NCBI GenBank assembly: GCA_964430885.1
Contig: CAYSHM010000002.1
Coordinates: forward strand, 45,009 to 109,008
Length of the DNA stretch: 64,000 nt
From: an uncultured archaeon
Lineage (GTDB): Archaea; Thermoplasmatota; Penumbrarchaeia; JASLWR01
Direction of reading: 5' to 3'
The first letter of the stretch is position 1. Each line of letters starts with the position of its first letter. Of the stretch, positions 1 through 64,000 are shown piece after piece. The position numbers were made by a program, and so were the translations under genes. Below the pieces are notes generated by a model that saw only the letters and a program-made list of their open reading frames with translations, ran no database searches and was not told the origin of the DNA.

Positions 1-1988
1 TTCAGAGTTCCTTTCTTACCGCACTTCAGACATTCCAATTTATAAGGCCTTTTCTCTGATTTGATGGATATCATGGTTTTACATCTGGGGCATGCGATCT
101 CAGGGTAATCTTCTTCTTTCTTTTCCTCGTCAATTAACTCGAAGTCCAATCCCGCATCCTTTGGCTTCTTCTTACCCTTCTTTCTTCTCTTTTCTTCGCC
201 GCCCAAAGTTGATGATGAATCCATCTTATCCTTCATCTCTTCCTCGAAATCCCGTCCAGTTCGGTTATAAATCTCTGTGAACAAGCTTTGGGAAAGGTTG
301 TTGAGTTTCTCTACTGATCTCTCTATGGCCTTTAGATCACGGCCTCCAAGGGATTTCTTTACCTCCTTGATAGCCATCTTTGTTTTTCTTATCTGGCTCT
401 TGGTAAGCTTGCTAGCCAGTTCATCAATCGCCTTTTCCGTAGCATAAACGAGTCCGTCTGCTTTGTTTCTCAACTCGGCATGCTCCTTCATCTTCTTGTC
501 CCGTTTTCTGTATTTCTTAGCTTCGGAGATCATATCCTCTACTTCGTTTCCAGAAAGTGTCGATGATTCGGTGATGGTGATCTTTTGTTCCTTTCCTGTT
601 GCCAGGTCCTTAGCTGAAACATTTACAATACCATTTGCATCAATATCGAATGTCACCTCGATCTGAGGAACACCTCTTGGAGCTGGCGGGATACCAACTA
701 GGTGGAATCTTCCAAGGGTCCTATTGTCTTTGGCCATTTCTCTTTCACCCTGAAGAACATGCACCTCTACGGACGGTTGGTTGTCAACAGCAGTGGAAAA
801 TATCTGGCTCTTCCTTGTGGGAATGGTGGTATTCCTCTTGATCAGTGGAGTTGCTACACCTCCAAGGGTCTCAACTCCTAATGATAATGGAGTTACATCC
901 AGCAGAAGAACATCCTTAACTTCACCCACTAGGATTCCTGCCTGTATTGCAGCACCGACGGCTACACATTCATCAGGATTGATTCCTTTGGTAGGTTTCT
1001 TGTGAAGCAGTTTCTTAATTAATTCCTGAACAGCAGGGATCCTTGTGGAACCTCCAACCAATATCACTTTGGAGATGTCCTTTGCTTTGAGTTTTGAATC
1101 TCTTAGAGCACGCTTGGTAGGTCCAGCCGTCTTTCGTACAAGATCTCTGGTGAGTTCATCGAACTTACCTCTGCTAATGGAGACATCCAAATGCTTGGGT
1201 CCTGATTCATCTGCAGTGATATATGGAAGATTGATATTGGTCTTCAGTCTGCCGGATAGTTCTATCTTTGCCTTCTCAGATGCCTCTTTGAGTCTTTGCA
1301 TAGCGGATTTGTCATCCGACAGATCAATATCGTGCTCTTTGGTGAACTCTTCAGCCAAGAAATCCATGATCCGCTTATCGAAATCATCACCGCCTAGAAG
1401 GTTGTTGCCGCTGGTGGCCTTCACTTCGAAAACACCCTCGCCGAGTTCTAGGATGGATACATCAAATGTACCGCCTCCAAGATCAAAAACAAGAACGGTC
1501 TGGTCCTCTTCCTTATTAATACCGTACGCCAATGCAGCGGCGGTAGGCTCGTTTATTATCCTGAGGACCTTCAATCCGGCAATCTTACCTACATCCCTCG
1601 TGGCCTTTCTCTGACTGTCTTCGAAATATGCAGGTACAGTAATCACTACTTGGTCGACCTCTTCTTCCAGGTATTCTTCAGCATCCTCACGAAGTTTGTT
1701 CACTATCATTGAAGATATTTCTTCTGGAGCATATTTCTTATCCCCGATTTTAACTCTGTGGCGAGTACCCATTTTTCTCTTTATGGATGCAATAGTCCTT
1801 TTCGGGTTGGTAATAGCCTGCCTCTTTGCCAGCTGACCAACCAATCTCTCTCCGTCTTCAGTAAATGCGACTACAGACGGTGTTGTCCTTGATCCCTCAG
1901 AGTTGGGTATGACGATCGCTTCTCCACCTTCCATTGTGGCAACACAAGAATTTGTTGTTCCAAGGTCGATACCTATAGCTTTTCCCAT
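1..1988 (-). CDS. dnaK: Molecular chaperone DnaK (Hsp70), 3' end runs off the window; C-terminal Lys-rich linker and CxxC..CxxC zinc ribbon
   Basis: Manual translation from ATG at 1988 gives [78 protein letters not shown]. The frame stays open to position 1. It has the short subdomain IB of Gram-positive/archaeal DnaK. Missing from the ORF track because there is no stop in the window. Confidence 0.97.
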
Positions 1989-2218
1989 CTTCATTCCTCA
2001 CGGTATTTAAATTTGAATAATTTGATCAATATTTTTTAAAATGCGTTACATTTATCTGATAACATCAATCACAAAATTATATTACTGGATTGAACGAATT
2101 ATTTTTCAATTCCTTTAACCTAAATCAAAGGTTTATATTTAAATCTATTTGCCTGATTTCTTTGTGTTCTACCAACTGTTCTCAGATGAAATTATCATAC
2201 TTTTTCTTTATGGATTTT

Positions 2219-2551
2219 TCACCCATTTCTTTGGGCTTGGAGGTCGTCCATAATCTCTTTCTTTACCTCACTTCGGAGCTCGCTTTCCAACCGCTCTCTT
2301 TTTTCATAATACTCTTCACGGGAGGTAAGTCCATTATCGATCAGGATTTCAAGAACAGTGAATATGTCGATTTCCCGTCGGTACTGTTCCATCCATTCTT
2401 CGATCTGTTCGTCTGATGGGAAAATGGGATGTTCTTGGTAAGTAGCCAATTCTTCATGGGTTTTTTTGACTATATTTTCCTTCTTAGTAACTTCACCTTC
2501 ATCATCGAAGCTTCTCTTTACATTGTTGATAGTATCTTGTAACCATGACAT
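2219..2551 (-). CDS. Hypothetical protein, 110 aa, charged and helical
   Basis: Protein-like composition; AGGTGGA RBS upstream of the ATG. No family recognised (not GrpE). Confidence 0.7.
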   Translation of the reverse strand: MSWLQDTINNVKRSFDDEGEVTKKENIVKKTHEELATYQEHPIFPSDEQIEEWMEQYRREIDIFTVLEILIDNGLTSREEYYEKRERLESELRSEVKKEIMDDLQAQRNG

Positions 2552-2990
2552 TAGATTTCCACCTGTAAATTATATTTTTTTTCTTTAAGGAAAATTAAAT
2601 ATTAAAAGCTTTTCTCATAAGATAGTCACTCAAAGATATATTCAGGTATTGAAAGATATTTCTTTTTATTTTTTTTTCACCAATCGTAATCGAACTTTTA
2701 TAGGTAATTTATAATTATTTCTGGTACCTTATAAATTTGGTATTAGAATAGATGGTAAACCAAAATCATTAATACCAATAATTTAATATTCTAATAATTA
2801 TAATCTAAAATATTCCAATCGCTATGCTGATGACAAACTTGTAAAGTCATTAATGTAGTCCGAGAAATAGATTGGAAAATCAATGGATACTAGAGGCAGT
2901 ATAGAGATAATTTGGATCCTGATCCGGTTATGATAAGAAAACAATGGCCTCTGTCAGAATACAATCGTAATTGTCGGTGGTGAAATAAGC

Positions 2991-5900
2991 ATGAAATACA
3001 GAATGATTAGCTGTTTACCTTTAGTCATAATGGTCCTTTTGGCCTTGGTCGCTATCCAATCCGTTAATGTCGCAGGTGATACATATCATGATGGTGATAC
3101 TGGAGCAAATGAGGTATGGTCCAGCGGAGTCCATATAGTCGATGATGAATACAATGTAACCAATGGGAACATGTTGACCATCGAACCTGGTGCGAATGTC
3201 AAAATGGACAGCAGTCATGGGGAAGGGAAAATAGTTGTTAAAAACGGCGGAAAACTAGTTATTGCAGGTACATGGGAGAACCCCGTGGTCTTCAGTGAAA
3301 ACGTTTCAGGATCCGGTTATGAGGGTTTAGTTGTGGAGGATGGAGGTATTGCATTCATTAACTATACAAACATAAAAGAAGCAAATATCGGTATTAAATC
3401 CGATGGTCTCAATTTGGCATCCAGCTATGTAGAGGTGAATCACTGTCGAATCAATTCAACAGGCGATTGGGGCTTATATGCCACAGGTGATGAGGAGGTT
3501 ATAGTGAATAACTGCACAATAAACAATACTGGAGATGGGTCTGCTGACAGCGGAGGAGTAAGAATGAGCTCCGGTACCGTATTATCAGACAGCGAAATCT
3601 TCAATTCTTCCAACACAGGAGTCCTTATAGGAGGCGGTTCTCCCGTAATCCACAATACAAAAATCCATAATACAACAGGGAGAGGAATCTCTATAGGTTC
3701 CAGTTATACTCCGAAAATTTCTTCCAGCATAATTGAAAATTCTGGAGAAGTGAATATCTATGCTACCGGATTTGAGAGGAATATTGTTCTATCAAACTGT
3801 ACTCTTTTCAATACAACAGGGGTCAATAGTGCCTATGTAGCACCCAACACGGTAAATGATAATATTAACATTACACTCCTGAATCTAACGGATTTGAGTG
3901 AGGATCTTAATGGCTCTTGGACCGTTATAAAGGGCGGGAATATATCAGTGAACTATTGGGCAAAGGTATATGTTGATGACGTCAACGGTGATCCGATATC
4001 CAACGCCACTGTCGATATGGTTCATAATGGCAGCACACATTTTACAGGCACGACATCCCAAATGGGGTATGCTTGGGTTCAGGCATCTCATTTCATCTAT
4101 AATGATTTGGGTTATTGGTTTAAAGGCAATTATTCTGCAAAGGTGTCCCATACCGATTTTGCACAATCTGAACGAAATGAATATTGGGATATGTTCCATT
4201 CATTGAACTTCACACTTATGGATACAAAAGCTCCTACTCTGGATTCCGATGACTCGCCTAATGCTGGAACGACAGGTGATAACTTCATTTTCAATTTGTC
4301 AGTATCGGACAATATAGGAGTGGATAGTGTAAATGTTACCTGGGCCCACGGTAGTTTGGGCACAAATCAGCCTCTTAATGACGATGGGGATGGAACCTGG
4401 AGTCTCAGCATAACTCTGGATGACAGCCTTAACGACCTCACCTATTCCATTCAGGTCAATGACACTACCGGGAATTATTATAGGCAAGACCTGCAGCTTG
4501 TACCTATTTCAGATAATGATGACCCTGTATTGAATTCGGATAATTCGCCGAATTCAGGAACAACAGGAGATAATTTTGTTTTTGATGTTAGTTTATCTGA
4601 CAACATAGATATTGACATGGTTTATGTGAACTGGACCCATGGCGGTCTTTCCGGCAATGACACCATGAACGATGACGGTGATGGGACCTGGAGTCTTACC
4701 ATAGTGCTGGATGACTCCCTGAGTGACTTGTTTTATTATCTCTGGTTCAATGATACATCTGGTAACATATTTGTTCAATCGCAGCAGCTGATAGGAATAA
4801 ATGACAATGATGCACCAGTATTTGATTCGGATGATTCACCTATTACAGGTACCACAGGCGACGCTTATGTATTTAACATATCTGTATCAGATAATATCGA
4901 TGTGGGTAGTGTAAATGTATCCTGGACCCATGGCGGATTGGGTGGGAATGTTGCCCTTAATGATGATGGTGACGGCACTTGGAGTTTGACTATTGTTCTG
5001 GATCACAGTATTGGAGATCTCATATATTCCATCCAAGTCAATGATACTTCGGGGAATTATTTCAGGCAGCTCCTTCAGACCGTTACAGTTTCTGACAATG
5101 ATAATCCAGTTCTTCTGAATGACAACAGTCCCAACGAGGGTACTACTGGCGATTCATATTTGATATCAATCGAGGCTTCTGACAATGTGGAGGTCGATTC
5201 CGCAAATGTAACCTGGTTCCACGGGACGGATCTATTCAATCAGCCTTTATGGTTCAATGCGACATCAGGCAATTGGGAACTGATGATTAACCTGAACCAT
5301 TTATTAGGAAATCTGGAATATTCAGTTCAGATCAATGATACATCAGGTAATTATCTTCGTCCGGGTAAAAATATAGTGCCAGTAATAGATAACGATAGTC
5401 CGGAATTCGGACAGGTATTTACTGACGCACTTACAACGGGAGACATAGGCGAATTTAGAGCAATCATCAATGATAATATTGATGTTCATGAAGTGTATCT
5501 TGATTTCACGGTAAATGGGGTTTTAGGAGTGAGGAGTTTTAATTGGTCAGTAGTAAATAAAACCAATGATGAATGGTTCATAGGTATTACCTTGCCGAGC
5601 GACACTCAGATTGTAGAGTATTATTTCTGGGCCGCCGATGCTCAAGGTAATTCACAGCTAGCAGGATTGTACCAAAGTTTGGTGACAGATAATGATTCAC
5701 CCAATGGATGGATGAATGAGCTGAATTTCACTACTGGAGATTCGATCATCATCAATATTTCTGCTGAAGACAATATTGATATTACCAATGTAGTGTTCTC
5801 ATATCGATACCAGTATACTGATATGACAATAGATGGAGAATTTTCAGCATTAGGAATGGTGAAAACAGCAGAAGTAGCACCGGTGAACACAGAATATTGG

Positions 5901-8900
5901 CACATTGAGTTAATCATACCTGGTGACGCGATGGTCATATTCTATTTCTTCAATATATCCGATGGACTGAACGCTCCTTATTTCTATCAGCAGGGGACTA
6001 CTCAAAATATACTTCAGGCGCAAGCACAGCCATTTACCGGAAATATTTTAGATAATGATGCACCGATTATTACCAATTATCCAAGCTTCAAGAAGATATA
6101 CAATACGACGGAATCGATCGATATTATTTTTTATGTGTTCGATAACACCTTTTCCATTCAGGAAGTCAGGATAACGTTAAGTGGTATATATGAAGGAACA
6201 TTCTTGTGTCAGGAACTTTACCCGGGGGCATCCTTCCTATACAGCAAGATAGCAGATATAGATCTTATAGGTAGAGTGGATTTCAATGTGACCATCACTG
6301 ATCATGCGGACAATTCGAATCTGTATCCGATATTATATCATTACAATTTCACAGTTGTCGATTCGATAGCCCCAGAATTTGTGGACATAGATGGCAATTT
6401 GACAAATGGGACTGATGATCCATTCGATGTCACATGTTCAGTAAGCGATAACATCGGGCCCCATGAGGCATTCATTCACGTAAAGCATGGCGAGGAAGAC
6501 GATTGGACCGTTTACAGTATGCTTCAATCCATCACAAGCCCGGGCAGTTTCTATATTAGATATCCTGAGGAATTGAAGCACAATTTGGGTTATGATACTT
6601 CATTAGGCATTCCTCTGTATTATTTCATAACAGTTTATGACGAGGCATCAAATTCGAAAAGAATAGGCAACGAAGTCAATCCATTTGTAGTCTCCTTTTA
6701 TGATAATGATGAACCTGAAGTGAGTGATGTTTCAGGAGATATATCTACTTCAGGCGGAGCGGATTTCAATTTAAGTTTGAACGGATCAGACAATTTAGGT
6801 CTGGACAGAGCCCTAATATATCTTAATAACAACCAGGGTAGATCATGGTTGAATGCCGTGGAGATGCATTCAATAATATCCAATAACGGTCAGGTGGGAA
6901 ATTTCTATATAACTTATTATGATCTGTTAACGGAATTGGGTTCCAAGGTCAATACAACTGAACTTACTATTCTATCTTATTATATCAATATCATAGATAT
7001 CAATGGCCAGGTAACTCAAGCAGGTTCTATTGATGAACCATACTCAATCCAAATTGATGACGGGATTGCACCAGTTTTGATCAATTTTAGTTTTACACCT
7101 GATTTGCCCATAACCAATAGTCCCTTTTCTGTTGAAGTAGGAGTTAGGGATAACATAGATAGTCCAATATTGCTCAATACCACTTTGAACTTCTATTACG
7201 ATGAATTTCTAAATTACAGTATTCCAATGGTAAATCTCAATAATAGCCTCTTTCTTGTAATCCTTGACGCAGAAAACATTATTTTGAAGGATAAGAGGAT
7301 TTTAACTCTTTGGGTGGTATTGGAAGACTCCAATGGTAATGAGGTCCGAGTTTTCTTGACCTCTCTGGATATTATTGATACCATTAAACCGAGATTATCA
7401 GATGTTGAGCTTCTGGAGGAGGACGCGGAACGTCCAATAGATAGGGTCAGACCCGGAAAACCAGAGGATGTTTCAGCTGGCCAGGAGATCCTTGTAACAG
7501 TTGAGCCTATTGATAATTTTGGCATCAAGGATATGGAAATAATCATGGAATATTCCAATGTTGATTATGAAACCAATATCGAGAACAATGTTACTTACAA
7601 CAATACAATGCCCCTCGTTTCATGGGAAGGTTTGATCATTATACCAGATCTTCAGAGAGGATATCTTTATTATCGCTTCATATTGACAGATGCTTCAGGT
7701 AATGTTTACATTACAGATGATTATTTGCTAAATGTATCGTCCAATGATGCAGATGATGATGGAATTCCAGATTATTTGGAGCCTTCACATAACAGCCTGA
7801 ATCCTGATGGAAGTTCCAAGGGATTCAACGGCAGTTCACTACCTTTCAAGGATGATCCAGAGGAATGGGCTGATTATGATAATGATTCAGTAGGGGATAA
7901 TTCCGACGATCTCCCATTTGATCCCATAGCTGCTATTGACAGTGATGGTGACGGTTATCCGGATCTACTGTTGCCAAATGCGAAGTTTGATCAATCGACC
8001 ACTGGAATTGACCATATTGATCAGTTCCCCAATGATCCTTCCTGCAGTTTAGATAATGATGGTGACGGTTATCCCGATGAATGGAATTCCGGGATGTCAG
8101 GGGTGGATTCCCCTAGATGGCCAAATATTTGGTTGGATGATTATCCTTTTGATAAGGATGAGAACAAGGTAATTATTGAGTTCAAGGATCCGGAAAAGGA
8201 AGAATTCAATTGGGTCCTGTTCATTATCCTCATAATTGTGATACTTTTGATACTTTTCTTGGTTGGTTTCATTATTTTCAAGAAAGCGGGACCTTGGTTG
8301 GAGGAAAGAAATAAACGAAAGGAGGAGGAAAAGGAGGAGGAGGAGGAAAAACAAAAGAAGGACGAGGAACGTAAGAAAAGACTCCTGGCAGCGAAGAAGA
8401 AAGATGAATATGCTGCTAAAAAGAAGAAGGCAAAAAGAAAGGCCAAGACCAGTGAGGAAGCGGATAAAGAATCCATGGACAAGAAGAGAAGAATGTTCCT
8501 GGATGACGAAGATGATGAGTTGTTGGACATTGATGAAATGCTTCCTGAAGAAATGCTGTGGGAGGGTGGCGTTCTAGATACCAGAAGACTGTTATTGGAA
8601 GCAGAGGATGACGGATTCTTGGATGAAGAAATGCCCGATGAAGACGATTATTTGGATGAATCCGCTTATACCCCTGAAGTAACGGAAGTCGAATCTGAAA
8701 TAGATGAGGGGTCGACGGAAGATGAAGATACGGATGATATGGATCTAGTAGGAGATGAATTGGATGATGATCTGTTGGCGATGTACTTCGCAGGTGACTC
8801 TGATTCTGGTGATTTGGCTGCTGAAGAAGATGAACCATTTGAGGAATTGGATGATGAGGATGACGAATTGGATCCCGAAATAATGGATCAATTGAACAAA

Positions 8901-9011
8901 TTGGGAGATTTTGAAGATGATTCTGAAGACGATTCTGATGATAAGGAAGAAGATCTGGATGATATTGAAAAGAGTTTCAAGAATGCGCTGGCTGAATTGG
9001 ACGAACTATAG
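2991..9011 (+). CDS. Giant membrane-anchored surface protein (2006 aa): signal peptide, right-handed beta-helix, many Ig-like repeats, TSP3-like Ca-binding motifs, TM helix, Lys/Glu-rich then Asp/Glu-rich cytoplasmic tail
   Basis: GGTGGTGA RBS; hydrophobic N-terminus; LTIEPGANV beta-helix start; repeated DNxxP..DN.GV units; DxDGDGxPD motifs; TM segment FNWVLFIILIIVILLILFLVGFIIF; acidic tail of about 200 aa. Confidence 0.9.
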   Translation: MKYRMISCLPLVIMVLLALVAIQSVNVAGDTYHDGDTGANEVWSSGVHIVDDEYNVTNGNMLTIEPGANVKMDSSHGEGKIVVKNGGKLVIAGTWENPVVFSENVSGSGYEGLVVEDGGIAFINYTNIKEANIGIKSDGLNLASSYVEVNHCRINSTGDWGLYATGDEEVIVNNCTINNTGDGSADSGGVRMSSGTVLSDSEIFNSSNTGVLIGGGSPVIHNTKIHNTTGRGISIGSSYTPKISSSIIENSGEVNIYATGFERNIVLSNCTLFNTTGVNSAYVAPNTVNDNINITLLNLTDLSEDLNGSWTVIKGGNISVNYWAKVYVDDVNGDPISNATVDMVHNGSTHFTGTTSQMGYAWVQASHFIYNDLGYWFKGNYSAKVSHTDFAQSERNEYWDMFHSLNFTLMDTKAPTLDSDDSPNAGTTGDNFIFNLSVSDNIGVDSVNVTWAHGSLGTNQPLNDDGDGTWSLSITLDDSLNDLTYSIQVNDTTGNYYRQDLQLVPISDNDDPVLNSDNSPNSGTTGDNFVFDVSLSDNIDIDMVYVNWTHGGLSGNDTMNDDGDGTWSLTIVLDDSLSDLFYYLWFNDTSGNIFVQSQQLIGINDNDAPVFDSDDSPITGTTGDAYVFNISVSDNIDVGSVNVSWTHGGLGGNVALNDDGDGTWSLTIVLDHSIGDLIYSIQVNDTSGNYFRQLLQTVTVSDNDNPVLLNDNSPNEGTTGDSYLISIEASDNVEVDSANVTWFHGTDLFNQPLWFNATSGNWELMINLNHLLGNLEYSVQINDTSGNYLRPGKNIVPVIDNDSPEFGQVFTDALTTGDIGEFRAIINDNIDVHEVYLDFTVNGVLGVRSFNWSVVNKTNDEWFIGITLPSDTQIVEYYFWAADAQGNSQLAGLYQSLVTDNDSPNGWMNELNFTTGDSIIINISAEDNIDITNVVFSYRYQYTDMTIDGEFSALGMVKTAEVAPVNTEYWHIELIIPGDAMVIFYFFNISDGLNAPYFYQQGTTQNILQAQAQPFTGNILDNDAPIITNYPSFKKIYNTTESIDIIFYVFDNTFSIQEVRITLSGIYEGTFLCQELYPGASFLYSKIADIDLIGRVDFNVTITDHADNSNLYPILYHYNFTVVDSIAPEFVDIDGNLTNGTDDPFDVTCSVSDNIGPHEAFIHVKHGEEDDWTVYSMLQSITSPGSFYIRYPEELKHNLGYDTSLGIPLYYFITVYDEASNSKRIGNEVNPFVVSFYDNDEPEVSDVSGDISTSGGADFNLSLNGSDNLGLDRALIYLNNNQGRSWLNAVEMHSIISNNGQVGNFYITYYDLLTELGSKVNTTELTILSYYINIIDINGQVTQAGSIDEPYSIQIDDGIAPVLINFSFTPDLPITNSPFSVEVGVRDNIDSPILLNTTLNFYYDEFLNYSIPMVNLNNSLFLVILDAENIILKDKRILTLWVVLEDSNGNEVRVFLTSLDIIDTIKPRLSDVELLEEDAERPIDRVRPGKPEDVSAGQEILVTVEPIDNFGIKDMEIIMEYSNVDYETNIENNVTYNNTMPLVSWEGLIIIPDLQRGYLYYRFILTDASGNVYITDDYLLNVSSNDADDDGIPDYLEPSHNSLNPDGSSKGFNGSSLPFKDDPEEWADYDNDSVGDNSDDLPFDPIAAIDSDGDGYPDLLLPNAKFDQSTTGIDHIDQFPNDPSCSLDNDGDGYPDEWNSGMSGVDSPRWPNIWLDDYPFDKDENKVIIEFKDPEKEEFNWVLFIILIIVILLILFLVGFIIFKKAGPWLEERNKRKEEEKEEEEEKQKKDEERKKRLLAAKKKDEYAAKKKKAKRKAKTSEEADKESMDKKRRMFLDDEDDELLDIDEMLPEEMLWEGGVLDTRRLLLEAEDDGFLDEEMPDEDDYLDESAYTPEVTEVESEIDEGSTEDEDTDDMDLVGDELDDDLLAMYFAGDSDSGDLAAEEDEPFEELDDEDDELDPEIMDQLNKLGDFEDDSEDDSDDKEEDLDDIEKSFKNALAELDEL
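4221..5387 (+). repeat. Four intragenic tandem units of about 291 nt (97-aa Ig-like domains)
   Basis: Units start at 4221, 4512, 4803 and 5094 and share SPxxGTTGD, SDN.xVD, NVxWxHG and NDTxGN; the first three also share NDDGDGTWSL. Confidence 0.9.
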
Positions 9012-9160
9012 GTCAATAACCATTGAAGCTTAGCTATCCAAATTGATAAGTATCCCAAATTGAAATAAGCCCAAAAGATTATTAATGAAAAAGTTGATTG
9101 ATAAGATACTGAAAAATTCAGTCACCTATATCCATTAACACTGTAATAAGAGGCATTAAA

Positions 9161-9421
9161 ATGAAAAAAATCATTGGAATTATCCTTCTGGTTTTCTTGT
9201 TGTTAGTACAGATCTCACCGACAGTTCTTGCCAAGGGAGGATATAGCGGGTCATCAGGGAGTAGGGGGACGTATTATGGGCGTAGCGGCGATCATTATGA
9301 TGATGAAGACGAAGACGAGGAAGGTGGTGCCTGGGTATTATGGTGTGTTATAATCTTCTTTGTAATCATCTTTGTAACTGCAGTAGTTGTGGCCCAGGTG
9401 CAGAGAAAGAAAAGAGGATAG
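9161..9421 (+). CDS. Small membrane protein (signal peptide, Gly/Ser-rich and acidic linker, TM helix, basic end)
   Basis: MKKIIGIILLVFLLL..VLA|KGG signal; C-terminal TM followed by RKKRG; GAGG RBS. Confidence 0.75.
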   Translation: MKKIIGIILLVFLLLVQISPTVLAKGGYSGSSGSRGTYYGRSGDHYDDEDEDEEGGAWVLWCVIIFFVIIFVTAVVVAQVQRKKRG

Positions 9422-9440
9422 ACTTTTCTTAATTGCACTT

Positions 9441-10460
9441 TCAAATGAATGCTTCTGCAAATAATATTATTTGAAATAACAGAACACCCATTCGAGTTCC
9501 GGTTCTAATATTCAATTCGAAGGCATTCCAAATTATCTCGTCATCCTCTTTTTTGATAGTAATCCATACTTTTATCCAAGTAAGGTAAAGAATCAATAGA
9601 AAAACTGTTGCCCCTGCGAGATATAATTTTCCGTATATTTCCGGGAATCCAAATAATCCATAATATGAAATCGGATACAATGGAATGAAAAATGAATAGA
9701 AAAGGATGACCAGGTACATCGACGGCATTCTGCCCTGTCTAACTGGCGTAGTCTTGAAACCAGCGGCTATGTCTCCTTTCAAATCCCCTATGCAAACCAT
9801 TATTTCTCTACCGATTTCCATCAAGAATATCGCAGACGCAAGAGGGAGTAAGATTTTAAGGTCGTTCCAAGAGTAGGGTCTCATGGCCCATGCACCCCAA
9901 AGAGGTATCGCACCCACACCGAAAGCTACTATCAAATGGCCGATTATACCGCGGTATTTACCTTTGGAGTTATAATAAATTCCAGATATTGCAATGACTG
10001 ATGTTAGCAGACCGCAGGGTAAATTGATTCCGTATGGGGTCAGTGATCCTTCATAGCTGTTGTTGGCAAAGAGGGTTGTGGAAAACGAGATCAGGACTGA
10101 TATGACCATCATGATAATGCCTGTTATTGCAGCGGTTTTTGGTTTAATCAATCCTGAGGGAATAGGTTTTTGAGGTCTGTTAACCCTGTCGGATTCAAGA
10201 TCGGTGAAATCATTATGTACCATCAATCCTCCAGCCAAAAAGGCTGCAGCTAACATTGTCAATAGGAACATATCCCATTCCAGATGAAACCCCGCATTGA
10301 TGGTAATATCTGCAATTGTTACATTCAGGGCACCAACGCTGGATCCGAATACTGAAATAATAATTATCAGAGGACGGCATATTCTAACCCATGCCAATAC
10401 CCTATTCGTCATATATACGCTGGAGGAATCAATGGAAAAACCACCCACAGACCGGCTCAT
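9441..10460 (-). CDS. UbiA-family prenyltransferase, probable digeranylgeranylglyceryl phosphate (DGGGP) synthase
   Basis: NDFTDLESDRVNRPQKPIPSG and REIMVCIGDLKGD..G.KTTP motifs; multiple TM helices. Confidence 0.85.
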   Translation of the reverse strand: MSRSVGGFSIDSSSVYMTNRVLAWVRICRPLIIIISVFGSSVGALNVTIADITINAGFHLEWDMFLLTMLAAAFLAGGLMVHNDFTDLESDRVNRPQKPIPSGLIKPKTAAITGIIMMVISVLISFSTTLFANNSYEGSLTPYGINLPCGLLTSVIAISGIYYNSKGKYRGIIGHLIVAFGVGAIPLWGAWAMRPYSWNDLKILLPLASAIFLMEIGREIMVCIGDLKGDIAAGFKTTPVRQGRMPSMYLVILFYSFFIPLYPISYYGLFGFPEIYGKLYLAGATVFLLILYLTWIKVWITIKKEDDEIIWNAFELNIRTGTRMGVLLFQIILFAEAFI

Positions 10461-10556
10461 GAGTGTATAATGTCAATCCAGATATATAAAACATATATGA
10501 TGAAGATTCAAGTCTATTTATCTAGGGGAATTCCTTAAAGCCGACAATAATCGATA

Positions 10557-11264
10557 TCAGAATGAATCTACAATCTCATTGACCCCGATAATTTCCTTTT
10601 TCCTGTCTTTGGCCAAATTGTCGGCCTTCAATAATATATTCTTGATCCTTACCTGGTCTATTGTATCCTGTAATTTGAGCATAATTTCCTTTAATTCCTG
10701 AAATTTCATATTGCTCCTTATTCCGTTCTCCAATCCTAGAATTAACTCCTCCATTTCATTTTCCAGATACAATCTCAATTCAGTAATACCTTCGGACCTG
10801 ATCTCACGTTTTGTGTAGCATTTGGCAATTCTAATTAAGGCGATATCATCAACATATTTGTCCGCTATTACCGCTTCATCCTCAATCTCCTCCAAATGCC
10901 GTCTCATGAGTGTTTTGTTGTTGTTCTGAAGAGCGTGTTTCTCTCCGATTTTAACTATCTTCCGAATTACTTTCTCCGCTTCTACCCTAGCCCGGTTCAC
11001 AGCTGAGGATCCGATCCGCATATTTTTTTCATATTTCATCATCACTTCCTTAACTCTATTGTTGGAAAGATGGGGGTTAATATCTGCAAGGGTCTTTGCT
11101 TCGGGAGAATCATTTAGAGTTTGGGATTTCATAACAAGTGTTGATTCCCTGATATGCTCCTCTGCCTTTTCCTTCAGGAATCCTTTAAAATCCTTTGATA
11201 TATTTAGAGTTGTGATGGTTTTTGCTATGTTGGTTATTCTGCCTACAGAGAGTTCATCTGCCAT
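10557..11264 (-). CDS. Multi-histone-fold protein (probable histone triplet)
   Basis: Three segments follow the archaeal histone pattern: ELSVGRITNIAK..NISKDF..KTL; LSNNRVKEVM..RIGSSA..HALQNNNKTLMRRHL; IALIRIAK..EIRSEG..ADNLAKDRKKEIIGVNEI. Confidence 0.7.
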   Translation of the reverse strand: MADELSVGRITNIAKTITTLNISKDFKGFLKEKAEEHIRESTLVMKSQTLNDSPEAKTLADINPHLSNNRVKEVMMKYEKNMRIGSSAVNRARVEAEKVIRKIVKIGEKHALQNNNKTLMRRHLEEIEDEAVIADKYVDDIALIRIAKCYTKREIRSEGITELRLYLENEMEELILGLENGIRSNMKFQELKEIMLKLQDTIDQVRIKNILLKADNLAKDRKKEIIGVNEIVDSF

Positions 11265-11325
11265 TTTTCCCCTCGAGTGATAGTTTATTCAAAGTGGTAG
11301 TTTTATTAAGAAGTTTTAGTGGAAA

Positions 11326-12432
11326 TCAAATTCCAATAGCTGACAGGCTTATATGCCAACCCATGAACATTCCAACAACTGCTATTAGATACAACAATAT
11401 TAGAACACTTCCTTCCCACCTAACTAACTTCAGATCAGTTATCATGAACAATATTGCAACTGTGCATGCTACAAGGGTAATAGGGGCCAGGAAATAGAAA
11501 ACAGTGACGCTTTCCAATACCACAATAGGATTGAAAATGCTTGCAATTCCAATAGAAAATAGAGGATCGGTGATATTGGAGCCTATAAGGGTGCCGAGTG
11601 CCAGGGACTTTGCTTTCTTGATAGCTACACCTGCGACGATAAGTTCTGGAACAGATGTCCCGAAAGCGGTGATGGAGGTGCCGATTATACTTTCCTCCAT
11701 ATTGAACTTCTCTGATATAGTACTGGCCGAATCCACCATTTTATTGGCACTGAATATTACAAACCCCAATCCCAGAGCCAGGAACAGGATTGCAATACCC
11801 AGACCCATACCCATCTCGTCCTTTTCATTATCCAAGTCGTCATTGGGTTTATCATCATCCATCCCTTTTTTCCTGAAATATATCAGAAGGTATGCCAGAT
11901 AAGCTAGATAGATCAAAATAAGTATGATCCCCTGCCATGTTTGAAGTGTTTTATCCCAGGCAGTAAAGAGTGTGAGAAGGAATACGGCCCCCAGCATGCA
12001 CAACCCATCCCTTTTGATGACTGTTGCATCGGTTTTAATGGGACAGAAAAGCACCACTATTCCCAGTATGAAGGTGATCTGAACCAGAACACTGCCGTAT
12101 ATATTTCCTATTGCCAGGTCTGCGTGTCCATGGTATGACGCAGTAGCAGTAGAAGCGATCTCCGGAACAGAGGTTCCAATTGAAACGATCGTTAGACCAA
12201 CAATGAACTCGGAAAGACCCAGCCGTTTAGCAACCGCTTTAGCGCCTTCAAGAAACAAATCGGCTGAGGTTATGATCAATAAAAGGGAGAACAGAAGTAT
12301 CATACAGTAAATAATGACATTTCTGAATTTTGCAGCCAGAATTACCATGACAAGTAGGATCAGGAAGGATAGTATGGATAGGACCATATCCCGGTATTCC
12401 CAATTGGTGAATTTCTTAAAAACAGAGGTCAT
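11326..12432 (-). CDS. Ca2+/Na+ antiporter (CaCA, YrbG-like)
   Basis: Two alpha repeats, GTSVPE..GNIYGS and GTSVPE..GTLIGSN; about 11 TM helices. Confidence 0.93.
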   Translation of the reverse strand: MTSVFKKFTNWEYRDMVLSILSFLILLVMVILAAKFRNVIIYCMILLFSLLLIITSADLFLEGAKAVAKRLGLSEFIVGLTIVSIGTSVPEIASTATASYHGHADLAIGNIYGSVLVQITFILGIVVLFCPIKTDATVIKRDGLCMLGAVFLLTLFTAWDKTLQTWQGIILILIYLAYLAYLLIYFRKKGMDDDKPNDDLDNEKDEMGMGLGIAILFLALGLGFVIFSANKMVDSASTISEKFNMEESIIGTSITAFGTSVPELIVAGVAIKKAKSLALGTLIGSNITDPLFSIGIASIFNPIVVLESVTVFYFLAPITLVACTVAILFMITDLKLVRWEGSVLILLYLIAVVGMFMGWHISLSAIGI

Positions 12433-12509
12433 CCATCATCACTCATATCTTCTTATTAATTAAGGGTTTTCTAAAAATGTGATATTATTTGCAATCAAGG
12501 TAATCCCTG

Positions 12510-13439
12510 TTATTTCAATTTTAATTTACTTTCTTTTCGGCCAAGTACTACCACTCTAGAAGCTTTCTGTTCGCCGAGTATGGTCATGTCAGTTCTTCTA
12601 GCTATGTCCTCAGCAAACTCGTGGATCTCCTGGTGAGAGGGCATATTATCAATGGTCATCCTTCTTCTGGAATATCCAACGAATACATAGCCTTTAGGTT
12701 CAACAAAATCCGGTTTCGCCCTTTTAATTAGGGCGGCATATTGGTCCTCAAATCCCAAGTTATAACCTTTGACCAGGGTATGTCTGATAACTGTGCGGGT
12801 GTTCAGATGGGGAAGGATCTCCAGGGTTTGATTTAATGATTTCCAGGAGGCCGATGGATCAATGGGAACGCAAACCCTCCTGAATAATTCCTTGTTTGGA
12901 GCATCAACACTCACATAAAGTTGTGTTGGGAGTGGTTCCAACTTTTCCAGAAACTCGGGGAAAGTGCCGTTTGTTACCAGAAAGGTTGTCATGTTCCTGC
13001 TGTGGCAGAGTTCTATGAACTCTCCGAGCCTGGGATACAAGGTGGGTTCCCCGGAAAGGGAAATGGCGACCATATTGGGATTCCGTGCTTCTTCATACAT
13101 CTCAGGAGAGCATTTGGGATTTCCCTTATATCCGGTTATGAGTCTTCTCTGTCCCTCGATGAGTCCGTCAAGTATGGCCTCAGGATCGTCATATTTATCC
13201 AGGAATAATTGGTTCTGTCCCTGAAACCTCCAGCAGAAAAGACATTTCTGGTTGCATTGATTCACTGCAGGTGTCATCTGGAGGCATCGATGACAGCTTA
13301 TCCCATAGAACCTCTCCTTGTAGCAGCTCCTGCCGCTTGTCAATTTTTCCCTAAGCCAATGACAGAGCTTTACAGCACTGTGATCACCAACCACATGGTA
13401 CTGCTGTTTCTCTAGGATTTTTTTAATGTTATCTTCCAT
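12510..13439 (-). CDS. taw1: 4-demethylwyosine synthase Taw1/Tyw1 (radical SAM)
   Basis: HSAVKLCHW, CYKERFYGI.CHRCLQMTP, CNQKCLFCWR, AISLSGEPTLYP, VEPKGY. Confidence 0.96.
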   Translation of the reverse strand: MEDNIKKILEKQQYHVVGDHSAVKLCHWLREKLTSGRSCYKERFYGISCHRCLQMTPAVNQCNQKCLFCWRFQGQNQLFLDKYDDPEAILDGLIEGQRRLITGYKGNPKCSPEMYEEARNPNMVAISLSGEPTLYPRLGEFIELCHSRNMTTFLVTNGTFPEFLEKLEPLPTQLYVSVDAPNKELFRRVCVPIDPSASWKSLNQTLEILPHLNTRTVIRHTLVKGYNLGFEDQYAALIKRAKPDFVEPKGYVFVGYSRRRMTIDNMPSHQEIHEFAEDIARRTDMTILGEQKASRVVVLGRKESKLKLK

Positions 13440-13500
13440 AGTGAAGGCGGTAGCAATCTCCCTACATTAAAACATTATCATTCTAGTTTTACGGCTATAA

Positions 13501-13545
13501 GAAAAAGAAATGGGATATGATTGATTTTATCCATTACCACATCCC
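13501..13545 (-). terminator. Putative hairpin plus U-rich terminator after the PGF-CTERM gene
   Basis: Minus-strand GGGATGTG pairs with CATATCCC (one G-U pair), followed by ATTTCTTTTTC. Confidence 0.45.
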
Positions 13546-13576
13546 GAAAATTCATAATTTCTAACGTGTTTGATCT

Positions 13577-16285
13577 TTATTTTCTTCTCAGGTGCACAGC
13601 ATATATGAGACATAGAATCATTGATAATCCCAGAACCAATAAACCAAACCCTGGTGAATCCGATGGTTTATTTTTTACAACCAACCAAAAGGTATGAGTG
13701 TCTGTTCCGCCATTGGTGTCGGTTACAGTGACAACTATGGTATAATTCCCCGAATCCAGCCTGGTAATAAAGGTCTGATTATCAAATGTTCCATCCACAC
13801 CCTGTATTTCCCAAGAGTATGTGAGTTCTTCACCATCAGGATCATCAGCATCGATATATAAGCTGATCTCATCCCCTTCCTTGAAACTAAGATCGGGTGT
13901 CGGCAGTAAAGAATCTATATCGATTCCAGGAAGTCTATTTACATTGTTAATATTCAGTTCCCATGTATTATTGACAACCTTGCCGTTTGAAATTATATTG
14001 ACCTTGACAACATGCGTAACACCGTCGGCACTCTTATAATCAGGTATGAATGTGTAGTTGTCCCCGATAGCATTGGTAATACTTCTTCCGTCGAGGAACC
14101 ATTCATAGATTACGCTGTCCCCGTCAGGATCCGTGATTTCAACCTCGAATTTGACTTCAGTCTCTTCATCAGTAGTGTGAAGGTTTTCATCTGGAGTCCT
14201 TTGATCAACTATAGGTAACCGGTCCACATTATTGACGGTTATGGTCCAAGTTGTAGAGTTTACTATACTTGAATTGGTTTCATCGGTGACATTAACCTTG
14301 ATGATGAAAAGGCCTGCACTATCATAACCAGTTTCAAATAGGAATGTGTTGTCATCTTGACCTTGAATTTCCTGCCCGTTTACGATCCATTGAATTTCGG
14401 GATCAGTCCCATCCCCGTCGGAAACCTCGATTTCAAATGAAATACTTTCGGTCTCATTGATTGACAAGGACTCTGCTACAGGTTCTTCTATTTCAATTTC
14501 AGGAATGAGGTTCACATCCAGAATTGTAAGGTTCCACATTTTAATTACATCATAGTCCCCGTCGCTGATCTCAACACTGATCTGATAAAACCCTGCACTA
14601 TACAAGCTGATGTAGGTGGATTCTAAAACAAATGTATCCTCGTCAGCGCCATTTATTACCGCACCATTTATCTCCCATGTATAATCCAGTTCCAAAGGTT
14701 CTTCATCATCCACATCTACGCTGAATGATTTTGTTTCACCTTCGTTGATTTCCAGATCCTCCGTGAAAGGTGATGAAGATAGAATTTCAGGCGGGAGGTT
14801 TCCAGGTTCGAAATGTATATCCAGTTCATAGTTGCCTGAACCATAATTTCTATTAATTAGTATGTAATACAATTCACCAGCTCTTGTATCTGGGCAGGTG
14901 AATTCTACTTCTTCAGTACCTCCAGTATTATTTGATAGGTCTACATTGTCATCATCTGAATCGTTCAGATATAATTCGAACTCATTCGGCACATCATATG
15001 CCAATGTCAAATCAATATAATCTCCAGGGCTCAGATAGACCGCGAAGTAATCCTGATTGTCCAGGCCGAAATATAGATCCCCCTCTATGGGATTATTCAA
15101 TGGGAGGATGAGATCTTGAGCATGGCCGGTATCATCATTGTTATCCGGTGAATAACTTGCGATGGATAGAGTATATGCTCCATCTCCTTCCTTGGACCAG
15201 ACTTCAATATAATATGTAGAAGTATCATCCGCTTCAAATCCGAATAATTCGTCTACGCCTACACCGGGTTTAGCACTGCCAGTAATCGGGAAAAACGCAT
15301 CTGGTTCATCATATAGATATAGATGAAAATCCGCAGTGTTCGGAACATCTAATGTAACTATGATTTGATCTTCTTCATTGAGGTCAATAGAATACCAATC
15401 CGAGGAGTCGGGGCCTTTCATAAGGTCACCGGATTCGGAATCCCCGAATGAAATGGCTGTGGCATTTCCTGCATCGTTATCACTATCTGGTGTATAATTG
15501 CCGGTTTGTGTTACTGTAAGAGAATAATCACCTAAACCTTCCCAGGCTACACATCTTATGAAGTAGTAACCGTTTTCCTCAGCCCCGAAAACAACTTCCT
15601 CATATCCTCCCATCTGGGTGTCAATGCTGGACCCTACGAGTATCAAATTAGGATCACCTACATATAGGTCAAAGTCGCCCGTGGGGGGAACAGTCATATT
15701 GGCCGTGATCACGTCACCCGTTGTGAGGGATATTTTGTACCAATCCTCTGCATCCCCTCCGTCCTTGTCCATGTCGCTGTTTACAGTATCACCTTTAGAT
15801 ATTTCTGTAGCATTATCTGGGTCATTGTCGCCATCGTCCACAAATCCTCCCTCATCGAACATTTTCAATGTATAACCACCGGTCCCCTCGTATGCGTAAA
15901 CCTCGATATAATAATCGCCATCATAGGTGGTTCCGAAACTGCATTCTTCAAATCCAGTCACATCTTCGCTGGACTCTATAACATGGTTTTGATCGTTCTC
16001 CCAATCACCTGTGGCGAATTCATCATAGATATAAAGGTCAAAATCCGCACCTGGGGCAACAGTAAGGTTTACTCGGATCAATTTTCCATTGGTCAATACC
16101 GCTTTATACCAATCAGATGTGTCGGTATTTTCATCAACCGTGTCTACTTTGGTATCTCCAGGGGCGATTGCCTGTGCCGTGGCCGGAGATTCATCATTGG
16201 CTCTGCTGGCAAAGGAACTCCCTAAGCCCAGCATTCCTGTTATTATAAATATTATTCCGATAATAATTGCAGTTCTTTTTACCAT
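13577..16285 (-). CDS. Secreted surface protein with about four PPC (pre-peptidase C-terminal) domains, Ig/PKD-like repeats and a PGF-CTERM archaeosortase signal
   Basis: Repeated DWY..L..G..I...L..P...DFDLY..G.YYI.V motifs; NxxP..D.DGD.L.Y.W Ig repeats; C-terminus DSPGFGLLVLGLSMILCLIYAVHLRRK. Confidence 0.88.
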   Translation of the reverse strand: MVKRTAIIIGIIFIITGMLGLGSSFASRANDESPATAQAIAPGDTKVDTVDENTDTSDWYKAVLTNGKLIRVNLTVAPGADFDLYIYDEFATGDWENDQNHVIESSEDVTGFEECSFGTTYDGDYYIEVYAYEGTGGYTLKMFDEGGFVDDGDNDPDNATEISKGDTVNSDMDKDGGDAEDWYKISLTTGDVITANMTVPPTGDFDLYVGDPNLILVGSSIDTQMGGYEEVVFGAEENGYYFIRCVAWEGLGDYSLTVTQTGNYTPDSDNDAGNATAISFGDSESGDLMKGPDSSDWYSIDLNEEDQIIVTLDVPNTADFHLYLYDEPDAFFPITGSAKPGVGVDELFGFEADDTSTYYIEVWSKEGDGAYTLSIASYSPDNNDDTGHAQDLILPLNNPIEGDLYFGLDNQDYFAVYLSPGDYIDLTLAYDVPNEFELYLNDSDDDNVDLSNNTGGTEEVEFTCPDTRAGELYYILINRNYGSGNYELDIHFEPGNLPPEILSSSPFTEDLEINEGETKSFSVDVDDEEPLELDYTWEINGAVINGADEDTFVLESTYISLYSAGFYQISVEISDGDYDVIKMWNLTILDVNLIPEIEIEEPVAESLSINETESISFEIEVSDGDGTDPEIQWIVNGQEIQGQDDNTFLFETGYDSAGLFIIKVNVTDETNSSIVNSTTWTITVNNVDRLPIVDQRTPDENLHTTDEETEVKFEVEITDPDGDSVIYEWFLDGRSITNAIGDNYTFIPDYKSADGVTHVVKVNIISNGKVVNNTWELNINNVNRLPGIDIDSLLPTPDLSFKEGDEISLYIDADDPDGEELTYSWEIQGVDGTFDNQTFITRLDSGNYTIVVTVTDTNGGTDTHTFWLVVKNKPSDSPGFGLLVLGLSMILCLIYAVHLRRK

Positions 16286-16533
16286 ATTCTCACTCCTAAT
16301 AGTTATTAACGGCCTTAATATGACTCTGGATTATCAACAAACCGTTCAACATATCATAATTAGAATAATAAAGAGATATTAATTAATTGTGCTGGGATTT
16401 CAAGATGTTATATCATCTATCTTATGGATAAATGTGAGTTATGCTTCAATAGTTGAGGTTAATTTAATTTAGTTTGATTGGACTTTCACCCCCAAAATCC
16501 ATTTTTTCAATAGTTTAATCGGAGGAGTCATAG

Positions 16534-17340
16534 ATGAGCAGCAGTGAGGTAGAAAACATCTTGGTTATGGGTAAGAGCGGAGCTGGCAAACAGCCGCGCA
16601 TAGACGTTCTAGTTGATGAGTTCGGTCTTGAACAGATATCTACGGGGGATATCTTCAGACACTATATCGGTATTGTGAACAAGTCGGGTTATAAACCTGA
16701 TTACAATGCTATTTGGAACGAAGATATGGATTGGTTCGTTGATGATCATGAAATACAAGCTTTGATAAAGAAGCAGATCAATGTAAAGAGAGAGGATATG
16801 GACGATCTTGTTCTTGGTCTGAAGGCCAAATACTTTGTGGAAAGCGGTAAATATGTACCCGATAGGATAACCAATTCCCTTTTCGAAAACTTTTTTTCCA
16901 GGTCAAATTACCGAGGGAAGGTGATTGATGGCTATCCCCGTACCCTTGGACAGGCGCAATACCTTCTTGAGCTAGCCCAAGAAAAATCCTTTTCTATAGA
17001 TCTGGGGGTACTTGTGGAAAACGATGACGAAAAGATCCTCGGCAGATTACTTGGCAGACGAATTTGTCCAAGCTGTAAAAAGGTATATCATATGGAGTTC
17101 AAACCGCCCAATGATGGTAAATTCTGCAAGGTATGCGCATCTGAGGTTATAATCAGGTCCGATGACACTGAGGAAAAGATAGAAGCAAGATTGAACGAAT
17201 TCAGGGAAAAGACCGCGCCTGCCATAGAGTATCTTGTAGAAAATGGTCTGCAGGTAGTAGGAGTTCCGGGCCATCTTGAGGAATTCACACCTGAAAACGT
17301 TAGGGAGAGCGTTATGGTAGAGGTGAACAAGGTCATATGA
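16534..17340 (+). CDS. adk: Bacterial-type adenylate kinase family protein with a Zn-binding LID and a variant P-loop
   Basis: ISTGDIFR, G.YVPD, IDGYPRT..QA, GRRICPSC..YH..CKVC..RSDD; P-loop GKSGAGKQP; GGAGG RBS. Confidence 0.85.
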   Translation: MSSSEVENILVMGKSGAGKQPRIDVLVDEFGLEQISTGDIFRHYIGIVNKSGYKPDYNAIWNEDMDWFVDDHEIQALIKKQINVKREDMDDLVLGLKAKYFVESGKYVPDRITNSLFENFFSRSNYRGKVIDGYPRTLGQAQYLLELAQEKSFSIDLGVLVENDDEKILGRLLGRRICPSCKKVYHMEFKPPNDGKFCKVCASEVIIRSDDTEEKIEARLNEFREKTAPAIEYLVENGLQVVGVPGHLEEFTPENVRESVMVEVNKVI

Positions 17341-17731
17341 TAAGGTTTGGGCCAAATAACTGCCATACCGATTCAACGGAAATGTTTCTACGTTTGAAGT
17401 GCTTAGCCAGAAGAAATATATCTCTTGCTACGATCTTCAAGGCTCCCTGGCCAAAAATAGGGTCGGGTATAACTGCTTCTATCTTGATTATGGACCATCC
17501 GGAATTTTTACCGTCTTTGCTTATACTAGCAAAATAATGAACTCTGTTATATTTTTTCATGACCGACCCGGGTCCCTTTATTTGGAAGGTCCCCCACAGC
17601 TCCTTGGGGAGTTCGTTGGATTTCAATTTCTTATCTTTATAAGGAAGGCCTTTCCACAGCTTCCAGATTATTTTGCCAGCTTCCTCTCTATCAATAGCCA
17701 CCCTTATTTTTCTTGATGTACCTGAAGTCAT
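17333..17731 (-). CDS. Hypothetical protein, basic, 132 aa
   Basis: Most plausible ORF in the gap, convergent with adk; no family recognised. Confidence 0.6.
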   Translation of the reverse strand: MTSGTSRKIRVAIDREEAGKIIWKLWKGLPYKDKKLKSNELPKELWGTFQIKGPGSVMKKYNRVHYFASISKDGKNSGWSIIKIEAVIPDPIFGQGALKIVARDIFLLAKHFKRRNISVESVWQLFGPNLII

Positions 17732-17911
17732 GCTATTTCCATTCCATGGCCAGTTGGATATTTTTTATTGATGTTATGGTATTGATGGAACATAATTTTT
17801 CAATAATATATCATTATGAGGCCTCTTTCCTAGGCCTATAATACAACATACTATATTTTAGGTTTTTCTGGTATCAACAGAATAATATAATTTGAATTTA
17901 TTCACCCCACC

Positions 17912-19102
17912 ATGGAGAAGCGGAAAGTGATAGTTGTGGGTGCGGGTCCGGCAGGCAGTCTGGTTGCCAGATATTTATCGAAACGTGGGATCGATACCCT
18001 TATTATAGAAGAACACCCAGTCCCCGGCCTTCCAATTCAATGCGCAGGTCTCATATCACCCGAAACATACGAAAAATCCGGTGCCTTATCCCAAATATAT
18101 GCCTCTATAAAAGGCGGGAGGGTAGTTTCGCCCTCGGGTCACAGTTTGCATTTCCGTTCAGCCGAGACCAAAGGATTGGTCATAGACCGCTCCGAATTTG
18201 ATTCATCGCTTTTGAAAATGGCTGTAGATGCGGGATCTGATTTTTATCCGAGTACACGTTTGGTAGACATTGGGGAGGATGATGAAGGATACACATTGAT
18301 ATGTGAAAATCTCCATGGCTCCATGGGACTGAGATGTGAGTACCTGGTAGGCGCGGATGGTCCAGGTTCCACAGTAAGGACTAAGCTGGATTTCCCCAAG
18401 CCCCGTGAATTCATAATTGGATATCAAGAAGTAGGTAGTGGTGCACTAGTTTGTTCGGATGAGGTAACTGTATTTATGGGAAATAGCATTACTCCCGGTT
18501 TCTTCTCATGGATCATACCTTTGGGAAATGATAAGTACCGCTTTGGAATAGGGGTGGCTGAAGGAGTGGGTGCCCCCTACAAATGGTACAAAAAATTACT
18601 GGGAAACCCCATTGCCGCTCCTTTCCTTTCTGATTTCAAAACCGAAAAATCAAATGCCGGTAGGATACCAATTGGAATTCTCAATAGATGTGTTAAAGGA
18701 AAATGTGGTTTGATCGGTGACAGTGCAGCAATGGGAAAACCAATTTCGGGAGGTGGAATATATCCAATATTGAGGGCTGCGCCGGTTCTTGCCAAGGCCA
18801 TTTCAGTCAGCATTGAAAGCCCCCCCGATCAGCAAGATTTGATAGAATATCAGAAATGGGTAGGTCGGCATCTTGCAGGCCAAAATCACCGAGGGATGTT
18901 TGCAAGAAAGATCTACAAAAAATATCCTGAGAAAAATTACGGAAAGGTATTTGAAATATTAGGAAATGAGCGGGTATTGAAATATGTGGGTAAAAAGGGT
19001 AATATCGATCGTCCACTTGATCTAGCAGCCGGTGTGTTTTTCAGGGCTCCCAAATTGGCTACTTTGGGGATATCAGGTTTTTCATCCTTGTTTGGTAATT
19101 AA
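17912..19102 (+). CDS. Geranylgeranyl reductase family flavoprotein (digeranylgeranylglycerophospholipid reductase-like)
   Basis: VIVVGAGPAG, QCAGL, IDRSEFD, VGADG, FSWIIP, IGDSAAMGKPISGGGI. Confidence 0.9.
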   Translation: MEKRKVIVVGAGPAGSLVARYLSKRGIDTLIIEEHPVPGLPIQCAGLISPETYEKSGALSQIYASIKGGRVVSPSGHSLHFRSAETKGLVIDRSEFDSSLLKMAVDAGSDFYPSTRLVDIGEDDEGYTLICENLHGSMGLRCEYLVGADGPGSTVRTKLDFPKPREFIIGYQEVGSGALVCSDEVTVFMGNSITPGFFSWIIPLGNDKYRFGIGVAEGVGAPYKWYKKLLGNPIAAPFLSDFKTEKSNAGRIPIGILNRCVKGKCGLIGDSAAMGKPISGGGIYPILRAAPVLAKAISVSIESPPDQQDLIEYQKWVGRHLAGQNHRGMFARKIYKKYPEKNYGKVFEILGNERVLKYVGKKGNIDRPLDLAAGVFFRAPKLATLGISGFSSLFGN

Positions 19103-19159
19103 TAAGTATCCATTACAAAACTGGCAATAATCTAAATTTCACTGAATGTCATTATAAAT

Positions 19160-21607
19160 TTATTTTTCTTCCTTATTGATCACTTCAAATATCCCTTTTG
19201 CCATTTTCTTTCCAATCCCCTTAACTTCACGGAGCTTCTCTTCAGAAGCGTTGAATATACCTTTTATACTGTGAAAATGGGATAGTAATCTTCGGGCCAT
19301 CTTAGCGGATATTCCCGGTAATCCTTCCAGAATGTACTGTTGCTGTTCCCGGATATTCATGGATGTCTTGTCTCCCCGCAGTTGGACGGGTCTGTTCTCT
19401 TGTTTCTCCCTTTTCAGGGTCGCCATCAAATATTGGGCAGTATCCTTTGAATCCCTGCACATCATTATTGATATCCCCATGTCTGCATTTATGGCGGACA
19501 GCGCTCCATATATGGATTCCTCCGAAATATTGCGGGTCGTAAACAGGTTATCTCCTTCTATTATCAGCACTGGACAGGAGTATTTATTAAGCCCTCTTAG
19601 CTGATTGAAAAGATGACGATTCATTATGCTGTTGATGAAATCCACCACAGTTTTCCTCTCAACAGCAACTCTGTCGGAAAGAATGTAGTCTCCTACATGT
19701 AATTGTCTTGAAATCACAGTGACATTCATCCGGGATAGATGTTTAACAACCTCTGACTTGAATTCCCTGGTATCCACGACTATGGTTGGATTCACATTAG
19801 CGGTGTTTCTATTTAAGAAATAATCACCAAGTGAAGTTTGCCCTCCGATCCCATGATTTTTTTCACTGTTGATGGAAGATTGATGGCAATTACTGCCATT
19901 CAATGCCGGCCTAATATCAGCTTTGTTTGTTACAATCATTTTTTTATCTAATATTGATTTCTTTTTTTGAGGACCATTTTCATCATTCATCATCATGTAA
20001 GGTTCATTCATAATCTTTCCCTTTTTGGGAAATTCAGTTATTTTGGAAAAGCTCTCACAGTTCAATTCCTTCTTCAAAGCAGATATCTCCTTTATCATTC
20101 TTTTCTCTTTTGATCTGGATACCCAGTAATAGCTTTCATCTTTTGTTTTACTAGTGATAAGTATTATTGCCTTCCCAGGTCCTCTTCGTCCTGTTCTGCC
20201 CCGTCTCTGAATGCTTCGGATCTCGCTTGGAATAGGTTCATAAAATATTACCATATCGGTAGCAGGTATGTCCAATCCTTCCTCTGCAACTGAAGTTGCT
20301 ATAAGAAGATTGAATTCCCCACTTCTAAATTTATCTATAACTTCAATCTGCTCCTTTTGTTTTAGACCTTCGTCCCCATCAACGCTTCTCTGGCCCACGA
20401 ACCTGACTGGCCTAATCCCCTCTATATTCTTAAAAACCTCTGCAAGCATTGTCGCGGTATCACGGTACTGAGTAAATAGAATTATCCGGGAATCAGGTTT
20501 AGCTGTGAATTGCACTTTAACTATTTCATAAATCTTTATTCTTTTTGGGTGTACCTCCTTACTGATCATGCTGAGGGACATGGCGTATTTTATATGAGGA
20601 TCATTGCAGACCTCCTTATTTGCCCTGGAAGCACCCCTGGCATTTGCTTCCTCCTTCAGCTTGTCAAAGTAGTTATTAAGAACACCGATATCCTGACTGG
20701 ATAATAGTTCCATAGCATGATTTATCTTCATTGCCTGAGCCTGCAAAGAAAGGGCCGAATAAAGGTATTTGGGAGCACTTTTTCCCTCGGCATGCAGCCT
20801 TGCCAGCACCATTTTCTGCATGTCTAAAAGATCTTTTATATTAACATAGGGTTTATTCACTAGCCCCATTTTTTTCAAACTATCGGTTCTCTTTGTAAGG
20901 GCCTTTTTCAGGTTATCATTGATCCTTTTCATATCATTTGTGAGATTCACTCTTATCCAGCTAGTGCGTATCTCGTTGACATATTCCTTGACATCCGGGT
21001 CAAGTTTGCTTCGGATCTCAAACTGTTTTATATTTAAATTATCAGTAACTTCCCTGATCTTCTTGATGTCGCTTCCCGGCGATGCGGTTATCCCCAGTAC
21101 CAATCCCTCAGGATTATTTGTATGATATTTCTCAGCAATAAAAACATATGCATATCTGCCTACCGCTCTATGTGCCTCATCAAATATCACTAAGGAAAAA
21201 TCCTCTAAAGTGACAAAACTGGATATCAGATCGTTCTGTACAACTTGAGGTGTTGAGATGATAATTGTTTTATTCCGCCAGATAGTTTTCCTTTTTTTGG
21301 GATTAATATCACCGGAAAAAAGAAAGATTTCTTTATCATCCAGGTTCAGAAATTTCTTTAAAAAATTATAATGCTGACCAGCTAGAGGTTTTGTTGGCGC
21401 CATGAAAAGTATTCTGCCGGAGTCCAATTTCTTTGATATCAGGATTGTTGCGATAATAGTTTTACCCATGCCGGTGGGCAATACTACTAGAGTAGAATCG
21501 ATCACGGCCCTTTCGGCTATGTTGATCTGGTATTCTCTCTTATCCAAAGTACGAGGTAAGATATATTTTTCCTCGATCCATTTATTCTCATCGATAAGGG
21601 TATTCAT
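19160..21607 (-). CDS. hef: Hef (FANCM-like) DEAH helicase fused to ERCC4 nuclease and HhH motifs
   Basis: REYQ, LPTGMGKT, DEAH, TASPG, TSVAEEGLD, QRRGRTGR; VDTRE..GDY..VERKT; C-terminal HhH; PIP-box-like QTSLGDYF in the linker. Start moved to ATG 21607 because the longer ORF overlaps the tRNA. Confidence 0.95.
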   Translation of the reverse strand: MNTLIDENKWIEEKYILPRTLDKREYQINIAERAVIDSTLVVLPTGMGKTIIATILISKKLDSGRILFMAPTKPLAGQHYNFLKKFLNLDDKEIFLFSGDINPKKRKTIWRNKTIIISTPQVVQNDLISSFVTLEDFSLVIFDEAHRAVGRYAYVFIAEKYHTNNPEGLVLGITASPGSDIKKIREVTDNLNIKQFEIRSKLDPDVKEYVNEIRTSWIRVNLTNDMKRINDNLKKALTKRTDSLKKMGLVNKPYVNIKDLLDMQKMVLARLHAEGKSAPKYLYSALSLQAQAMKINHAMELLSSQDIGVLNNYFDKLKEEANARGASRANKEVCNDPHIKYAMSLSMISKEVHPKRIKIYEIVKVQFTAKPDSRIILFTQYRDTATMLAEVFKNIEGIRPVRFVGQRSVDGDEGLKQKEQIEVIDKFRSGEFNLLIATSVAEEGLDIPATDMVIFYEPIPSEIRSIQRRGRTGRRGPGKAIILITSKTKDESYYWVSRSKEKRMIKEISALKKELNCESFSKITEFPKKGKIMNEPYMMMNDENGPQKKKSILDKKMIVTNKADIRPALNGSNCHQSSINSEKNHGIGGQTSLGDYFLNRNTANVNPTIVVDTREFKSEVVKHLSRMNVTVISRQLHVGDYILSDRVAVERKTVVDFINSIMNRHLFNQLRGLNKYSCPVLIIEGDNLFTTRNISEESIYGALSAINADMGISIMMCRDSKDTAQYLMATLKREKQENRPVQLRGDKTSMNIREQQQYILEGLPGISAKMARRLLSHFHSIKGIFNASEEKLREVKGIGKKMAKGIFEVINKEEK

Positions 21608-21631
21608 GTTATCAAAAGGGAAATATTTAAG

Positions 21632-21718
21632 CGCCGAGGAAGGGATTTGAACCCTTGAGGTACAGGGTACCAACGGGTTTCGAGCCCGTCGCCGTTGGCC
21701 TGGCTTAGCTACCTCGGC
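21632..21718 (-). tRNA. tRNA-Ser (anticodon CGA), long variable arm, no intron, CCA not encoded
   Basis: Acceptor GCCGAGG/CCTCGGC plus G discriminator; anticodon arm ACGGG-CTCGAAA-CCCGT; variable arm GGTAC..GTACC; T arm AAGGG-TTCAAAT-CCCTT. Confidence 0.96.
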
Positions 21719-21800
21719 AAAAATATAATTTCGATCAATTCTCTATTTGTGAAGTTTACCATAGAACAGCAATGTATTATAAAAAAATGTTGTGTAAACC

Positions 21801-24587
21801 TTATCTGCCAAGAGAGGAATAGTTATCGTAGTCTGTGTCTCCAGAATCATATTCGTCCCCTTGTTCTCCTCTTCCTCCTCTCTTTTCACCAACCTCATCT
21901 GAATATTCTCCGAAATCTTCCTCAAAGAAGTCAGGGAGTTCCTCTCCGCACTCTGGACAGTCATAATATTCGGGATCCACTTTTGCACCGCATTCCGGAC
22001 AGTAATATTGCTCTCCACGAACTCTCATAAATATGAACACTGCAAGAAGCAGCAATATAACGATACCCAAACCGATAAGTATATAGGTCCATATAGATGG
22101 ACCTCCATCATCGTTTTCCCGAGGTTTTTTTATTATTATTTCAATATCCTCGATGGTCTGGGCCTTTTCACCCCTCGCATCTGTGAAGAAGAAGGAAAAT
22201 ACGATAGTACCCGCTTCTGAAGCAGTCCATCTTCCCTCGTATACTACACCGTCCAGATAACTGGATGAATAATCTTTCCTGTCCATTTCCAGATCTATGT
22301 TCACTGGCTGAATGCTGACCTTCTTCCAACTCGGACGTTCATTGTCAGGGTCTCTATAGATCACTGTAATAATGAATTCATCACCTATCATACCTTCAGT
22401 GGAAGATATCTCGCCATCCTTAATAATCGGTTGGCGGTTGATCTTTGCCAGAGTAAGATTCCCTGTGTGTATGAAAACATTTTCTTGTATTGCTACAAAT
22501 TCCTCTTGGTTCTCCACAAGCACCCCTTTTGGTTTCACGATAACCTTATACTGGCCGATAGGGATTCCTGCGAAAGAGAAATTTCCGTTCATATCGGTTA
22601 TTGTTGTATATTTTTCCTCAAGCTGAACATCCACTCTACCGCTGATAGGTGCTAAATTGACCGTAACATTTGACAGTCTGTTTTTCTCATTATTGTACTC
22701 GACAACACTGCCGTTGATACCGCCCATTTTGATCTGGAGAAGGAATGTAAGACTAACAGTCTGTCCCTTTGTAACCTTTTGTTTATACGAGATGGATTGG
22801 TAACCTTTCTTTGATATGTCAATGGAAAATGTATGGCTACCATATTCGGAGACCTGGAATTCGCCATTGTCATCAGTATAGGCCTGATTGTATCTATCCA
22901 CGGTGACCTTTGTGTTGGGTAAGGGATTCATAATATTGGTGGCTTCATCATATCCGAATACTTTTCCCTTGAGTCTGGCAACAGTAAGTTTTGTATCGCT
23001 GAATACCCCGATTTTAACAGTGGCGCTGGGCTTTTCAATGTGACCCCATACCTCATCATGTTTTAGGTCCAATCCCTGATGGGGTATTGCATCCCATTTT
23101 GATTCTTTTTCGTTGAATTGATATAGAGTTATGGTCTGCTCGTCAGTTACCTCTTCGCCACTAGTGGTGATGCTGTCCTTATAATCTATTGTAATATTGA
23201 TCCAATGAAGCTCCAGGCCATTTCCGGTCATGGTAATCTTGCGATAGATGTCAAGCTCGGCGTTTTGAGGTTTATTTACATAGGGATCAGTAATAATGGA
23301 AATATCGGTAGTCACTTCATCTTGGCTGGTGTATTGCGCTGAAATGCTGATAACACCATCTTCCAGATTAATCTGGCCTCTCTGCACCACTTCAATAAGC
23401 ACACTGGTGGATCGTTGATAAAATCCATCATCAACAGTAAGTGTGATGAGATGAATCCCTTCAATCTCCAAATATATTGAGTCCATCATGTTTGTTGATA
23501 TGGTTCCTTCAAGATCAGAACTCCATAAGAAATTGATCTCACCAGTCCTATTATCATAAGTGCTGTTGCTGCCGTCTAACCTTATTAATTCATCGGAGAA
23601 GTAAGTTGGACTTGAAGGACCAAAGGGGATATTTGAAACAGGTTTGACGATATCCGGCTCTGGAGGATTGATTCTCAGTATTCTGACATCCAAACTGTTG
23701 TAATAATCATTGTTCTCATTTTCTCGATGATATGCCTCCAGATATATCGTATGATTGGCTACTTTTTCAAAGGTATAATTATATTCTAAAACTACCTGGC
23801 TTCCATCGGTTCCCTTGGGAGTGAGCGAATATTTTTTCTTGCTTTCAATTAAAGGGAGATATCCGTCTTCATATGATACATTGAAAATAGCTGTGAATGT
23901 GACAGGTGTCAATCCCTGATTTTCGATGGTACCGTGAATGAAAAGCTTTGAATTTACTGTGAATGTGGTTTTATCTGGGTTCAAATTAAGATCAATAACT
24001 TTCACAGAGGTTCTATCTTCAATGTTAACATACCAGGTAATTTGGTTGTCACCATTATAGGGGTCAACTGTCTGATTTGAATTGAATTGTATACTGAAGA
24101 GGATTTTGTAAGTTCCCTCTGATTCAGGCAAGAATTGTTCAAAAATGACCTTTTTAATATTTCCTTCCTCACCATTATAGGGTTTTAGATTATTTACTGC
24201 TATTCCATCTTCAAATAGGATTTCCCCGCCGAATTCCACTGATACATTTGCCCAAATGCCATTGGCCTGTTGTACATGATCATTGTTTTGGATCATACAG
24301 AAAAATGTATAGTTGAGGTCCACCGAATAATAATCAATGTCCTCTTCAATTCCATAATGATAGATGCCGATGTCCAAGTTTGAAGCCCTGTTCATGGGAT
24401 AATCACCATTATTTTCCGGAATGTTGGCTCGGGGATTTTCTTGGGATATCACCCCTTCTCCTTTTGGCTCATTTTGGTTAAGTAGAGTGATTCCCGATGA
24501 GATGAATAAGATTAAAACGATAATTGTGAACAATGTATTTTTTTGACCTTCTACTAGGTCAATTCTGAATTTACTAAGCTTTATCAT
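21801..24587 (-). CDS. Membrane-anchored surface protein (CARDB/PKD/carboxypeptidase-regulatory-like domains, C-terminal TM, cytoplasmic zinc ribbon and acidic tail)
   Basis: N-terminal hydrophobic helix; LDGSNS..WSSD..G.HLITLTVDDG PKD motif; TDxNGxF repeats; TM followed by CPECGAKVDPEYYDCPECG. Confidence 0.85.
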   Translation of the reverse strand: MIKLSKFRIDLVEGQKNTLFTIIVLILFISSGITLLNQNEPKGEGVISQENPRANIPENNGDYPMNRASNLDIGIYHYGIEEDIDYYSVDLNYTFFCMIQNNDHVQQANGIWANVSVEFGGEILFEDGIAVNNLKPYNGEEGNIKKVIFEQFLPESEGTYKILFSIQFNSNQTVDPYNGDNQITWYVNIEDRTSVKVIDLNLNPDKTTFTVNSKLFIHGTIENQGLTPVTFTAIFNVSYEDGYLPLIESKKKYSLTPKGTDGSQVVLEYNYTFEKVANHTIYLEAYHRENENNDYYNSLDVRILRINPPEPDIVKPVSNIPFGPSSPTYFSDELIRLDGSNSTYDNRTGEINFLWSSDLEGTISTNMMDSIYLEIEGIHLITLTVDDGFYQRSTSVLIEVVQRGQINLEDGVISISAQYTSQDEVTTDISIITDPYVNKPQNAELDIYRKITMTGNGLELHWINITIDYKDSITTSGEEVTDEQTITLYQFNEKESKWDAIPHQGLDLKHDEVWGHIEKPSATVKIGVFSDTKLTVARLKGKVFGYDEATNIMNPLPNTKVTVDRYNQAYTDDNGEFQVSEYGSHTFSIDISKKGYQSISYKQKVTKGQTVSLTFLLQIKMGGINGSVVEYNNEKNRLSNVTVNLAPISGRVDVQLEEKYTTITDMNGNFSFAGIPIGQYKVIVKPKGVLVENQEEFVAIQENVFIHTGNLTLAKINRQPIIKDGEISSTEGMIGDEFIITVIYRDPDNERPSWKKVSIQPVNIDLEMDRKDYSSSYLDGVVYEGRWTASEAGTIVFSFFFTDARGEKAQTIEDIEIIIKKPRENDDGGPSIWTYILIGLGIVILLLLAVFIFMRVRGEQYYCPECGAKVDPEYYDCPECGEELPDFFEEDFGEYSDEVGEKRGGRGEQGDEYDSGDTDYDNYSSLGR

Positions 24588-24713
24588 TTACATACCTCAA
24601 TTCAAATGTTAGTCCAAGGGTTCATTATACCTCATCTTCAGAAAGCATTTCCCTGATATACCGTCACTTTTAACGACCAATTAAATTTTTACATTTTTTT
24701 GTATCACGGTTTA

Positions 24714-25166
24714 TTAGCTGAGCATCAAATTCCAATTGTATGTGTTTGTAATGGATGAGGTTAGATCTCCGTCCAAATAAACCATGGTTATGGTTACCTT
24801 CATGTAATACATAGGGGATGCTATTGTAATGTTAGATCTACTGGCGCTGAATAATATATTACGATTTAATAGTAATGCCTTAAAATCCGATGAACACGTA
24901 ACAAAAGCCTTTTGGATCGCTTCTATGTTTTGCATTTTATAAGTATTTCTTTCAGCAGTTAGTGCTACACTTTTTTCAAAACTATTTGCCACATCGTTCA
25001 CTTCGGAGTTGGGTATTGAAGGATAATGATTTACGTTCCGGATCGTATTTGCTGAGTCAGTATTGATAGTGGTCATAACCATTAACAACACAGCCAGTAT
25101 AATTCCTGAAGTGAGTAAGAGCTGTCCTTCCCTGTTATTTCTAAATCCCCTCATCCTAGTTCCCAC
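24714..25166 (-). CDS. Pilin-like protein with class III signal peptide
   Basis: NNREG|QLLLTSGIILAVLLMVM; overlaps the preceding pilin gene. Confidence 0.8.
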   Translation of the reverse strand: MGTRMRGFRNNREGQLLLTSGIILAVLLMVMTTINTDSANTIRNVNHYPSIPNSEVNDVANSFEKSVALTAERNTYKMQNIEAIQKAFVTCSSDFKALLLNRNILFSASRSNITIASPMYYMKVTITMVYLDGDLTSSITNTYNWNLMLS

Positions 25167-25680
25167 CTCCCCTTACTTCAAACCAAATAACAAGAGATAT
25201 TTCATAAACTCCTTCATGCAATTCGGTCCATTCATTTAGATCCGTATGATCGGATAGATTCTTACAATAACCTCCAGTTAGATAGGTTGTCTGATAAGCT
25301 CTCGCGATATTGGATTGGTTCGGAATCCCAAGTTTATAGAGTGTTATATGACTGGTTTGATTCACAAGCAGTAGGTTAAAGGAAAGGGACTGAGATAAAC
25401 TATTGTTCAATTGTTCGATTACTACCGAAAGGTCACTGCAGATCCCCTGGTCCAGTCTAGATAAAAAATCTGGATCTGTCGAGGGCATGTTTTCAAGGGA
25501 CCGCAATGCATCTTCCCCTTGAACGCTCCATTTATATAGAAAAAGATTTGACTTTTCTGATGGAGTTGGGAGTGCAGTGATGAAATTGATGGCGGCAATG
25601 ATCAGTAAACCTGTTGTCAACACCTCTAAAATGAACATTTGCGCCTTTCTATCGTCTATGAACCCTTTTCTTTTACCCAT
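25156..25680 (-). CDS. Pilin-like protein with class III signal peptide
   Basis: DDRKA|QMFILEVLTTGLLIIAAI. Confidence 0.82.
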   Translation of the reverse strand: MGKRKGFIDDRKAQMFILEVLTTGLLIIAAINFITALPTPSEKSNLFLYKWSVQGEDALRSLENMPSTDPDFLSRLDQGICSDLSVVIEQLNNSLSQSLSFNLLLVNQTSHITLYKLGIPNQSNIARAYQTTYLTGGYCKNLSDHTDLNEWTELHEGVYEISLVIWFEVRGGGN

Positions 25681-25702
25681 GTATTTCCCGGAATCCTTAT
25701 TA

Positions 25703-26704
25703 TTAATTTGAACCTGAAAATCCTAATCCTACCTTTCGGTCCAGAAGAACGAATACTCCCCAACCAAGCAATACCATTACTACTACATGTCTGAGACCAG
25801 CTGATAATTTACCCTCTCCCATCATGCCCGCCATTAAACCATTACCCAAACATTGCACTAATACCGAACTGAAAAATATAAAAGAGAGTTTTTCTTTGCT
25901 TATCTTCTTATTACCCAATCCTGCAACCCCTCCACCTCCTGCACCTGTATCTTCTCCACCGCCTTCTTCGTCATCTGTTCCTGCCATTTCCTGTTGTTGA
26001 GTTCCAACAATTGCTGGAAGGAACAAAGCTACGATGATCCCAATTACTGCAAGATAAACGCCAAAAGCAATGTATATCACAACAATATACATTTTCACAC
26101 CACGCTCTCTTTCCATTTGTAGCCATTTGATTTCATTTGCATCCTTTGCAGCGCTGTATAGAACATCGGCTATTCTGCCTCCTGCCCTATTAGCTTCTTC
26201 AATCAATGATACAGATCGAATGACAAGGCTAGTACTAATCCTTTGGGACATCTGCCTTAATACTTCATTGAAGGCGATACCCCAGCTAATCTGGGCATTC
26301 ATCTTCTGGATCTCATCATCCATGGCCCCATAATCACCCTTAGCAAGGGTTTTTATTGCTATTGTCATGCTCAATCCAGATTTCCAATATTCAGCAAGAT
26401 CCTGAAGAAATTCTGCAAATCTTTTTTCCACAAGGTTAATTCTTCTGTTCTTATGCCATGCGAAAGCTGAATAGGGCCCTAAAGCAAGTATCATTGCTAG
26501 AGGGAGTAAGTTCTGATTTGCCCTTGATATTGATGGAACTGAACTTCCTGCCGAGGTTGGAGCTGATGATAAGTACATTACAAAAGTAATTAAACCTGCC
26601 AATGCTGAAAATGCTATCAATATGTAGCCGATATTCTTTTCAGTGAAGAATCCTTCCTTAACTTGTAGTTTAATTCCTGTCTTCTGCCGTTTAGTGTTTC
26701 CCAT
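25703..26704 (-). CDS. Type II secretion F / TadC-like pilus membrane platform protein
   Basis: FLQDLAE..SG, DYGAMD.EI..M..QISWG, EANRAGG; C-terminal TMs ending G.L.AGLRH. Confidence 0.92.
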   Translation of the reverse strand: MGNTKRQKTGIKLQVKEGFFTEKNIGYILIAFSALAGLITFVMYLSSAPTSAGSSVPSISRANQNLLPLAMILALGPYSAFAWHKNRRINLVEKRFAEFLQDLAEYWKSGLSMTIAIKTLAKGDYGAMDDEIQKMNAQISWGIAFNEVLRQMSQRISTSLVIRSVSLIEEANRAGGRIADVLYSAAKDANEIKWLQMERERGVKMYIVVIYIAFGVYLAVIGIIVALFLPAIVGTQQQEMAGTDDEEGGGEDTGAGGGGVAGLGNKKISKEKLSFIFFSSVLVQCLGNGLMAGMMGEGKLSAGLRHVVVMVLLGWGVFVLLDRKVGLGFSGSN

Positions 26705-26705
26705 T

Positions 26706-27626
26706 TTATACCTCCGGCGTCATCAACCAAACAATGAAAATATATACTCCGTTTATTATAGGCAGTCCACCGAAAACAACGGCATAAAGCATTGAGTCCG
26801 TAACTGCCATTCCGCTTCCAGATACCCAATACATGATGACTAGAATCACCATGAAGAATATGGGGAACGCCACACCGACAACAACATAGCTCTCCGCAAG
26901 GAATGCTAGAGTTTCAATGAACATTTCCTGTTCTTTTCTAGCTTCTCTCATGTATTTATTTGCAGCCCCACCGAGATAGTTTTTCAGAGGCCTGCCTGAT
27001 GTTAACGAGTTAACTACCCCCTGCAGAAACTCGGCCAGTTTATGGGAAGGTGATCTTTTAATACCCATTTTTATTGCCTTAATGATATCGATCCCCAAAG
27101 CTTTCGTATCCCGGTATATCCAATTGGCTTCATCACATATCTCACCATAGATCTCTTTTCTGCCGGCCAGGGATCTGAAGAGATGCTCAGGGGTTGCATT
27201 CGTTGCAGCCATGGCCGCAAGAAAATTCAAAGCGTAAGGCATTTTTGCTTCAATATCACGCTTCCGCTCCCCTGCTTTGGACTTGGGCAACGATGAGGTC
27301 ATAAGTACATAGTATACCAATGGTACAACAAATGGGGAAAGATAGAAAATAAAAGGTATGATCAGATCCAAAATCAGGCCGTCTTTGGATTCCAATCCTG
27401 AAATCATCGAGGGGTAGATTCCAAAAATGAAAAGGTACCCAAAGATAAGTATAGAGAAGAACATGATTATTATGGTCATATATACTTTGGCTATATATGC
27501 CTCAGGAAGAATGCCCACATGTCCTTTTTCCAGCCATCTGCCCAGTTCGAGGTTTTTGTGGACATACCTTTTCCCCCGCTGTCTGAATTGTTTGTATGAG
27601 AACCTTTCATAGGCAGTCAATTTCAT
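26706..27626 (-). CDS. Type II secretion F / TadC-like pilus membrane platform protein
   Basis: IEAKMPYALNFLAAMA, YGEI..EA, RSPSHKLAEFLQG, ETLAFLAESYV. Confidence 0.92.
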   Translation of the reverse strand: MKLTAYERFSYKQFRQRGKRYVHKNLELGRWLEKGHVGILPEAYIAKVYMTIIIMFFSILIFGYLFIFGIYPSMISGLESKDGLILDLIIPFIFYLSPFVVPLVYYVLMTSSLPKSKAGERKRDIEAKMPYALNFLAAMAATNATPEHLFRSLAGRKEIYGEICDEANWIYRDTKALGIDIIKAIKMGIKRSPSHKLAEFLQGVVNSLTSGRPLKNYLGGAANKYMREARKEQEMFIETLAFLAESYVVVGVAFPIFFMVILVIMYWVSGSGMAVTDSMLYAVVFGGLPIINGVYIFIVWLMTPEV

Positions 27627-29821
27627 TGCAATACCTCTAATTCTTTACCGCATTTTGGACAGCTGTCCCTATCAACTCTAACAGGTTCACCGCAGGAAGG
27701 GCAGGGTTTCTTTTCTACAGCCATAAATCCACCAGTGTTCTCAACTATGTCTTCAGTTCCCTTCTTCATCAAGTTATCCGTCTTGATGTCTGTCGGACCT
27801 CTCCTAGTGGCCATCTGCTCCATTTCCATTGCCGTAATCTGTTTCATGACCTCTTCAGGCCTAAGATAATATTCCATAATTACTCTTCCAAAGTCCTTAT
27901 GGTCACGAATATCGTTACTTACCAGCCAATCCAGCACTCTCTTTCTATTGGTAAGCTCTTCCATGATCTCAGGTTTGCTCAAGTTGGTCTTGACCATTAC
28001 CTTTTCTAAAATATAGCTCTTACCTGAAAATTCGAACTCGTCTGTAGCCGGGATCCATCTGAATACCTCATTGGTGAGCAGTTCTTCCGTATGAGGGTCC
28101 AGACCGATGATTTCCACTACCTGTTTAGCTCTTCTCACCCGGCGTTCACCTATTCGGGTTTGCATTTGGATAACGCAGGCATCCAATGCAGGTATCATAA
28201 CACGCGGAATATCGATAGGTTTATTTTCCAGACGATGGACAAGCGCTTGTACCGAATCTGCATGTACCGTTGAATAGGTAGTATGTCCCGTGGCCATAGC
28301 CTGGAACAACACATAAGCTTCCTTACCTCTGATCTCACCCACCACAATATATTCCGGTCTCTCTCTTAAGGCTGCTCTCAAGAGTGCGTACATTGTGACC
28401 GCACCTAGATCTGATTCACCGCCAAAACCTTCTCTTGTAAGGCCAGGCAACCAATTGGGATGTGGGAGATTAAGTTCTCTTGTTTCTTCAATGGACACAA
28501 TCTTCATATCTTGATGCATGAAAAGAGCAATAGCATTCAAAGTAGTTGTTTTGCCTGAAGCAGTACCTCCGCATATCAACATTGACATACCGTGGTGTAT
28601 AGCTATCCATAAGTAAGCAACGATTATTGAGGATATTGTGTTGAAATCTATTAAATCTGTAGGTGTAAAAGGTTCTTCCCTAAACTTTCTGATACAGAAA
28701 GAAGAACCTCTGGTGGTAACTTCTCTACCCAAAGATATAATGGCCCTGGAACCATCCATCAATGTAGCGTCAAGAAGCGGTTCAGCGATGGAAAGATGTT
28801 TATCGCATCTTTGAGCCAGTCGAATGACATAATCATTTAATTCCATTTCATCATCCCAGAAGAGACTGGTCTCCATGGACTCATATCTTCTATCATAGAT
28901 GAATATGGGTATAAGTGGCCCGTCGCATGAAATATCTTCAATATTGGGATCCCTCATAAGAACATCCATATTACCGTATCCCACAAGATCTCTTTCAAGA
29001 TAATAGAATACCTTATCCAGACTTCTTTTATTGAGTTGGAGGTCATAAGCAACATTGGCTTCTCTGGTAGCTCTCTTCAAATATTTCTCAACCTCGTTAT
29101 CGATATCATCGATGGGAACGTTGAATGCCTTTTTCAAAGCTTCATATATAAGATCATATGCGTGTCTTTCCCTCCTAGTCAATTCTGGTTCAACAGCATG
29201 ATAGATTTTTCTGAATTCCTTTTTGTCGTATAGAATTCTTACATAAGCAAACGGTTCATTGATAGGATAGGTTTCGAGTTCCTCAAATCTAGCAGAGGCA
29301 TAATCCACATTTTTTACCTTGCTTTCCCTTTCAAGAGCCAAATAGTCTCCTCTCTCTTTTTTGGTAGATATCTTTTCATCGCCTTCACGACGTCGTCGGC
29401 CCTTTTTATCTCCCTTTTCCTTTTTTCCAAATATACCCATGATGGAGTCCATCAAACCCTTTTTCTTTTCTTTTTCCGGTTTTTGTCCATCTCCCCCTTC
29501 TTCTCCCTCAAGCTCATCATCATCTTTCTTCTTTCTAGGTTTTCTCTCCTTCTTCGGTTTTTTGTCTTTTTCGGGTTTTTTATCTTCTTTTTTCTTTTTA
29601 GCTGGTTTACCCTTAGTTACCTTCTTTTTTCTAGGTCTGGGTGATTTGGCTTTCTTTTTGCCTTTGCCGCTTTCATCCTTGCTATCGGCGGCTGCGGGAC
29701 CTGCCATACTCAGCAATAGGAAGCTCAGCAATTCATTCATGGCATCCAAAGAATCGACATTCATTGGAGTTTTAGGTTCACTCTTCTCAGAGGTTCTTTT
29801 CTTATGTCTTTTATGAGCCAT
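27623..29821 (-). CDS. Type IV pilus assembly ATPase (PilB/ArlI/VirB11 family) with Lys-rich N-terminal extension and C-terminal zinc ribbon
   Basis: DPNIEDISCDG, IRKF, GGTASGKTT, SIEETREL, LRERPEYIVVGEIRG.EA, ATGH..STVHA; ends CPSCG..CPKCG. Confidence 0.95.
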   Translation of the reverse strand: MAHKRHKKRTSEKSEPKTPMNVDSLDAMNELLSFLLLSMAGPAAADSKDESGKGKKKAKSPRPRKKKVTKGKPAKKKKEDKKPEKDKKPKKERKPRKKKDDDELEGEEGGDGQKPEKEKKKGLMDSIMGIFGKKEKGDKKGRRRREGDEKISTKKERGDYLALERESKVKNVDYASARFEELETYPINEPFAYVRILYDKKEFRKIYHAVEPELTRRERHAYDLIYEALKKAFNVPIDDIDNEVEKYLKRATREANVAYDLQLNKRSLDKVFYYLERDLVGYGNMDVLMRDPNIEDISCDGPLIPIFIYDRRYESMETSLFWDDEMELNDYVIRLAQRCDKHLSIAEPLLDATLMDGSRAIISLGREVTTRGSSFCIRKFREEPFTPTDLIDFNTISSIIVAYLWIAIHHGMSMLICGGTASGKTTTLNAIALFMHQDMKIVSIEETRELNLPHPNWLPGLTREGFGGESDLGAVTMYALLRAALRERPEYIVVGEIRGKEAYVLFQAMATGHTTYSTVHADSVQALVHRLENKPIDIPRVMIPALDACVIQMQTRIGERRVRRAKQVVEIIGLDPHTEELLTNEVFRWIPATDEFEFSGKSYILEKVMVKTNLSKPEIMEELTNRKRVLDWLVSNDIRDHKDFGRVIMEYYLRPEEVMKQITAMEMEQMATRRGPTDIKTDNLMKKGTEDIVENTGGFMAVEKKPCPSCGEPVRVDRDSCPKCGKELEVLQ

Positions 29822-29861
29822 AATGACACCAGTTCAAAGTAGATTGAGGAATGTGATATTA

Positions 29862-30329
29862 TTAAGTAACCAACACCTTTCCGTTAAGTAGGTTCTTTGC
29901 ATATATAATATTTATTGAACCATAGGAACTTGATAAACTGCTAGGTTCATCATCGAGCTCATCATAGGTCTCAATCCCTTGGATCGAGTTGATGAGGTGA
30001 AATTTCAAGCTTATCACGGTAGCTGAACAATTCAGATACATGGTGTTATCCTTTATTAATATGGAATATGAGTACCCGGTAACAGCTGTGGGGACGGGTA
30101 TATTGATGTCAAGTACTGAATTATTATTAGTGTTTACGAGGTTTATTGCATTATTAATGTTCATGGTCAATTTATTTCCAATGGATTCCAGCTGACTTTT
30201 GGTTGCTTCCTTTGTTTCATCATCAATTTTATCAGTCAAGATAGTAGTGAATGAGACAAAAACCAAAGCTGATATGATTAGTACATAGATATATCCAATC
30301 TCTACATACCCATCGTTGTTCTTTCTCAA
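29862..30329 (-). CDS. Pilin-like protein (TTG start)
   Basis: NNDG|YVEIGYIYVLIISALVF class III-like N-terminus; GGTGA RBS before the TTG. Confidence 0.75.
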   Translation of the reverse strand: MRKNNDGYVEIGYIYVLIISALVFVSFTTILTDKIDDETKEATKSQLESIGNKLTMNINNAINLVNTNNNSVLDINIPVPTAVTGYSYSILIKDNTMYLNCSATVISLKFHLINSIQGIETYDELDDEPSSLSSSYGSINIIYAKNLLNGKVLVT

Positions 30330-30446
30330 TTTATCACCAGCCGTGTTTTTTTTAGCCTCATTGGACCAGCAGGATATTTATCTGAAACCAATATCATATC
30401 TATTATTGGTAATTAAATGATTTTGTGGTTCATTTTTCAAATTTAG

Positions 30447-31532
30447 TTATTTCATTACACAATCAACCAAATAATGGCTGATCTTGATGTCAAATTCATT
30501 AGGATATTCAATTCCGCCATCAGGTTTTATAGGGTTCATGAGTTTAATCTCCTGATCCCCTCCTGAGATGAATCCAACGAAGGAATCTTCAGGACCCCTG
30601 AATTCCTCATAATCATTTGTCAGATGATTGATGAAGGCATCACTCCAACTGCCCGATATGTTGATATGCAGATTAAATATGTTCTGGGAATTGAAGTAAG
30701 TACTCGACAATATTCGAAATCCAACATCGAATTCTCCGGATGCTATACTATTGTAATTTGAAGCAGTGAAATCGATCACTGAAATTGATAATGTACCCTT
30801 TTCAATGTCAATACTGATAAAGGGGCTTGATATGATATTATCGTTATTTGGATAATTTGATACTAAAGCTCCATTAACCAGGGCAAATCTGTAGGAGTTC
30901 TTATTGGTGTTGACCTGGTTCTCCAAGCTAGCCAAGCTGAAAAGGTATGCTTCAGAAACAACAGTGTCGTTGAAAACAATTGATAATCTAGCGGCCCTAT
31001 TCAGATCCATATCCATTGTGAAACCGGTTGAATAAAATGCATAGTGCGTTTCCGGATCTTCTAGGTCAGCTGAGTCCAGGTATTCCATTTTCGCCAGGCA
31101 ATCGGCGATATTGAAATCTTGGTAACTAACAACACCTCGGGTGGTTATATCGAAGAAACTATCACCGTCATTTAAACCGCTGTAAGTGATGTTGATAGTT
31201 GGATATAAGGAATAGTGGATTAGCCAAAATCCCGTATTGTCATTCACTGTCAGCTTTGCATCGTTCAGGATTATCTTATTTGAGGTTTGATAACCCTTGC
31301 CGTTGTATATGCATTTCTCCATGTCAGCGTTTATTTCCCGAATAGTCCTCATGTGTATATTCATGGTGTTTTTGTCCTGGCGATCTCTGATGATCGGGAT
31401 TCCGTAAGCAATAACCGTTGTTACTATAACTAACATTATAACTACTAAAAGCATGGTGGTTATAACAGGTGAGACTGCAGATTTATTTGGACGTATATGA
31501 CCATTTCTGAATAAATCCTTCTTTTCCTTCAT
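30447..31532 (-). CDS. Large type IV pilin-like protein
   Basis: NKSA|VSPVITTMLLVVIMLVIV..G.P class III signal peptide. Confidence 0.85.
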   Translation of the reverse strand: MKEKKDLFRNGHIRPNKSAVSPVITTMLLVVIMLVIVTTVIAYGIPIIRDRQDKNTMNIHMRTIREINADMEKCIYNGKGYQTSNKIILNDAKLTVNDNTGFWLIHYSLYPTINITYSGLNDGDSFFDITTRGVVSYQDFNIADCLAKMEYLDSADLEDPETHYAFYSTGFTMDMDLNRAARLSIVFNDTVVSEAYLFSLASLENQVNTNKNSYRFALVNGALVSNYPNNDNIISSPFISIDIEKGTLSISVIDFTASNYNSIASGEFDVGFRILSSTYFNSQNIFNLHINISGSWSDAFINHLTNDYEEFRGPEDSFVGFISGGDQEIKLMNPIKPDGGIEYPNEFDIKISHYLVDCVMK

Positions 31533-31582
31533 GTCATCAACCTATTCTTTGCTTTTAATAGACGTTATCCATTTTTTATTGA

Positions 31583-32710
31583 TTATTCTTTATATAAATC
31601 AACTTCGAACAGACGGTGGTTTATGGTTAGATCTATGGTATTCAGTTCAATTTTGGAATTCACTTCTGTATTCTTCAATATCACCGTTTCATTATCCTTA
31701 TCTTTATGAAACATCCATAGTGAATTACTTTCGGTGGTATATTGGGTTCTCGAATAGCTGAGAGAATCGTAAAGGCAATCCCTGTATTTTCCATAAATAT
31801 GGATTTTAATGTTTTGAATCCCTAATTCGTTGTACATCTCTAAATGAGTATTGGTAATATCCATTCCATAATGGCCTTTACCAGTCTTGCTGAGACCAGT
31901 AGATAGGAAATTATACATATTAATGATCATTGCCTCGTTTACCGTTGAATAATCATTACCTGTCGATAGCGGGATACCATAGCCTATGTTGTGCAACACT
32001 GAAGGCTTCCGCAGCCATTTCGGATCTGAATTGTCAGGGTACTCGGTCACTACAGCACCGTTGACCGATCTGAAATCAAAGTTGCCTTTTGGAGATATGA
32101 ATTCACCAGTAATGCTGTTTATTGGGAAAACATAACATCTGCTTAAAGGGATATCTTCATTTCCAAGAAGGGTGATCCTGAAGGGCCGTGATAGGCTCTG
32201 GGTGATGGTCAATTCATATTCCGGAGAAAGTGAATTATTTATCTGGTAACCTGTCAAATTGGTTTCCAGCCACTCAGTCATTATGTTTACTGATCTGTTG
32301 TAATTTGATTTAATAAGTATGGTTCCAGGTCCATCGACGTATTCTTGTTCAAGACCATAATAATCATAAAATGTATTTGGAGAAATGGTAGGATTAGGGT
32401 AAGAAAATGAAACTGACCAGAATTCTCCTTCGTTGCCAACACCCAGTGATCCTGGAGGAATTGTGATTTTGGTTGAATAACCGGAGAATTCTCCCATTCT
32501 TTCTAGGGTTTCAATGGAATTATCAATCTCGAACATTAGACCCTTCATGCTCTCGTACTGGTTGGTAGCCTCATAATCCTCAATGACTGGAGTACCCCAT
32601 AGAAGAACGGTGGAAATCATTGTTAACATAAGGAGCAGTATCAACAATGTACTGACAATAGGTGAAACCCCTGAGTTATCCTTGAATCTTCTATTATCTA
32701 TAGATATCAA
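31583..32710 (-). CDS. Large type IV pilin-like protein, paralogue of its neighbour
   Basis: DNSG|VSPIVSTLLILLLML..WGTP; shares a VNGAxVxxYP motif with 30447..31532. Start placed at TTG 32710 after GGGGGA (the ORF track starts at 32776). Confidence 0.82.
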   Translation of the reverse strand: MISIDNRRFKDNSGVSPIVSTLLILLLMLTMISTVLLWGTPVIEDYEATNQYESMKGLMFEIDNSIETLERMGEFSGYSTKITIPPGSLGVGNEGEFWSVSFSYPNPTISPNTFYDYYGLEQEYVDGPGTILIKSNYNRSVNIMTEWLETNLTGYQINNSLSPEYELTITQSLSRPFRITLLGNEDIPLSRCYVFPINSITGEFISPKGNFDFRSVNGAVVTEYPDNSDPKWLRKPSVLHNIGYGIPLSTGNDYSTVNEAMIINMYNFLSTGLSKTGKGHYGMDITNTHLEMYNELGIQNIKIHIYGKYRDCLYDSLSYSRTQYTTESNSLWMFHKDKDNETVILKNTEVNSKIELNTIDLTINHRLFEVDLYKE

Positions 32711-32997
32711 TATTCCCCCGCTGCATTGGATATGTGAGTCATTATGGTTATTGTTCTTATCTAACAGATTGACCAATATAACATAGAATTGAATGTTTTT
32801 AAGTCTTTGTAGTTTATTATTATATTGATTTTAAGATAAGTAATTTTGCCCCTTGGTATTGGATTTATAACCATAAAACCATGATGGAAAAAAACATAGT
32901 TACAGTTTTGTTTGAGCAGGCTAATAGAACTAATCATTAGCTCAAGAAAAAGACAGAAGGAAAATTTTATATTCATTTCAAAAAGAATTGCAGTCTT

Positions 32998-33026
32998 AAA
33001 AAAAAAAATGGGAGGACAAGCCTCCC
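32998..33026 (-). terminator. Hairpin plus poly-U terminator
   Basis: Minus strand GGGAGG-CTTGT-CCTCCC-A followed by T11, about 20 nt after the stop of 33047..34597. Confidence 0.75.
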
Positions 33027-33046
33027 TATTGGATTAATCACCCGGT

Positions 33047-34597
33047 TCAATAAACCGTGATCCATGAATTCTCATACATGAAGGTCCCCGGTTCATCGAC
33101 CACACATTTGACTGAAATTGCCACTGCACCAGCAAGGATACTGTCAGGGATGGTTACTGTCACATCCTGACTGAAGTACCTCATGTTGCCATTTATTCTC
33201 TTCACATGAGTTACATCTGTCCAAGCAGTTTTTGTAGCAATAATTCCCTCTTCCACTTCATCATCCTCAGTTCCAGGTATATTATCTGGACCATAGGATG
33301 TCTGATTGAAATAAATCGATATATTTATAGGCCCCCAACTGAAAGGATCCTCACTAAATATCTCGGGAAATTCAGGAGTGGAACTATCGTCCTCTAATCC
33401 AAGTTCGATATTCATAGTGATCATCTCACCTTTCCTAAGCACTATTTCATTTTCACCCCCGTCTCCTTCAATGGCAATTCCGTTTATTGAATTGACATAG
33501 AGTTCAGTATCAAACCGGTCATCATATTCAAGTGGGTGAGGGTCAATACCATCATGCATACCGTCATCATCCGTATCTGGATCAGTGGGGTCGGTGCCTA
33601 TTTGGGTCTCTTCCCAATCGGTCAGAGTGTCTCCATCAGTATCAGCATCATTTGGGTCAGTTCCGGTGAGGTATTCCTCCAGATTGGTAAGTCCGTCACC
33701 ATCATTGTCGTGGGTGGCGTCGCTGGGATCCATGGGATCTAAACCATGTGCCTGTTCCCATCCGTCAGGCATTCCGTCATTATCTGAATCCTGGTCCATA
33801 GGGTCAGTCCCTTCTTCGCCGTTCTCACCTCCGTCCCCCCATTCCTCGCCATCGCTTAATCCATCTCCATCGGTATCGGGATTGTTGGGGTCCGTGCCTG
33901 CTTCCATCTCCTCGCCATCGCTCATTCCATCCCCATCGGAGTCGGCATTCCCAGGATCGGTTCCCATTTGACCTTCCATGCCGTTGGAGATTCCGTCTCC
34001 GTCGGAATCGGCAGTGGGATTTCCAGGTTCTTGTGAATCTGGAATTCCGTTACCATTGAAATCACCTTCGCCTCCGGTTCCACCTTCACCTATTCCATCG
34101 TTGGACATGTCGTCGCAGGGATATGGGTCATCGGGATCAAGTATTCCATCACTGTCGGTGTCACCATTTAGTGGATTTGTTGGCGTCCATCGCCCATCTG
34201 CATCTAATCTGTAGTATTCATCGTGGTTCGTATATGGTGTGCTGCATTCAATTCCCTGCGCCATGTCCTCACCGGGATTCCCCGGCATCGTATGGTGGTC
34301 GTAATCCCTGTCAGCATCCGTGGGGTCGGTAGGATCTAGTCCCATTCTTCCAAAGGTCGCCCTGCTGAAAAGTATCTCCCATCCGTCAGGCAGTCCATCA
34401 TTATCTGAATCAGGATTGTTTGGGTCTGTGCCCCATTCAAATTCCTGCACGTTCGATACGCCGTCATTATCAGGGTCGGCGTATGAATCTCCCTCGTTAA
34501 GAGGGTCAGTCCCCGTCACCGCAAGTACAAAAAACATTCCGGAAAAGCTAGCGAGGATCACTAATGATCCTACTATTATTGCTATTCTTTTATCCAT
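33047..34597 (-). CDS. Secreted or membrane-tethered Ca-binding protein with bacterial TSP3-type (DxDxDG) repeats
   Basis: N-terminal hydrophobic helix; many GTDPxxxDxDxDGxxDGxE repeats; GGAGGTG RBS. Confidence 0.88.
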
Positions 34598-34658
34598 TTT
34601 ATAACACCTCCGTTTTTTTCTATAATAAACAAATTCTTTTAATGGTATTTAACAATTG

Positions 34659-34749
34659 TAGGACGATGTTCGAACCCAATTAGAACAATATTCGAAATCA
34701 ATTAGAACGATTTTCGAATTAAACTAGGACGATTTTCGAACAATGCTAG
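34659..34749. repeat. Tandem array of four 22-bp degenerate direct repeats (consensus TAGRACRATnTTCGAAn6)
   Basis: Units at 34659, 34681, 34703 and 34725 are TAGGACGATGTTCGAACCCAAT / TAGAACAATATTCGAAATCAAT / TAGAACGATTTTCGAATTAAAC / TAGGACGATTTTCGAACAATGC, followed by TAG. Confidence 0.9.
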
Positions 34750-34837
34750 TTGAAAGTGAAAAGAAAATGTGTGTTTAGGTAAGAATCCTTGTCCAAAACA
34801 GTAGAGTAAGATATATCTTCTAGAAAATTTAGGGTTT

Positions 34838-34851
34838 GAACAATATTGTTC
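34838..34851. promoter_or_regulatory. Perfect 14-bp palindrome related to the 22-bp repeat; candidate operator
   Basis: GAACAATATTGTTC. On the minus strand it reads TAGAACAATATT, identical to the first 12 nt of repeat unit 2. Confidence 0.5.
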
Positions 34852-34907
34852 TATGAATTCGCAAGAATCCTGGAAGGTTTTAATATCCAAAGGGCGATAA
34901 TCATCAT

Positions 34908-35735
34908 ATGGACCTTATTCAAACGCTGGTTTTCTCTTTCTTCTTTGTGGGTGTGGCCAGGGGCACCGCAGTATGTACATTTATCTGCGGGGCGGGAATA
35001 GTTCCATATATTGTCCTCGGAAAGAAAAATCCCGCACAGGCTTTCAAAATCTCATTTCTTTTCAGTCTGCCGAGAATCATCTTTTTGACCATTCTGGGAA
35101 TAGTGATTGGTGCTGTTAGCTACGGGCTGAACAGCTTATCATCAGCTCTAGTATATCTTCAAAACGGAGTTTATATCCTGTATGCATGTATTTTGATTAT
35201 TGCAGGATTCTATTTATTTGCAAGATCTATGGAGGAGCATCACCGATACAATCAAAAGGATCTCTGCAGTTCCGACAAATCACCCGTCCGACCCTGTGAA
35301 AAAAACTGCAGCAGTAGTGGTAACTCCATTACCGCTGGTAAATACAAGAAAGAAAAAAAGAATTCATTTTTCAGCGGAATAAGGGGCCGGATATTCAATA
35401 TCGATGGGAAAAGAGAGAATTATTCACTTCTAATAATGGGTTCCCTCTTGGGCGTTGGATGTCTAACGGAAATGGTTTTTCTGGAAGGGAGTCTTTTGAC
35501 AGGTCTATTGATTTCAACAAAATACAACATTACTAGGATGATGCTTTTGGGAGCTTCAGGGATGTTTCTTTTTGCTCTTGGATTAAGTTTCCCTCTAATA
35601 ACAATCTCAACCCTTAGCGCAAAGATTTTTTCAAAGATTGATTCCTATAAAGGCATGAACTATTTCAGAATGATATCATCCATATTCATGATGACCATTG
35701 GTGTATTTGTTTTATTTCTTGTTTTGGTTTTTTAA
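34908..35735 (+). CDS. Multi-TM protein, DsbD/CcdA-like or TauE/SafE-like transporter family
   Basis: About six TMs; CTFIC in TM1; GSLLGVGC; MFLFALGLSFPL; Cys-rich loop. Confidence 0.6.
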   Translation: MDLIQTLVFSFFFVGVARGTAVCTFICGAGIVPYIVLGKKNPAQAFKISFLFSLPRIIFLTILGIVIGAVSYGLNSLSSALVYLQNGVYILYACILIIAGFYLFARSMEEHHRYNQKDLCSSDKSPVRPCEKNCSSSGNSITAGKYKKEKKNSFFSGIRGRIFNIDGKRENYSLLIMGSLLGVGCLTEMVFLEGSLLTGLLISTKYNITRMMLLGASGMFLFALGLSFPLITISTLSAKIFSKIDSYKGMNYFRMISSIFMMTIGVFVLFLVLVF

Positions 35736-35796
35736 TACTATACCTAGCTTGGATTTTTCAAGTGAAGATATTAATTGAATTTGAATATTTGAACAT

Positions 35797-36612
35797 TTAC
35801 TCAGGTTTTCTAACAGGTATATTCGTAGGAACAAGTATGCCTCTTTTTGTATCTCTAAGTGTAGGCCGGAGCCGCCTTGTGATGTTAACCTCATGAGGAT
35901 CAATTTCAAAGATGATATGGTCCTCCTTGTAATATTCCCCTCTTTTTTTCAATTCACCTTTTGGCCCCCAACATTGACCACCACCCCAGAAGACCAGATT
36001 GTTCTGTTCCCCAAGAACATTTGAATAAATTGCATATGTAGTATTTTCAATAGCCCGAGCCGGGAGCACAGTTTCAAAGAATCTTTTGGTGTATGACGGC
36101 GAGGCTGAAATGCATATTATTCCATGGCATCCGTGTATCCCGTACTGTTTGGAAAGCTCGGGGAAAAAGATATCAAAACAGATCACAACACCAAATTTCA
36201 AACCTCCGATCTCGAAAATCATAATGTGATCGCCGCTCCTGAAATATCTAGCTTCTTCAAAAGGACCGAAGTTTGCCAAATGCCATTTATCATAAACAGC
36301 CATTTTACCGTCAGGCCCAATATACAGAGCGCTGTTGTAGAGAACCCCACCGATCACGGGATCCTTTCTCACTAAACCAAATAGGATTCCTTTATCATTT
36401 CCTCTGCATAAATCCCGAAGTTCATTTATAGGATCTTCGTTCAAATCCAGGGCCACATCATAAAAAAGTTCACCTATATTGTATCCAGATAAGAATATTT
36501 CCGGAAAAATTAGGAGGTCCGAGCTGCTTCTTTTAATCTCCTCCTTCATATTGATTAGATTTTTATCTATGTTTCCCAATTGGGATGGTATTTGAATTAT
36601 TTCAGTCAGCAT
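35797..36612 (-). CDS. Carbon-nitrogen hydrolase (nitrilase superfamily)
   Basis: FPEIFLSGY, YDKWHL and VICFDIFFPE supply the E-K-C triad. Confidence 0.93.
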   Translation of the reverse strand: MLTEIIQIPSQLGNIDKNLINMKEEIKRSSSDLLIFPEIFLSGYNIGELFYDVALDLNEDPINELRDLCRGNDKGILFGLVRKDPVIGGVLYNSALYIGPDGKMAVYDKWHLANFGPFEEARYFRSGDHIMIFEIGGLKFGVVICFDIFFPELSKQYGIHGCHGIICISASPSYTKRFFETVLPARAIENTTYAIYSNVLGEQNNLVFWGGGQCWGPKGELKKRGEYYKEDHIIFEIDPHEVNITRRLRPTLRDTKRGILVPTNIPVRKPE

Positions 36613-36621
36613 ATAGACACC

Positions 36622-36897
36622 TCATTCTTCTTCGGTTTCCAGGGTATCTAGGTCCTCTTTCATGGTTTTCTCAACCAGTTCCTGATTTTCATTGACCAAT
36701 TGAGTTATTTTTAACTCAGCTTCCGCTAGGAGTTTATTCAGATATCCTGACAGTTTGATACCGTATTCAAAGGTAGAAAGGGATTGATCCAGGGTTATAT
36801 TTCCCTCTTCAAGGTTTTTCACTGTTCTTTCCAATTCGGTCATAGCTTCTTCAAAACTCAGCCTTTTTATCTTTTCGTCAATGGATGGGTCTACCAA
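36622..36897 (-). CDS. xseB: Exodeoxyribonuclease VII small subunit
   Basis: SFEEAMTELERTVKNLEEGNITLDQSLSTFEYGIKL..AELKI; TTG start directly after the xseA TAA with an AGGAGG RBS. Confidence 0.95.
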   Translation of the reverse strand: MVDPSIDEKIKRLSFEEAMTELERTVKNLEEGNITLDQSLSTFEYGIKLSGYLNKLLAEAELKITQLVNENQELVEKTMKEDLDTLETEEE

Positions 36898-38445
36898 TTA
36901 ATTCCTCCTCCTTGTTTTTACGTTTGCAGTTAAGCTTGATCGTCTGAAGGTTATCTGAATTATATCCCCCGCATTGGTGCGGAAAGCATCTTTTATTATT
37001 TCCCCGTTTGCATCTTGGATCCGGGCATAACCTCTATCCAAAATGTTCCTGGGTGAAAGGGATCTCAATATGCCGAGGTTCTCCTTGAAGATACCCTTTG
37101 AGTCATTAATAATTTGTGTAACATTTCTGATAAGTTCTTTACTCAATGCAGCCAATCTATGGTCTGCCCATATCAATTCAGTATGGGGTCTGTTTCTGAA
37201 TAGTGCTTGGTTCAAATAACCCCATAGGTCCTTTTTTAATAGAAATCCTTGGTTAAAGAAAAGATCCAGTTCAAACTGCTTACTGTCAAGCCGATGTTTT
37301 GGTATATTCAAAGAATCCCGCGGTCGGCTTAAAAGGCGATGCTGACTGTATGCATTCAATCTTTCTTTCTCATTGACCAAGAGAGATCGGGATTCCCTGA
37401 TCAATCTATAATGGATCTCATCCAATTTCTGTCTTGGGTCGTATAATATTCTAACAGGATCTCTGAAGGACATGTGTTCTTTTAGGCTCTCCAATTTGAT
37501 CAGATAGTTTTCTCTCATGTTTAAAATGCTCAATTTTAGATTTTTTCCCGTTTTAACTATCCTGTCACTAAGTTCATTTTGATCAGGAACTGCCAATTCT
37601 GCTGCACCGGTCGGTGTCGGGGCCCGCAAATCAGATACGAGATCGGCCAAAGTGAGGTCTGTTTGATGTCCAATCCCTGTTATGACCGGTTTTTGGGAAT
37701 TGAAGATCTCCAATACTACTTTTTCCAGATTGAAAGCCCAGAGGTCTTCCAGAGAACCTCCTCCCCTGGCGAGGATTATTTCATCCAAATCATCCAGACC
37801 ATTCAGTTTTTGAAGGGAGGCGATGATTGATTCTTCTGCGTATATACCCTGTACTATGGCAGAGCACAGCACTATTTTCACCAAAGGGAATCTTCTTTTC
37901 AAGGTTTTTATTATATCCTGAAAGGCTGCGGTCCCGGCTCCGGTTATCACTCCGATTTTTCTGGGATAAGCAGGTAATGGTTTCTTGTGTTCATTATTGA
38001 AAAGACCCAGTTCTCTCAGTTTGCGCTTCAATCGTTCCAGTTCGTCATGCAGGGCGCCAATTCCATCTGGAAGTATATCTTTGACATATAGCTGATATTC
38101 TCCCCTTCCGGCATAAACACCGATATTCCCACTACAGATAACAGAAAGACCATCCTGAGGTTTGAATTTGAAGGTTCGGTTCATCTGCCTGAAACTTACA
38201 CATTTCAATTGGGAATCCTTACTCTTCAATTTGAAATACATGTGGCCAGTGGGCACATGATGATGAAAATTGGATATCTCTCCTCTAACATTGATGTCAT
38301 TAAGCTCTAGCTCTTTTTCTAATAAGTTCTTGATTCTAGTAGTAATTTCATCCACACTGATGATGTTCCGTGTTTTTTGTAGGTTGGAATCCGAGGGTCC
38401 TTCTCCCTTTTTTTCAACAGATTTATTAAAAGCGTAGAGATCCAT
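36898..38445 (-). CDS. xseA: Exodeoxyribonuclease VII large subunit
   Basis: VRGEISNF..GHMYF.LK OB fold; ARGGGSLEDLWAFN, TGIGHQTD, APTPTGAAE, LSP..L.RGYA. Confidence 0.96.
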   Translation of the reverse strand: MDLYAFNKSVEKKGEGPSDSNLQKTRNIISVDEITTRIKNLLEKELELNDINVRGEISNFHHHVPTGHMYFKLKSKDSQLKCVSFRQMNRTFKFKPQDGLSVICSGNIGVYAGRGEYQLYVKDILPDGIGALHDELERLKRKLRELGLFNNEHKKPLPAYPRKIGVITGAGTAAFQDIIKTLKRRFPLVKIVLCSAIVQGIYAEESIIASLQKLNGLDDLDEIILARGGGSLEDLWAFNLEKVVLEIFNSQKPVITGIGHQTDLTLADLVSDLRAPTPTGAAELAVPDQNELSDRIVKTGKNLKLSILNMRENYLIKLESLKEHMSFRDPVRILYDPRQKLDEIHYRLIRESRSLLVNEKERLNAYSQHRLLSRPRDSLNIPKHRLDSKQFELDLFFNQGFLLKKDLWGYLNQALFRNRPHTELIWADHRLAALSKELIRNVTQIINDSKGIFKENLGILRSLSPRNILDRGYARIQDANGEIIKDAFRTNAGDIIQITFRRSSLTANVKTRRRN

Positions 38446-38462
38446 TTTGTCAACTCGGCTTA

Positions 38463-41400
38463 TTATTCTTCATTTTCTGTTTCATTTTCGGGTGAAATTC
38501 CGTATATTTTTTCATATTCACGGCGTTTTTTCTCCTCGGGGTCTTCCTCTTCTTCCAGCTCTTTTTCCTTGTTGAAAATCCGTTTCCCATAGGTTCTGAA
38601 CAAAACAAACAATACAGTGATCAGGATAATTATCAAAGCTATGATGATGGCCCAGGTAAATAATGAATCGTCCTTGTTTTTATCATCACCATCACCCGTA
38701 CTCATATCGTTTTTATCCTTGTGCTGGACAACAATCTGTTTTGATATGGATACAATATTGCCTGTATCATCAAGGACAGTTAGATTTAAAGTATAATTGC
38801 CTGGCAGATCGAAAACATGGTTGAGTTCAATTCCCTTGAAAGTAAGGTTTTTGAAAAGATTGTTCCCGGATAGGACCCATGTATACTCTGTAATGAATCC
38901 ATCTTGATCAATGGAAGTAGACGCATTGAATACAACGCTTTCATTGGTGTAGGCAGTTGAAGGAGTTTGAGTGAAATCAGGGTAGGGTGCTCTGCTCTGG
39001 ATGAATATTTTTATATAGGCGAATCCCTGTGCCCCGTCATCATCAGTGACCCTGAAGGTAATATTATAATAGCCGGCTTTTTCAAATCTATGCCATTCCA
39101 CCAGTTTGTTGGAAGTATTGTTATCTCCAAAGTCCCAATGGAATCTCAGTTGGTCCAATTCATCATCAGGGTCTATAGTACTCTCTCCGGTGAATGTGAT
39201 AATATCATCCACTGTGAAGTTTACTGTTTCATTACCTACAAATTTTGGCAGATATTCTGGTGATGGTTTTGGTGCCATATTGTCCACATGAATGAATTCC
39301 CATAATGATATTTTTTCATTGGTGCTGTTGCCGAATAAATAGGATATATTCAGAGAGACATTGTACCATCTATCATCGGCGAATGACCAGTTAACACTTC
39401 TATTATGAATGATCGGGTTATCAGGATCATCGGCATCGAAATCCCAATCATACCTGATAATCGAATCGTGTGGGTCGTAAACAGTAGCCTGGAAATGGTA
39501 ATCTGTAGTTACATTACCTTCGCCAGGTGAATATTCCATTTCAACATTCGGTCTGGTTTTTATGATATCTATCAGGTGATCCTTTGAAGCACTAAGACCT
39601 TCGTTATCTAAAACAGTTAAGACCACCCAGTGTTCTCCAGGTTCCATATAGGTATGATTAATCCATTTTCCTGAGTGAATATTTCCATCACCCATATCCC
39701 ACGAATAGCTTGTAATTGCCCCTCCTTCGTCCTTGCTGGCCTCTCCGGAAAAAGCAATGTTTTGATAGGTCTTACCAACATCTGGCCCTGTAATACTAGG
39801 TTCAGGATATTCATTTACATGCAGGGGGAGGATAGCTGTGTTATTGCCTAAATGGAAGTCGAGATATTGCTGATCCAAAGACATGGATATTTCAATTATA
39901 TAATCTCCCTGTGAAAGAATAATTTTTTCCCAAGAAACCGGTGTTACCTCATTTTTCAGATCTATTGTAATGTTATTCTCATATATTATGGATGAATTAT
40001 TCAATGATCGAAGAGAAATTCCTACATTGGTATTTTTCACCTTATGCTCCTCGTGCTTTGATATCTTAGACAATATTGAAAATTCCTCTCCAGCAATTGG
40101 ATGTTCTGGTTGGATGAATATATCATCGATACCCACTCCTATATCCACATATTTTATTCCTATGTGACAGAATCTCACCTCTGATAGGAAAGGGCTCACT
40201 TCAGATGATAGCGGATTGCCTGTAATTGTTACTCTCAGTTGGATATGTCGTTCCGGTAGGAATTCCTCTCTAAATATGAACGCTTTTTCTTCCACTTTTG
40301 AGACTCCATCCCATCCATCCCAGTTTATTCCGTCACGGGATTCTCTGATTTCCACCGAAATACCACATCCTGGGTGAATAATATGATTGCCCAGCAGCTC
40401 TATATGCCAATCTCCTGTAGGTATTGGCCCCAAATCTATTGCTTCAAAAGTTATTCTACCACTATTTACTCGGCTATTATTCTGTAATGTAATATTATCC
40501 AAAAGGAGTGAGTATTTTTTAAAGGGGATTTCCATTTTGTCGTTGTGAGTGAAGAACTGTATATAGTCCAGCTGATCATGGTCAATGCCGGAAAGGTCAA
40601 TGGTAACATGCTGCCAATGATCCGCCATTGTTCCAGTGTTGCTAAACCTCCCCATCCTGTCGTACCAGCTCCCTCCTTCAAATCCCAGTTCAATATAGAA
40701 TTGGTTGAGACTGATCCCTCGGGATTTGCATTCAAATTGAAGGAGGTCGTATTCCTGCCAATCGGTGAGAATGAAAGAATTGCACTGTACCCTTGAATTG
40801 TAAAGTTCACTGATATTTTCATCATTTCTCCAGAAACTGAAGTTCAAAGCACCGGAACCTTCAACAAATCCATTCGGTGTATTTTCTACCGATATGCTGG
40901 AGTTCAATGACGGCTGGTTGCTGGGCAACCAATTGGAAGCGTCATCACAGTTGAGAAATCCAACAGGATCATATTCCATATCCAAAAGAAATCCGCCATC
41001 ACCTGACCACGATTTTACAAGGTTTTGGATCTCTATAATACCCATTCCATCATCACCATCATTGGAATCGAGATTTGACCAAGGTGATTCTTTGCCAATT
41101 GTTCCATTCAATGAATTATGCCAATATTCATATCCTCCCTGGCTGGATTCTATACTATTACCCAGGAAATTTCTCACTTTTACAAGAACGTCCTCTGAAA
41201 TTGTCATAGGATTATTCTGAAAAATGGAGGCTGGCTGTATGGCAGAAGCTACCGCTTCAGCGCTTGCTCTTCCGAATAGTTCGGAGTATTGATGTAAGTA
41301 TTCATAATCTTCCATCCCTTCTCTTGTAAGTTCTAATCTTATGCTTAGCACTACATCGTCATCGATATCGATCCAGGAAGCGGGATAGATAATATAACCG

Positions 41401-42959
41401 TCACCATTGTCATATGAACCGAACCAGGGATTATTGCCATTTGTATGATAACCCCAATAATTCAAAGACCAATGCTCCACACCATCAACCCTGGAGTTGA
41501 ACGAATCCCAATATAATGCTCTATGTCCAAGGGCATCATTATCGATGCCTCCTCCTACATTGTACCACCATACCTCTTCACCTAAATTTTGTCTCCTGGC
41601 AGCATCATTAAGGTGATAATGGGAATGAGGGACATCCCATATTTCACCGTAGCCGTACAGCCCTGGTTCTATGGATTTTGTAATCAAATGTTTCATATCC
41701 GAGGCATTCTGTTCAATAATATCATTAATGATCCTGTGAAGGGAATAAGGCGGGTGTTTATGGGGTGAAGTATAATTATTGGTATAGGCCACTGGCTCAT
41801 CGCAGTAATAAAGTATACACCGATCAAGCCATCCTTTTTCTCTGAAATGGTCAGCTACTTTTTGTATATAATCTCCAAGCACCTCCTTATACCCTTCAGG
41901 CGGTTCAAAAGGATAGCTTGAAAAATCATACGGATTCCGGTCCCATCTCACAGGATTGTAAGCCGTTAGGGGGAATTCGAAGTTGGAGATGTTCAATTCT
42001 TCAATATAATACTCTAAAAGTTCATCCGTTCTTGTAAAATCGATCTGTACTGTGTTGTTGATGTAATCGACGATTATGTCATCATCCCATGGTTCAGTAC
42101 CACAGAGCTTTCCTGGATTAATTCTATGAGTTTGTAAGATCTGGGTGACCCTTTTTACTAGTTCGTCATACTCTTCATCATCACTTGTAAAGGGGTAGTA
42201 ATATGCATAGGAGCTTGATGAGGATTCGAACCATGAATCCAGGCTGGGTGTATCAGGCAGGCTGAAATCCCATACCTTAACCTCCAGTACTCTTGTTGTT
42301 TCGCCTTCATTCTGTGTAAATGTCAAATTGGTCCTGTAGGTTCCTGCCGGAATGTCCTTTGGAGCATACAAGGTCACCCATACAGCAGTTGTTTCACTGG
42401 GTTCAAGATTGACATCCCAGGACATGTTGGAGGGGCCCTTATCATTGATATTATAGTTTCCAATATGATTGGAGAATAAGGGCATCAATGGGTCAGGATA
42501 AATACTTCCTGCATAGTCAACAAGGTATAATGATAGGTTTGTTATGCCAATGATCTGTGTAGGATCATCGGTATTTTTCAAAGGATAAAATGTGATATTC
42601 TCATAAAGGGGTCCGATATATGGTCTGAACACCATTTGAAATGACTCATATTCGTTCTTTGCCAAGGATATTCTGATTGTTTGATCATTATCATCCCAAA
42701 TTGGTGTTTGGGTTTGGTATTGGTCTGTTTTCATTATCTTGACCGCGGATGTTTTCGCCCAGAAATGATCATCAATAAATGCCTTCTGTTCTTTTATACC
42801 TGGCCCTGGCCCTTCCGTGAAAACTGGAATGGAAATAATCATAATCAATGCTAGTATCATGGATATTGCAGGATTTCTAATACCTCGAACAGTTAGTTTT
42901 CTTAGAATGGAATTATGTCTTCTTTTTCTGTTCTTATCACTTCCCGAATGATTGATCAT
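38463..42959 (-). CDS. Membrane-anchored DUF4091/GH123-like glycoside hydrolase with CARDB and PKD domains
   Basis: AKNEYESFQ, YPDPL.P, VWVT..P...AG.Y, VWDF.LP, YYCDEP, GDGYIIYP, SIRLELTREGMEDYEYL; four PKD-like units (for example WDMGDG, WDFGD); C-terminal TM. Confidence 0.85.
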   Translation of the reverse strand: MINHSGSDKNRKRRHNSILRKLTVRGIRNPAISMILALIMIISIPVFTEGPGPGIKEQKAFIDDHFWAKTSAVKIMKTDQYQTQTPIWDDNDQTIRISLAKNEYESFQMVFRPYIGPLYENITFYPLKNTDDPTQIIGITNLSLYLVDYAGSIYPDPLMPLFSNHIGNYNINDKGPSNMSWDVNLEPSETTAVWVTLYAPKDIPAGTYRTNLTFTQNEGETTRVLEVKVWDFSLPDTPSLDSWFESSSSSYAYYYPFTSDDEEYDELVKRVTQILQTHRINPGKLCGTEPWDDDIIVDYINNTVQIDFTRTDELLEYYIEELNISNFEFPLTAYNPVRWDRNPYDFSSYPFEPPEGYKEVLGDYIQKVADHFREKGWLDRCILYYCDEPVAYTNNYTSPHKHPPYSLHRIINDIIEQNASDMKHLITKSIEPGLYGYGEIWDVPHSHYHLNDAARRQNLGEEVWWYNVGGGIDNDALGHRALYWDSFNSRVDGVEHWSLNYWGYHTNGNNPWFGSYDNGDGYIIYPASWIDIDDDVVLSIRLELTREGMEDYEYLHQYSELFGRASAEAVASAIQPASIFQNNPMTISEDVLVKVRNFLGNSIESSQGGYEYWHNSLNGTIGKESPWSNLDSNDGDDGMGIIEIQNLVKSWSGDGGFLLDMEYDPVGFLNCDDASNWLPSNQPSLNSSISVENTPNGFVEGSGALNFSFWRNDENISELYNSRVQCNSFILTDWQEYDLLQFECKSRGISLNQFYIELGFEGGSWYDRMGRFSNTGTMADHWQHVTIDLSGIDHDQLDYIQFFTHNDKMEIPFKKYSLLLDNITLQNNSRVNSGRITFEAIDLGPIPTGDWHIELLGNHIIHPGCGISVEIRESRDGINWDGWDGVSKVEEKAFIFREEFLPERHIQLRVTITGNPLSSEVSPFLSEVRFCHIGIKYVDIGVGIDDIFIQPEHPIAGEEFSILSKISKHEEHKVKNTNVGISLRSLNNSSIIYENNITIDLKNEVTPVSWEKIILSQGDYIIEISMSLDQQYLDFHLGNNTAILPLHVNEYPEPSITGPDVGKTYQNIAFSGEASKDEGGAITSYSWDMGDGNIHSGKWINHTYMEPGEHWVVLTVLDNEGLSASKDHLIDIIKTRPNVEMEYSPGEGNVTTDYHFQATVYDPHDSIIRYDWDFDADDPDNPIIHNRSVNWSFADDRWYNVSLNISYLFGNSTNEKISLWEFIHVDNMAPKPSPEYLPKFVGNETVNFTVDDIITFTGESTIDPDDELDQLRFHWDFGDNNTSNKLVEWHRFEKAGYYNITFRVTDDDGAQGFAYIKIFIQSRAPYPDFTQTPSTAYTNESVVFNASTSIDQDGFITEYTWVLSGNNLFKNLTFKGIELNHVFDLPGNYTLNLTVLDDTGNIVSISKQIVVQHKDKNDMSTGDGDDKNKDDSLFTWAIIIALIIILITVLFVLFRTYGKRIFNKEKELEEEEDPEEKKRREYEKIYGISPENETENEE

Positions 42960-43327
42960 ATGGTCACCCCTTGTGTTAGAAACTCATAATTTTATTATAT
43001 ATAAATGGTTATATTTCAAATGCAAAATTTAATTTTATCGATTTATTGGACAATGTAACAGGTTATAAAACTGAAGCGTCATCATAATTGCATTAATTGT
43101 GATTGATTTCAATGTTTGTTAATAGGTATTCTATTTATAATTCGACCTGCAATCCTTCCTTAAAGATTTAAAGGAACTTAATCTAATCATAATATTAACT
43201 AATATTGTTATATATAAAATCATTATTGTATTGTTGTTATTTTCAAGGTCAAATTATATATTGGGCAGTCATTTCTTCTATACTTGATAGCTCAAACTGA
43301 TGAATTTCAGATAAGCGGTGTGATAAC

Positions 43328-45076
43328 ATGGTAAAACCTCCCATATGCTCAAAATGCAAAAACATATCCCTTCGCTTTAATGACGATGGAACCGGCAGCT
43401 GCAATATTTGCTCAAGAACATTTGTTTGGAATAAACCTGGAGTAAGAGAACCTCCCATATGCCGAAGGTGTAAAGGTCACTCATTATCTTTTATGCCCGA
43501 AGGCTACGGCTGGTGTCAGGAATGCTTCAACAAGTTCTACTGGGATTCAGGCTGCGGGATCGATCTGAATGAGCTGGTGATCCCACAGCGCCCACGAGTA
43601 GGCGATCAAGGGTCCTTCAGAATGAAGAGCCATGATATTCAGAGCGCCATATTTTCCAAGGGTGAGACGCAAACCTCCAAGGATATGAAAGTAGAGACAA
43701 AACTGGATTATAACCCTGATGCTATCATTTACGAGGTTACAATTAAGAACAACAAGGGGTATCCAATTAACGAAGTATCCATGAGGCCTCAGCTGGATCC
43801 AAAACATATTGTTATTGATCAGAAGGATCGAATGATCACAATCCTTCGCGATGGAGAATCCAAAACCATTTCATTCAAACTTTGGCCCAAGGAGTCTCTA
43901 AGGAAATCAGATATTAAATGTGAGATCAAATATTTGGACCCCACATATGATGAGTATAGACTTAAAACAACAAAAGCTGATACAATCGAGATCGCCCCTC
44001 CTTCTTTTCAAAGGGTACAGATAGATGACGTAATTTACAATTCGATCTCTGCCTCGTTGCTTTCGTCAGAAATGGAATATAAGGGTTTGAAGGTTGGAAC
44101 GAGGTTCGTCTTTGATATGATGGGAGATGTTATACGATCTTATAATCTGTATCTTCTGGAACCTAATTTCAGTTCAGGAGAGAATTATTTCCGCGGGGTC
44201 CAAAAGGGATATGGAGAGGGCGGCGAGCATAGATTCCAGTGTGAGATGGAAGTTATCGGGGGTCATTCCCGCTCCAACCTCCTGGTTAGATGTTTAGGTT
44301 CGGAACCAAAAACCCTTTTGGGATTTACCGCTCAATTAAAGGATAAGATCGAGAAGAGGATAGATGTAGCCAATTTAAATGAGGGTTCAACAATTATACA
44401 GCAGCATATTCACGGAGATATGCTTTCGGGCGGTGCTACTAAAGTTGGTATACACGACAGTGTGGTTCAGAGGTCGAACATTGGGTCTGATATCAAGACA
44501 AATGACGGTCTGGATGAGAGGATAGAGTGGCTTGATAAGAGAAATGAAGATCGAACTTCGGAACTGAAAAAAGGGCAGAGAAAACTAGGTAAGGGAATCT
44601 TGGAGATAAAGGGAATGTCGAAGGAAATGATGGACCGTATGATACAGCACTTCTCTGAGACTCTAAAGGATTTCCCTTATCCTAGTGATATATCCAAGAA
44701 ATATGGGACTGTAACTCTGGAGTACACATGTTCCCTCAATGATGAATTTGTGGGGAAAATCAAGGATAGGCGGTGGATAAAGTGGGCCCATGTTTTGGTT
44801 GGTGCAGGAATGGTTGGAATTGGAATTGCAGGTTTCCGTGCTGATATGGGTGCGCAGGGATTGAAAAAAATATTCAATGATCTCACCGGTAAACAGCTTG
44901 ATGACTATCCCAAGGATTCACTTTTCTTGACAACAGCAGAAAAGGATAAGATCTTGACCATGCTCAGAGAAGAGGGAATATTGGCAGGGATGGGTTACTG
45001 CCCTAACTGCAGGAACTGGGTATGCAAGGATTGCTTTGATGAAGAGAGCGGTTTATGCGTGGAGCACCGAAACTGA
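43328..45076 (+). CDS. Multidomain hypothetical protein: two N-terminal zinc ribbons, Ig-sandwich plus alpha/beta platform (adaptin-appendage-like), coiled coil, hydrophobic helix, C-terminal Cys-rich finger
   Basis: PPICxxC..CxxC..F.W twice; DSVVQRSNIG motif; CPNCRNWVCKDC..C..H; GGTG RBS. Confidence 0.8.
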   Translation: MVKPPICSKCKNISLRFNDDGTGSCNICSRTFVWNKPGVREPPICRRCKGHSLSFMPEGYGWCQECFNKFYWDSGCGIDLNELVIPQRPRVGDQGSFRMKSHDIQSAIFSKGETQTSKDMKVETKLDYNPDAIIYEVTIKNNKGYPINEVSMRPQLDPKHIVIDQKDRMITILRDGESKTISFKLWPKESLRKSDIKCEIKYLDPTYDEYRLKTTKADTIEIAPPSFQRVQIDDVIYNSISASLLSSEMEYKGLKVGTRFVFDMMGDVIRSYNLYLLEPNFSSGENYFRGVQKGYGEGGEHRFQCEMEVIGGHSRSNLLVRCLGSEPKTLLGFTAQLKDKIEKRIDVANLNEGSTIIQQHIHGDMLSGGATKVGIHDSVVQRSNIGSDIKTNDGLDERIEWLDKRNEDRTSELKKGQRKLGKGILEIKGMSKEMMDRMIQHFSETLKDFPYPSDISKKYGTVTLEYTCSLNDEFVGKIKDRRWIKWAHVLVGAGMVGIGIAGFRADMGAQGLKKIFNDLTGKQLDDYPKDSLFLTTAEKDKILTMLREEGILAGMGYCPNCRNWVCKDCFDEESGLCVEHRN

Positions 45077-45180
45077 GAATACCATTTAATGAATTCAGAT
45101 GAGCGCTTTAAAATAATAATATTAATAATAATAATAATATGGCTATTATTGAATGAAGAAATTGAGAAATAGGTAGAACT

Positions 45181-47913
45181 ATGGACCCTAGAGTAAAGAC
45201 CTTTATGGAACTGGGAACCAATGCTGCTAATAACGGCCAGTATGATATGGCAATAGAATACTTCAATGAAGCATTAGCTATAGACAAAAATAACCACCAG
45301 GTCCTATTGAAAAAAGCGGAAGCTCAAAGGAAAAACGGAGATATAATATCCGCTATGGGCACAGCCGACCTTTTGCTTTCTATAGATATGAATAACCGGG
45401 CAGTATTGAAGTTCCGAGAAAATTGTCTTAACGAGATCCGTAACATACCCAATACACCCTCTTCATCTGATAACGATAATTCTGTGGCAGCAGCAGGTCA
45501 AGAACCAAACATTGAATTTGACGATCTACCTTCCTTTTCCTTGATCGATGATGAAATATTTTTTGAGTTGGAAGATGAAAATGGAGATGTAGTTGAACTT
45601 GCGTCTGATTCCTCCACACATTCAGAAATCCTGGCTATACCCAAGGATATATCAAAGGACCAGTCTGAATCATATGATGATCTTACCGATGATGAGATCA
45701 GGGGGAAAGCATTGGATAAGAGTGAGGAATTAATCAATGTTCTAAAAGAAGAAAAAAAAAGAAAGAATCTCAACCTGGATATCAATGTCAGACCTGGGGA
45801 AATTGCTCGAATGATTCAGGAAGGGGATCATAAAAAGGCACTTCAATTGGCCGAGAGTTATCTTTCAAAGATATATTATTACAGGGAACTTCACAACTGG
45901 GCCCACCGCTTATCCAAAAGAGTCAAACATAACATCAGGGAATTGAAGTCTCAAGGTATTGAGATGAATGATTCAAAAACTTTCAGTTTAGAGATCAATA
46001 AAATGCTGGCTGAAGGTGAATATGAAATGGTTGCCCGGAAGTGCTCCGAATATCTTGATAAACTTATCTATCGTAAAGTGCTCTACCAGGAAGCTTTAAA
46101 ATCCATTAAGCAGGGATGGAACAAGGTTAAAGAATGTGAGGGGAACGGTATTGCTGAAAAAGGTGCCGAGGATCTATTGTCACGAGCTAGAGTATTCTTG
46201 ATCAAGGGCAAATATTTGGAATCCAAAGAGAAATCTGAAGAATGCGCAGAACTTCTTCAGGAGAAGATCAGGCATGTTGGAGAAATTGAGAAAAGGATAG
46301 ATGAGATTGGTAAAAAATTGCTTTTCTTTAAGAGTAAAGGAATGAAGTTAGATGACGAAATTGATGAACTTAATAAACTGCACCGTGCCCTGAAGGATTT
46401 TTCTAAGAAAAAGGAGCTAGCTAACGGATTTGATGAAATTGGACAAATTCAGAACAGTCTTGAGGAGAAGGTCCGTGAGATAGAGGATAAATACAATCAG
46501 GGCTCTATTCTTATAGCTCGTGCAGAGTTACTGGTCAAGGATATTGACCGTAAAAGAAGCGATACCAATATTGAAGGATTAATTCAGCTAATGCATAATA
46601 GATTGACAAAGGGAATGATCGAAGAAATGCATGAATTATTAGGAGAATTGGAGAAATCCTATGAAGAACAGAAAGAACAGTTTGAAAGGAACAATGCATT
46701 ATCCGAGATAGAGGGATTGGAAGAGATCTACAATGAATGTTTAGAGTTCGGCATAGATGTAGTACAAAGAAGTAATCAATTGAAAGAGGTCAAATCACTC
46801 TTTAACAGCTGTGAATATCAACCTTCATTGGAACTATCCAGGAAAGTATGTCACGAATTATCCCGAAAGAAGCTGCAGTTTTTGCTGAAGGATACCCGAG
46901 AAATGGTCGAGAACAGTCTTGATGATGAATCGGATCTAACCATATCTTCCTACTCATCAGCTAAAGAAGATCTAGATATGGTGGAGGATATATTAGAGGA
47001 GAAACGATTGAAGGATGCGGAAAGAGAACTTTTCATTATAAGACACCCGCTGTTTAAAGAAAGGGCTGAAAATGCTCTGGCGGGAGCGGTAAAAAAGATC
47101 AAGGATATTCAAGAAAGAATGGACGATGAACCAGGTGAGGAGATTTTCACTGCAAAGGAATTACTTGCTCAAGCCCAAAAGGCCTTCGAGGACGGTTTTT
47201 TCGAGTCATCATATGATACCGCTCTTTCATCTATTGATACTGCAGAGAAATCGGAATCGTACATGGAAGTAATGTATGAGCTGATTAAAACAAAGGAAAA
47301 ACTCCAGGAATTCAAAAAGAAGGGAGTGGATATTGCCGAAGCGTCCCGGATATTCCAGAGAGCAAAACCTGCCCTGGATAACGGTTATTATCAAGCTGCA
47401 TTGGACCATACTGATCGCAGCATAAAAGAGGCTGAAAGGTCACAGTCATCAATGCGGTTCACTAACAAGGTCAGCAATATCGAAGAGCGCTTATCAGAAG
47501 TTCGGGAAGGAAACATTGACATTGACAGCATCCTCAACGATCTGGGAAAAATAAAGATATTTTTAGCAAAGGATGAGTTCGAAGAACTTGAAGACCTACT
47601 TTTTGATGTTGAAGGGCAGTTATCCATTAAGGAAGATAAACTGGAAAAAAGAAATAAAAAGAAGGCCATCAGATTTAAAAAGAAAGGGAACCAACTTTAT
47701 AAAAATGGAGATTTCAAAGAATCCGTCAAATATTACGAAAGGGCCTTGAAACTTTATTCGAAAGATGAGAAAATCTATCAGAACCTGGGATTGGCCTACA
47801 AGAACTTGGGAGATGTGGGAAAAGCTATGGAATGTGCCGATAATGCATTGGAAATAAAAGCGGATTATGAACCGGCTATGAAATTGAAACGGAAATGTCG
47901 GGAAATGTTTTGA
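45181..47913 (+). CDS. TPR-capped long coiled-coil/helical-repeat protein
   Basis: TPRs at both ends (GQYDMAIEYFNEALAID; KGNQLYKNGDFKESVKYYERAL..NLGLAY); central G.D...A...L..A...L..G.Y repeats. Confidence 0.85.
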   Translation: MDPRVKTFMELGTNAANNGQYDMAIEYFNEALAIDKNNHQVLLKKAEAQRKNGDIISAMGTADLLLSIDMNNRAVLKFRENCLNEIRNIPNTPSSSDNDNSVAAAGQEPNIEFDDLPSFSLIDDEIFFELEDENGDVVELASDSSTHSEILAIPKDISKDQSESYDDLTDDEIRGKALDKSEELINVLKEEKKRKNLNLDINVRPGEIARMIQEGDHKKALQLAESYLSKIYYYRELHNWAHRLSKRVKHNIRELKSQGIEMNDSKTFSLEINKMLAEGEYEMVARKCSEYLDKLIYRKVLYQEALKSIKQGWNKVKECEGNGIAEKGAEDLLSRARVFLIKGKYLESKEKSEECAELLQEKIRHVGEIEKRIDEIGKKLLFFKSKGMKLDDEIDELNKLHRALKDFSKKKELANGFDEIGQIQNSLEEKVREIEDKYNQGSILIARAELLVKDIDRKRSDTNIEGLIQLMHNRLTKGMIEEMHELLGELEKSYEEQKEQFERNNALSEIEGLEEIYNECLEFGIDVVQRSNQLKEVKSLFNSCEYQPSLELSRKVCHELSRKKLQFLLKDTREMVENSLDDESDLTISSYSSAKEDLDMVEDILEEKRLKDAERELFIIRHPLFKERAENALAGAVKKIKDIQERMDDEPGEEIFTAKELLAQAQKAFEDGFFESSYDTALSSIDTAEKSESYMEVMYELIKTKEKLQEFKKKGVDIAEASRIFQRAKPALDNGYYQAALDHTDRSIKEAERSQSSMRFTNKVSNIEERLSEVREGNIDIDSILNDLGKIKIFLAKDEFEELEDLLFDVEGQLSIKEDKLEKRNKKKAIRFKKKGNQLYKNGDFKESVKYYERALKLYSKDEKIYQNLGLAYKNLGDVGKAMECADNALEIKADYEPAMKLKRKCREMF

Positions 47914-47936
47914 AGCAGTTCATACCCAATCTCAGA

Positions 47937-48350
47937 TTATCCTTCTAAGATCTTAATATAAATATTTCTTTTTCTCGGCCCGTCCCATTCACAAAAGAAA
48001 ATCCCCTGCCATGTTCCCAACAGCAGATCTCCTTTGCTGATAATAATATTTTCGCTCTGTCCGAAAATAGTGGATTTTATATGTCCAGGGGAATTCCCCT
48101 CTGCATGTCTATATCTTCTATTAGTTTCGGAGACCATCTCTGAAAAACCCATTATCATATCATGTTTCACATCAGGATCGACATTCTCATTTATGGTAAT
48201 TCCAGCTGTTGTATGTGGAACAAATACTGTACAGATTCCTTCACGTATTTTAGTCCCTATAACCGTTCTTCTTACCGCCTCAGTGATTTCCACCATCTCA
48301 TTGTGATGTTTTGTCCGTATTTCCACTTTTGTAGGTTGGATAATCGCCAT
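47937..48350 (-). CDS. yjbQ: YjbQ / UPF0047 family protein
   Basis: HTTAGITINE, HAEGNSPGHIKS, LGTWQGIFFCEWDGPR. Confidence 0.95.
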   Translation of the reverse strand: MAIIQPTKVEIRTKHHNEMVEITEAVRRTVIGTKIREGICTVFVPHTTAGITINENVDPDVKHDMIMGFSEMVSETNRRYRHAEGNSPGHIKSTIFGQSENIIISKGDLLLGTWQGIFFCEWDGPRKRNIYIKILEG

Positions 48351-48456
48351 GCTGGTCTACATTGGTCTTAAGTGTAATAATTATTATGCTAGAAATATTT
48401 AATTAAATTCCGCGTTATTCCTTTATAGTAATTCGTTAAAGAACAGGTGTTAACAA

Positions 48457-48987
48457 GTGATTGATTGGTTCACTTCCAAGATAGGGATGATATTGGCAGC
48501 AGGGATTATAGCCGCATCTATGATTGGATTTTTCATGTGGCAAAGGGCCAGTTTGGAGGATATTGAACGTCAGCAGACCGCAGATTTTATTGCCGATCAT
48601 ATCGACCACGTTTCCTCATTGAACAGTCAGTATGAGTCAAGAATAACTTTTGATCCGGATAAATCTTATAAGTACACATTTGTCGAGCCTGTAATAAATA
48701 ACGACCTATTTGTACTGAACATTACCTTTGATATGGTGAGTTTATCCCAGGAAGGCCAAGGCTCGTTCTACTCTTCACTCACACGCAATATTCATCTATT
48801 GGACCCGGCTACCATTGCCCAGTATGATATCCTCGAAGAGAGTCAATTGGAGGAAATTGACATGGGGAATAGGTCCATTGAGTTCCAATCCGGAAATGAT
48901 TTTATCATTGAGAGCACGCCTCTTGTACTGTCCATTGACAATGGTAAATTCGAAACAGTTTTCCATACCTTTGTCTATTTGGCATAG
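48457..48987 (+). CDS. Hypothetical protein with N-terminal TM helix (minor-pilin-like layout)
   Basis: GTG start after AGGTG; KIGMILAAGIIAASMIGFFMW followed by an amphipathic helix and a beta-rich domain. Confidence 0.7.
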   Translation: MIDWFTSKIGMILAAGIIAASMIGFFMWQRASLEDIERQQTADFIADHIDHVSSLNSQYESRITFDPDKSYKYTFVEPVINNDLFVLNITFDMVSLSQEGQGSFYSSLTRNIHLLDPATIAQYDILEESQLEEIDMGNRSIEFQSGNDFIIESTPLVLSIDNGKFETVFHTFVYLA

Positions 48988-49068
48988 GATCATATTAATT
49001 AAGGCCGATCAAATAGGTCAATTTGAAAAACTCTAAGGACGCCGATATCCCGTAATAGGAGAGATATA

Positions 49069-50331
49069 TTGAAAAAAACTTCAAAATTTTCCGGTTTTTA
49101 CAGGAAGGAAGCCAATGAAAGGTTGGCTTTGATTAAAGAGATGTGCGGTCTTACCCAAACGGAAGCTGACCTTCTTTCCAATACTGGTGATATCCAGTCT
49201 GAATTATTGGATGGAATGATAGAAAATGTTATCGGCGGTTTCATTCTTCCTTTGGGTATAGCTACAAATTTCTTGATTGACGGCAAAGAAGTACTTATTC
49301 CAATGGTCACGGAGGAACCTTCAGTAGTGGCTGCTGCTTCCAATGGCGCAAAAATGTCATTGCCCGGCGGTGGATTTAGGACCCGGGCAATGGAACCGGT
49401 CATGATAGGCCAAGTGCAGATTGTTGGCATAGAGGATGTAGATAATGCCAAAGGTATATTGGAGGATAACAGTCCCATTATTATTGAGAAGGCCAATAAG
49501 CAGGATCCCATGCTGATAGAGCTGGGCGGCGGTGTGAAAGATATAGCGGTAAAAGATTTTTCCTCTCCATCAGGACCTATGGTGGTGTTATATCTATATG
49601 TGGATGTCAGAGATGCCATGGGAGCTAACGCGGTCAATACCATGGCCGAAGCAGTTGCACCTCTTGTTGAGGAATTGACTGGTGGTTCGGCTTTGTTAAG
49701 GATATTATCCAATCTGGCGGTCCGGCGTTTAATCCGTTCTGAAGCGGTTTTCAGGAAAAGCGTAATCGGGAAAGACATTATAGAAAGTATAGTAAAAGCC
49801 CATCATTTTGCGGAGGTAGATCCTTTTAGAGCTGCAACCCATAACAAGGGTATTATGAACGGAATAAGTGCTTTAGTTAGGGCTACAGGGAATGATACCA
49901 GGGCAGTAGAGGCGGGAGCACATGCATTTGCATCAATGTCTGGACGATACATGCCTCTTACAAAATATGTGATAGATAAAAATGGCGACCTCTCAGCATC
50001 AATAGAATTGCCTCTGGCCGTAGGTACGGTGGGAGGGGCCACTCGGTCACATCCCCAGGCGAAGATATCCATGAAGATATTGGGTGTCGAGAGGGCGGTG
50101 GAATTAGGGCAGGTAATGGCATCATTGGGGTTGGCCCAGAATTTTGCAGCCTTAAGGGCATTGGCAAGTGAGGGTATACAGAGAGGTCATATGAAACTGC
50201 ATGCAAGGAATATCGCCATTGCTGCGGGTGCTGAGGGAGATGAAGTTGGAAAAACAGTCCGTCTGATGATCGAAAAAGGCGGCATAAACCATGAGAGTGC
50301 TAGAAGGTTCTTGAAAGAGCTTGAGGATTGA
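49069..50331 (+). CDS. mvaA: Class II hydroxymethylglutaryl-CoA reductase
   Basis: IENVIG, TEEPSVVAA, DAMGAN.VN, RILSNL, RAATHNKG, GLAQN..AL..L..EGIQ.GHM.LH; TTG start. Confidence 0.96.
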   Translation: MKKTSKFSGFYRKEANERLALIKEMCGLTQTEADLLSNTGDIQSELLDGMIENVIGGFILPLGIATNFLIDGKEVLIPMVTEEPSVVAAASNGAKMSLPGGGFRTRAMEPVMIGQVQIVGIEDVDNAKGILEDNSPIIIEKANKQDPMLIELGGGVKDIAVKDFSSPSGPMVVLYLYVDVRDAMGANAVNTMAEAVAPLVEELTGGSALLRILSNLAVRRLIRSEAVFRKSVIGKDIIESIVKAHHFAEVDPFRAATHNKGIMNGISALVRATGNDTRAVEAGAHAFASMSGRYMPLTKYVIDKNGDLSASIELPLAVGTVGGATRSHPQAKISMKILGVERAVELGQVMASLGLAQNFAALRALASEGIQRGHMKLHARNIAIAAGAEGDEVGKTVRLMIEKGGINHESARRFLKELED

Positions 50332-50395
50332 TAGAAAGTCTTTACGTCCCGTGAAAGGGGAATATTCATTTTGACAACATGGATTTTATGAGGAT

Positions 50396-50677
50396 TTAAC
50401 ATACTTTATAGATCAATATTGTATGTCCTCTTTTTTCAACAATCGCTACTTCAGGTATCGATTCGGTGATATTTTTTTCAGTATCCTTTAAGCTAAACTG
50501 GTCTAAATAGCTTCTCAATACCTTGATTTTCAGCAATCTTTTCTTCTTCATTTGATTCCTAATTTCTTTTATTGAACTTATTGTCAATCCATCCTTTCCG
50601 ATTATTATTGAAGCTTTAATCTTCTGGCCCTTTTTCTTCAATTCTTTCTTTGCTTTATTGTCGATCTTCTTCGTCAT
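50396..50677 (-). CDS. yhbY: YhbY/CRS1 (CRM) RNA-binding protein
   Basis: IIIGKDGLT..IKEI..QMKKKRLLKIKVL..VEKRGHTILIYK. Confidence 0.9.
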   Translation of the reverse strand: MTKKIDNKAKKELKKKGQKIKASIIIGKDGLTISSIKEIRNQMKKKRLLKIKVLRSYLDQFSLKDTEKNITESIPEVAIVEKRGHTILIYKVC

Positions 50678-50773
50678 GATGAATACTCCCTCAGTCAGAA
50701 TTGCCTTAAAACGAGAATGATATTAATCATATCATGGGTCAAATTGCATAAATAATTGAAAAACCTGTGTGAA

Positions 50774-51055
50774 TCATTTGTAAAGTTTTCTCTGGATGTT
50801 TCCGCATGACCGACAGGTTGCTATTTTTCGCCCTTTTCTAAATCGTATCATGCAAAATTTTTTTGATACAAAAGGAGTCAAGCATTTCTTGCAGTACATT
50901 CCCTCATACTCTCGGGATACGCGCTGATTCAATTTCATACCAATTTTTTTAGATCGTTCAATATAATTCAAGGCCAGACCTGCATCATCACCGCTTCCAA
51001 TATCAATCGCCTTGTCTAATAAAATGGCCATCCTCTCCACACCTATCTTTTCCAT
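50774..51055 (-). CDS. rnp4: RNase P protein component 4 (Rpp21); may extend to an ATC at 51109
   Basis: ERMAILL..A, YI..KKIGMKLN, CKKC...CRSCG zinc ribbon; lies upstream of yhbY as in other archaea. Confidence 0.9.
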   Translation of the reverse strand: MEKIGVERMAILLDKAIDIGSGDDAGLALNYIERSKKIGMKLNQRVSREYEGMYCKKCLTPFVSKKFCMIRFRKGRKIATCRSCGNIQRKLYK

Positions 51056-51109
51056 ATTACGGTTCCTTTTGCCTTTTCCTCTCCTGTACCTTTTCCTCGT
51101 TCTTCTGAT

Positions 51110-51499
51110 TTAGTCTTCCCCCCTTCTGCTCAGGATCATTTCTTGAGATATGTCTAAAATATCATCCACTGTGATCTCATTTGGATTGATTCTCGCCTTG
51201 GTTACGAACTCAATTATCAAATCAATACCGCCTGCGCAGTATTGGCTGTATACAATGTTTGCTTCTCTTATGTTATCGGCTTCATCCATATGATGAAAAA
51301 GAAGGAAGAATACGCTTCTATTATCAACATCCCTGAAGCTAATGAAATCCTGATCTAGGTCCTCTACTTCGACAAATGAGGAGTTCAGCAATCCCAAGAC
51401 TGCTGTGGAGCGTATTATTGCTGTTTGATGAAATTGAGTACCGCACAGTGCGAGTGATCCTAGGAAATCAATGTGCCTTTTCGCCAACCTAATTTTCAA
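51110..51499 (-). CDS. Small protein downstream of the SMC-like ATPase, tentatively DndE-like
   Basis: TTG start after GGTGGTGA. N-terminal KIRL strand then helices (IIRSTAVLGL); YCAGGIDLI resembles the Y-A-x-G-G-h-x-h motif I associate with partners of DndD-like ATPases. Confidence 0.55.
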   Translation of the reverse strand: MKIRLAKRHIDFLGSLALCGTQFHQTAIIRSTAVLGLLNSSFVEVEDLDQDFISFRDVDNRSVFFLLFHHMDEADNIREANIVYSQYCAGGIDLIIEFVTKARINPNEITVDDILDISQEMILSRRGED

Positions 51500-51524
51500 T
51501 TCAACTCACCACCGGTTTTTTGAA

Positions 51525-53810
51525 TCATATGACCCATTGTATCTCACCATCGTCCGATGAACCGTTCGGATCGACTTTATTTCCTCTTTTATCTTCATTA
51601 TCATTAATCCTTCCATCATCAGTACCATAGGATTCATCAATTATCTCGAAACTTCCCTCATTCTCTGTTTTTCCGGTTTTTTTCTTCCTATTTAAATCTC
51701 CGCCTTTAGAGCGCTGTTCACCTCTTGATTTGTAATTTTGATTCTCAACAGATTTATTACTATTCCTCAATTTTTTTACCTTCTTACGAATTCTCTTGGT
51801 TTTGGGTATCAATCGGGAACTTTTAATGCTTTCCTGAAAATCTATCTCATATAGGCCGTGAGAATTCTTTAGAATTGTAGTTCTGATGTTTTCTATATCA
51901 TCCTCAGTTGTCAAGATCACCTGTTGACCGGGAAGTTTGGCAAGGGTGTTAATCATTGATTTCTTGTTTAATCGGTCAAGATGAATAAATGGTGAATCGT
52001 AGATGATGGTCGTGTTCCCCCTTAATCTATTCAGTGACCAAATGAGTGCCATGAATACCAGAACCTTTTCGCCATCTGAGAATTCACTAGGATAGACCAA
52101 TAAATTATCCGGTGATTCAACTTTGATTGCCAAGGATTGATCCCCTTTTCTCATGATAACCTTTTCTATAATCCCCTTTTTTGAAAAAATACCCGATAAT
52201 ATCCTGTTCAGACCGGATTCGATATTTTCCCGGTTCTCATTTCTGACATCGAGAATGCTTTCAGAAATGGCCTTTTTGATCTTCCTAGCCATTTTGATCT
52301 TCCTGAGATGCCGATCGGTAGAGGCCCTTGTTGATCGGCTCAGTTTCTCGAACTCGGCGTATGTTTCTTCGATCTCTTCACCAATGCTAGATATTACCTC
52401 TTCCATACCATGGAGTTCCATCTTGACCTTATGCATTCTGCGTCTCTCTATGGATATGTCGTTCAGAAGGCTTTGATATCTGTTCTTGGTCTCATCATCC
52501 TCAGCAAACTTCAATAGGGTTGGGTATCTGATAACAAGTTCCTCAAGCGATGTTTGCAGCTTGTTTAGTTTGGCAATCTTGATCTGTCTGTTGTCCATGG
52601 CCTTTTCAATATCTGCGATATATCGGTTTAGGATAAGGGTCAGGTCTGATATCTCCTGCAGGTTGATCTCTGGAGGAAGTTTCATCCTTTTGAATTCCCG
52701 CTCATTTTCAAATATCTCCGTCTGAAGTTCAGTTTTCAGCTCCTCCATTCCATGCATAACATCCGGAGTTTGTTTTATTCTGTTGTTGCATACTGAGCAT
52801 CGTCCTGAACTAATGCCAGGTTCAAAAAACGAGGTTATGAGTTCCTGCTGAGCTTCTAATTTTCCTGTATTTCTTCTTAGCTCATTGCATTCTTTTTCCT
52901 TTTTCTTGGCCCAGGTCAGTGCAGCATCAATATTGCTCTTGATAAGAAAATAGGGTTCCATTTCATACCTTTCAGTCAAGATGAAATTACTTTTAGATAT
53001 CTCCTTTTTCAACTTGTAAATTCTCTTCTGGAGACGTTCCTGTATGCCAAGCATTTTTTGCAGTCCCTTTACTTTTTTGGTTGTTCTCATAAGGGACCTT
53101 ATACAGTCTTTCTGATGGTCCAATGAATCCCTCAACTGCCTTCTTCTGATCTTTAGTTTATTTTTCTTTACCTTAAGAAGGTAAATTCTTTTCTTCAAAT
53201 GGGATAGATCTCTAGAGCTTGAATTCTTGGTCAGGAACTCGATGTTCTTCTTGTTGTATTCACTTATGTTCATCTTTGCATTATGCAGTATGTCCAAACC
53301 AAGAAAGGTATCTATTGCCTTTTTAGAAATCACGCCGTTATCGTCATCCATATGGGTTCTGAAGTTGGGAAACAGATATTTTGCAGTCTCCAGATTAATG
53401 ACCTTCTCAAGAGCTTCCAATAATTCTGAATAGGGCCTTTCCTTTCCCTGTGTGGTTACCGTGACCTTCATATTATTGGATGGATATATGCTCCGCTTGA
53501 AAGTGAACACTTCCCTTCCGATTTTCAATTTCAATCCTATGAAACATTTCTTCTTGCCAGTTTCATGGGCGTGTCGGTTGATAAGACTCTTATAGTCCGG
53601 TTCTTGTAAAGACCTTCTTCTGTCAACACCGAAAAGAGCAAAAAATATCCCGTCCACAATTACACTCTTTCCCGATCCATTTCTGCCGATTATAACTGTC
53701 AGAGAGGATGATTTGTTTCCTGCATTTTCACACTCCCTTGCAGGAATTCTGATAATATGCTTTCCATAATAGACCCTGTAATTATAGAGCTGGATCTCCC
53801 TAATTTCCAT
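51525..53810 (-). CDS. SMC/Rad50-superfamily coiled-coil ABC ATPase, DndD-like, with central CxxC zinc hook
   Basis: IQLYNYRVYYG; Walker A GRNGSGKS; FFALFG; long coiled coils around CSVC; signature FSDGEK; Walker B IIYDSPFIHLD; QQVILTT. Confidence 0.88.
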   Translation of the reverse strand: MEIREIQLYNYRVYYGKHIIRIPARECENAGNKSSSLTVIIGRNGSGKSVIVDGIFFALFGVDRRRSLQEPDYKSLINRHAHETGKKKCFIGLKLKIGREVFTFKRSIYPSNNMKVTVTTQGKERPYSELLEALEKVINLETAKYLFPNFRTHMDDDNGVISKKAIDTFLGLDILHNAKMNISEYNKKNIEFLTKNSSSRDLSHLKKRIYLLKVKKNKLKIRRRQLRDSLDHQKDCIRSLMRTTKKVKGLQKMLGIQERLQKRIYKLKKEISKSNFILTERYEMEPYFLIKSNIDAALTWAKKKEKECNELRRNTGKLEAQQELITSFFEPGISSGRCSVCNNRIKQTPDVMHGMEELKTELQTEIFENEREFKRMKLPPEINLQEISDLTLILNRYIADIEKAMDNRQIKIAKLNKLQTSLEELVIRYPTLLKFAEDDETKNRYQSLLNDISIERRRMHKVKMELHGMEEVISSIGEEIEETYAEFEKLSRSTRASTDRHLRKIKMARKIKKAISESILDVRNENRENIESGLNRILSGIFSKKGIIEKVIMRKGDQSLAIKVESPDNLLVYPSEFSDGEKVLVFMALIWSLNRLRGNTTIIYDSPFIHLDRLNKKSMINTLAKLPGQQVILTTEDDIENIRTTILKNSHGLYEIDFQESIKSSRLIPKTKRIRKKVKKLRNSNKSVENQNYKSRGEQRSKGGDLNRKKKTGKTENEGSFEIIDESYGTDDGRINDNEDKRGNKVDPNGSSDDGEIQWVI

Positions 53811-54038
53811 TTAAAGCCCCTCCTCCTCTTCATCATCGGCCACATCTATCTCTTTTGACGAGAACAGGGCCCTCTCTACCAACCTCTCCATCCTACGAAA
53901 GTCATACTGGTTACTCTCTCCGATTGTAACAATATTATCTGCCAGGTCCGGAGCCACATCCAGAAGCACTAGATGGGTTTCCAGTATCTCTTTGATCTTA
54001 TTATAGGTTCCAGTAGGTATGCAGTTAATCTTTTTCAA
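53811..54038 (-). CDS. Small acidic helical protein translationally coupled to the SMC-like ATPase
   Basis: TTG start; its TAA directly abuts the ATPase ATG (TAAATG), with GGAGG embedded in its 3' end. Confidence 0.7.
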   Translation of the reverse strand: MKKINCIPTGTYNKIKEILETHLVLLDVAPDLADNIVTIGESNQYDFRRMERLVERALFSSKEIDVADDEEEEGL

Positions 54039-54070
54039 TTTGTGTCCATCCTATCGGTGTGTTTATCCTT

Positions 54071-54472
54071 TTAAGAAATATTCGTTATCTTTCCCTTCAG
54101 TTTCTTAATGGTACCTGAGCATTTAACGGTCTTCAGACTAATTTTCGTTTCTGTTCTATTATTGAATCTCCACATTTCATTCATTACTGAATTGAAGAAA
54201 TCCCGGTGTTTTTGTTCATGCTTATGCTCAGACTTGAATATTGCCTTATTTCCATCCAACAGTATTAACCATGGCGCGTTAATTTTTTCATCAACATTGT
54301 TTTTTCTGATATATCTGCCGAACAGAACATTGATCAAGTGTATTATTTCACCTCTTTCAAAAGAAGTTGGATTATTCATACCTTTTTGTTCCTTTTTTTC
54401 ATTGATTTCCATATTTATTTCCATTTCTACTAGCAAATACCTTTTCCTGCCAATTATATCCTTGACCGCCAT
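54071..54472 (-). CDS. rnp2: RNase P protein component 2 (Pop5/Rpp14 family)
   Basis: MAVKD..GRKRYLLVE N-terminus and TVKCSGTIKKL C-terminus; start set at ATG 54472. Confidence 0.85.
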   Translation of the reverse strand: MAVKDIIGRKRYLLVEMEINMEINEKKEQKGMNNPTSFERGEIIHLINVLFGRYIRKNNVDEKINAPWLILLDGNKAIFKSEHKHEQKHRDFFNSVMNEMWRFNNRTETKISLKTVKCSGTIKKLKGKITNIS

Positions 54473-54791
54473 GAACAAGTAGATTGGTTGTAAGATATTA
54501 AAATCCTTCTTGTAGAATTAAGTTGTATTTATAACCGGGCGGGGATGAAAATATAAATTTATACTTGGGATATAAATAAAAAACTATATATTCTTGATTT
54601 GATTTATTGCCCTTGAGCTTTGAGGAGATACAAAGGGCCCCACCACCCGAATTCTAGCTTTCCTTGATGAGAACAGTGTGCGGTTTGTACACAGTATTCT
54701 ATCTAGATTTTTAAAAAATTTCATCATCATTATTTTTTCCATTTTAGGTTTATTGTAATGTATTTCAGAAGGATCATCAGTGGGGGTGAAA

Positions 54792-55151
54792 AGGTGGTTC
54801 TGTCCGGTTTATAAGCCTCCTTCTGTTTCAGATAAATCGTCGCCGATATACCCTAGATGACATTCAACTAAGCGTCCTACCTTTTGGTCAACGGGAGGTT
54901 CATACCAATACGTTTGGACTTGCTCCAGGGAGGATTGGCCGTTTCATCAAATCCTGTTTCGTAGTCAGAGCCTAACTCATCATTCCATTACGGTCGAACC
55001 GCGTGAAACAGGCTGTGTCGTTTCTGATCCATTGCCTGCCTTCTCAGACATCCGGATTGCCCCGGATCCCTTTACCCGTAGGAGGGAGGACTTTCCTCAG
55101 CAAACCCTAAAAAGGGAGCACCGTCGGTCATCCATCCGCTCAGAACCACCT
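54792..55151 (-). ncRNA. rnpB: Archaeal RNase P RNA
   Basis: Terminal helix GGTGGTTCTG/CAGAACCACC; conserved GAGGAAAGTCC, AGAAACG, TGAAACGGCC, GGAGCAAG, CGCTTAG and AACAGAAGGAGGCTTAT in the expected order. Confidence 0.96.
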
Positions 55152-55363
55152 GTATCCATGAATAATTTTTTAGCCATATTAACCTTTTTTCGACTTTCTA
55201 ATTATTATTCAAAAGTAGAATATTGCCCTGATTCTTTGAATGTGTGGGGAACACTTATATAGTACTTGTGCGCTCAAACGTGGTGGCATAGAGATTAGTA
55301 GAGTAATTACTGCTACTAACAATAGTAAATAAGAAAAGTAAATTGAATAAATGAGGTGAAAAA

Positions 55364-58300
55364 ATGAAAACACAAATGAAGAAAATGACGGCATTATTGC
55401 TGGCAGCGTTCATGTTGTTGAGCGTTATTCCTTTGTTGTCCACAAGCGGCGCAGAGGATGCAGCGGATGCTCGTGAAGGAGAGGTTGAGTTTGTGTCTGC
55501 AATGATAGACGGGAACTGGACCTACAATGATGATATGGATACAATATTCTCACCCGGTAATTGGCTAGTGGAGGTTGAATTCAACTTGACTATGGCTTTG
55601 ACCGGTGTAGAGATATATATCAATGTCACCGATAACACCACTGCCGATGAAGCTTACTATCATGAAGCTTTGGGTGACCTTGGTATGGGTATGAATGGAA
55701 CAGATAGTGATATGTTCGACTTCACCAATGAAACTCATTGGTATACGATCAATGTCACAATCTTGAGCGACACAACCTGGGATTTCAAGGAGTACTATTA
55801 CTATATCGAAGAGATATATGATGTATTCATGTTCACACACACTATCCTTGAGGAACCCGCACTTACTGGCGAGTATGCATTGGATGTAATCAATTTCATG
55901 CCTGTACTCTTCAATACCGGTAACATGGGTCTCACAGCGATTACTACCGTCAACATGACCGTTGTGAACGCTACCAGAGATGTTGTTCATGAGACTGGCG
56001 GAGTTGTTGCTCCCATGGACTACGAAATGATGGGATTCACACAGCTCACCTGGACACCTACTGTGGAGGGTTATTATGAGGTTAACTTCACATATAACTG
56101 TTCCGAAGTTGATGGCAATGCTGTCTACTTATACATGAACAATAATGTGTCTGTTATGGTTGAGAATGTTACTTCCTACGACCTTTCCTTGGAACTTCCA
56201 ATGAATGAGATCGGCGAGGGAGAAGCAATCAACGCCAATATCACCATCAACAATACTGGTAACGTTGCTCATGATTTCGTTTATACAATCAACGTTACAA
56301 GCGGAACCACCTACGACATGGGTCAGCAGTTGAGCACAGGCGAACTAGCCCCCGGTGCCGAACATACTCATTTCTACAGCAATGTGATGAGCGCAGCTGG
56401 TATGTATGATATCACTGTGACCATGCAGCTGGACGGCGGGCAGGCCACATTACCCTTCGAGGTATTAATCGTCAATGTAGACCCCGAGGTAGAGGATGAG
56501 ACTGTCTTGGCTCAAAATATTTATGAGGGTGATGAGGTGACCTTTGTTGCCAACTACACCGATGATAACGGCGACCTGGGATATGTCACACTATTCATTG
56601 ATGCTGTCTGGAATGAGACTTCTGAGCAGTTCGAGAACGGAACCGGATATGCTATGGTGATCCTGAATGCCACAGATGCCAACTACACAGCCGGAGAGCT
56701 TTATGACTACACCTGGACCGCTGTAGAGGGTGAATATAACTATTCACTTTATGCAGAGGACGGAAATGGTGGTATTTATTACACCGAAGAGGCTGTAGAA
56801 TTCACAGTCGGTGCTGAGCAGTTCGCTCCTGAACTGGACGATCTCACCGATGACATCGAGGCCTATGCAGACGAGAATGTTACATTCGTTGTCAACTACA
56901 TGGACGAGAATGGAGATGTTGGAGACCTGTGGATCAAGATCGACGAGCTCATGCTCAACGACACGGATGATAACTCATCCAATTGGACCACCTCCTGGGA
57001 AGAGGGCGAGTGGATGGAAATGACAAACGCTACCGATAACTGGACCGGCGGAGTCAACTTCACCTATGAGGCTTCTTTCGAGAATGCAACCTACAGATAC
57101 TGCTTCAAGGCTATCGATCCAATCCTTGGCGCCTTCATGACCGACGCTGTCGAGTTCACCATCATGGCTGCACTGCCCACCGAGGGTATTGTATCCGGTA
57201 TGGTAACCACCGGCGAAGGCAATGACACAGTATACCACGATGCTGATATCGTTATATACATGGAATGGGTGGAAGAGGTTACCGAGGAGTTCAACGGAAC
57301 CAATGTCACAACAAATGTGACCCATGTGATGTACTACAACACCACAGCTGTGAACGGTTCCTACGAGAAGATACTTCCATTCGGCACATACACAATATAT
57401 GTGACCGGTGTTGCTGGCTATCTTGATGCCGACGAAGAGGAATTCACCCTTGACGCCGACAACCTCAACGAGACCATTGACTTCGAGCTTGAAATTGAGA
57501 TCATAGTCTATACCATCGTTGTTGGTCCTTTCGAGGATGCAGATGGAAACGCAGTAGTCGGTGCTACAGTATCTTTCTCAGTAGCAGATACCAGAGCGGA
57601 TTACACAGCAGATACCAACGGAACAGGTTATGCCCACTTTGAGGACATGCCTTTCGATGCTATCCCATCCGGCACAAACATGACCATCACAAAGGGCGCC
57701 GACACCTATACATGGGCTTTCGGAGCAGATCTTCCTGAATTCCCAGGCGAACCCACGACCCACGATGTAACAGTCGGACCCATAGAAGATGCAGATGGGA
57801 ACCCCGTTGCCAACGCATCTGTCAAGGTCGTCATCGGAAACGATACTTACACAGTTATCACCGATGCAGATGGGAATGCAGTATTCAAGCTTCCTCTAGG
57901 CGTTGACATACCCGCCGGTGCGGACTTCACTGCAACCAAGGGCGATGAAACCATCACTTGGAAGCAGGGCGAATCCATACCTGGTTTCGAAGGCGAAACA
58001 GATGATGACGATGACGAAGAGAGCAACCTTTGGGTGATCATACTTGTCATAGTCATTGTGATCATCGTGATCATCGTGATCGTTGTGCTGGTCACCAAGA
58101 AGAAGCCCGAAGAGAAGTCCCTTGAGGACATCGAGGACGAGGAGATGGAAGAAGGACTCGGCGACGATTACGACGAGGACTTCGAGGATGTGGAAGAAGA
58201 TTCCGATGTCGAGGATTTCGAGGATTTCGAGCCAGAGCCCACCGATGATGAGATGGAGGGCGTCGATGACATGGCCGATGAAATGGAAGACTTCGATGAT

Positions 58301-58375
58301 GGAGAGGACTTCGAAGATGAGGACTTCGGGGACTACGAGGACGATTTCGACGATGATTTCGACGATGACATCTAA
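55364..58375 (+). CDS. Very acidic, sequon-rich, TM-anchored cell-surface glycoprotein (S-layer/major envelope protein candidate)
   Basis: GAGGTGA RBS; signal peptide; many N-x-T/S sequons; duplicated FVxNYxDxNGDxG and VGPxEDADGNxV modules; Val/Ile TM; D/E/F tail. Confidence 0.88.
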   Translation: MKTQMKKMTALLLAAFMLLSVIPLLSTSGAEDAADAREGEVEFVSAMIDGNWTYNDDMDTIFSPGNWLVEVEFNLTMALTGVEIYINVTDNTTADEAYYHEALGDLGMGMNGTDSDMFDFTNETHWYTINVTILSDTTWDFKEYYYYIEEIYDVFMFTHTILEEPALTGEYALDVINFMPVLFNTGNMGLTAITTVNMTVVNATRDVVHETGGVVAPMDYEMMGFTQLTWTPTVEGYYEVNFTYNCSEVDGNAVYLYMNNNVSVMVENVTSYDLSLELPMNEIGEGEAINANITINNTGNVAHDFVYTINVTSGTTYDMGQQLSTGELAPGAEHTHFYSNVMSAAGMYDITVTMQLDGGQATLPFEVLIVNVDPEVEDETVLAQNIYEGDEVTFVANYTDDNGDLGYVTLFIDAVWNETSEQFENGTGYAMVILNATDANYTAGELYDYTWTAVEGEYNYSLYAEDGNGGIYYTEEAVEFTVGAEQFAPELDDLTDDIEAYADENVTFVVNYMDENGDVGDLWIKIDELMLNDTDDNSSNWTTSWEEGEWMEMTNATDNWTGGVNFTYEASFENATYRYCFKAIDPILGAFMTDAVEFTIMAALPTEGIVSGMVTTGEGNDTVYHDADIVIYMEWVEEVTEEFNGTNVTTNVTHVMYYNTTAVNGSYEKILPFGTYTIYVTGVAGYLDADEEEFTLDADNLNETIDFELEIEIIVYTIVVGPFEDADGNAVVGATVSFSVADTRADYTADTNGTGYAHFEDMPFDAIPSGTNMTITKGADTYTWAFGADLPEFPGEPTTHDVTVGPIEDADGNPVANASVKVVIGNDTYTVITDADGNAVFKLPLGVDIPAGADFTATKGDETITWKQGESIPGFEGETDDDDDEESNLWVIILVIVIVIIVIIVIVVLVTKKKPEEKSLEDIEDEEMEEGLGDDYDEDFEDVEEDSDVEDFEDFEPEPTDDEMEGVDDMADEMEDFDDGEDFEDEDFGDYEDDFDDDFDDDI

Positions 58376-58389
58376 GTAGACCCAGTAAT

Positions 58390-58423
58390 GGGGCCGGTTT
58401 TTACGGCCCCTCTTTTTTTTTTT
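58390..58423 (+). terminator. GC hairpin plus long poly-U terminator
   Basis: GGGGCCG-GTTTTTA-CGGCCCC then TC and T11, about 15 nt after the stop codon. Confidence 0.85.
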
Positions 58424-58582
58424 ATTTTTCTTTATTCCCCTGTGCGCTTTATGTACCCGGGCTTTTTCAACTGCAAAACCATATATATAAGAATTTTATT
58501 GGAGTCTTTGAACGCCGATAGGGTTTTTAAATTTATCAATATTGATTTTTATTGTTTTTCGATCTTCGTAATAAGGTGTGAT

Positions 58583-60232
58583 ATGATGACTGGTCTTGAC
58601 AGTGATACCCGATCATTGATATTGGAGAGTCTGATGGATTTTGCCGAGAGAGAGATGTCTGAGGATTTTCTTCTGGAAATCGATGCTGGCGGGGAGTTTC
58701 CCAAGGATCTTCTCAAAAGGATCTACGACCCGCAGGTTCTGGGTCTTCATTTGGTCCTTATCCCTGAAGAGTATGGAGGTTTCGGAGGCTCCACCTATGA
58801 TATTTACCGATTGTGTGAAAGGCTTGCCAGGATCGATCTTGGTATAGCAACTGCTATCTTCGCTACCTTTCTTGGAAGTGATCCAATAAGGGTCGGGGGT
58901 ACCCAGGAACAGAAGGAAAAATGGCTGAGTATGATAGCCGAGGAGGGTCTGCTAGTTGCCTACGGGGCCACTGAACCTGATGCCGGAAGCGACCTTGGTG
59001 CGGTAAATACAAAAGCCGAACCAGTGTTGGAGAATGGGGAAATAAAGGGCTATAAGCTTACTGGGACCAAACAATGGATTTCCAATGGCGGATTTGCCGA
59101 CCTGTACCTCATACTTGCCAAGGCTCCCGGCGGGTTCAGCTGGTTCATAATGGAATCGGGTGCTGAAGGTTTGGAAACCGGGGAACCTGAGGATAAGCAT
59201 GGAATAAGGGCTGCCAATACCGCGGCATTCAGCATGAACGAGGTATTTGTTCCTCTGGATCATCTGGTTGGTCTTAAGGAAGGCACCGGTCTATTGGAGG
59301 CCCAATCTGTTTTCGGTTATACCCGCCTCATGGTGGCCGCATTCGGACTAGGAGCCGGAGTGGAGTGTCTTGAACGATCGGTCAGGTACAGTCAGGAGCG
59401 TATTCAAAAGGGCTCTCCTCTGTCAGAAAAACTGGGTTATACCCATAAATTATTGGTACCTCATGCGGTCCGATTGGAGGCCAGCAGAGCTTATATCGAG
59501 GAAATAGCTAGCCGTTTAGATGGCGGAGAGGTGGGTCTTCAGACCGAAGGGGCCATTGCAAAATATATTGCCACTGAGAGCGGAAATGATATGGCCGAGG
59601 CGGCTATCCAAGCCCTCGGGGGTTACGGATATACAAGGGAGTACATGGTGGAGAAGATCAAAAGGGATGTAAGGATAACAATGATCTATGAAGGCACCAA
59701 TGAGATCATGGAGATGACAATATCAAGGGATAGGTGGCAGGAGCACCTGAAGAGCAGAGCCCGGTACTATCTGGACCTTGCAGATGATTATGATAAACTG
59801 CACTCGAAGCATAGTGATGTGGGTGCAGATCTTGCTGCACTTTCCTTGAGGGCCCTTCACAATGTCATTGAGAGCTGCAGGCTTCAGAGACTTACAAGAA
59901 ATCAGCACGTGTTCTTTGAGCTGGGTAGGATGATTTCTGAGGCGGAGGTGGGAATGGTCTTTACCAAAAGATGCACTCTGGATGATCTTGGAGAATCCGT
60001 GATCTATGATAAAGATACCTGGAAAGCCATGTCTAGGATCTATAACCGGGATGCGGCACTCAAGGTAATTTTAGGCGGCATCCAGCTTGTTATGGCCGCA
60101 GGTAAGGCTGATGCACCTGAAATGGCGAGGACCCTTGGGATTGAACAAGCGTTATCACTGCAATCCGGCTTGATGGATGATATGGAACTGGTAAAAAATG
60201 CATTGATGGATAAATATAAGGTTAAGAAATAG
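58583..60232 (+). CDS. Acyl-CoA dehydrogenase with C-terminal extension
   Basis: IPEEYGG.G, YGATEPDAGSD, GTKQWISNG, EDKHGIR, AIQALGGYGY..EY.VE...RD..I..IYEGTNEI. Start set at ATG 58583 after AGGTG because the upstream ORF extension runs through the terminator. Confidence 0.94.
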   Translation: MMTGLDSDTRSLILESLMDFAEREMSEDFLLEIDAGGEFPKDLLKRIYDPQVLGLHLVLIPEEYGGFGGSTYDIYRLCERLARIDLGIATAIFATFLGSDPIRVGGTQEQKEKWLSMIAEEGLLVAYGATEPDAGSDLGAVNTKAEPVLENGEIKGYKLTGTKQWISNGGFADLYLILAKAPGGFSWFIMESGAEGLETGEPEDKHGIRAANTAAFSMNEVFVPLDHLVGLKEGTGLLEAQSVFGYTRLMVAAFGLGAGVECLERSVRYSQERIQKGSPLSEKLGYTHKLLVPHAVRLEASRAYIEEIASRLDGGEVGLQTEGAIAKYIATESGNDMAEAAIQALGGYGYTREYMVEKIKRDVRITMIYEGTNEIMEMTISRDRWQEHLKSRARYYLDLADDYDKLHSKHSDVGADLAALSLRALHNVIESCRLQRLTRNQHVFFELGRMISEAEVGMVFTKRCTLDDLGESVIYDKDTWKAMSRIYNRDAALKVILGGIQLVMAAGKADAPEMARTLGIEQALSLQSGLMDDMELVKNALMDKYKVKK

Positions 60233-60278
60233 ATCAAGCAATATATTTTTAATGATGTAAACAACAATGCCTGACCTC

Positions 60279-63200
60279 TCAAGCTTTTGCAGCCTTCAGC
60301 GAATCTCTAGCCGATTTTATTAGAAAGTTCAGTCTATTGAAGACATTGACCTCAGAGGAGCCCATGTCGCAATCCAGATAGAGCAGGTTCAGGTCGGGAT
60401 ACAGTTCTCTCATCCTTTTTTCCACCCCTTTTCCGATAATATGATTGGCGATACATCCGAAAGGCTGTACACAGATCACATTGTTAACATTGTCTTCGGC
60501 AAAAGCGGCTATTTCACCGGGTATCAGCCATCCCTCTCCGAACTGGTTGGTCAAACTGACAGTGCGGGAGGCCTTTTCTGCAATCTCGCCTATGGTGTGG
60601 GTCCTTCTGTAGAATTTAAATTTCTTCTTAATTTTCTCGAATTTATTATGGTAGTAATTGACATACCATTGAGCAACATAAGACATGTAATAGCCGAATC
60701 CACCCCTTTTTGTGTCTCTGTCCTTGCTTGCTCTTGTGTTGATCATACCCTGAGTAAAGAAATCAGTTATTGGAGGAACGACCACTTCTATACCTTTATT
60801 CTGGAGCCATTCCACCATATAGAAATTGGCAAAGGGATTGAATTTCACATATATCTCGCCGACAAATCCGACAGCAGGGTATTCTCCCTTGTAGGTATCT
60901 ATACCATTGAATCTCTGGACCGCTTCCCTTAAAAGACCCTTTGCCGTCTGCTTGCTTCTCCCTCCGAAGAAATCCACCATCTTGTCTATCATAATCTCGG
61001 TCTGTATCCAAGTATCACCCTTGTTCTTCTCCCTTACAACAGTAGCATTGTAGAACTGCATAATTGAATCGGACAGTAGAAGCCCTGGAAGCCCCAGTCG
61101 TGATAATTTTTTCTTGTCGGGCTTAAATCCAGGCTGATAGTTCAATTTTTCGTTAGAGAAGTGCACAGTAACAGATGGAACATGGGCAAAACCGGCAGAT
61201 ATGAGAGCTTTGTTCAGCAGCGGAAGATAGCTCGAAGCCCTGCACTGGCCCCCGGTTTGAGATATCCCCACAGCAGTTTTATCCAGATCATATTTCCCAG
61301 ATTGCAGCGCTTTGATAATATCACCGATCACAATGGTAGCTGGATAGCATATCTCGTTATTTGTGAATTTCTGTCCCGCATCCACGCTCTTTCTGTCAGG
61401 AGGCGGCAATGTCTCGAAATCATATCCCAGCCGGTTGAGCGCAGATTCTAAAGGTGGAGAATGGAAGGGTGAGAAATAGGGAATTATGATCTTCTTTTTT
61501 GCATCCTTATCCTCAAATATTGCATTCTCCGGCATTTCCCTGATAAGGTTGCTCTTGACGAATTTCCTCTGGTACAGCGATTCCATCATCGATCTCAATC
61601 TGAGCTTGATGGATCCCGGGCTCGACACCTCATCAATCCTAATAACTGTGTGGACCTTTCCGCTCTTCTCAAGTATCCTTTTCACCTCATCGCAGACCAC
61701 AGCATCAGGTCCGCAACCGAAGGAGTTCAGCTGAACGACCTCAACATTCTTCTGACGGGCCGCCCAATTGGCAGCAGCAAAGATCCGGTTGGGATAAGAC
61801 CATTGGGTCAGAACATTGACATTTTTTAATCCGTTCCTGATATCATGGGGGATGGAATCTTCGCTTATGACGTCAGCTCCCAGATCGGTTATTATCTCAG
61901 GAACCTTCTGATTTATTACCTGGTCCAAATGATACGGCCTCCCGAGCAGGATTACAACAAGCCTGTTATCCTTTTTGGCCTTTTTAAGAATCTTTTTTCC
62001 ATGAGCTCTGGTATCTTCCCTGAATTTATTCTGCGCTTCTAAAGCTGATATGAAAGCTTTGTTGAACTTTCCCTTCTTCACACCAATGGTCTTCAGGTAT
62101 TTCCAGCAGGCTTTTTTCAGCAGTTTGTCATCACCGAAATTGATTGTTGGAGCGTCAAAGGGAATGCCGAACCTGCGCTGAGGTATTACGGCGTTTTTGA
62201 TCACATCGGGATAACCTGATACTATTGGGCAGTTGAACTCGTTCAAAGAGTTGCCGTATTCCATTCTTTCAAAAACGACCATTGGATAGAATATTCGGTC
62301 AACCTTCATTTTGCCCAGACTTAATATATGGCCATTGGTCAATTTGGCAGGAAAACAGATGTTCTCAGACATTACCGTTCTGGCACCCATTTCCTGAATA
62401 TCCTTGTTCGAAGGGGGGGATAGAACAACATCCAGTCCGGAATCCTCAAAAAGTCTCTGCCAAAAGGGCAGGTTGTCAAACAGGTTAAGTACCCTGGGAA
62501 TCCCGATCCTGACCCGATTTTTTTTTCCTGAGCTCCTGCTCCTCTCGGAACCCTTTTTATTAGACTCTGTTTTATCCAATTCGGAGAACAGCAGGTCTAG
62601 TTTGTAACCCAACAGGTTTTTTCCCCGCTGGTGTTTGGTCCCTTTATTTGTGAAATACCTCTCGCATTTATTACCGGTATAGAAGACCTTGTTGGAATCA
62701 AAGGTGAGCTTGGTAATGGAGCAGCGGTTCTCACATCCTTTGCATTTTATTAATCGCGATTTACTGTTCTTTGCAATATCTAGATTATCAAGGCCGATAA
62801 AGGTTGAGGTTTTAGCAGTTTTTTCTTTGCTTATTTCCTCCTGCCAAATATCCTTTGCCTTCAGCGCTGCACCGTAAGCCCCCATAAGCTCTGGGATGGT
62901 TGAGCATATCACCTCTCTGCCCAATAATAGTTCCATGGCCCGATGAACCCCCGGATTTCTGAATGTTCCTCCCTGGACCACAATATTTTCTCCTAGAACC
63001 GATGTATCCTTGATCTTAAGGACCTTGTAGAAACAGTTCTTTATCACTGAAAAAGCCAATCCTGCGGATATGTCCTCAACGGTTGCACCTTCCCTGAAGG
63101 ACTGTTTCACCTTTGAGTTCATGAACACAGTACACCGGGTGCCTAGGTCGGCTGGGGCCTTGGAATGAACTCCCTTTTTAGCAAATTTCTCAACCTGATA

Positions 63201-64000
63201 GCCCATGGACCTGGCAAATGTCTCGATGAAGGATCCGCATCCTGAGGAACAGGCTTCGTTAATTTCGATGTTTGTGATAACTCCTCCGTCTATGAAGATA
63301 GCTTTCATATCCTGCCCGCCGATATCCAGTATGAATGATACATCCTTTATCATTTCCGAGGCGGCCCTAAAATGTCCCAGGGTCTCCACTATTCCCAGGT
63401 CAGCAGAGAACGCAGCTTTGATAAGGTCTTCTCCGTAACCGGTTACGCAGGCTTTGGCCACATTGATATGGATATTCCCATTTATCAGCAAATCCTTCAA
63501 TTCCTCGAGGCCCTTAACTACTGTACCTATTGGATCTCCCCTGTTTGAAGAATAGAACTTGTAGGCCAGATTTCCCTTATCATCAGTAAGGACTATCTTC
63601 GTTGTGGTACTGCCGGAATCAATGCCGAGAAAACAGTCTTTTCCCTTGATATTCAACAGCTCAACGGTCTGTCCAATTTCCTTCATCCGTCCTTTTTCCC
63701 AAGTCTGGTATTCTTTTTTATTTGAGAATAACGGATCAAGACGTCCCTTGACCTTGATATCTGAATCATTATGAGTTTCAAATCGCTGAATAAGGGATCT
63801 CAGGCCGATGTTCAGCCGTTCGTCCTGATCATAAATCGCGGTCCCAATGGCAGGAAGAAGCAGAGGGTGGGAAACATCCACGCAGTCATCAGCTCTGAAT
63901 TCCAAAAATTCAATGAAATCCTTTTTCAGCATTGACAGGAATGTAGTTGGTCCGCCGCAGAACACCACCTTCGGTTTGGGATCGAAACCTCTGGCCAACG
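60279..64000 (-). CDS. 2-hydroxyacyl-CoA dehydratase activase-related fusion (BadF/BcrA ASKHA ATPase plus DUF2229), 5' partial
   Basis: LGIDSGSTTTK, VTGYG, LDIGGQDMK, NEACSSGCGSF, LGTRCTVF, ICFPAKL..GH, GRPYH, NSFGCGPD, CRASSY, QPFGCIANH; the frame continues past the window edge. Confidence 0.92.
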   Translation of the reverse strand, partial: LARGFDPKPKVVFCGGPTTFLSMLKKDFIEFLEFRADDCVDVSHPLLLPAIGTAIYDQDERLNIGLRSLIQRFETHNDSDIKVKGRLDPLFSNKKEYQTWEKGRMKEIGQTVELLNIKGKDCFLGIDSGSTTTKIVLTDDKGNLAYKFYSSNRGDPIGTVVKGLEELKDLLINGNIHINVAKACVTGYGEDLIKAAFSADLGIVETLGHFRAASEMIKDVSFILDIGGQDMKAIFIDGGVITNIEINEACSSGCGSFIETFARSMGYQVEKFAKKGVHSKAPADLGTRCTVFMNSKVKQSFREGATVEDISAGLAFSVIKNCFYKVLKIKDTSVLGENIVVQGGTFRNPGVHRAMELLLGREVICSTIPELMGAYGAALKAKDIWQEEISKEKTAKTSTFIGLDNLDIAKNSKSRLIKCKGCENRCSITKLTFDSNKVFYTGNKCERYFTNKGTKHQRGKNLLGYKLDLLFSELDKTESNKKGSERSRSSGKKNRVRIGIPRVLNLFDNLPFWQRLFEDSGLDVVLSPPSNKDIQEMGARTVMSENICFPAKLTNGHILSLGKMKVDRIFYPMVVFERMEYGNSLNEFNCPIVSGYPDVIKNAVIPQRRFGIPFDAPTINFGDDKLLKKACWKYLKTIGVKKGKFNKAFISALEAQNKFREDTRAHGKKILKKAKKDNRLVVILLGRPYHLDQVINQKVPEIITDLGADVISEDSIPHDIRNGLKNVNVLTQWSYPNRIFAAANWAARQKNVEVVQLNSFGCGPDAVVCDEVKRILEKSGKVHTVIRIDEVSSPGSIKLRLRSMMESLYQRKFVKSNLIREMPENAIFEDKDAKKKIIIPYFSPFHSPPLESALNRLGYDFETLPPPDRKSVDAGQKFTNNEICYPATIVIGDIIKALQSGKYDLDKTAVGISQTGGQCRASSYLPLLNKALISAGFAHVPSVTVHFSNEKLNYQPGFKPDKKKLSRLGLPGLLLSDSIMQFYNATVVREKNKGDTWIQTEIMIDKMVDFFGGRSKQTAKGLLREAVQRFNGIDTYKGEYPAVGFVGEIYVKFNPFANFYMVEWLQNKGIEVVVPPITDFFTQGMINTRASKDRDTKRGGFGYYMSYVAQWYVNYYHNKFEKIKKKFKFYRRTHTIGEIAEKASRTVSLTNQFGEGWLIPGEIAAFAEDNVNNVICVQPFGCIANHIIGKGVEKRMRELYPDLNLLYLDCDMGSSEVNVFNRLNFLIKSARDSLKAAKA

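What the first reader, a model, noticed from the sequence alone, without database searches (positions are those of the whole stretch)
10557..11264. Single-chain protein with three tandem histone folds, the third carrying a long helical insertion
Seen: three repeats of the alpha1-L1-alpha2-L2-alpha3 pattern. The L1 loops are NIS, RIG and EIR; the L2 loops are KTL, KTL and EII in place of the canonical RKT. Fold 1 seems to lack alpha3 and fold 3 has about 35 extra residues inside alpha2. Established: archaeal histones are usually singlets, with doublets known in Methanopyrus and Halobacteria, and histone folds pair as dimers. Inference: an odd number of folds leaves one free for intermolecular pairing (a six-fold dimer or polymer), implying non-standard chromatin architecture. 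I cannot tell whether this family is already catalogued.
Basis: partly seen in the sequence, partly recalled or inferred. Interest (0 to 1): 0.75.

Follow-up and report, generated by a model that had tools for sequence, protein, structure and literature searches.

The report
Three-fold archaeal histone, third fold closed
This archaeal gene really does encode three histone folds in one chain, but the models pair the first two with each other and fold the third back on itself, which would make it a natural single-chain histone fold in a group of archaea thought to have lost histones.

Summary
The ORF at 10557..11264 (-) is real: 235 aa, single copy and conserved. Profile comparison confirms three homologous histone-fold repeats (P 1e-5 to 3e-7; reversed controls 0.02-0.24). 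Fold 2 matches solved histones at E 9e-10.

Two AlphaFold2 runs (pLDDT 78 and 83) show residues 1-135 as a handshake pseudo-dimer like the Methanopyrus HMk doublet and single-chain H2A-H2B (Z 12-14). Fold 1 has no alpha3 helix. Fold 3 (136-235) has an insertion of about 36 residues in alpha2. It is predicted to close on itself into an AAA+-lid-like four-helix bundle (Z 8, rmsd 1.8 A), with its own L1 and L2 paired. The "odd fold left free for pairing" idea is therefore not supported, and a dimer model kept fold 3 out of the interface.

The family occurs in 68 of 401 genomes sampled from the phylum, mostly Poseidoniales (Marine Group II). It is the only histone-fold gene found in this genome and in five Poseidoniales genomes checked. 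It is probably the "Poseidoniia double" category of Schwab et al. 2024, whose description I could not read.

DNA binding is inferred from conserved contact residues only, and most members are acidic. I rate it a new variant of a known kind.

The parts
10557..11264 (-). Whole gene: 235-aa protein (P0001) plus TGA stop at 10557-10559
   Evidence: ORF list and translation. Full-length orthologues without internal stops in 68 of 401 genomes of the phylum. One copy in the window's own genome.
11064..11264 (-). Histone fold 1 (residues 1-67): alpha1 7-15, L1 with beta-bridge 21-22, alpha2 24-52, conserved L2 (P54, K57, T58), no alpha3 helix
   Evidence: AF2 secondary structure. A fold-1 profile has the histone HmvA as best PDB hit at E 0.0044, and NF-YB at 0.021. 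hhalign against fold 2 gives P 7.4e-7. Invariant K27, P54, K57, L66.
10860..11063 (-). Histone fold 2 (residues 68-135): alpha1 68-78, L1 79-85, alpha2 86-113, L2 with beta-bridge 118-119, alpha3 122-134
   Evidence: Pfam Histone match at residues 69-125, E 0.0036. The family profile hits HmvA 8bdk at E 8.9e-10, NC2-alpha at 7.3e-8, and also NF-YC, H2A and H3. Invariant R70, E97, T118.
10848..10889 (-). Acidic inter-domain linker (residues about 126-139; 14 aa here, 8-46 aa in the family, median 35, net charge 0 to -10)
   Evidence: pLDDT below 50 at 128-135 and 129-134. Length and charge across 29 sequences.
10560..10859 (-). Histone fold 3 / closed C-domain (residues 136-235): alpha1 140-150, L1 bridge 154-155, alpha2 N-half 157-183, inserted helix 188-201, alpha2 C-half 204-220, L2 bridge 225-226, alpha3 228-234
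   Evidence: hhalign against fold 1 gives P 2.8e-7; fold 2 against its C-half gives P 2.6e-6. AF2 pLDDT 88-97. Structural matches to AAA+ lids: RuvBL 2xsz_A Z 8.1, rmsd 1.8, 67 aligned, plus MCM, FtsH, clamp-loader delta, Cdc6/ORC.
10653..10715 (-). Hinge insertion inside alpha2 of fold 3 (about residues 184-204; up to 172-207 by the HPhA mapping)
   Evidence: Two-stretch match of the fold-3 profile to HPhA with a 36-position gap. Extra helix 188-201 in both models. C-domain length is 100-106 aa in 19 of 19 sequences.
11265..11325 (-). 61-nt upstream intergenic region with an A/T-rich TATA-like box about 39-47 nt before the ATG and a GAGGGG purine run 6-11 nt before it
   Evidence: Read by eye from the sequence. 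This is an inference, not a tested signal.

Best explanation
This is a real, single-copy, conserved Thermoplasmatota gene for a protein built from three tandem, homologous histone folds.

Shown by computation:
- Folds 1 and 2 (residues 1-135) form a histone 'handshake' pseudo-dimer of the doublet type. Fold 1 has no alpha3 helix.
- Fold 3 (136-235) carries a conserved insertion of about 20-36 residues in the middle of alpha2. This lets its two helix-strand-helix halves pack on each other.
- The result is a closed four-helix bundle like an AAA+ lid (C-domain), with its own L1-L2 beta-bridge. The odd fold is therefore satisfied within the chain.

Inferred:
- The protein is a DNA-binding architectural or regulatory histone variant.
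- The doublet would contact DNA through the conserved L2 and alpha1 residues K57/T58, R70, K/R72 and T118.
- The closed C-domain is tethered by a variable acidic linker. It could offer a third beta-bridge site (family consensus R-G-K/Y-K) for a second DNA segment or a partner, or limit oligomerisation.
- With one alpha3 missing, it should not build hypernucleosome-type polymers.
For: Repeat homology with reversed-sequence controls.

Histone identity of fold 2: HmvA E 8.9e-10, NC2-alpha 7.3e-8. Ten of 14 family members hit CBFD_NFYB_HMF, best E 5e-7.

Structure. Two AF2 runs agree, at pLDDT 78.3 and 82.9.
- Residues 1-135 align to single-chain H2A-H2B (7vcl_A Z 14.2, rmsd 2.8, 128 aligned), a Melbournevirus doublet (Z 12.4-13.0), HMk 1f1e (Z 11.5-12.3) and the SOS histone domain (Z 11.4).
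- Residues 136-235 align to AAA+ lids: RuvBL Z 8.1-8.5, rmsd 1.8-1.9, 67 aligned, plus MCM, FtsH, MuB, clamp-loader delta, Cdc6/ORC and Rpt.

Conservation over 29 sequences: K27, P54, K57, L66, R70, E97, T118 and A214 are invariant; T58, D61, A111, E162 and D233 are at least 90% conserved.

Distribution:
- Found in 68 of 401 genomes of the phylum, in full length, with no internal stops.
- In the window's own genome (91.6% complete) it is the only place hit by PF00125. PF00808 and NF043032 found nothing above threshold. HU and MC1 were not found and Alba was.
- Among the six family-bearing genomes of the 61 relatives, the only PF00808 hits lie inside this gene. The same pattern holds in five Poseidoniales genomes.

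Precedent: a three-residue insertion in the alpha2 hinge of HMfB gave a stable monomer with four-helix-bundle properties. This is Hadjithomas and Moudrianakis 2011 as described in PMC8508939 (passage seen). Alva et al. 2007 derive the histone fold from the AAA+ C-domain by hinge shortening (Discussion read).
Against: - No experiment and no expression data exist for this family.
- Most members are acidic: pI 4.9-8.5, median 5.3. The doublet core has net charge -5 to +1 in 14 of 14 Poseidoniales sequences. The window's protein is the exception, with core +8 and pI 8.5.
- Two of the positions I recall as DNA contacts in HMfB are not conserved. Residue 9 is H in 16 and R in 11 of 29. Residue 117 is variable.
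- P0001 is below both Pfam cut-offs.
- A monomer prediction is biased towards closed forms, and I could not inspect coordinates or the predicted error maps. pTM is only 0.48-0.51.
- Z about 8 is in the range that helical bundles can reach by chance (tool note).
- The two-copy ESMFold2 model pairs fold 2 of one chain with fold 1 of the other, not within a chain. Score 0.64, best of 3 controls 0.00. The mark was reached by 20 of 30 proteins solved as pairs and 1 of 23 solved as single chains. Runs agree in at least 89% of contacts and the partner's pLDDT is at least 73. This pass may come from the model's memory of solved histone pairs.
Confidence: 0.55

Rival explanations
1. First reader's model. 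Fold 3 is an open histone fold that pairs with fold 3 of another chain (or with another fold), giving six-fold dimers or polymers and a non-standard chromatin fibre.
For: By sequence, fold 3 is a genuine histone-fold repeat. Histone folds normally exist only as pairs. Monomer predictions cannot show swapped states. Closed and swapped forms of one domain can coexist (general point in Alva 2007).
Against: Both AF2 runs close fold 3 on itself with pLDDT 88-97. The hinge insertion is conserved in length, with the C-domain 100-106 aa in 19 of 19 sequences. A hinge insertion of only three residues was enough to make HMfB monomeric. The confident interface of the two-copy model lies wholly in residues 1-125.
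Confidence: 0.12
2. Reciprocal dimer. Fold 1 of chain A pairs with fold 2 of chain B and the reverse. The unit is then a dimer holding two handshake pairs joined by two linkers, with two closed C-domains hanging off it.
For: complex prediction with two copies gave score 0.64 against a best of 3 controls of 0.00. The mark was reached by 20 of 30 proteins solved as pairs and 1 of 23 solved as single chains. Runs agree in at least 89% of contacts and partner pLDDT is at least 73. The best pairs are 96-34, 92-38 and 100-30 across chains. The fold 1 to fold 2 connection (residues 53-67) has low confidence in the monomer models.
Against: The same contacts can form within one chain, as in the AF2 monomers and in the solved doublet HMk. 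Histone handshake pairs are abundant among solved structures, so the pass may be from memory. The calibration holds only roughly with my own alignment.
Confidence: 0.25
3. Not a chromatin protein. It would be a histone-fold scaffold for protein-protein or transcription-factor contacts (like NC2, NF-Y, TAF/SAGA Spt3, the SOS histone domain or DUF1931), with the lid-like domain as an interaction module.
For: Acidic pI in most members and acidic linkers. The best sequence hits after HmvA are NC2-alpha and NF-YC for fold 2 and NF-YB for fold 1. Structural hits include SAGA Spt3 (Z 10.0), SOS (11.4) and DUF1931 1wwi (9.9). Schwab et al. note that DUF1931 histones lack DNA-binding residues (passage). 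Marine Group II already has MC1 as a nucleoid protein (Hocher 2022, passage).
Against: L2 K57/T58 and T118 and alpha1 R70 and K/R72 are invariant or nearly so. No operon partner is conserved across families. MC1 was not found in the window's own genome, which leaves this protein and Alba as the candidates there.
Confidence: 0.25
4. The C-terminal domain is a captured AAA+ lid (a remnant of an ATPase gene) and not a third histone-fold repeat.
For: All of its good structural matches are AAA+ lids. Weak Pfam lid hits appear among the 14 members of A1: LonB_AAA-LID in 2 (best E 3.9e-4), Cdc6_lid in 2, AAA_lid_14 in 1.
Against: Its N-half is most similar to fold 1 of the same protein (P 1.7e-7) and its C-half to fold 2 (P 2.6e-6). 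None of 19 isolated C-domains hit a Pfam lid family at E<=0.1, while 3 of 19 hit CBFD at profile positions 37-61. Histones and lids are themselves related (Alva 2007), so the two readings are hard to separate.
Confidence: 0.12

Closest known systems
'Poseidoniia double' histone category of Schwab et al. 2024 (Nat Commun 15:7950, PMC11390915)
   Same: It covers the same taxon. Orthologues of the window's protein come from Candidatus Poseidoniaceae and Thalassarchaeaceae by the sources' own names, and JGI/IMG calls them 'histone H3/H4'. It is a two-fold histone label with small alignment depths of 222-280. No other histone-fold gene was found in five Poseidoniales genomes.
   Different: It is catalogued as a double, not a triple. 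The main text does not discuss it. Supplementary Table 2, which describes it, could not be read. Identity with this family is inferred, because the source data hold accessions without sequences. The window's genome belongs to a different class of the phylum from Poseidoniia.
HMk, the Methanopyrus kandleri histone doublet (PDB 1f1e), and haloarchaeal doublets ('Halo double')
   Same: Two histone folds in one chain pair with each other. Residues 4-135 align to 1f1e at Z 11.5-12.3, rmsd 3.0-3.4, 126 aligned.
   Different: Sequence identity is only 14%. Fold 1 here has no alpha3 helix. There is an extra 100-residue third unit behind an acidic linker.
AAA+ lid (C-domain), e.g. RuvBL1/2 domain III, Lon, FtsH, Cdc6/ORC; and the engineered monomeric HMfB
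   Same: A closed four-helix bundle made of two helix-strand-helix motifs with one beta-bridge. RuvBL matches at Z 8.1-8.5, rmsd 1.8-1.9, 67 aligned. The principle matches the hinge-insertion HMfB monomer.
   Different: There is no ATPase core. By sequence it is a repeat of the protein's own histone folds. It carries an extra helix (188-201) in the hinge.
Viral histone triplets and quadruplets of giant viruses (Talbert et al. 2022, PMC9145170)
   Same: More than two histone folds are fused in one chain. The best BFVD structure hits are Marseillevirus and Melbournevirus histone doublets.
   Different: The viral triplets are H2B-H2A-H3-like, with an H4 singlet as partner for the odd fold (passage). 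Here the odd fold is predicted to pair with itself, and the host is an archaeon.
DUF1931 pseudo-dimeric histone-fold proteins (PDB 1wwi, 1r4v)
   Same: Single-chain pseudo-dimers. 1wwi matches at Z 9.2-9.9 over residues 3-135. Two of 14 family members hit PF09123 weakly, best E 8.1e-4.
   Different: P0001 itself does not hit PF09123. DUF1931 has no third unit. 1r4v reaches only Z 5.9.

Membership tests
Histone fold (Pfam PF00808 CBFD_NFYB_HMF / PF00125 Histone) | Score above the curated Pfam threshold | tested here: not met
   P0001 scores PF00125 18 bits against 26.4 and PF00808 10.9 against 21.4. Orthologues do pass: 22.6 and 22.7 bits in G001 and G003, and 25.1 bits in G380, against 21.4. 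Ten of 14 members hit at E<=1, best 5e-7.
Histone fold (Pfam PF00808 CBFD_NFYB_HMF / PF00125 Histone) | alpha1-L1-alpha2-L2-alpha3 with a long central helix, paired head to tail with a second fold | tested here: met
   Met for folds 1 and 2 in the predicted models and in their alignment to solved doublets at Z 12-14. Profile hit to HmvA at E 8.9e-10. This rests on predicted structure only.
Histone fold (Pfam PF00808 CBFD_NFYB_HMF / PF00125 Histone) | Continuous alpha2 (open, partner-dependent fold) in every repeat | tested here: not met
   Fold 3 has alpha2 split into 157-183 and 204-220 by an inserted helix, and it closes on itself.
Nucleosomal (hypernucleosome-forming) archaeal histones | Full alpha3 on both folds of the dimer, giving two four-helix-bundle contacts | tested here: not met
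   No helix between residues 53 and 67 of fold 1 in either model. The requirement itself is taken from Schwab et al., section 6.
Nucleosomal (hypernucleosome-forming) archaeal histones | Conserved DNA-contact residues (alpha1 Arg, L1 Arg, L2 Lys-Thr; positions recalled from HMfB) | tested here: inconclusive
   K57, R70 and T118 are invariant, T58 is present in 28 of 29, and K/R72 is conserved. Position 9 is H in 16 and R in 11, position 21 is R in 17 and N in 12, and position 117 is variable. The mapping to HMfB is from memory.
Archaeal single-chain histone doublets ('Poseidoniia double', HMk, 'Halo double') | Two histone folds in one chain | tested here: met
Archaeal single-chain histone doublets ('Poseidoniia double', HMk, 'Halo double') | Sequence membership in the published 'Poseidoniia double' set | not testable with these tools
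   The source data give UniProt accessions and category labels only, with no sequences. The look-up returned no UniProt accessions to cross-check.
AAA+ lid / C-domain | Four-helix bundle of two helix-strand-helix motifs with one beta-bridge | tested here: met
   2xsz_A at Z 8.1, rmsd 1.8, 67 aligned over residues 136-235. More than ten other AAA+ lids appear in the top 50. Bridges at 154-155 and 225-226. This rests on predicted structure only.
AAA+ lid / C-domain | Follows a P-loop AAA+ ATPase core in the same chain | tested here: not met
   The 235-aa protein has no ATPase family hit. Residues 1-135 are the histone doublet.
AAA+ lid / C-domain | Match to a Pfam AAA-lid model | tested here: inconclusive
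   None of 19 isolated C-domains matched at E<=0.1. Weak hits occur in a few of the 14 full-length members.
DUF1931 (PF09123) | Match to the Pfam model | tested here: inconclusive
   Two of 14 members hit, best E 8.1e-4. P0001 has no hit. The structure match to 1wwi is Z 9.9.

The most novel reading that the evidence does not exclude
Fold 3 would be a natural 'un-swapped' histone fold. It would have arisen by internal duplication of a true histone fold and then closed into a monomeric four-helix bundle through a hinge insertion. That is the reverse of the domain swap proposed to have created histones from the AAA+ C-domain. [quoted passage not shown]

In addition, this three-fold protein would be the working histone-derived chromatin protein of Marine Group II and a few other Thermoplasmatota. 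These lineages are reported to have lost histones (Hocher 2022).
Probability: 0.3. Interest if true: 0.75.

Novelty: new variant of a known kind. Interest (0 to 1): 0.55.

Why it matters
If the models hold, this family gives a natural test of the domain-swap theory of histone-fold origin. One chain would carry both the open (paired) and the closed (lid-like) state of the same repeat.

It also bears on whether Thermoplasmatota really lost histones (Hocher 2022). The globally abundant Marine Group II archaea and some sediment or deep-water relatives would keep one divergent histone-fold gene that falls below the Pfam thresholds.

Finally, it suggests a chromatin protein that cannot polymerise like HMf-type histones but carries three potential beta-bridge binding sites.

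All functional statements are inferences. The existence of the family is probably already recorded.

Tried and rejected
- phmmer of P0001 against PDB sequences found 0 hits at E<=10.
- The word-indexed search of 5.8 billion proteins found only its own cluster and one 57% relative.
- The search for related loci in genome contigs first failed on the alignment, which had no conserved stretch. It then found no relative with the single protein. The genome search was used instead.
- Foldseek against the PDB had no hit at E<=1e-3, although the top rows were histone doublets.
- In one search the three comparisons against a 'canonical histone' alignment are void. My script produced an empty file and printed a stale result. 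I replaced them with profile searches against PDB sequences. One search recovered only one canonical histone ORF and was dropped.
- Sequencing runs: no RNA holder listed.
- Earlier findings of this scan: none near the gene or like its sequence.
- NCBIfam: nothing for P0001. archaea_histone is below its cut-off in two orthologues.
- No gene neighbour is conserved across families.
- The small Cys/His protein next to the gene in Poseidoniaceae was not found in this genome with that query.
- Supplementary Table 2 of Schwab et al. is in a file too large to read. The peer-review file does not mention Poseidoniia.
- Literature searches for 'histone triplet', 'triple histone', 'three histone folds' and 'three histone-fold' and for 'Poseidoniia' with 'histone' listed no paper on an archaeal triple histone. 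These searches cover only the held library.
- I rejected the idea that fold 3 is a chance helical region. Reversed-sequence controls scored P 0.02-0.24 against 1e-5 to 3e-7 for the real repeats.
Full report
**The gene.** The ORF at 10557..11264 on the minus strand starts with ATG and encodes 235 residues. It sits between a UbiA-like membrane protein gene (9441..10460) and a cation-antiporter-like gene (11326..12432), all on the minus strand. A 61-nt upstream spacer holds an A/T-rich box and a GAGGGG run before the ATG (read by eye). The window is archaeal, since it contains an archaeal RNase P RNA at 184.6 bits.

**Is it a family?**
- A full HMMER scan of 1.84 billion cluster representatives found 14 relatives at E<=1e-3.
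- A profile search of 401 genomes sampled from the phylum found full-length, stop-free orthologues in 68. These were 57 in family f31, 6 of 36 in f14, 3 of 3 in the window's own family f1, 1 of 1 in f5, and the window's genome itself.
- By the sources' own names, f31 is Candidatus Poseidoniaceae and f14 is Thalassarchaeaceae. The bulk of the family is therefore Marine Group II.
- NCBI calls these proteins 'hypothetical protein' and JGI/IMG calls them 'histone H3/H4'.
- The ESM Atlas places the query next to 261-262-aa Thermoplasmatota clusters. In one of them 86% of 57 members carry PF00808.
- The window's genome belongs to the same phylum but a different class. Earlier unchecked notes of this scan also call it a marine Thermoplasmatota.

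**Checking the observation.**
- P0001 alone is only weakly histone-like: PF00125 E 0.0036 at residues 69-125, below the cut-off.
- The family profile hits solved histones clearly: HmvA 8bdk E 8.9e-10, NC2-alpha 7.3e-8, and also NF-YC, H2A and H3. All of these hits fall on fold 2.
- A fold-1 profile has HmvA (0.0044) and NF-YB (0.021) on top.
- A fold-3 profile gives only weak histone hits, 6 of 20 rows. HPhA matches in two stretches, profile positions 10-36 and 73-95, which leaves 36 inserted positions.
- The decisive test was profile against profile within the protein, on a 29-sequence alignment. Fold 1 vs fold 2 gave P 7.4e-7. Fold 1 vs fold 3 gave 2.8e-7, covering the N-half of fold 3. Fold 2 vs the C-half of fold 3 gave 2.6e-6. 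Seven reversed-sequence controls gave 0.022-0.24.
- An earlier run on 15 sequences gave the same picture for folds 1-2 and 1-3. Its 'canonical histone' rows are void because the file was empty.
- The three-repeat observation stands, including the missing alpha3 helix of fold 1 and the insertion in alpha2 of fold 3.

**Predicted structure.** Two AlphaFold2 runs gave the same secondary structure. The first used 14 sequences (pLDDT 78.3), the second 29 (pLDDT 82.9; all five models at 78 or more).
- Helices are at 7-15, 24-52, 68-78, 86-113, 122-134, 140-150, 157-183, 188-201, 204-220 and 228-234.
- Beta-bridges are at 21-22, 118-119, 154-155 and 225-226.
- Low confidence is confined to residues 56-63 and 129-134.
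- Structure comparison splits the model into two parts (and independently of Foldseek).
- Residues 1-135 align to single-chain histone pairs: 7vcl_A Z 14.2, rmsd 2.8, 128 aligned; Melbournevirus doublets Z 12.4-13.0; HMk 1f1e Z 11.5-12.3; SOS Z 11.4; SAGA Spt3 Z 10.0; DUF1931 1wwi Z 9.2-9.9.
- Residues 136-235 align to AAA+ lid domains: RuvBL Z 8.1-8.5, rmsd 1.8-1.9, 67 aligned. Other matches are MCM, MuB, FtsH, clamp-loader delta, Cdc6/ORC, proteasome Rpt, and the Pol-epsilon B N-domain, which is itself described as lid-like.
- Z of 8 is middling for helical bundles by the tool's own note. The support comes from the run of low-rmsd lid matches that span the whole domain.
- I could not see coordinates or error maps.

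**Reading of the structure.** Folds 1 and 2 pair with each other as a doublet. The hinge insertion lets the two helix-strand-helix halves of fold 3 pack on each other, with its own L1 bridged to its own L2. Alva et al. 2007 propose exactly this relation between AAA+ C-domains and histones, namely that hinge shortening caused a fixed domain swap (abstract and Discussion read). A review reports that a three-residue hinge insertion turned HMfB into a stable monomer with four-helix-bundle properties. [quoted passage not shown] Fold 3 would be a natural case of this, made from a repeat of a true histone fold.

**Quaternary state.**
- A two-copy ESMFold2 job on the full length scored 0.64 against a best of 3 controls of 0.00. 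The mark was reached by 20 of 30 proteins solved as pairs and 1 of 23 solved as single chains. The runs agree in at least 89% of contacts and the partner's pLDDT is at least 73.
- The confident interface is residues 1-125 of both copies. Fold 2 of one chain crosses fold 1 of the other, for example 96 with 34 and 92 with 38.
- This is the same handshake made between chains instead of within one. It may reflect the model's memory of solved histone pairs.
- No residue of 136-235 was named in the interface. By the tool's note this is uncertain and is not proof of absence.
A reciprocal dimer of folds 1 and 2 remains open.

**Function (inferred).**
- Conserved over 29 sequences are K27, P54, K57, T58 (28 of 29), D61, L66, N69, R70, K/R72, E97, A111, T118, R122, H123, E162, A214 and D233.
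- K57/T58 and T118 sit in the two L2 loops. R70 and K/R72 sit in alpha1 of fold 2. From memory of HMfB, these are the positions that contact DNA.
- The L2 of fold 3 has the consensus R-G-K/Y-K.
- Against a plain DNA binder, family pI is 4.9-8.5 with median 5.3. The doublet core has net charge -5 to +1 in all 14 Poseidoniales sequences. The linker (8-46 aa, median 35) carries a net charge of 0 to -10.
- The window's protein and its three closest relatives differ: doublet core +5 to +8 and linker 8-14 aa.
- No gene neighbour is conserved across families, and no RNA data were available.

**Genomic setting.**
- In the window's genome (91.6% complete), PF00808 and NF043032 find nothing above threshold. 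The only PF00125 hit is fold 2 of this gene.
- HU and MC1 were not found and Alba was.
- Among 61 relatives, 17 have PF00808 hits. In the six genomes carrying this family, the only hits lie inside the gene itself.
- Four Poseidoniaceae genomes (92-97% complete) have no PF00808 hit, and one Thalassarchaeaceae genome has a hit only inside the gene.
- Hocher et al. 2022 state that histones and Alba were lost at the root of the Diaforarchaea and that most Marine Group II archaea encode MC1 (passages). This divergent gene is an exception that Pfam thresholds miss.

**What is already known.**
- The source-data archive of Schwab et al. 2024 labels many UniProt entries 'Poseidoniia double' (882 occurrences of the label; alignment depths 222-280). 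It also has a separate 'Thermoplasmatota' category.
- The main text does not discuss either category. The descriptive Supplementary Table 2 could not be read.
- I judge it very likely, but have not shown, that 'Poseidoniia double' is this family. If so, its existence as a histone doublet is in print. The third, closed repeat and its presence outside Poseidiniia may not be.
- Histone triplets are described for giant viruses (Talbert 2022, passages; the search listing of a 2024 preprint). My searches listed no paper on an archaeal triple histone.

**Verdict.** I rate it a new variant of a known kind, of moderate to good interest for protein evolution and archaeal chromatin. All functional claims still need experiments.

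Noticed in passing
L011:1492-2457 (+) (genome G050); similar frames in G039 and G060: A different multi-fold histone protein occurs in other Thermoplasmatota. It is 321-328 aa, with two canonical PF00808 folds (E 7.5e-22) followed by about 190 residues with no Pfam family. It might be the 'Thermoplasmatota' category of Schwab et al.
   Followed up: partly
L023, L025, L027, L028, L030, L032, L033 (next to the family gene): A small 88-110-aa Cys/His-rich protein with no Pfam family lies directly beside the gene in 7 of 14 Poseidoniales loci. In 6 it is immediately upstream and in 1 it is convergent. Some public gene calls fuse it in frame to the histone protein (355 aa). It was not found in the window's genome with this query.
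   Followed up: partly
window 10557-11264 compared with its relatives: The window's protein and its three closest relatives (P0003-P0005) form a subgroup with a short linker (8-14 aa) and a basic doublet core (+5 to +8). The other 25 sequences have linkers of 17-46 aa and cores of -5 to +5.
   Followed up: partly
window 2991-9011 (+): A 2006-aa secreted or membrane-anchored protein with many ~90-aa repeats of the 'DSPNxGTTGD' type and a very acidic, Lys/Glu-rich cytoplasmic tail.
   Followed up: no
fold 1 profile (window 11064-11264) against PDB: The alpha1-L1-alpha2 start of fold 1 matches a 31-residue stretch of the reverse gyrase helicase domain (4ddt, residues 276-306, E 0.016). This could be chance or a shared helix-strand-helix motif.
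   Followed up: no
window 54800-55143 (-) and 21631-21718 (-): Archaeal RNase P RNA (184.6 bits) and a tRNA-Ser (CGA).
   Followed up: no
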